A stretch of 25,428 nt of DNA from Coriobacteriia bacterium. Its GTDB lineage: Bacteria > Actinomycetota > Coriobacteriia > WRKU01 > WQUG01. Below are positions 1-25,428 of the stretch, one piece after another. The notes beneath the pieces are model-generated. The model had not been told where the DNA came from and ran no database searches. It worked only from the letters and a program-made list of their open reading frames with translations. The DNA is taken from positions 1-25,428 of the forward strand of contig WREJ01000001.1 in assembly GCA_009779395.1 (NCBI GenBank). The letters run 5' to 3'. A program made the position numbers and the translations under genes. Positions within the stretch are counted from its first letter, which is position 1, and each line of letters opens with the position of its first letter.

Positions 1-1
1 T

Positions 2-58
2 CTAGGTTTTTCTGAGAGCCCCCCCCCCCCCACGAAATTTGGGAATTCTGACGGTCAT
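2..58 (-). other. Possible 5' end of a gene interrupted at a G13 tract (reads MTVRIPKFRGGGGALRKT*)
   Basis: ATG at 58 preceded by SD-like GAAAGTGAG and an extended -10 at 91-99; TAG at 4-2 with 13 G; with 12 or 14 G the frame stays open to the window edge. Confidence 0.3.
19..31. repeat. Homopolymer C13 (G13 on minus strand)
   Basis: Direct count: gag-CCCCCCCCCCCCC-acg. Confidence 0.9.
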
Positions 59-90
59 GGCCGTCTCACTTTCGCTTCGGTGTCATCTGC

Positions 91-99
91 ATAGTAGCA
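91..99 (-). promoter_or_regulatory. Extended -10 promoter (TGCTACTAT)
   Basis: TGn-TAnnnT motif in the gap downstream of coaD, about 33 nt upstream of the ATG at 58. Confidence 0.45.
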
Positions 100-194
100 G
101 TTATTGTCGTTATTTCACGCATAACAGCACCATACTTTGGTGCGAAAAAAATTCTAACATGGCGGATGGTTTTTTGCGTACTGGATGCCTTTTC

Positions 195-680
195 TCACAT
201 AAATTTCAAACGCAGGGGTTCTTTTACATTGGGAGGGACCAGTCCACCAAGGGGGCCCTGCAAGGAGGCAATTTCTTTCACTGCCGAAGATGACAGGTAC
301 ATGTGGTCAGGAGACGACATGATAAAAATGGTCTCGACTTTTGCGTCCAGTCGCCAGTTGATGGCTGCCATTTGAAACTCGTTTTCAAAGTCGGTCATAG
401 CACGCAAGCCCTTGACAATAGCAGCGTCACCCTGCCTGTGGACAAACTCTACCAGCATCCCCTCAAAGGGAATAATTTGAACCTTTTTTAGATGAGCAGT
501 CGCACCACGTGCAAGCTCACAGCGCTCTTCTAGCGTAAACAGCGTGCCACAGCCACGTTTTGCCGCAGAGGCAGCGACACCCACGATTATCTCGTCAAAC
601 AGGGCGCACGCACGCTCAATTATCTCTAAATGTCCGCTGGTTATGGGGTCAAAAGTTCCCGGTATGACTGCTTTTTTCAT
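195..680 (-). CDS. coaD: Phosphopantetheine adenylyltransferase
   Basis: PGTFDPITSGH, KGLRAMTDFENE and LSSSAVKE motifs; SD AGAAGGGA; follows rsmD. Confidence 0.97.
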   Translation of the reverse strand: MKKAVIPGTFDPITSGHLEIIERACALFDEIIVGVAASAAKRGCGTLFTLEERCELARGATAHLKKVQIIPFEGMLVEFVHRQGDAAIVKGLRAMTDFENEFQMAAINWRLDAKVETIFIMSSPDHMYLSSSAVKEIASLQGPLGGLVPPNVKEPLRLKFM

Positions 681-715
681 CGGCGTTCCCTTCTATGTGC
701 GTGACGTGGCAGCCG

Positions 716-1330
716 CTACTTTAATTGTGCCACACCTGGCGGCGCGCATGCGAAATGCAGGCTACTGTCGCCGCAAAACTTCACCGTTAGGTCCCTGAAA
801 TTTGCTGGCAGCAGCTTTTGTGCATCTGCTGTGCGACAGCGTTCAATGACTATCAGAGCGCCGTCAGCAAAGACCCCTCTTTGGCGGAGTCTGTCCAACA
901 ATCGACAGAGTTTTTCGTCGGCAAAATCGTAGGGTGGATCAAAGAATAAAAGGTCTGCTTTTAGCCCTTTTAGGGCCCTCGGAAGGGCAAAAATGTCTTC
1001 ACAAATCACACACATTTCTCCGGCGAATTTGGCCGAATTATCACGTTGAGAGCTCTCTGAGAGCTTTTTGTAGTTACTTTCGATGATAATTGCGGCCTTC
1101 TGGTCAGCCTCTACCGCCACTACTTTTGCCGCACCACGCGACAGTGCCTCAAGGCCCAGCGCGCCGCTGCCCGCAAAGGCGTCCAGTACCAGCAAACCCT
1201 CAAAGCTGCCCAGCCGCGAATGCAGGCTAGAAAACAATGCCTCGCGCAGACGGTCACTGCTTGGTCGCGTATTGCGTCCTGTTGGTGTCTGCAGGCGCTG
1301 ACCACGCCATGTTCCGGCGATGATTCTCAT
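716..1330 (-). CDS. rsmD: 16S rRNA m2G966 methyltransferase
   Basis: MRIIAGTWRG, TRPSSDRLREALF, LDAFAGSGALGLEALSRGA, FFDPPY; start reset to ATG 1330, which overlaps the recG stop (ATGA). Confidence 0.95.
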   Translation of the reverse strand: MRIIAGTWRGQRLQTPTGRNTRPSSDRLREALFSSLHSRLGSFEGLLVLDAFAGSGALGLEALSRGAAKVVAVEADQKAAIIIESNYKKLSESSQRDNSAKFAGEMCVICEDIFALPRALKGLKADLLFFDPPYDFADEKLCRLLDRLRQRGVFADGALIVIERCRTADAQKLLPANFRDLTVKFCGDSSLHFACAPPGVAQLK

Positions 1331-3603
1331 CCGGCGGCTTTCCAATCACCCAGTTTGTCTTCGAGGGCTATTATGCGTGTGCGCAGCAGTGCTAGTTCGT
1401 CAGCAGCCAAATCAGGGTCTGCGTCAATAAGTGCCAGCGCGTCTGCGCGCGCAGCGTCAAGCAAGTCGCTGTCTGTGGCAAGGTCTGCAACCTTAAAGTT
1501 GGCAAGACCACTCTGGCGATTTCCCAACAGTTCACCTGCGCCGCGCAATTTCAGGTCAAGCTCTGCCAAATGAAAGCCATCATCAGTTGAAAGCAGGGCA
1601 GCAAAACGTTCTTGTGCAAGACGTGCAAAAGAATCTGACACCAGCCAGACCTCGCCTGCCACGTGCCCGCGCCCCACGCGCCCGCGCAACTGGTGCAGCT
1701 GCGCCAGACCGTAGCGATCCGCGTCAAGAACCAGCATGACCGTGGCGTTGTGGACGTCAACTCCTACTTCGATCACTGTCGTCGAGACCAAAATGTCTAT
1801 CTTTCCCGCACGAAAATCGTCCATGATGGCTGCTTTTTCTGCGCTGCGCATCCTGCCAGTCAGTACCTGAACACGGTAGTCGCTGAACTCGCCTGCTGCT
1901 AGCTGATGCATCATTTGAACAGCAGATTGTGCCTCGATTTTTGACGATTCATCGACCAGCGCACAGACAATGTATGCCTGCTGCCCCTTTTTGACCGCAG
2001 CGTGCACAGCGTCGTAGGCATCGGCGATTTTCTTAAAGCTAACCTTTTGTGTTGTGACGCCGGCACCCGCCACAGGACGCGTGTATAAATAGCTAGCAGC
2101 TAAATCCCCAAAAGCCGTCAGGGTCAGAGTGCGCGGAATGGGGGTCGCGCTCATGACCAGCACGTCTGCCGAACCCCCCTTGTGATGCAAAGCACGCCGT
2201 TGCTGCACCCCAAAACGGTGTTGCTCGTCGACAATAGCAAGGCTCATCTGTGCAAAAACGACGTCGTCTTCTAGCAAGGCGTGTGTGCCAAACAGCACTT
2301 GAATTTGCCCGCTACGCAGGTCGTCCAGCAGTTGTGCGCGAGCGTCAGCAGGAGTAGAGCCGCTCAGCAGTGCCCAGCGCAGGCCTATCTGGTCAAACAG
2401 CGGCCCCAGCTTGTGTGCGTACTGCTGCGCCAAGACCTCGGTTGGTGCCATCATGGCAGCCTGCGTGCCAGAATCTGCCGCCACGGCAAGGCCGTAGGCA
2501 GCAACAACCGTCTTGCCCGTACCCACGTCTCCTAAAAGCAAACGCTGCATGGGGTGCGGACTTGCCATGTCATCTAAAATCTGAGAAACGGCTACATCCT
2601 GATCATCTGTCAAATCAAAAGGCAGGCAAGCTGTCAAAGCCTGATGCAGTTTTCCAAAACACTGGTGAGCATGACCAGTACAGTTGCGCGTCAGGTGGTA
2701 GCGCTTTCTGGCAATCAGTAGCTGCAGGTCAAACAGTTCCCCATAAGCAAGACGTTCGCGTGCACGGTCTGCGTCTGCCATCTGCAGGGGAAAGTGCACC
2801 TGCTGCAATGCCCAGTTGTAGGGTGGTAGATTACGCTTGCGCAGCAGACTGGTCGGCAAATACTCACTGACGGCGGCGTAGTCGTCAATGGCAGCAGCAA
2901 TAATGCGCCGCAACCACCCAACAGAGAGCCCTTCGGTGGTGCTGTGCACCGGCAAAATTCGCCCCATGTTGGCAGTGCTGCGATTGCTACTAGCGTCATA
3001 GGAGTGCTGGTCACACTCCTCCGCTTGCTCTGCGCCCTCCTCGTCTGCTGCATCAGCGATTTTCTCGACAAAGGGTTGAATGATTTGCTTGAGGCCGTTG
3101 CGCAGTTTGACTTCGCCAGAAAACGCCAGCGTTTGTCCCTTGCGATAGCTGCGCGCGACCCAGGGTTGGTTAAACCAGACCCCAATGAGGGTGCCCGTGC
3201 CGTCGGTCAGTGTGACCTCGGTGATGGTCAGTTGACGACGACCCGTACTGCGTCCGCGACTGTGTGTTGTGCGCCGCGTGACCTCGTAGACCGTTCCCAC
3301 AACGGTCGCGTCCCCCGTCTTTAGCAGCCCTAGCTGTGCTGTGCTGGTCAAATCTAGATAACGATAGGGTACGTGATACAGCAGGTCGCCAATACGCTGA
3401 ATGCCTAAGGTGTCAAGCTGCTGTGCGCGCGCCGCATTAACAAAACGCGCTGTATGAGCAGGCTGTCCCCACCCGAGCAATCGCCGTGCGGGGTCACGTG
3501 GAGGAGTCTGACCACTACTGTTTGAAGTCGAGCGGGTCAAGGTCTCGCCAATGCAAGCTGGCTGTCGTGCCGGGACCACAGTAGATGCCGACGACAATGC
3601 CAA
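1327..3603 (-). CDS. recG: ATP-dependent DNA helicase RecG (start uncertain: ATG 3603, TTG 3540 or TTG 3480)
   Basis: Wedge domain; GDVGTGKT, APTEVLAQQ, DEQHRFGV, MSATPIPRT, TTVIEVGVDV, QLHQLRGRVGRG. Confidence 0.96.
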   Translation of the reverse strand: MALSSASTVVPARQPACIGETLTRSTSNSSGQTPPRDPARRLLGWGQPAHTARFVNAARAQQLDTLGIQRIGDLLYHVPYRYLDLTSTAQLGLLKTGDATVVGTVYEVTRRTTHSRGRSTGRRQLTITEVTLTDGTGTLIGVWFNQPWVARSYRKGQTLAFSGEVKLRNGLKQIIQPFVEKIADAADEEGAEQAEECDQHSYDASSNRSTANMGRILPVHSTTEGLSVGWLRRIIAAAIDDYAAVSEYLPTSLLRKRNLPPYNWALQQVHFPLQMADADRARERLAYGELFDLQLLIARKRYHLTRNCTGHAHQCFGKLHQALTACLPFDLTDDQDVAVSQILDDMASPHPMQRLLLGDVGTGKTVVAAYGLAVAADSGTQAAMMAPTEVLAQQYAHKLGPLFDQIGLRWALLSGSTPADARAQLLDDLRSGQIQVLFGTHALLEDDVVFAQMSLAIVDEQHRFGVQQRRALHHKGGSADVLVMSATPIPRTLTLTAFGDLAASYLYTRPVAGAGVTTQKVSFKKIADAYDAVHAAVKKGQQAYIVCALVDESSKIEAQSAVQMMHQLAAGEFSDYRVQVLTGRMRSAEKAAIMDDFRAGKIDILVSTTVIEVGVDVHNATVMLVLDADRYGLAQLHQLRGRVGRGHVAGEVWLVSDSFARLAQERFAALLSTDDGFHLAELDLKLRGAGELLGNRQSGLANFKVADLATDSDLLDAARADALALIDADPDLAADELALLRTRIIALEDKLGDWKAAG

Positions 3604-4417
3604 TCTGCCCCGTACCCGTAAAGGTGCCCGGCAGATTCGCCTTTTTCAGTTCGTCGTGTAGTTCATCCCCCTGTGCTGGGTTGTCAGCGAAAAGTATCAT
3701 GTAGTGTACATCACCCGTGTCGCTGTAACGCTCGCCAATCAGTTTGGGAATTGTCTGGAAAGCCTTTTTGCGCCCGCGTGTCTTTTTCACCGAATCTATA
3801 ACGCCGTCGTCTTCGAAGGTGCAAATTGGCTTGATGTCTAATGCTGATGCCACGAGTCCTGCCGTGCGACCGGCACGCCCACCACGCACCAGATACTCGA
3901 GGGTGTCAAAGACCATCAGCAAACTCATGGTGTCACGGACAGCCTCGACATACTGTACTAATTCATCCAAGTCCAGTCCTGCGTTTGCGCCCTTGACAGC
4001 TGACTGGCACAAAACAACCATCGGCCAGGTCACGATACGTGAATCGACAACTTTAGTAGGAATGGGTGCGTTCTCTGCCGCAAAAAGAGCAACATCATGG
4101 GTAGCAGAAAGCCCCGTCGACAGGGTAATAATTAGGGCTGCCTCATAGCCAGCGTCGGCCGCCTCTTGAATCTTTTGGTCATAGGCAAAGCGCGTAGGCT
4201 GTGAGGTTTTTGGTAGGCTGTTGTAATCGCTTAACAGTCGTTCCCAGAAATCCCGCACGCCAAAATCATCAGAGCTCGAGGCAGTACCATCAGGAAATAC
4301 CAGGGGAATAGGCACTATATCAAAGCCACATTCTTGCCCCTCGGGACCCGTGCGGTCGCAGCCGCCGTCAGTGATGATGGCGATCTTCGATTGATTGTTA
4401 GTAAGTTTTGCTGCCAC
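3515..4417 (-). CDS. DegV family fatty-acid-binding protein (FakB-like)
   Basis: PKTSQP, LSTGLSAT, LEYLVRGGR, LDIKPI, KTRGRKKA; GTG start with AGGAG SD; next to fakA. Confidence 0.92.
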   Translation of the reverse strand: MAAKLTNNQSKIAIITDGGCDRTGPEGQECGFDIVPIPLVFPDGTASSSDDFGVRDFWERLLSDYNSLPKTSQPTRFAYDQKIQEAADAGYEAALIITLSTGLSATHDVALFAAENAPIPTKVVDSRIVTWPMVVLCQSAVKGANAGLDLDELVQYVEAVRDTMSLLMVFDTLEYLVRGGRAGRTAGLVASALDIKPICTFEDDGVIDSVKKTRGRKKAFQTIPKLIGERYSDTGDVHYMILFADNPAQGDELHDELKKANLPGTFTGTGQIGIVVGIYCGPGTTASLHWRDLDPLDFKQ

Positions 4418-4426
4418 AAGAGACTC

Positions 4427-6082
4427 CTATTCACATGCCAATAGTAGAGGATAGAGCGGCTGGTCGCCACGCTGACTATCAATTTCAAGCTGAGGCCACT
4501 CTGCAGCAATTTGCTCGAGCAAAGCAGCAAGAGCCTGGTCAGAGTAGTCCTCACCTGCAAGGACGGTCAGGTTTTCGCAGTCACCAGCACCCAGTTTTGG
4601 CAGCAATGCTAGGGCAACCTCTTCGATGGTCGCACCCTTTGCCACAATATTTTTTGCATCTACAATGCCAATAATGTCGCCACAGGCAATCGCGCCAACA
4701 TCTGCCGCCTGCGAGTCTTTGATGGCAGTCGTAATCTCGCCGCAGCGCACTTCTTCGGCACTTTCGAGCATTTCTTGCGCAAGGTCGTCTAGGTCACTCA
4801 TGCCCGGGTCAAAGACCAGCATGGCAGAAAAGGCCGAAGGCACGTTAATTGTGGGAACCACCGCAGCCGGAACCGGCAAAGCAGTTGCCGCTGCCTGTGC
4901 TGCCATGACGATGTTTTTGTTGTTGGGCAAGAAAATAAAGTTGTCAGCAGAAAGTTTTGCTGCGGCATCGATAAAGTCTTGGGTGGAAGGATTCATGGTC
5001 TGTCCGCCCGTAATGACGCTGTCAACACCTAGGGATAACAAGATATTCGCCAGTCCATCACTGGGAGCCACGGCAATAGTAGCAACCGCCTTGTGTTCGA
5101 TAGCTGCTGCCGCACTACCACCTTGAGATTCTTGCTGCTTTTCTTGTTGCTGTTTCATATTATGGATGTTTACCTCTGCCAGCTCGCCATCAGCTAAGAA
5201 ATGAGCAAGAATCACCGCAGGGTCGTTGGTGTGGACGTGTACTTTGAACTGATTGCCCGCGCCAACGATAAGTTCGCTGCCGCCCACCGTCGCTAGATAG
5301 TCAAGCGCAACTTCTTTGTCAAAGCTATTGCTGCTATCAAAAAAGAGGAACTCGGTGCAATAGAGGAACTCGTCGTCGTTCCAGTCGTCAACGGGCACTA
5401 CCTGCAGGTCGCTGCCGCTAGCAGGGTCAAAGTGTTCGATGTCTGCCGCCTCGCGACCCAATAGAAGTGCTACAAAAGCATCGTAGACAATGACCAGCCC
5501 AAAACCGCCAGCATCGACTACATTTGCTTCTTTTAGCACGGGCAGCAGGTCGGGCGTGCGCCTGACCGATTCGTGCGCCGCCGCCGACACACCGTCTAAT
5601 GCTGTCTGAAAGTCAAGACCGGCATCTGCTGCAGCACGCGCTGCTTTTGCCATGTCGGTGACAACGGTCAGCATGGTGCCCTCAACTGGTTTGCGCACGG
5701 CCTGATAGGCAACCTCTTTTGCCTTTTCAAAGGCTGTTGCCAGACGCTCTACGGGGTCAAACCCTTCGGAGGCAACCAGACCTTCACAGATGCCGCGAAC
5801 TATCTGGGACAAAATGACGCCCGAATTTCCCCGTGCGCCCATCAGCGAGCCATGAGTCGCTGCTTTGCACAACTCTGCCATACTGGCGTTTTCTGGCAGC
5901 TTTGACAAATCACTGACAACAGAATCAAGGGTCAGTGACATATTGATGCCCGTGTCGCCGTCGGGAACGGGAAAAACATTCAGGCGATTGACTTCTTCAA
6001 CGCGTTCTTTGAGGGCAGCGGCAGCACCAGCAACAAGGGCTCGTGCTGGCAGCACCGCCACGTTGGTAATATTTGTGTCCAT
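4427..6082 (-). CDS. fakA: DAK2-domain fatty acid kinase catalytic subunit (FakA/YloV family)
   Basis: VNRLNVFPVPDGDTGINM, GARGNSGVILSQ, KPVEGTMLTV, VVDAGG, YCTEF, GGQTMNPS. Confidence 0.93.
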   Translation of the reverse strand: MDTNITNVAVLPARALVAGAAAALKERVEEVNRLNVFPVPDGDTGINMSLTLDSVVSDLSKLPENASMAELCKAATHGSLMGARGNSGVILSQIVRGICEGLVASEGFDPVERLATAFEKAKEVAYQAVRKPVEGTMLTVVTDMAKAARAAADAGLDFQTALDGVSAAAHESVRRTPDLLPVLKEANVVDAGGFGLVIVYDAFVALLLGREAADIEHFDPASGSDLQVVPVDDWNDDEFLYCTEFLFFDSSNSFDKEVALDYLATVGGSELIVGAGNQFKVHVHTNDPAVILAHFLADGELAEVNIHNMKQQQEKQQESQGGSAAAAIEHKAVATIAVAPSDGLANILLSLGVDSVITGGQTMNPSTQDFIDAAAKLSADNFIFLPNNKNIVMAAQAAATALPVPAAVVPTINVPSAFSAMLVFDPGMSDLDDLAQEMLESAEEVRCGEITTAIKDSQAADVGAIACGDIIGIVDAKNIVAKGATIEEVALALLPKLGAGDCENLTVLAGEDYSDQALAALLEQIAAEWPQLEIDSQRGDQPLYPLLLACE

Positions 6083-6083
6083 G

Positions 6084-6464
6084 TTACGCCCCCTGACGTA
6101 CTTTCACCTCAAGTACGTGTACATCAACACGGTTTACCACAACGTCGGTCATTGATGTCAAGGTATAGCGCACACGGTCAGCCAAGTTGCGCGAAACTTC
6201 TGCAAGCTGGGTACCGTATTCGATAACAACAAACAGGTCAACCTCGACCTGGTCAGGAATCGCTTCTCCGCCCGCATCGAGTGAGTTTGCAATCTTGACA
6301 CCCTTGCGCAGTTTCTGTGCCGGCAAAAGTTGTACCAGTCCATCACGCAAAGTAGGGGCGGCCATTCCAACAACGCCATAACTCTCCAACGCGGAATATC
6401 CCGCTAAATCGGCCAGCACATCTAAAGCAATATGTACCGCACCGCCCGTCAATTCACCTGACAT
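6084..6464 (-). CDS. Asp23/Gls24 family envelope stress protein (YloU-like)
   Basis: AGYSALESYGVVGMA, VDLFVVIEYG, VDVHV; start reset to ATG 6464 after SD GGGAAAGGGA; usual position before fakA. Confidence 0.9.
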   Translation of the reverse strand: MSGELTGGAVHIALDVLADLAGYSALESYGVVGMAAPTLRDGLVQLLPAQKLRKGVKIANSLDAGGEAIPDQVEVDLFVVIEYGTQLAEVSRNLADRVRYTLTSMTDVVVNRVDVHVLEVKVRQGA

Positions 6465-6498
6465 AGACAATCCCTTTCCCTGTAAATTAGCAGCGTCC

Positions 6499-6507
6499 AT
6501 TATAGCA
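6499..6507 (-). promoter_or_regulatory. Extended -10 promoter (TGCTATAAT) for the asp23-fakA-degV-recG-rsmD-coaD operon
   Basis: Perfect TGnTATAAT about 35 nt upstream of the asp23 start; no recognisable -35. Confidence 0.7.
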
Positions 6508-6520
6508 AAGCTAGATCATG

Positions 6521-6563
6521 AGAGTGTATCCAGACATGCAAAGCCGGTCGCCTGGTGCGCTCT
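6521..6563. repeat. Hairpin, copy of the intergenic repeat family (AGAGTGTATCCAG...CTGGTGCGCTCT)
   Basis: 12-bp stem with one bulge and two G-T pairs on the + strand, 18-nt loop; right arm is the exact reverse complement of 14406-14417. Confidence 0.65.
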
Positions 6564-6581
6564 ATGCCAGATATTTGATGC

Positions 6582-9500
6582 TTAGTGCATCAACGGTAGC
6601 TGTGCTGTGCGTTTGCCGTATTTTGCAGCAGTCACTATCACTGCCAGTGCAACAATCGCTGCAAGCAGCAATGCCATGCCAAAGGCACCTGTATCAAATC
6701 CTGATGGGGGCACAAAGATGGTGATGTTGGTAAAGTCTGCTCTGTTTGCAGCTTCGCCAAGTATTTGCATCGGCACGGTCAGAGTCGTGTTTGGCATGTC
6801 GGGGTTAGTAATACTTACTGGCTGACCATTGCTTACAAGAACTACCGAAGGCATAAAGTCAGTCACTGCTTGTTCTGTCACAGAATATCTGGCACCTACG
6901 TGAGTACCAACAAAAACAAGTGTCTGACCATGACGCAAGCTGACTGTCTGTGTTGCACCACTACTAAAGAACAGATAGGCGCCGTTGTCACTACTTCCTG
7001 CGATTGTTCCGTTATCTGTTGTTGTAACAACCGTGTTGTTTAGGCTGTCTACTACGTATGCCCTGTAGCCTGTGGGTGAGGTGAGGACAGAGGGCACCCA
7101 TATACCAAGGTCAAAGTCAAAGAAGCGTGTTTGGTTTGCTAGTACTCCTTCAACTGCTTTTGAGATGCGCAGTCCTCCTGCGACATTTGGGTCAAGCGGG
7201 TCATCGTTATCGTGATTTCTGACGAATATGTTAGTAAAAGTCAGTGCATCTGTCAGGTTATCGCTAATGTCAATCTTGTCCCCTGGAACGCCATCTACTA
7301 CGCGCTGCAAGAAAATTGCACTGACAAAAAGGCTATTTGTTGGTGCCGGTGCGGGCATGTTTTCGACCTGGAAGGTAATTTGGTAGACCGTCGGGTCAAA
7401 TAGCATGGTTTCTGTGTCAGTATTGGTGAAGGTATTATCTGCCTCGCTGATGCGATAGACAAAGAGTCCTGCAAAAGGAAAGGGCATTTCGTTTCTTAGC
7501 AGGAACTCAGAAATTTGTGTGAGTGTTAGTGTGTCACCGTCTGCTGTCCCTGTATCTGCCGTGCTGAAAGTAAGCGGAGTCACGCTTAAGGCTGGCATAT
7601 CTGCCATTTCTGCTGCAGACGAGTCTCCGTTGTAGCTATAAGCCTCGATGTTAAAGACAAAGTCTACCTGAGGAATCGTGGTACCTACAGGCATCAATAG
7701 GTTTTTGGTGATTGCAAGGTCAAGCTCGACTGTTTCTGTCGTAAAGGTATGCGTAAAGGGACCTGTCATAAAGACACCGCTTGTTGACATAAAGCCCTCT
7801 ATGAGCACGGTATAAGTCGTGGCAGGCCTTAAGACAGGCAAGGCTACGGTCAGTATCGAATTATCAGTGCACCACTGCGCGGTACTCAAATCAAGAATAT
7901 GTGTCTGCTCAACACCTGCCTCTGTCCAGCTAAGGGTTATCTGTCTTTCTGGGTTTGTTTGGCTAATCAGCTGGTCAAAAACAATGTAGAGGTGTTGCGC
8001 GCTGGCAGGAATTTCATGTCCCTTTGGTTCGACATCCATAACGACAACAGGTATAGGAACTTCTCCTGTGGTGAAAGTCCATACCGTGTTGGGGTATGCT
8101 CCGCCTGGCCCGGTACCGTGTGGATACATGACGTCGCCTAAGGAAGCATCACGAAAGCCTGAGGCTACTACCGTATGCAGAGTATCTGTTGCACGCAAGT
8201 CAAGGTCTGCGCTAAAGACTGAATTGGGAACAGTCACCCCTCCAATGACACTACTTGACCAGCTGCCGTTTGCGACATCTACCGTAGCACCGTTGCTTAC
8301 TTCAATAGTACCGAGAGATGTAGGTTCAGTACACATTTGCCGGTCGAAACGTATGATGATATGTGGCGTACAGTCAGGAGTTACGTTTTGTCTGCCACTG
8401 TAGGGTGTCGTTGCACTGCCAGCAGCAACAGCAGAAGGTAGCCAGTTAATAGCACTTTGCGGAACAGGCGACGCTGCTATTCTCCAGGGAATCCAGTTAT
8501 TGGTACCAGCACCCTGACCAGATGTTGTGGTGATCCCCTTGCCGAGTTGAGCATGGTTATTAGTTCCCCATGTCCACAAAGAGTCGTCTGTTTTCATGGC
8601 AAGGGAATGAATGCCCATCGTGGAAACATCAGCCAACAGCCAATCGCTAGCAGTGCCTACTTGCAGCGGTGTTGTTTGATTGCCTGTGGTAGTGCCCAGT
8701 CCTGTTCTGCCGTCTGCGTTAGTTCCCCATGCCCAGAGTGTGCCGTCTGATCTGATAGCATGGGAGTGATTAGCTCCTGCAGATACCTGCGTCCAGTTAG
8801 TAACCGTACCTACCTGCGCAGGTGTTGTTTGATCGCCTGCCGTAATGCCCAGTCCTGTTTGGCCATTTTCGTTAGATCCCCATGCCCAGAGCGTGCCATC
8901 TGATCGCAGAGCAAGGGAGTACGACTCTCCTGCAGATACCTGTGACCAGGTAGTGTCAATTCCTACTTGTGTAGGTACGAGGGTATTGGTCAGTGAGCTA
9001 ATACCTAGTCCTGTTCTGCCATTTGCGTTAAATCCCCATGACCAGAGCGTACCGTCTGATCTAATGGCAAGGGAGTGGCTCTGTTCTGCAGACACCTGTG
9101 TCCAGTTAGTGGCAGTACCTACCTGTGCTGGTGTTGTTTGAGTGCCTGTTGTTGTGCCGAGTCCTGTTTGGCCATTTCCACCAGCTCCCCATGCCCAGAG
9201 GGTGCCGTCTGATCTGATGGCATTGGAATGTATATGTCCGGCAGACACCTGTATCCAGTTAGTGGCAGTACCTACCTGTGCCGGTGTTGTTTGATTGCCT
9301 GTTGTCGTACCGAGTCCTGTTTGGCCATTTGTGTTAAGTCCCCATGCCCAGAGGGTGCCGTCTGCACTGATAGCAAGGGAGTGCTGAGCTCCTGCAGAAA
9401 AGGTCCTTGCTTCTGGATGGATATCCAAAGAATCAAAGGATGATATTCCCGTTTCCAGCACAGCAGAGCTGTCAGCTGCAGAAAAAGTATCGCCTGCAGA

Positions 9501-9674
9501 AAGGATTTCTGCTACCTGTGTTGTTACTGGTTCAAGCACTGACTGAACTGCCGCCGAATTTGCTGCTGCAAAAAAGGGCAGGGCAAAAAGAAGCATCGTT
9601 GCTACAACAAGCAGCAATTTAATTTTTCGAGGATACCTTTGAAATGTAGTGGTATTTGCTTGTTCAGCGGTCAC
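6582..9674 (-). CDS. Sortase-anchored surface protein: signal peptide, RCC1/BLIP-II repeats, two Ig-like domains, two FctA/Spy0128-like pilin domains, VPPSG-TM-basic tail
   Basis: GTG start with AAAGGG SD; hydrophobic N-terminus; six (D)GTLWAWG-type repeats; FTT-ending Ig-like domains; ITK...YRISE...FTN and ISK...YSVTE...FTN; VPPSG then hydrophobic stretch then KYGKR. Confidence 0.82.
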   Translation of the reverse strand: MTAEQANTTTFQRYPRKIKLLLVVATMLLFALPFFAAANSAAVQSVLEPVTTQVAEILSAGDTFSAADSSAVLETGISSFDSLDIHPEARTFSAGAQHSLAISADGTLWAWGLNTNGQTGLGTTTGNQTTPAQVGTATNWIQVSAGHIHSNAIRSDGTLWAWGAGGNGQTGLGTTTGTQTTPAQVGTATNWTQVSAEQSHSLAIRSDGTLWSWGFNANGRTGLGISSLTNTLVPTQVGIDTTWSQVSAGESYSLALRSDGTLWAWGSNENGQTGLGITAGDQTTPAQVGTVTNWTQVSAGANHSHAIRSDGTLWAWGTNADGRTGLGTTTGNQTTPLQVGTASDWLLADVSTMGIHSLAMKTDDSLWTWGTNNHAQLGKGITTTSGQGAGTNNWIPWRIAASPVPQSAINWLPSAVAAGSATTPYSGRQNVTPDCTPHIIIRFDRQMCTEPTSLGTIEVSNGATVDVANGSWSSSVIGGVTVPNSVFSADLDLRATDTLHTVVASGFRDASLGDVMYPHGTGPGGAYPNTVWTFTTGEVPIPVVVMDVEPKGHEIPASAQHLYIVFDQLISQTNPERQITLSWTEAGVEQTHILDLSTAQWCTDNSILTVALPVLRPATTYTVLIEGFMSTSGVFMTGPFTHTFTTETVELDLAITKNLLMPVGTTIPQVDFVFNIEAYSYNGDSSAAEMADMPALSVTPLTFSTADTGTADGDTLTLTQISEFLLRNEMPFPFAGLFVYRISEADNTFTNTDTETMLFDPTVYQITFQVENMPAPAPTNSLFVSAIFLQRVVDGVPGDKIDISDNLTDALTFTNIFVRNHDNDDPLDPNVAGGLRISKAVEGVLANQTRFFDFDLGIWVPSVLTSPTGYRAYVVDSLNNTVVTTTDNGTIAGSSDNGAYLFFSSGATQTVSLRHGQTLVFVGTHVGARYSVTEQAVTDFMPSVVLVSNGQPVSITNPDMPNTTLTVPMQILGEAANRADFTNITIFVPPSGFDTGAFGMALLLAAIVALAVIVTAAKYGKRTAQLPLMH
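8475..9407 (-). repeat. About six tandem 153-156 bp RCC1 repeat units within the surface protein gene
   Basis: 51-52 aa period, consensus SAGxxHSLAIRSDGTLWAWGxNxNGQTGLGTTTGNQTTPAQVGTATNWTQV; similarity is also clear at DNA level (cccatgcccagag-gtgccgtctg). Confidence 0.9.
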
Positions 9675-9734
9675 AATCGTCCCTTTACTTAGTCACTTTT
9701 TGCGGATAAGATGCGTTGTTTTAGTCAAGAAAAA

Positions 9735-9743
9735 ATTTTAGCA
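9735..9743 (-). promoter_or_regulatory. Extended -10 promoter (TGCTAAAAT) for the surface protein gene
   Basis: TGn-TAAAAT about 60 nt upstream of GTG 9674. Confidence 0.55.
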
Positions 9744-9769
9744 TAATGGACCTGCTCTCCTTGGAAAGC

Positions 9770-10648
9770 TCATGCCTTATGTTGTTTGGGATTACCCTTG
9801 CGATTATCCAGTATTAGGTTTATGCCCAAGCCACAACTAACCAGCAAACCACCTGCAAGTAGCATGGGGTTAAAGCTGCCCGCCAGTACCTGGTCAAAGA
9901 TAACTGCAGCAGAGACTTGGCCGATAAACATCAGCAGGGTCAGGTAAAAAGCGGGAACCTTGATGACGGCAACATTGCAGCTTAGCACCACGCCAATGCC
10001 CATTATGCCGCCCAGATACAGCAAAATATTGGGGTCAAAAGTTGTTGTCTGCGCAAGCTCTGCGCGTCCCAGCAGCAAAAACGCGCTGACCGAGACAATC
10101 AGACCGACAAGGTTGTTAAAGTACACACTGGTCAGCGTATTGGCTTCCTGTGCCAGCTTTGCGTTTAGGGTACGTGACACAATAATGCAAAAACCTGCTG
10201 CGATTGACACAACAACAGCCAGCAGATTAAAGGTGTCAATCATGACAACGATACCTGCAATGATAAAGACCAGACCAATCAGTTTGCTGCTTTTGAAGGG
10301 GTGTTTGGGCATTCCCATAAGACCAAACTGGTCAACGGCAAGCCCTAGAATGCTTTGCCCCAGCAAGATAAGTGCCATAATCGCAGAAATGCTGATGATG
10401 CCATAGGCAATATTGTTCGAGATAACGGTTATCACACCGATGCCGCCACCCAAATACAGCGGAAAGGCAGCACGCTGCTTAAAGGGTGACTGACGCCGCA
10501 GCAGCATAATCAACGAGCTAGCCGTAAGTCCAATAATGTGAACCAGCACAACACCCGTATAAATCCCGTAGTGACTTGCCAGGGCACCATTGCTGGTAAC
10601 CATGGCGGTAATAAGCGCACCCGCGAAAAAAGACAGTAGGTAATACAC
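9770..10648 (-). CDS. DMT superfamily transporter, tandem YdcZ/DUF606-like halves
   Basis: About 10 TM helices in two repeats; YLGGGIGV and YLGGIMG; GQSILGLAVDQFG and GQVSAAVIFDQ; GTG overlaps the upstream TAG. Confidence 0.85.
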   Translation of the reverse strand: MYYLLSFFAGALITAMVTSNGALASHYGIYTGVVLVHIIGLTASSLIMLLRRQSPFKQRAAFPLYLGGGIGVITVISNNIAYGIISISAIMALILLGQSILGLAVDQFGLMGMPKHPFKSSKLIGLVFIIAGIVVMIDTFNLLAVVVSIAAGFCIIVSRTLNAKLAQEANTLTSVYFNNLVGLIVSVSAFLLLGRAELAQTTTFDPNILLYLGGIMGIGVVLSCNVAVIKVPAFYLTLLMFIGQVSAAVIFDQVLAGSFNPMLLAGGLLVSCGLGINLILDNRKGNPKQHKA

Positions 10649-11226
10649 TAGCGGGCGTATTCGACTAGCAGTTTACTTGACATTTCCAAGACCGACACCC
10701 AGTGCCAGGCGTCCTGCAAACTTGCGCCGACTGAAAAAGGCCCGTGTCCGCGCACGACAGCTATGGGGCAATCTGTCTGTGCCATTAGCTGGGGAAGTAG
10801 CTGCGCGACCTCTGCAGAAGCGATTGTACGGGCCACATCTAGAACTGGTACGCGCGGTATAAAGTGCTGCGCCTCGCTGTCGAGCGGCTTAATAGAGTCA
10901 TGTCGCAAAGACAGCAGTGTTGTATACAGCGAGTGAGTGTGGACCACCGCAGAAATGTCGGGCAGCGCGTGGTACAGCGCACGGTGTACGACTAGTTCTA
11001 CCGACGCGCGGCTGTCAGCAGCACGTGCTGCCGTGTCATCTGCTGCAGGAACCTGGTAGCCAACAGTAACAATGTCGTCTGCGCGCAAGCGCCCCAAAGC
11101 ACAGCCGCTGCGGGTGATATGGACGGAATGCTCCGCCCTATCTAACACACTGATGTTGCCGCCATGTGAAGAGATAAGCCCGGACACGAATAGGTCGCGC
11201 CCGAGCTCTTGTATTTCTGCAAACAG
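10648..11226 (-). CDS. Class II (Zn) aldolase/adducin family protein, FucA-like; start probably CTG 11226 (alternatives TTG 11262, ATG 11310)
   Basis: SHGGNIS, ITRSG, ASVELVVHRALY, VVHTH, VRGHG, LEMSSK. Confidence 0.85.
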   Translation of the reverse strand: MFAEIQELGRDLFVSGLISSHGGNISVLDRAEHSVHITRSGCALGRLRADDIVTVGYQVPAADDTAARAADSRASVELVVHRALYHALPDISAVVHTHSLYTTLLSLRHDSIKPLDSEAQHFIPRVPVLDVARTIASAEVAQLLPQLMAQTDCPIAVVRGHGPFSVGASLQDAWHWVSVLEMSSKLLVEYAR

Positions 11227-11233
11227 TCTGTCC

Positions 11234-12172
11234 CTAGAGGGTGAAATCTGCGTCCCCCTCAAAAATAGCGAGTGCTTCTGCGACCTCGGCGTCTGCCAGC
11301 GTAATGGCACTGATTGCTTTTGTCAGCCGCACTGCCTGTGCAAGCGAGCGTTGGTGAATGTTGCGCCCCGTTGCATTACCGCGCGCGCCACCCACATGAA
11401 TCTGCTGGTACAGCTGGGTCAGGAAGGTCTGTGCATCAACGGTCGAGCCACCAGCACAAACCAAACCACAGCGACCACTTGCCATAGAAGCCTGATGCAG
11501 CAGCTGTGCGGGAGTCTGTCCATCTTTGGCATTGGGTGGGTTGACCTTGACAAAGTCGGCACCCAAACACAGTGCTGTACCCGCTGCCCCTGCCAACAGA
11601 TGCGCGTCTTTTTCGTCCGCAACAGCCTTGCCGCGTGGATACACCCACAGACAGACAATCAGTCCCGCTGCATGAGCCTGTGCGATAAGCTCTCCTGCCT
11701 CTGCCATCATCTGTGATTCGTATTCTGAACCAATATAGATGGTATAGCCAATACCCACAACGTTGACACCGTTATTAATCAGTTCGAGAATTGCCTCGAA
11801 AGAATGAAGCTGGGGCGAATAGGGGTCGTCCTGGTCTTTTTTAACCAGATGTGTCTTTGAGTTCACCTTTATCAGATAGTTAATGTCGGGATAGTCTGCC
11901 GCATAGGCTGCCACCAGACCGCGCTGACCTGCCAAAACACCAATTACGCCCTGGTCGCCAATCTGAAACAGATGGTCGGGAAGTGCGTCAGCAGGATCAA
12001 TTCCCTCGCCATAAAAGTCATCATTCAGGTGCTCGATTTTCTGATCACAGGCAAAGAGCATCAGACGCCCCGTACCGCGTGTAGCCTTTAAATAGTTATC
12101 AAGGTAGGTCTCGCGCGCCTCGGCAGAAACGCCGGCCGGTACCTTTACCTCTTCCCGCTTTAAAACAGGCAT
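11234..12172 (-). CDS. Class I aldolase, DhnA/archaeal-type fructose-bisphosphate aldolase family
   Basis: LMLFACDQKIEH, GYTIYIGSEYE, LWVYPRG, Schiff-base Lys in GADFVKVN, AGGS, TGRNIHQ; start reset to ATG 12172 after SD AAGGGGG. Confidence 0.88.
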   Translation of the reverse strand: MPVLKREEVKVPAGVSAEARETYLDNYLKATRGTGRLMLFACDQKIEHLNDDFYGEGIDPADALPDHLFQIGDQGVIGVLAGQRGLVAAYAADYPDINYLIKVNSKTHLVKKDQDDPYSPQLHSFEAILELINNGVNVVGIGYTIYIGSEYESQMMAEAGELIAQAHAAGLIVCLWVYPRGKAVADEKDAHLLAGAAGTALCLGADFVKVNPPNAKDGQTPAQLLHQASMASGRCGLVCAGGSTVDAQTFLTQLYQQIHVGGARGNATGRNIHQRSLAQAVRLTKAISAITLADAEVAEALAIFEGDADFTL

Positions 12173-12222
12173 GGTTCCCCCTTTTATAAGGTGTGTAAAA
12201 ACAAACATAAAACAATGCCATC

Positions 12223-12231
12223 AGTGTATCA
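12223..12231 (-). promoter_or_regulatory. Extended -10 promoter (TGATACACT) for the aldolase operon
   Basis: TGn-TACACT about 50 nt upstream of the start. Confidence 0.5.
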
Positions 12232-12327
12232 CAGCACGTGACGGCAGAACACTGATTTCGCAAGCGGCCTTTGGAGTAATAGGGGGCGAAATAAGGGGCG
12301 GAGTCTGTCCACTACTTGGCAATAGTC

Positions 12328-12336
12328 TGCTACAAT
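12328..12336 (+). promoter_or_regulatory. Extended -10 promoter (TGCTACAAT) for groESL
   Basis: TGn-TACAAT about 90 nt upstream of groES. Confidence 0.6.
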
Positions 12337-12351
12337 ACTTTGAGCGTTTGC

Positions 12352-12379
12352 GTGCTAGCCTCTTCTGAGTGCTAAGCAC
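12352..12379 (+). promoter_or_regulatory. Degenerate CIRCE (perfect right half GAGTGCTAA at 12367-12375) inside a hairpin
   Basis: Exact CIRCE right arm upstream of groES; left arm only CTAGCCTC with a 4-nt spacer instead of TTAGCACTC-N9. Confidence 0.5.
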
Positions 12380-12423
12380 CAAGGCGCAGAGGAAGATATC
12401 GTGACCGTAAAAGGAGGACTACC

Positions 12424-12714
12424 GTGAAATTGAAGCCACTTGGCGACAATGTCATTGTCAAGCAAGCTGCTGCTGAAACGCAGACAAAAAGTGGGCTGTA
12501 CGTGCCCGACAGTGCAAGCGAAAAACCACAACGCGGCGAAGTTTTAGCCGTTGGTGCTGGCAAGTTTAACAAAGCTGGCGACCGCATTCCTGTCGACATT
12601 GCCGTAGGTGACACCGTCATTTACAGCAAGTACGGCGGCAACGAGGTCAAGCTTGACGACATGGAATACATCATTTTAAAGTCAGACCAAATCTATGCCG
12701 TTGTGCAGGATTAA
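12424..12714 (+). CDS. groES: Co-chaperonin GroES
   Basis: LKPLGDNVIVK, KSGLYVPDSASEKPQRGEVLAVGAG, YSKYGG; SD AAGGAGG; GTG start. Confidence 0.98.
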   Translation: MKLKPLGDNVIVKQAAAETQTKSGLYVPDSASEKPQRGEVLAVGAGKFNKAGDRIPVDIAVGDTVIYSKYGGNEVKLDDMEYIILKSDQIYAVVQD

Positions 12715-12748
12715 TGGACAGACTCTGCATTAAAACTTCTGAAGGTAA

Positions 12749-14401
<1,653 letters not shown>

Positions 14402-14403
14402 CC

Positions 14404-14529
14404 TCAGAGCGCACCAGACGGTCAGACTCGGTGTCGTTTGAAAAACCAAAAATACACGAGTAGCTTAGTACACTTAGCATTTTTGGTTTTTCAAGCCTCC
14501 TAGATTCTGACCGTCTGGATGCGCCCTGA
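14404..14529. repeat. About 125-bp nested imperfect palindrome between convergent groEL and deacetylase genes; probably also a bidirectional terminator
   Basis: Outer perfect 13-bp stem 14414-14426/14506-14518 plus GCGCA/TGCGC extension; inner perfect 16-bp stem 14438-14453/14479-14494; symmetric 11-nt gaps; 25-nt loop. Confidence 0.85.
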
Positions 14530-14584
14530 CAGTTGATACTACGCTGCGCTTTCCGATTTTTATTTCAGCACAAATCTCGACCAC

Positions 14585-14597
14585 CTGGATGCGCTCT
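14585..14597 (-). repeat. Additional left-end copy (AGAGCGCATCCAG) of the repeat family
   Basis: CTGGATGCGC directly repeated at 14515-14524 and 14585-14594; lies 2 nt after the deacetylase stop. Confidence 0.6.
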
Positions 14598-14599
14598 TT

Positions 14600-15769
14600 T
14601 TACTTACTTTGGCGGTACATTTCCTCTACCGTCACAAATTCAAATCCCTCTGCTTGCAGTACATTAACAATCAAAGCAACAGCCTGAACGGTTTGGCTGC
14701 GGTCTCCTCCGCCGTCGTGCAGCAGAATTATCGAACCAGGGGCAGCATTTTGCATGACACGTTCTGCGATAAGATACGCGCCAGGTCTGCGCCAATCCAC
14801 TGGGTCGAGGTTCCAGTGAGCAAACATGAGGTTTTCTGACCCCAGCAGCGCAAAGACCGTGCTGTTGGTCAGACCATAGGGAGGACGTACCCAGGTAGGA
14901 CGCACACCCGTAGCTGTCTCGATGATGTTTTGCGATCTTTGCAGGTCACGACGCACCTCTTCAAGGCTTAGTTCACGGTAATCCCTATGACTGTAGCTGT
15001 GATTTGCAATCTGATGCCCTGCCGCTGCTATTTGTTGCGCAACCTCTGGGTAGCGCGACACCTGACTGCCCGTCAGAAAAAAGGTCGCTGGTACCTCTGC
15101 GGCGGAAAGCAGGCGTAGCACTTCTGGCGTGTATTGCGGATGCGGTCCATCATCAAAGGTCAGAGCAATCAGCTTGGGGCTGCTTTTGCCAAACGAACTA
15201 AACTGGACTTCGACGTCACGCATTGCCACGCGCTGCTCGACGGCGACTTCGATTTCTGAAATCGCGCCATACAGACGCACGGTCACACCAATCTGACCAG
15301 CATCGACGACCTGCCCAAATGGACCTGTCCCTCGTCGGGTAAATCCTGGCTTGACTTCAGATGCCTCTTCGGCGATGTCTTCTCGCACGTCGTCTCCGCG
15401 GCGCACATTAATGTCGGTCGCAGAACGAATGGGCGCACTCGCATCGCGCTCCTTTGTGCGAACAACAAAAATCGGCGGCTCGCCACCCTGTTCTTCTAGC
15501 ACACTGCCATCCACAGCAAGCAAATCACCGTACAGCTGCCGTGGTTCAAGATATTTATGGGCAACTTCACCCAGAGTTGTCCCGTAGGGTATTTTCAGAG
15601 CACGTCCATTCAGGCTGACGTCTACGGGAAAACGCAGCACATGCGGTGCCACAAGCAGAGCAAGAATAAAGCAGGTAAGCGTAAATAGTGCATATTGAAT
15701 AAGGGAACGCTTTGAGTGAGCTCGAAAACGTTCCCCCCGTGTACGGTCTTTAAGATCCAGAGCTTCCAA
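14600..15769 (-). CDS. Membrane-anchored polysaccharide deacetylase (NodB/CE4, PgdA-like) with an N-terminal stalk possibly including a G5-like domain; start uncertain
   Basis: One N-terminal TM; LTFDDGP, NHSYSH, RPPYG, WNLDPVDW, ILLHDGGG. Confidence 0.9.
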   Translation of the reverse strand: MEALDLKDRTRGERFRAHSKRSLIQYALFTLTCFILALLVAPHVLRFPVDVSLNGRALKIPYGTTLGEVAHKYLEPRQLYGDLLAVDGSVLEEQGGEPPIFVVRTKERDASAPIRSATDINVRRGDDVREDIAEEASEVKPGFTRRGTGPFGQVVDAGQIGVTVRLYGAISEIEVAVEQRVAMRDVEVQFSSFGKSSPKLIALTFDDGPHPQYTPEVLRLLSAAEVPATFFLTGSQVSRYPEVAQQIAAAGHQIANHSYSHRDYRELSLEEVRRDLQRSQNIIETATGVRPTWVRPPYGLTNSTVFALLGSENLMFAHWNLDPVDWRRPGAYLIAERVMQNAAPGSIILLHDGGGDRSQTVQAVALIVNVLQAEGFEFVTVEEMYRQSK

Positions 15770-15808
15770 TCAAGGTCTTTTGCAGGTAAATCAGCGTTGC
15801 AAACACTG

Positions 15809-16135
15809 CTAGGTCTTGTCAGCAGAGCCGTCTGCCACAGCAGCGTCAGCGACATCGGCATCCTGTGCGCGCTCGGCTACGGCATCAGAAATACGGTCGC
15901 GCGCAACGTCGATTTTTCCCTTAAGCTGTGCGGTCGCATCTCCTGCGTAATCCGAGGCTGTGGAATACAACTCTACCGCCCGGTCACGAACGTTATCGCT
16001 CATGACATCGGCATTATCCATGTAGGCCTGAGCCTTTTCTTTGATAAAAGCGCGCGTCTCGGTACCTGCTTTTGGCGCGAACAAGACACCAATCACAGCA
16101 CCAATAATGCCGCCAGCTAGAAATTTGCCACCCAT
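15809..16135 (-). CDS. YtxH-domain (general stress) protein
   Basis: KFLAGGIIGAVIGVLFAPKAGTETR then a helical tail; SD GAAGGAAG; start could also be 16141 or 16144. Confidence 0.88.
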   Translation of the reverse strand: MGGKFLAGGIIGAVIGVLFAPKAGTETRAFIKEKAQAYMDNADVMSDNVRDRAVELYSTASDYAGDATAQLKGKIDVARDRISDAVAERAQDADVADAAVADGSADKT

Positions 16136-16174
16136 ACCCATCACTTCCTTCGATTATGTTCCGTCCGTTTATAA

Positions 16175-16183
16175 ATAGTAGCA
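16175..16183 (-). promoter_or_regulatory. Extended -10 promoter (TGCTACTAT) for ytxH
   Basis: Same 9-mer as at 91-99; about 30-40 nt upstream of the start. Confidence 0.5.
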
Positions 16184-16201
16184 CGTAGCGGCTTTTTCGC
16201 G

Positions 16202-18025
16202 CTAGCTTGCTTGTGCTTTGCTGCGTGCGCGCTTGCGATCGACTTCGTTCAGTAGGCGTTTGCGCAGGCGAATTGACTGGGGCGTTACCTCGACCAGTTC
16301 GTCATCTTCGATGTATTCTAGTGCTTCTTCGAGGGTAAAACGCAGTGGTGGCGCAAGCAGTATTTGTTTGTCAGCAGCAGCTGCACGAATGTTGGTCAGC
16401 TGTTTTGCTTTGGCAACGTTGACCATCAAATCACCACGACGCGCCGCCTCGCCGATGATCATGCCCTCGTAGCACTGCTCACCTGGGCTGATAAACAGCG
16501 TACCGCGTTGCTGCAGCGAATCCAGCGCGTAGGCAACCGCCTTGTCAGAGGACAGGGCAATCAGCGAGCCATTTTGTCGTCCCTTTAGCGGTCCGCGATA
16601 AGGACCGTACTCTGAAAAAGTGTGGAAGAGTATTGCTTCGCCGCGTGTGGCATTCAGCAGGCGTGCGCGCAGACCCATCATGCCGCGTGACGGAATCTTG
16701 AACTGCAGATACACGTTGTTATCACGCTGAACCATGTCGGTCATCTCGCCGCCGGCAGAACCAAAGATTTCAATGACCTTGCCCGTATAATCACTGGGAA
16801 CATCAACAACGGCTAGCTCGATGGGCTCGGTACGCGAACCGTCTGCTGCACTGCCAAATACCACCTGAGGACGACCGACCTGAAACTCGAAACCCTCGCG
16901 GCGCATGGTCTCCATCAGAACAGATAGGTGCAGCACGCCACGACCGGCGACCGTCATTCCCCGCTTGTCTTCCGTCTCGCTAATTTGCATCGAGATATTG
17001 GACTCTGCCTCTCTTAGCAAACGTTCTTTTAGCTGGCGACCACCAACGATTTCGCCCTCTTGCCCCACCAGAGGACTGGTCGATGCCTCAAAGACAACTG
17101 ACATCGTTGGTTTTTCGACCTCGATGGGGTCGACATCAACTGTCTGTCCAATGCTGGTGTACAAATCCCCGATGTCGCAGTCTTCGACACCGGCAACAGC
17201 AACGATATCACCAGCGCGTGCCTGCTGCGTTTCTTCGCGCCCCAAGGCCTCGAACACAAAGACTTGCTTTGCTGTCGCGGTAAAATTTTCACCGCTGTTC
17301 TTTATAATCTGCAGACGGTCGCCCTGATTTAAGGTACCCGAGAACAGGCGACCAACACCAATGCGCCCCAGATAATTGGAGTAATCAATCTGGCAAATCT
17401 GCAGGGCAACTGGTCCTTCTGTGTCAACGTCAGGAGCAGGAATACAGCTGATAATAGTATCAAGCAAAGGCGCAAAATCTTGGTTGTTGTCTGTTGGTTC
17501 GCGGCGCGCATAACCGTTAAGCGCACTGGCGTAAATAACAGGGAAATCCAGCTGCTCGTCGTTTGCCCCCAGGTCAAGCATTAGCTCGAACACTTCGTCA
17601 AGTACTTCGTGAGGACGAGCACCATCACGGTCGATTTTGTTGATGACAACCAGCGGTTTCAGGTGATTCTCTAGTGCTTTTTTCAGCACAAAACGCGTCT
17701 GAGGCATTGGTCCATCAAGGGCATCGACCAGCAGCAGGCAGCCGTCTGCCATGCGCAGGACACGCTCTACCTCTCCCCCAAAGTCAGCGTGACCAGGCGT
17801 GTCAATAACATTGATTTTTACCCCTTGATAGCGAATCGAGATATTTTTCGCAAAGATGGTGATGCCGCGTTCGCGTTCTTGGTCGCCACTGTCCAAAACA
17901 CGTTCTGCGACCTCTTGATTGTCACGAAAGACACCCGCTGTTTGCAGCAGGCGGTCGACCAGGGTCGTTTTGCCATGGTCGACATGAGCAATAATCGCGA
18001 TGTTGCGCAGCTGTTCTTGTTTCAT
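16202..18025 (-). CDS. typA: Translational GTPase TypA/BipA
   Basis: AHVDHGKTT, ERERGITI, DTPGHADFGGEVER, NKID, GRGVLHL, YEGMIIG, LTNIRA, LVEVTPQSIRLRK. Confidence 0.98.
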   Translation of the reverse strand: MKQEQLRNIAIIAHVDHGKTTLVDRLLQTAGVFRDNQEVAERVLDSGDQERERGITIFAKNISIRYQGVKINVIDTPGHADFGGEVERVLRMADGCLLLVDALDGPMPQTRFVLKKALENHLKPLVVINKIDRDGARPHEVLDEVFELMLDLGANDEQLDFPVIYASALNGYARREPTDNNQDFAPLLDTIISCIPAPDVDTEGPVALQICQIDYSNYLGRIGVGRLFSGTLNQGDRLQIIKNSGENFTATAKQVFVFEALGREETQQARAGDIVAVAGVEDCDIGDLYTSIGQTVDVDPIEVEKPTMSVVFEASTSPLVGQEGEIVGGRQLKERLLREAESNISMQISETEDKRGMTVAGRGVLHLSVLMETMRREGFEFQVGRPQVVFGSAADGSRTEPIELAVVDVPSDYTGKVIEIFGSAGGEMTDMVQRDNNVYLQFKIPSRGMMGLRARLLNATRGEAILFHTFSEYGPYRGPLKGRQNGSLIALSSDKAVAYALDSLQQRGTLFISPGEQCYEGMIIGEAARRGDLMVNVAKAKQLTNIRAAAADKQILLAPPLRFTLEEALEYIEDDELVEVTPQSIRLRKRLLNEVDRKRARSKAQAS

Positions 18026-18101
18026 AGCAGCAATTGTATACCTTAAACTAGCAGCTACGCTACGTTTTTCCCGATGCTCGCTATCCTTTTTAGGCGCACA
18101 G

Positions 18102-18569
18102 TCAGTCGGCTGGCGTGGCGGCAGATTTGGCAGCAGAGCTTGTGGTAGCGGGATTGGGACGCTTTGCGACAGGACGGATGACCTGACTCAGCACCAGATT
18201 ACCCAGATAGTCATTAACAATGACGTCCAGTTCTTGGAGTGCTGTCTTGACAGCACAGGATGCTTCGTTTTCGCACCAACCCTCTTCTTTTGCACAGCGC
18301 GAGCAGATGGGCTTGCCCTGTCCAACGATGATTATGTCAAGCAGCGAAATCTGGTTTGCTGGACGCGAAAGTTCGGCACCACCACGGGCACCACGAGTCA
18401 CCTTGACCAGACCAGCATTGGCTAGGTCATAGGTAATGCGGCGCGCAAACTGATAGGGAATCGCATCACATTGAGCGATTTCACGCACCGAGATTGGTTT
18501 GCCAGAGCCGTTTTCGGCAATCGCACGCATGATTCTAATTGCATAGTCAGTTCTACGAGTAATAAGCAT
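18102..18569 (-). CDS. Rrf2 family transcriptional regulator with C-X2-C-X6-C-X5-C
   Basis: TDYAIR, ISVREIA, LANAGLVKVTRGARGG, RPANQISLLDII; Cys89, 92, 99, 105. Confidence 0.92.
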   Translation of the reverse strand: MLITRRTDYAIRIMRAIAENGSGKPISVREIAQCDAIPYQFARRITYDLANAGLVKVTRGARGGAELSRPANQISLLDIIIVGQGKPICSRCAKEEGWCENEASCAVKTALQELDVIVNDYLGNLVLSQVIRPVAKRPNPATTSSAAKSAATPAD

Positions 18570-18677
18570 AATACTTCAGAGCCTTTCTAAATCCGACGAC
18601 ATCACATTTTGCTAGGCAACCTATATGACGGCCGGTTAGATAATCCCTTACTAAATGCTACAGATTGCTTCACATTT

Positions 18678-18706
18678 ATGATACCACAGAATTAGCCATT
18701 CTTGAA
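18678..18706 (-). promoter_or_regulatory. Promoter for rrf2 (TTCAAG-N17-TATCAT with TG extension)
   Basis: TGGTATCAT at 18686-18678; weak -35 at 18706-18701. Confidence 0.5.
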
Positions 18707-18785
18707 ATAACCATTAAGCAGCAAATCCCCTGAAATGCTTAAAAATCGCGCCAAAAGTAGTTCTCTGCCTTACTCTTTCCCCCCC

Positions 18786-18811
18786 AAAAAAGAAGCTTTT
18801 TGCTGCTTTTT
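18786..18811 (-). terminator. Weak intrinsic terminator after the asnB-like gene
   Basis: AAAAAG-C-AGC / GCT-T-CTTTTT stem ending in a T run directly after the stop. Confidence 0.3.
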
Positions 18812-18812
18812 G

Positions 18813-20678
18813 TCAGGCTGTATCGCTTGTCTGCGCTATGAATGTTTCATGCCATACCAAGAAAATATACACAGCCCATACCTTGCGATAGGTATCTGCC
18901 GCATTCGACTGATGGTCGTCGATTAGCTGGTTCAGATAAGCAGTGTCAAAATACTGCCCTGCCACGTCGCTGCTAAAGGCCTCTCTGATCTGCTGGACGT
19001 ACTTTTCTTTGCGCAGCCAATCACGCAAAGGCACAGGAAAGCCTAACTTCTTTTTGCTGGCGGTGGCATCATCAATGTCACGGCGTGCAGCTGCCCGCAA
19101 GGATATCTTTGTGTCAGAGCGCGACACCTTGTCTTTTGCTGGTATCTGCCCTGCTAGCTTTGACACCTCTCTGTCAAGAAAGGGCGTCCTTATCTCGAGA
19201 GAATTTGCCATACTCATCTTGTCGGCCTTTAGCAAGATGTCACCTGTAGCCCAGACATTTAAGTCAACAGCCTGCATTCTGCTGACCGTTTCTGCACCAA
19301 GAGTCTGCGCGTAAAAGGGTGCGACTACTTCTTTTGGTGTGATGCTGTTGTTGTCAAGCAGTACCTTGTCCAGTTCTTGCGGGTCAAAGATAAAGTTTCC
19401 TGCCTGGAAATATCTCTGTTCAATGGGCTTTGCTCCGCGAATAAAGAAGTCCTTTCCTGGCGTGGCGTTTGGCAAAATACCTGCTGCCGCTGCTACACAT
19501 TTTCTGAGTGAGAGGGGAACTTTTTGGTAGTTGTCCATCCGCAAGCCATCGCGATAGGGATTGTAGCCTGCAAATAGTTCGTCTGCTCCCTCACCAGAAA
19601 ATGCCGCTTTGACCTGCTGACTTGCTTTGTTGCAGACAAAGTACAGCGACAGACAAGATGGGTCTGCCAGCGGTTCATCCAGGTGATACACAACCTTTTC
19701 GACGACAGAAAAGTAGCTGTCACTGGTGATTTCTGCAGCGTAGTTTTCCAGATTGTAGCGGCGCGCAAAGTCACGGGCAAAAGGCAGCTCGCTGTACTGG
19801 TCCTCGGCATATGCTGCACTGAAGGTTTTTGTGGGACTGATGTCATTGCTCAGTTTTGCCATATAGCTCGAATCAACACCACTCGACAAAAAGCTACCTA
19901 TCGCGACCTCTGCTGTTTGGTGGCAACGCAGGCTGTCTTTGAGGGTGCTGCTAATCTGCTGTACCCAGTAGTCAAAGCTCTTGCTGTAGTCGGGCGCAAA
20001 AGTATGGCAGTGATAGGCAGTAGTGGTCAGCCTCTCCTCTCTGAACTGAGGGTCCCTGAACTGAAAGTAAGAACCAGGGGCGAGCTTGAATACGTTTTTG
20101 AAGAGGGTGTCAGTACCTGGCACAAAGCCAAAGTTGAGGTAGGTCCCCAGTACAGCGGTGTTAAGCTGTGGTGTAAAGTTGGGGTGCTGGGCGAATGCCT
20201 TGATTTCGCTGGCAAACAGCAGGGCACCGTCACAGATATGGTAGTACAGCGGCTTGATGCCAAAGTAATCCCTTGCGCCAAACAGCTCGCGGGTTTTTAG
20301 GTCATAGATGACAAATGCCCACATGCCGCGGAGTTTGTCCAGCACATCTGGTCCATACTGCTCATAGCCAGCCAATACGACCTCGGCGGCAGTAGTGGTC
20401 GTAAAGCGGTGACCCTGGTCAATCAACTGTGCTTGTAGGTCTTGATGATTGTATATCTGACCGTCCAATACAATCAGCTTGTCTGCCGCAGCGTTAAAAA
20501 CGGGGCGCGTGGCATCTGTCTGGTCGCTGACCTGCAGCCCCCCAAAACCCAGTGCCAGATAGTCATCAAGGTAGGTCTCGCTGCTATCGGGTCCTCGGTG
20601 AGCAATCGCTGCAAGCATTGCATCAAGCACTGCTTCTCTGTTAGTCAGTTCTTTGGTAAATCCTACAAATCCCGACAC
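18813..20678 (-). CDS. AsnB-family amide ligase with degenerate glutaminase domain (starts MSGF, not MCGF)
   Basis: HRGPD, ARDYFGIKPLYY, FLSSGVDSS, SGEGADELFAGY, KADKMSMANSLEIRTPFLD, KKKLGFPVP; GTG start with SD. Confidence 0.9.
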   Translation of the reverse strand: MSGFVGFTKELTNREAVLDAMLAAIAHRGPDSSETYLDDYLALGFGGLQVSDQTDATRPVFNAAADKLIVLDGQIYNHQDLQAQLIDQGHRFTTTTAAEVVLAGYEQYGPDVLDKLRGMWAFVIYDLKTRELFGARDYFGIKPLYYHICDGALLFASEIKAFAQHPNFTPQLNTAVLGTYLNFGFVPGTDTLFKNVFKLAPGSYFQFRDPQFREERLTTTAYHCHTFAPDYSKSFDYWVQQISSTLKDSLRCHQTAEVAIGSFLSSGVDSSYMAKLSNDISPTKTFSAAYAEDQYSELPFARDFARRYNLENYAAEITSDSYFSVVEKVVYHLDEPLADPSCLSLYFVCNKASQQVKAAFSGEGADELFAGYNPYRDGLRMDNYQKVPLSLRKCVAAAAGILPNATPGKDFFIRGAKPIEQRYFQAGNFIFDPQELDKVLLDNNSITPKEVVAPFYAQTLGAETVSRMQAVDLNVWATGDILLKADKMSMANSLEIRTPFLDREVSKLAGQIPAKDKVSRSDTKISLRAAARRDIDDATASKKKLGFPVPLRDWLRKEKYVQQIREAFSSDVAGQYFDTAYLNQLIDDHQSNAADTYRKVWAVYIFLVWHETFIAQTSDTA

Positions 20679-20711
20679 GCTCTCTACCTTTACCTTCCCC
20701 CGAATTTCCTG

Positions 20712-21029
20712 CTACCAGATGGCAAGCGTCATAATACCAACGCACATCATTGTTGCAAGCATTATAAATAACAGACAGCCAATCACCAGTGCCCAGGAAA
20801 CCTTTGACTCGAATTCGCTCGACGTTGGCTTGTATTCCTGCCCCTGATAGGCAACTTTCCCCTGAAAGGGCTGGCTTTGATGGTAGGGAGTTTGCTGCGC
20901 TTCTTCAAGAAGAGCCTCGTCCACAACAGCAACATCGCCAGCACCAGCAGCAATCTTTGCTGCCTCGGCGGCGCGCCTTGCTGCGTTTTCTTTTGCCAGT
21001 TCTTCGCTAATGTAGATGTCATCACTCAT
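20712..21029 (-). CDS. Hypothetical 105-aa protein with a single C-terminal TM helix
   Basis: ATG 21029 with AAAGGA SD, overlapping the upstream stop; acidic/Ala-rich N-terminus; hydrophobic C-terminus ending ...TLAIW. Confidence 0.75.
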   Translation of the reverse strand: MSDDIYISEELAKENAARRAAEAAKIAAGAGDVAVVDEALLEEAQQTPYHQSQPFQGKVAYQGQEYKPTSSEFESKVSWALVIGCLLFIMLATMMCVGIMTLAIW

Positions 21030-22086
21030 GGTTCTCATCCTTTGTTTGTGCATTCTGTGGCAGGGCTGCCCTAAAGGGTGCCTTTTTTAAGGCAGGAATT
21101 GCTGTTTCAAGTTGTGTCCCGAGGGTGGCTGTCAGACTAGGAATCGGTTTTTCTAGCAGAGGAATGTCGGGTGCTTTTTGCAGCCACAGCTCCATACCCT
21201 TGCCCAGTGCCAGTGTTGATGCATAAGCAACCGCACATTTCAGCGGCAGGTTAAAGATACGCGACGTCCCTGCAAGCACGGTTCGCACCGCAGCACGCGA
21301 CGAATAAGCAGCTATGACAACAACAGCAGACTCGGCGACGCGAGAAAGCGTCAGATCCTCGCCGTAGATAAACGCCAACTGCAAGACCATCTTGATTTGG
21401 TTCATGGTCATCACCGGCAAATCTGCCCCCGGCACAAAAAAGACCGCAGCAATAATCGCGTTTTGGCGTGCGGTTGCCGTAATGGTCGAACTTGCTAGGG
21501 CGGGACGCATGAAGGCAAAATCAGCAGCTAAAGCCATACGATGCTCGCTTAAGTTGTCAGCAAACCAGTTTGCCATCTGCGTGGTCAGTAGCTCGTCTTT
21601 GCGAGCACTGGCAACGTCAAGAATGCTGATGTCATAGGCAGTAGCAGCGTCGTGGCGCAAGCCCTCTTCGAGGACGACCAGTGTTGGCAGACCCTGCTCA
21701 TGTGCTGCAGCAATCAGCTGCTGCGCACAGTCTGGGCCGTGAACTACAAAGACGGCAGCATCATAACTGACATGGTCGCTCAGGCTCATCTCGTCTTTGA
21801 TAACATGTACTAACACCCGTGTCTTTTCGCCAGCTGGCTTGAACAGTTGCACCAGGCAGTCAATGGTCGCATCAGCAAGGCGCGGATCGACAAACAATCC
21901 CAGCTTGAGGGTTTCGTTGCGCATTCCTAGGTAAGATTTCGCCTGATGCAGCAAACTGAGAGGCTGGACGGGCAAAGTCGCATAGCTTTTTTTGAAAATC
22001 GGCGCACCCGTCAGCGAGCCCAGTACACCCGAGTATTTTTGTAGGGTACTGACAGAACTCTGTAGTGAACTAAACGGTAATTTCAT
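21022..22086 (-). CDS. DUF697/YcjF-like membrane-associated protein
   Basis: PGADLPVMTMNQIKMVLQLAFIYG motif; start reset to ATG 22086 after GAGGAGGAG; overlaps the rodA end by 17 nt. Confidence 0.7.
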   Translation of the reverse strand: MKLPFSSLQSSVSTLQKYSGVLGSLTGAPIFKKSYATLPVQPLSLLHQAKSYLGMRNETLKLGLFVDPRLADATIDCLVQLFKPAGEKTRVLVHVIKDEMSLSDHVSYDAAVFVVHGPDCAQQLIAAAHEQGLPTLVVLEEGLRHDAATAYDISILDVASARKDELLTTQMANWFADNLSEHRMALAADFAFMRPALASSTITATARQNAIIAAVFFVPGADLPVMTMNQIKMVLQLAFIYGEDLTLSRVAESAVVVIAAYSSRAAVRTVLAGTSRIFNLPLKCAVAYASTLALGKGMELWLQKAPDIPLLEKPIPSLTATLGTQLETAIPALKKAPFRAALPQNAQTKDENHE

Positions 22087-23260
22087 GTGCTCCTCCTCTG
22101 GTGCGTGACAGGTATGGACGTCTGCTCCACACCGAGAACAGAACCCCACACGCAAGGATGTTAGTCACAATAGCAGATAAACCGTAACTCATAAAGGGCA
22201 GCGGGATTCCTGTAATGGGCATAAGTCCCATGGTCATGCCAATATTTTGCAGTATCTGAAAGGCCCACATACTGACAATACCCGCGCACAGCAGACTGCC
22301 GTAGAGGTCGCTGGAGGTACTACCAATCGCAAGGGCAATGACCAGCAAGGCGAGGTAGAGCCCCAGTAAAGCAGTAGTACCCACAAAGCCTGTCTCTTCG
22401 CCCAGTACGCTAAAGATATAGTCGGTCGAGCGTTCCGAAATAAAGTCGAGTTGTGATTGGGTGCCCTCGCCCAGACCCTTGCCGGTCATGCCCCCTGATC
22501 CTATGGCGATTTTCGACTGGTTTAAGTCATAGCCAGCACGATGCGGGTCAGCTGCACCTTGGTCTAAAAAGGCCGTCAGGCGCGTCAGCTGGTAGTTGCG
22601 AATCAGCAGGTGGTCACCCGGTCTGACGGTGTCATAGGTTAGGGAGTTTGCCCAAAACACCAGCGCGATTAATGCCGTACCACCCACTATCAGAGCCGTC
22701 ATATGGCGGGCTTTTGCTCCGCCGACAAACAGCATTCCTAGCATGATGATGATAAAGACCAGTGCCGTACCCAGGTCTGGTTGCGTCATCACAGCAAAAA
22801 AGGGAATCAGCGACAGACCAACAACCTTGCCAAAGGTACGCCAGTTATCGATACTGCCACCGTAGCGTGCAATAATGGCACCTAAAAGCAGTATCATCGC
22901 AATTTTTGCTGGCTCTGAGGGCTGCAGGCTGATACCGGTACCCGCTATACCAATCGAGCGATACACGCCAGCTGCTGTTGGCTGCCCAATCAGGGGAAGG
23001 CGCGGTGAAATCAGCAGGATGATGTTAATCAAAAAGAGGGGCATCAGCCAATCCTGCAGCTTGCGATAGTCAAACATCCAGGCAATTGCCATCAGGATAA
23101 GACCCAGGACAATGCCCTGGATTTGGCGCATCCAGCTGGCATCACCACGTACCGCCGTCTGCAAAAAGACAGCACCATAGGTGATAAGCAAGACCAGCAC
23201 AACCAGAAGCCCTGGATGCACCCATCTGTTAAAAGCACCTATGAAGTCAAATCTGCTCAC
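22070..23260 (-). CDS. rodA: SEDS peptidoglycan glycosyltransferase RodA
   Basis: LQPSEPAK, QPDLGTAL, YQLTRL, QSKIAIGSGG, TDYIFSVLGEETGF, GIPLPFMSYG; downstream of mrdA. Confidence 0.96.
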   Translation of the reverse strand: MSRFDFIGAFNRWVHPGLLVVLVLLITYGAVFLQTAVRGDASWMRQIQGIVLGLILMAIAWMFDYRKLQDWLMPLFLINIILLISPRLPLIGQPTAAGVYRSIGIAGTGISLQPSEPAKIAMILLLGAIIARYGGSIDNWRTFGKVVGLSLIPFFAVMTQPDLGTALVFIIIMLGMLFVGGAKARHMTALIVGGTALIALVFWANSLTYDTVRPGDHLLIRNYQLTRLTAFLDQGAADPHRAGYDLNQSKIAIGSGGMTGKGLGEGTQSQLDFISERSTDYIFSVLGEETGFVGTTALLGLYLALLVIALAIGSTSSDLYGSLLCAGIVSMWAFQILQNIGMTMGLMPITGIPLPFMSYGLSAIVTNILACGVLFSVWSRRPYLSRTRGGAHEITV

Positions 23261-23302
23261 TGCACCTTTCCTCGTCTGTTTTCTCGTTTGTCTAGCGTGT
23301 GC

Positions 23303-25219
23303 CTAGCGCGAATCGTCTGTTGCAAGAACCAATTCTACTTCTTGCCCAAACAGATGGGCAAAAATCTGGCGTACTGCCGGTCCTGCCACGGCTCCGCCGC
23401 CGCCAGCATGCTCGATAATGACCGCTGCAACGTACTGCGGATTGTCAGCAGGCGCGTAGCCAACAAACAGCGCGTGAGAGTCCTGGTCGCGCTCTCCTGT
23501 TACGGGGTCTCGGCGTCCGACCTCTGCTGTTCCCGTTTTGCCGGCTACCTGAATGGGAAAGCCACGAAAGGCGCTGCGCCCCGTACCGTCGGTGATAACA
23601 CGCCGCAGGGCACGCTGCACAATCAAGAACGCTTGGTCGCTGAACTCTGGCTGGTTTTCACTAAGAGTTGGTTCCATTTCACGGACAATCTCGCCACGAT
23701 TGTCACGAATCGAGTGCAAAATCTGTGGCTGCCACGCCGTGCCGCCGTTTGCAATGGGCACGTGCGAGTACGCAAGCTGCAAAGGTGTTGCCAGCATGTC
23801 GCCCTGCCCAATGGACAGGTTCACCGTGTCGCCTGGAACCCACTGCCGGTATTCGGGGAAGTCTCGGTTCCAGTATGCCTTCCATTCGGCGTCGGGAACA
23901 CGCCCACGCGTCTCGCCGGGCAGTGCTATGCCCGTACGCTCACCGTAACCAAAGGCACGCGCGGCAGCCTGGATTTCTTCGTCCTCGCGCAGATAAAAGG
24001 CACGTCCAGCCTCGTAAAAATAGACGTCACAGGAATGGATGGTGCTGGCGTACATGTCCATCCAGCCGTGTCCCGTGCGCAGCCAGCAACGCCAGGGCCA
24101 CTGTTCGCCAAATCCCGTCCAGGTACCCTCGCAGCGGAAGGACTTGCTGGGTTCCCAGTGTAGTTTGTCAACAATCGCAAAGGTCATAAACGACTTGAAA
24201 GTCGACGCTGGTGGGTACATTGACGAAATCGCGCGATTGGTCAGGGGGAAGTTTGAGTCTTCGTCGGTCAGCTCTGCCCAGCGTTCTTGCGGAATGCCGT
24301 CGATGAACTCTTCGGGGTAGTAGGTGGGCAAGTTCACCATGGCAAGAACTTCGCCGGTTCTGACGTCCATGACCACCGCGGAGCCTGCTTGGGCGTCGGT
24401 AAAACCGTTAGACTGTGCCGTGCGCAAGGCATCAGCTAGTGCCTGCTGTGCCACACGACTGACATCGATGCAGATAGTCAGATAGATGTCTTGACCAGCG
24501 GTTGGTTCGGTTTCTTCGATGACGCGCTGCAGGTGACCCTGCGCATTGACCTCGAGCACACGGGTGCCACGCACACCCTGCAAAATGTGTTCAAAAGCAC
24601 GCTCTGCGCCCGTCTTTCCTACGACGTCACTGGGAATATAGTCAGCAAATGCCGCCATATTTAGTTCTTTGTCCGAGATATTGCCCGCATAACCCAAAAC
24701 ATGCGCTGCCAGATTTCCCTCGGGGTACTGGCGCACGGCACGCGCCTCGATTTCGACACCGGCAAACTCGTTGCTGTGTTCGACCAAATACGACACCGTT
24801 GGCATAGGAACGTCAATCGCCAACAGACGCAAGTCAAGCGGTCCTTCTCGGGTGGTTGTCAGACGCGCAACCACCTCTTCGGGGCTCAGATCAAGCGTTT
24901 CTGCCAGGCGATGAACCCACTGCTGCTGACTGTCTGAGAGCTGGTCAAACTCCTCAAAATTTTTAATACGCAAAGCAGGAGCCATTACTGCCATCGTTGG
25001 GCGATTGGTGACCAGAGGATTGCCATTGCGGTCAAAAATGCGCCCGCGAATTGACGCCGTTGTCGAAAGGCGGCGCAGATTGTTGTCCGCGCGATTCTGA
25101 AAGTAGTCGTGCTGGATAATCTGCAGCGTCCACAGGCGAAAGGCCAGCACAACAACAATCACAATCACCATCACCAGCAGAACAAAGAGTCGGCGATTTA
25201 TGCGCGATTCTATGGTCAC
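23303..25219 (-). CDS. mrdA: Class B penicillin-binding protein 2
   Basis: N-terminal TM, RGRIFDRNG, STFK (SxxK), SCDVYFY, GKTGTAE; GTGA overlap with mreD. Confidence 0.96.
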   Translation of the reverse strand: MTIESRINRRLFVLLVMVIVIVVVLAFRLWTLQIIQHDYFQNRADNNLRRLSTTASIRGRIFDRNGNPLVTNRPTMAVMAPALRIKNFEEFDQLSDSQQQWVHRLAETLDLSPEEVVARLTTTREGPLDLRLLAIDVPMPTVSYLVEHSNEFAGVEIEARAVRQYPEGNLAAHVLGYAGNISDKELNMAAFADYIPSDVVGKTGAERAFEHILQGVRGTRVLEVNAQGHLQRVIEETEPTAGQDIYLTICIDVSRVAQQALADALRTAQSNGFTDAQAGSAVVMDVRTGEVLAMVNLPTYYPEEFIDGIPQERWAELTDEDSNFPLTNRAISSMYPPASTFKSFMTFAIVDKLHWEPSKSFRCEGTWTGFGEQWPWRCWLRTGHGWMDMYASTIHSCDVYFYEAGRAFYLREDEEIQAAARAFGYGERTGIALPGETRGRVPDAEWKAYWNRDFPEYRQWVPGDTVNLSIGQGDMLATPLQLAYSHVPIANGGTAWQPQILHSIRDNRGEIVREMEPTLSENQPEFSDQAFLIVQRALRRVITDGTGRSAFRGFPIQVAGKTGTAEVGRRDPVTGERDQDSHALFVGYAPADNPQYVAAVIIEHAGGGGAVAGPAVRQIFAHLFGQEVELVLATDDSR

Positions 25220-25428
25220 GCGATTCTCTTAACCGTATTGGGCTCGGTTTTCATCGCGCGCCGTAAAAATTTAGTCACGAGAGGAAAGACCAGTACCGCA
25301 ATACATACCGCATAGAGGGCTGCGGGGATAACTTTTGTGAAAAAGGCAGGGAAGAATTCGATGGGCAAGCCGAGGGCGACCAGTAAAATCAGGTATACAG
25401 TCTCTGCGATAAGGCTTGCGATGCCTAA
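25216..25428 (-). CDS. mreD: Rod shape-determining protein MreD, 3' part (truncated by the window)
   Basis: Manual translation LGIASLIAETVYLILLVALG...ALYAVCIAVLVFPLVTKFLRRAMKTEPNTVKRIA*; hydrophobic; coupled to mrdA. Confidence 0.75.
   Translation of the reverse strand, partial: LGIASLIAETVYLILLVALGLPIEFFPAFFTKVIPAALYAVCIAVLVFPLVTKFLRRAMKTEPNTVKRIA

Follow-up and report, generated by a model that had tools for sequence, protein, structure and literature searches.

The AsnB-family gene on the reverse strand of the window, the 25,428-nucleotide stretch of Coriobacteriia DNA analysed here, raises the question of which nitrogen donor such an enzyme uses once its glutaminase site has gone, and which carboxylate it amidates. 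We read its product, P0001, as an AsnB/LtsA-type two-domain amidoligase that would no longer be able to hydrolyse glutamine and would use ammonia to amidate a peptidoglycan precursor, probably at meso-DAP. We give this combined reading, donor and acceptor included, a probability of about one half.

18813..20678, reverse strand: AsnB-family ORF P0001, 621 aa, GTG start (ORF list, Pfam GATase_7 and Asn_synthase, TIGR01536, AlphaFold)

The reading frame was open over all 621 codons and began GTG-TCG (Val/Met-Ser). An in-frame TAG was located 11 codons upstream of the GTG with zero Cys codons between, and an upstream start or propeptide supplying a Cys was ruled out for this protein and also for the PurF described below. 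Both domains scored above the curated Pfam cut-offs (PF00733 259 bits, PF13537 114 bits) and the protein reached 400 bits against TIGR01536 (asparagine synthase, cut-off 267). The AlphaFold model (pLDDT 89, pTM 0.90) had the AsnB/TsnB9 fold. An independent ENA assembly encoded the same protein (P0123), again as a full-length ORF, and contigs from a second termite-gut study matched residues 19-80 with 0 differences, indicating that P0001 is not an assembly artefact. Within-population variation consisted of 1 substitution in P0123, the contigs from two termite-gut runs being identical fragments. P0001 was the only AsnB homologue detected in the assembly and no AsnA was detected there; the source genome is a MAG that is 78% complete, and its unassembled part could hold a GlnA or another, intact AsnB.

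The first-pass annotation had described changes at five glutamine-site residues, and these were confirmed by HMMER alignment to E. coli AsnB (1ct9) and by a comparison of conserved columns, which added a sixth.

20094..20678, reverse strand: N-terminal Ntn (class II glutaminase-like) domain, residues 1-195, fold kept and active site removed (conserved columns, model pLDDT, divergence ratio)
20673..20675, reverse strand: Ser2 (TCG) replacing the Cys1 nucleophile (HMMER alignment to 1ct9)
20538..20540, reverse strand: Gly47 replacing Arg49, the glutamine alpha-carboxylate binder (HMMER alignment to 1ct9)
20505..20507, reverse strand: Arg58 replacing a conserved Gln just before the glutamine-loop cis-Pro (conserved-column comparison)
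20463..20465, reverse strand: Asp72 replacing Asn74 of the oxyanion hole, a change that recurs in other Cys-less lineages (HMMER alignment to 1ct9)
20457..20459, reverse strand: Gln74 replacing Glu76 (HMMER alignment to 1ct9)
20388..20390, reverse strand: Ala97 replacing Asp98, the glutamine alpha-amino binder (HMMER alignment to 1ct9)

Residues of the Cys1, Arg49, Asn74, Glu76 and Asp98 type form the network that recognises glutamine and stabilises the thioester in ASNS/AsnB (PMC6748925), and at the positions that define a glutamine-hydrolysing AsnB P0001 has Ser, Gly, Asp, Gln and Ala. The loss of Arg49 stood with a correction, as the equivalent residue is the second of the family 'RR' pair and is absent from all Cys-less relatives. 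Conservation was scored over 64 columns (37 in the N-domain, 27 in the synthetase domain), each at least 93% conserved across 91 canonical relatives. P0001 kept 31/37 of the N-domain columns and all 6 that it lost line the glutamine site (Cys1, Arg49, the Gln before the cis-Pro, Asn74, Glu76 and Asp98). The remaining loss, bringing the total to 7/64, was a conservative Val to Ala change in the synthetase domain. The probability that 7 random losses over 64 columns would cover all five named sites was ~3e-6. The N-domain was modelled with a pLDDT of 84-95 apart from loop 51-60. General acceleration of this domain, sought at non-site columns against Cys-bearing sisters, was not found (N/C divergence ratio 0.93 in P0001 vs 0.95-0.98 in the sisters). 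The loss of the glutaminase site is a targeted removal rather than general decay.

The synthetase domain was intact.

18816..20093, reverse strand: synthetase (PP-loop ATP pyrophosphatase) domain, residues 196-621, intact (26/27 conserved columns, identity to Cys-bearing orthologues)
19866..19886, reverse strand: PP-loop SSGVDSS, residues 265-271 (motif in translation)
19578..19598, reverse strand: SGEGADE, residues 361-367, holding the equivalent of E. coli AsnB Glu348 (motif and alignment)
19218..19238, reverse strand: ILLKADK, with Ile481 and Lys484 at the positions of the Asp-binding Asp384 and Arg387 of E. coli AsnB (ungapped register anchored on R-x-PFLD)
19173..19193, reverse strand: IRTPFLD, residues 496-502 (motif in translation)

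KKKLGFPVP was also present at residues 542-550, and the domain was 65-67% identical to that of the Cys-bearing orthologues P0003 and P0005. The earlier argument that intact synthetase motifs in a full-length ORF speak against a pseudogene was supported by the reading frame, the confident model and the unaccelerated N-domain. An alternative explanation is that P0001 is a catalytically silent pseudoenzyme acting as an elongasome scaffold or regulator, or a gene that is being lost. The genome is reduced, and the family can decay, as shown by a separate five-member Cys-less clade in which 26-63% of the conserved synthetase positions are gone as well. We nevertheless consider this very improbable, as P0001 keeps 26/27 synthetase positions with the PP-loop and SGEGADE among them, two independent assemblies both encode it at full length, and dN/dS in a sister species pair was well below 1 in both domains (0.22 in the N-domain, 0.07 in the C-domain).

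The first-pass annotation had named retention of Cys1 in all close homologues, together with relaxed selection throughout this copy, as an outcome that would count against it; the close homologues instead mixed Cys-bearing and Cys-less forms. Cys state changed 6 times on the synthetase-domain tree and a single Cys-less clade was rejected (p-AU 1.7e-5). Cys loss arose at least 5 times within this AsnB subfamily. Cys-less relatives that carried names were Coriobacteriia. In public records the Cys-less relatives are all labelled 'asparagine synthase (glutamine-hydrolyzing)', and no report of Cys-less housekeeping AsnB enzymes was found in open-access literature text. Amino-acid divergence in the P0006/P0126 pair, scored at the protein level only, was 22% in the N-domain vs 7% in the C-domain (Fisher p = 3e-7). 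In the P0004/P0125 pair changes in the N-domain and C-domain stood at 7 to 1, but this excess was set aside as evidence of relaxed selection and attributed largely to recombination because dS was also about six times higher in the N-domain (0.087 vs 0.014).

The change of Asn74 to Asp was found in 5/6 Cys-less lineages, and this convergence is left unexplained by plain loss of function. It could instead mark a newly formed site that hydrolyses glutamine or a different amide donor, in which Ser1, with the Met removed, is a working Ntn nucleophile acting with Asp72. Convergence on Asp suggests selection over drift, Ser recurs at position 1 (encoded by AGT or AGC in other Cys-less relatives vs TCG in P0001), and other Ntn hydrolase families use a Ser or Thr nucleophile. 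However, Arg49, Glu76 and Asp98, which hold glutamine, are gone as well, position 1 is Gly in the related Cys-less lineages P0198 and P0241, and E. coli PurF and AsnB can no longer use glutamine once the Cys is changed to Ser (PMC3261824). We give a Ser-based hydrolase only the slimmest of chances and prefer an enzyme supplied with ammonia.

Laboratory C1A and C1S mutants of AsnB/ASNS are glutaminase-dead and retain ammonia-dependent synthetase activity. In E. coli PurF, changing Cys1 to Ser or Ala abolishes glutamine use while ammonia still serves as nitrogen source, and AsnB is described as likewise losing function on Cys1 change (PMC3261824). The PurF of the source genome starts MSGIIG and carries GHATY in place of GHTRY, so that Cys is replaced by Ser and the glutamine-binding Arg is lost. 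This Cys-less state was common to 5/5 genomes of genera g1 and g3 (the genus of the source genome and a sister genus), and in the source genome the Cys-less PurF and Cys-less AsnB were the only copies found. Neither GlnA nor GlmS was found in the same five genomes (completeness 59-93%), the joint chance of missing GlnA in all five through incompleteness being ~2e-4, and four control genomes from the order (G010, G016, G004 and G001) had both. The Cys-less PurF in the genome of this AsnB and the undetected GlnA and GlmS across the five genomes are newly observed here. The lineage appears to have lost glutamine synthesis. The tie between Cys-less AsnB and loss of glutamine synthetase is not strict, since genus g9 has a Cys-less AsnB yet keeps GlnA. 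Complete abandonment of glutamine by the organism was rejected because PyrG of the source genome keeps its Cys-His-Glu triad, indicating some remaining use of glutamine. A tblastn search of the source genome for an ammonium transporter found none.

The donor had at first been described as free ammonia or an organic or peptide amine. The ammonia half of that description was retained and the organic amine is disfavoured, as the synthetase domain closely matches that of Cys-bearing orthologues and PurF, for which NH3 is the sole alternative donor, underwent the same Cys to Ser change and Arg loss. A ligase that attached an amino acid or other amine to a wall precursor, or closed an intramolecular lactam, is unlikely on this evidence. 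The structural matches to P0001 include beta-lactam synthetase (beta-LS), CarA and the lasso cyclases, all descended from AsnB and all with a dead glutaminase site, and some Cys-less copies adjoin a racemase gene and an ATP-grasp-like gene. Against this, the level of identity and the 26/27 conserved columns did not suggest that the acceptor or nucleophile site had been remodelled, and P0001 fell far below the cut-offs of the lasso-peptide cyclase (NF033535, 177 bits, cut-off 525) and macrolactam cyclase (NF033561, 29 bits, cut-off 300) models. It also fell below that of the XrtA/PEP-CTERM amidotransferase (TIGR03108, 414 bits, cut-off 817). Free ammonia is therefore the donor that we carry forward.

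The gene is the last of a co-directional string, whose other members are as follows.

23303..25219, reverse strand: PBP2 (MrdA), first gene of the string (TIGR03423, 572 bits, cut-off 455)
22070..23260, reverse strand: RodA-family SEDS protein (PF01098; TIGR02210 324 bits, slightly below the cut-off of 337)
21022..22155, reverse strand: 377-aa ORF between RodA and the AsnB-like gene (weak DUF697 match only, no NCBIfam match)
20712..21053, reverse strand: 113-aa ORF ending in a TAG that is in frame with the AsnB-like GTG and 33 nt upstream of it (ORF list, no informative family match)

In the order PBP2-RodA-orf377-orf113-asnB-like the genes overlap or leave a 33-nt gap, with no convincing terminator, and the AsnB-like gene appears to be co-transcribed with the elongasome genes. 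A Cys-bearing orthologue (64% identical) lies 29 nt downstream of murG in a dcw cluster. The neighbourhood varies among Cys-less copies, others of which adjoin an alanine racemase gene. A conserved partner such as a trans-acting glutaminase or ATP-grasp ligase was sought, and family matches gave none among the 377-aa and 113-aa ORFs of the window. The ATP-grasp-like gene of the sister species had no homologue in the source genome, and a 428-aa neighbour from genus g9 had one there, elsewhere and not adjacent. MurE of the source genome carries DNPR, the meso-DAP signature, suggesting that the host peptidoglycan contains meso-DAP. The cell-wall role proposed in the first-pass annotation fits this gene context and MurE type.

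The acceptor was assessed from the aspartate-binding positions and the spacing around them. True asparagine synthetases have Asp384/Arg387 where P0001 has Ile481/Lys484, and loss of this pair and a large insertion are both reported for mDAP-amidating AsnBs (PMC8554201). The Glu of SGE and the R387 equivalent are 121 residues apart in P0001 vs 39 in E. coli AsnB, an insertion of ~80 residues. P0001 thus has both features of the mDAP-amidating AsnB/LtsA subgroup, the insertion being judged by spacing length, and its putative membership rests on these two literature-described features and on gene context. Six genomes of the order yielded no AsnRS above the cut-off, and GatB was present in 5/6, including the source genome, indicating that Asn-tRNA does not require free Asn. 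The protein might still be an ammonia-dependent asparagine synthetase unrelated to the wall, converting L-Asp, ATP and NH3 to free L-Asn. It scores above the TIGR01536 cut-off and is the sole AsnB homologue beside an undetected AsnA, the B. subtilis counterpart has been described as possibly promiscuous (PMC8554201), and Asn could be an amide donor or nutrient in a GlnA-less cell. We regard this as doubtful given the dispensability of free Asn for Asn-tRNA, the Ile and Lys at the Asp-binding positions, and the elongasome context of the gene and dcw context of its orthologue. We take the meso-DAP epsilon-carboxyl of a peptidoglycan precursor as the most probable acceptor, the group amidated by AsnB of B. 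subtilis, L. plantarum and L. monocytogenes and by LtsA of C. glutamicum.

For an ammonia-dependent amidoligase of this kind, the synthetase domain would adenylate the carboxylate (ATP to AMP and PPi) and then amidate it with free NH3/NH4+. Ammonia, which is abundant in the termite hindgut, could reach the synthetase site directly or by way of the emptied glutamine pocket and the tunnel. The precursor would be UDP-MurNAc-peptide or lipid II, amidated at the meso-DAP epsilon-carboxyl, and the enzyme would feed amidated precursors to the elongasome. The donor switch would be part of a lineage-wide shift away from glutamine, seen in the undetected GlnA and GlmS and in a PurF without Cys1 and its Arg. 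A wider and more tentative proposal, which taken as a whole we place short of even odds, is that small-genome termite-gut Coriobacteriia of genera g1 and g3 lost GlnA and GlmS, that PurF and AsnB are now obligately ammonia-dependent with the dead domain kept as a scaffold, that the AsnB route (Cys1 to Ser or Gly, Arg49 loss, Asn74 to Asp) was taken at least 5 times independently, and that the Asp is adaptive, for example in NH4+ capture or deprotonation at the tunnel mouth, and not the product of drift.

Glutamine amidotransferases are textbook coupled two-site enzymes. There is hardly any record of natural housekeeping members in which the glutaminase domain persists without its site, and the known precedents are crenarchaeal PurF' and AsnB derivatives from secondary metabolism. 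In the present case a small shared set of substitutions recurs independently and in two enzymes of one genome, alongside the apparent loss of GlnA and GlmS. This provides a natural experiment on the non-catalytic share of the N-domain, whether tunnel, allostery or ammonium capture, and a case in which rewiring of the nitrogen donor can be tested in a symbiont from an ammonia-rich gut. The glutamine-hydrolysing name carried by Cys-less proteins is a warning for annotation. If the acceptor is meso-DAP, the AsnB family would gain in P0001 its first enzyme that depends on ammonia to amidate peptidoglycan.

Among known systems, E. coli AsnB and human ASNS share the fold of the P0001 model (Foldseek E 1e-28 to 1e-23). 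Their Cys1 mutants are engineered, whereas the state of P0001 is natural, conserved and recurrent, comes with five further pocket changes and probably serves a different acceptor. Beta-lactam synthetase, carbapenam synthetase, the lasso-peptide cyclases and the hydroxyamidotransferase TsnB9 (7ylz, the best PDB match to P0001 in both structure and sequence) are likewise AsnB-derived with an N-domain that lacks ordinary glutamine-derived ammonia release. These are secondary-metabolism enzymes whose active sites have diverged strongly and whose nitrogen comes from an intramolecular amine or a special donor, whereas the synthetase site of P0001 is that of housekeeping orthologues. The crenarchaeal PurF' proteins, Cys-less PurF paralogues proposed to be ammonia-dependent (PMC3261824), are natural class-II homologues without the N-terminal Cys and parallel the Cys-less PurF of the source genome; they coexist with a Cys-bearing PurF, whereas in the source genome the Cys-less PurF and AsnB are the sole copies found. 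NAD synthetase lineages switch between glutamine and free ammonia as donor (PMC3376133), but NH3-dependent NadE lacks the glutaminase domain outright, while P0001 keeps the domain as a scaffold with its site removed. A further likeness, drawn from sequence features and gene context, is to the mDAP amidotransferases (B. subtilis AsnB, L. plantarum AsnB1, L. monocytogenes AsnB and C. glutamicum LtsA). Like P0001 these combine Ntn and PP-loop domains in ~620 aa, lack the Asp-binding Asp/Arg, have a large insertion before the KADK segment and are encoded next to peptidoglycan genes, and the host of P0001, with its DNPR-type MurE, resembles the Actinobacteria of PMC8554201 in not needing AsnB for Asn-tRNA. 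All characterised members are glutamine-dependent and have Cys1, whereas P0001 has Ser1 and has lost the glutamine-binding residues.

The AsnB-like protein (P0001) was best described, from its sequence, as a glutaminase-ablated, synthetase-intact AsnB/LtsA-type amidoligase. Its reading frame and Pfam domains were as follows.

18813-20678, minus strand, AsnB-like ORF of 621 codons with a GTG-TCG start
Residues about 30-165, class-II glutaminase domain (GATase_7/6)
Residues 242-611, Asn_synthase domain

Among NCBIfam models the protein scored 400 bits against TIGR01536 (cut-off 267), and its scores against the models for lasso cyclases, PEP-CTERM amidotransferases and E. coli-type AsnB each fell far short of the cut-off. 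The AlphaFold prediction, made from an alignment of 35 sequences, was confident (pLDDT 89, pTM 0.90) and weak only at the 51-60 loop; it best matched TsnB9, E. coli AsnB, human ASNS, beta-lactam synthetase and carbapenam synthetase. An in-frame TAG lies 11 codons 5' of the GTG with no Cys codon between. The TAG stop of the 113-aa ORF is exactly in frame with the GTG, 33 nt before it (window 20679-20714), which is probably a coincidence; read-through of this stop, if any, would bury the N-terminus. The window was present in termite-gut metagenomes, the same protein was encoded in an independent assembly and residues 19-80 were covered by identical fragments in a second termite-gut study.

Aligning the protein to the E. 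coli AsnB structure (1ct9) with HMMER gave these equivalences.

Cys1 of E. coli AsnB, Ser2 of the AsnB-like protein
Arg49, Gly47
Asn74, Asp72
Glu76, Gln74
Asp98, Ala97

These five E. coli positions make up the glutamine-recognition and thioester-stabilising network of ASNS/AsnB (PMC6748925). We then scored 64 alignment columns that were at least 93% conserved among 91 canonical (CRNED at the five positions) relatives. The AsnB-like protein kept 26 of 27 such columns in the synthetase domain, the sole loss being Val to Ala, and 31 of 37 in the N-domain, where the six losses were the five named residues and a conserved Gln preceding a cis-Pro. Seven losses placed randomly over the 64 columns would take in all five named sites with a probability of about 3e-6. 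With those columns removed, the N/C divergence ratio from outgroups was 0.93 as compared to 0.95-0.98 for Cys-bearing sisters; the N-domain was thus not faster, indicating that the loss was confined to the site and that the domain was retained. The first-pass annotation of a dismantled glutaminase site beside an intact synthetase domain was therefore borne out.

The closest relatives all came from Coriobacteriia MAGs and differed in Cys state, P0003 and P0005 (63-64% identity to the query) being canonical. Cys-less relatives included P0004 from the same genus (64%) and P0006/P0126 (59%), and further copies occurred in the same order in G025/G031, G007/G034 and as a second paralogue in G040. 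Among the best 150 50%-identity cluster representatives in an N-domain survey, 133 were canonical and seven were Cys-less in the query's style, carrying Ser or Gly as residue 1, all seven with Asp at 74 and six with a non-Arg residue at 49. On a tree from synthetase-domain columns only, the Cys state changed six times. One single Cys-less clade was rejected (delta lnL 382, p-AU 1.7e-5), a test somewhat weakened in that the group was named after the tree was seen. A single clade of the query and P0004/P0006 was not rejected, and we therefore counted at least five independent losses. Asn74 had become Asp in five of six Cys-less lineages and Ser in the sixth. As no Cys-less sequence retained Asn at 74 while position 49 drifted (G, E, Q, W, H, Y or R), the sequences suggest that Asp74 is under selection. 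The query's Ser codon was TCG and that of every other Cys-less gene with DNA was AGY. A separate, long-branched Cys-less clade (P0143, P0162, P0198, P0241, P0252; also L061:2594-4315) had five members that also lacked 26-63% of the conserved synthetase positions, unlike the query's group, and may be decaying or gaining a new function. P0198 adjoins genes for a two-component system resembling VanRS and for a VanY/M15 peptidase.

Purifying selection on the synthetase domain was evident in the sister-species pair P0004/P0125, with a dN/dS of 0.07 in the C-domain and 0.22 in the N-domain. dS was uneven along this gene (L044:10000-11889 vs L039:1872-3761), at 0.087 over the first 195 codons and 0.014 over the remainder, about a six-fold difference, and this heterogeneity suggests a recombination breakpoint within it. 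P0006 and P0126 differed at 22% of N-domain and 7% of C-domain positions; close Cys-bearing orthologue pairs had N/C ratios of 0.7-0.9. These data indicate that the synthetase domain is strongly constrained and that constraint on the N-domain is weaker but real.

Outside the window, a parallel change was found in PurF of the same cells, and this gave the decisive clue to the nitrogen donor.

G000:C134, L048:673-2097, minus strand, Cys-less PurF of the query's genome (G000) with an MSGIIG start; also L063-L066
Query's genus (G000, G040) and sister genus (G007, G034, G028): PurF Cys-less in 5/5; AsnB Cys-less in each genome where it was detected (all but G028)
Controls from the same order, covered for all four genes (G010, G016, G004, G001): PurF Cys present; AsnB Cys present or gene absent; GlnA present; GlmS present (MCGI)

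The G000 PurF has Ser for Cys1, GHATY for GHTRY and FNGK for HNGN, and so lacks Cys1 and the glutamine-carboxylate Arg; its PRTase motifs and Fe-S cysteines were kept. PurF of G013, G022, G019 and G031 also keeps Cys, so that all nine PurF sequences covered outside the two genera have it (none found in G025; G037 not included). Cys-bearing PurF in L051 (G016 copy a) and L052 (G031) has SNSQA or STSQA for SDSE, with the Asp127 equivalent changed, and may be an intermediate stage of glutamine-site erosion. No GlnA (PF00120, about 450 aa) or GlmS (TIGR01135) was found in the five genomes of the two genera (59-93% complete), and the joint chance of missing GlnA by incompleteness alone was about 2e-4; G028 had a weak GlnA-family match (67 bits) on a 739-aa ORF. 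Four of these five genomes carry a NagB/Pgl-family gene, which could supply GlcN-6-P from ammonia or imported amino sugar. PyrG (G000:C68:411-2105, minus strand) was the sole class-I GATase (PF00117) match in the G000 assembly and its triad was intact (GVCLGMQ / HPE). No Amt was found in G000, and genus g9 pairs Cys-less AsnB with GlnA. The more interesting result is this wider pattern: repeated loss with convergent Asn74 to Asp, a PurF without Cys1, and neither GlnA nor GlmS found.

To our knowledge ammonia is the only conceivable alternative donor for PurF, and together with the parallel change in AsnB of the same cells this argues for ammonia in AsnB too. The AsnB-like protein is probably ammonia-dependent. 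Caveats to this reading are the intact PyrG triad, the lack of an Amt match and the presence of GlnA beside Cys-less AsnB in g9. In E. coli PurF, replacing Cys1 with Ser or Ala abolishes glutamine use and leaves ammonia-dependent activity (PMC3261824).

The AsnB-like gene is the last in a tightly spaced co-directional string of PBP2 (MrdA), RodA, a 377-aa ORF, a 113-aa ORF and asnB-like, with no convincing terminator found inside it. The 377-aa ORF had a weak DUF697 match and the 113-aa ORF no informative family match; both (window 20712-22155) sit between RodA and the AsnB-like gene and overlap their neighbours. Downstream on the same strand are Rrf2, BipA, a small ORF and a polysaccharide (PgdA-like) deacetylase. 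The Cys-bearing orthologue of G016 lies 29 nt after murG at the end of the dcw cluster, followed by an Amt-PII gene, and alanine racemase adjoins other Cys-less copies. In the sister species G040, two Cys-less paralogues (L039, G040:C24, 1872-8129; states SEDES and SHSRD) lie on either side of an alanine racemase gene and an ATP-grasp-like gene of 420 aa, a set that may be a wall side-chain module; a similar string (AsnB-like, 653-aa, Alr, 458-aa) lies beside P0276.

E. coli AsnB holds aspartate with Asp384 and Arg387. At these positions the AsnB-like protein has Ile481 and Lys484, with about 80 extra residues before the segment, and MurE of G000 carries DNPR, the motif of meso-DAP-adding enzymes. 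The gene context, the DNPR MurE and the Asp384/Arg387 loss support the first-pass reading of an ATP-dependent amide ligase probably acting on a cell-wall precursor, and the acceptor is probably a meso-DAP peptidoglycan precursor. By the test that defines a glutamine-hydrolysing asparagine synthase, its public annotation, the protein is not one. mDAP-amidating AsnBs are marked by loss of the Asp/Arg pair and an extra loop (PMC8554201), and the AsnB-like protein shares the available sequence and context features of this subgroup, glutamine dependence excepted. Across six genomes from the order, searches for AsnRS gave nothing at cut-off and five genomes had GatB, so free asparagine is not needed for translation. 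The same holds for C. glutamicum, in which the single AsnB homologue, LtsA, amidates mDAP (PMC8554201).
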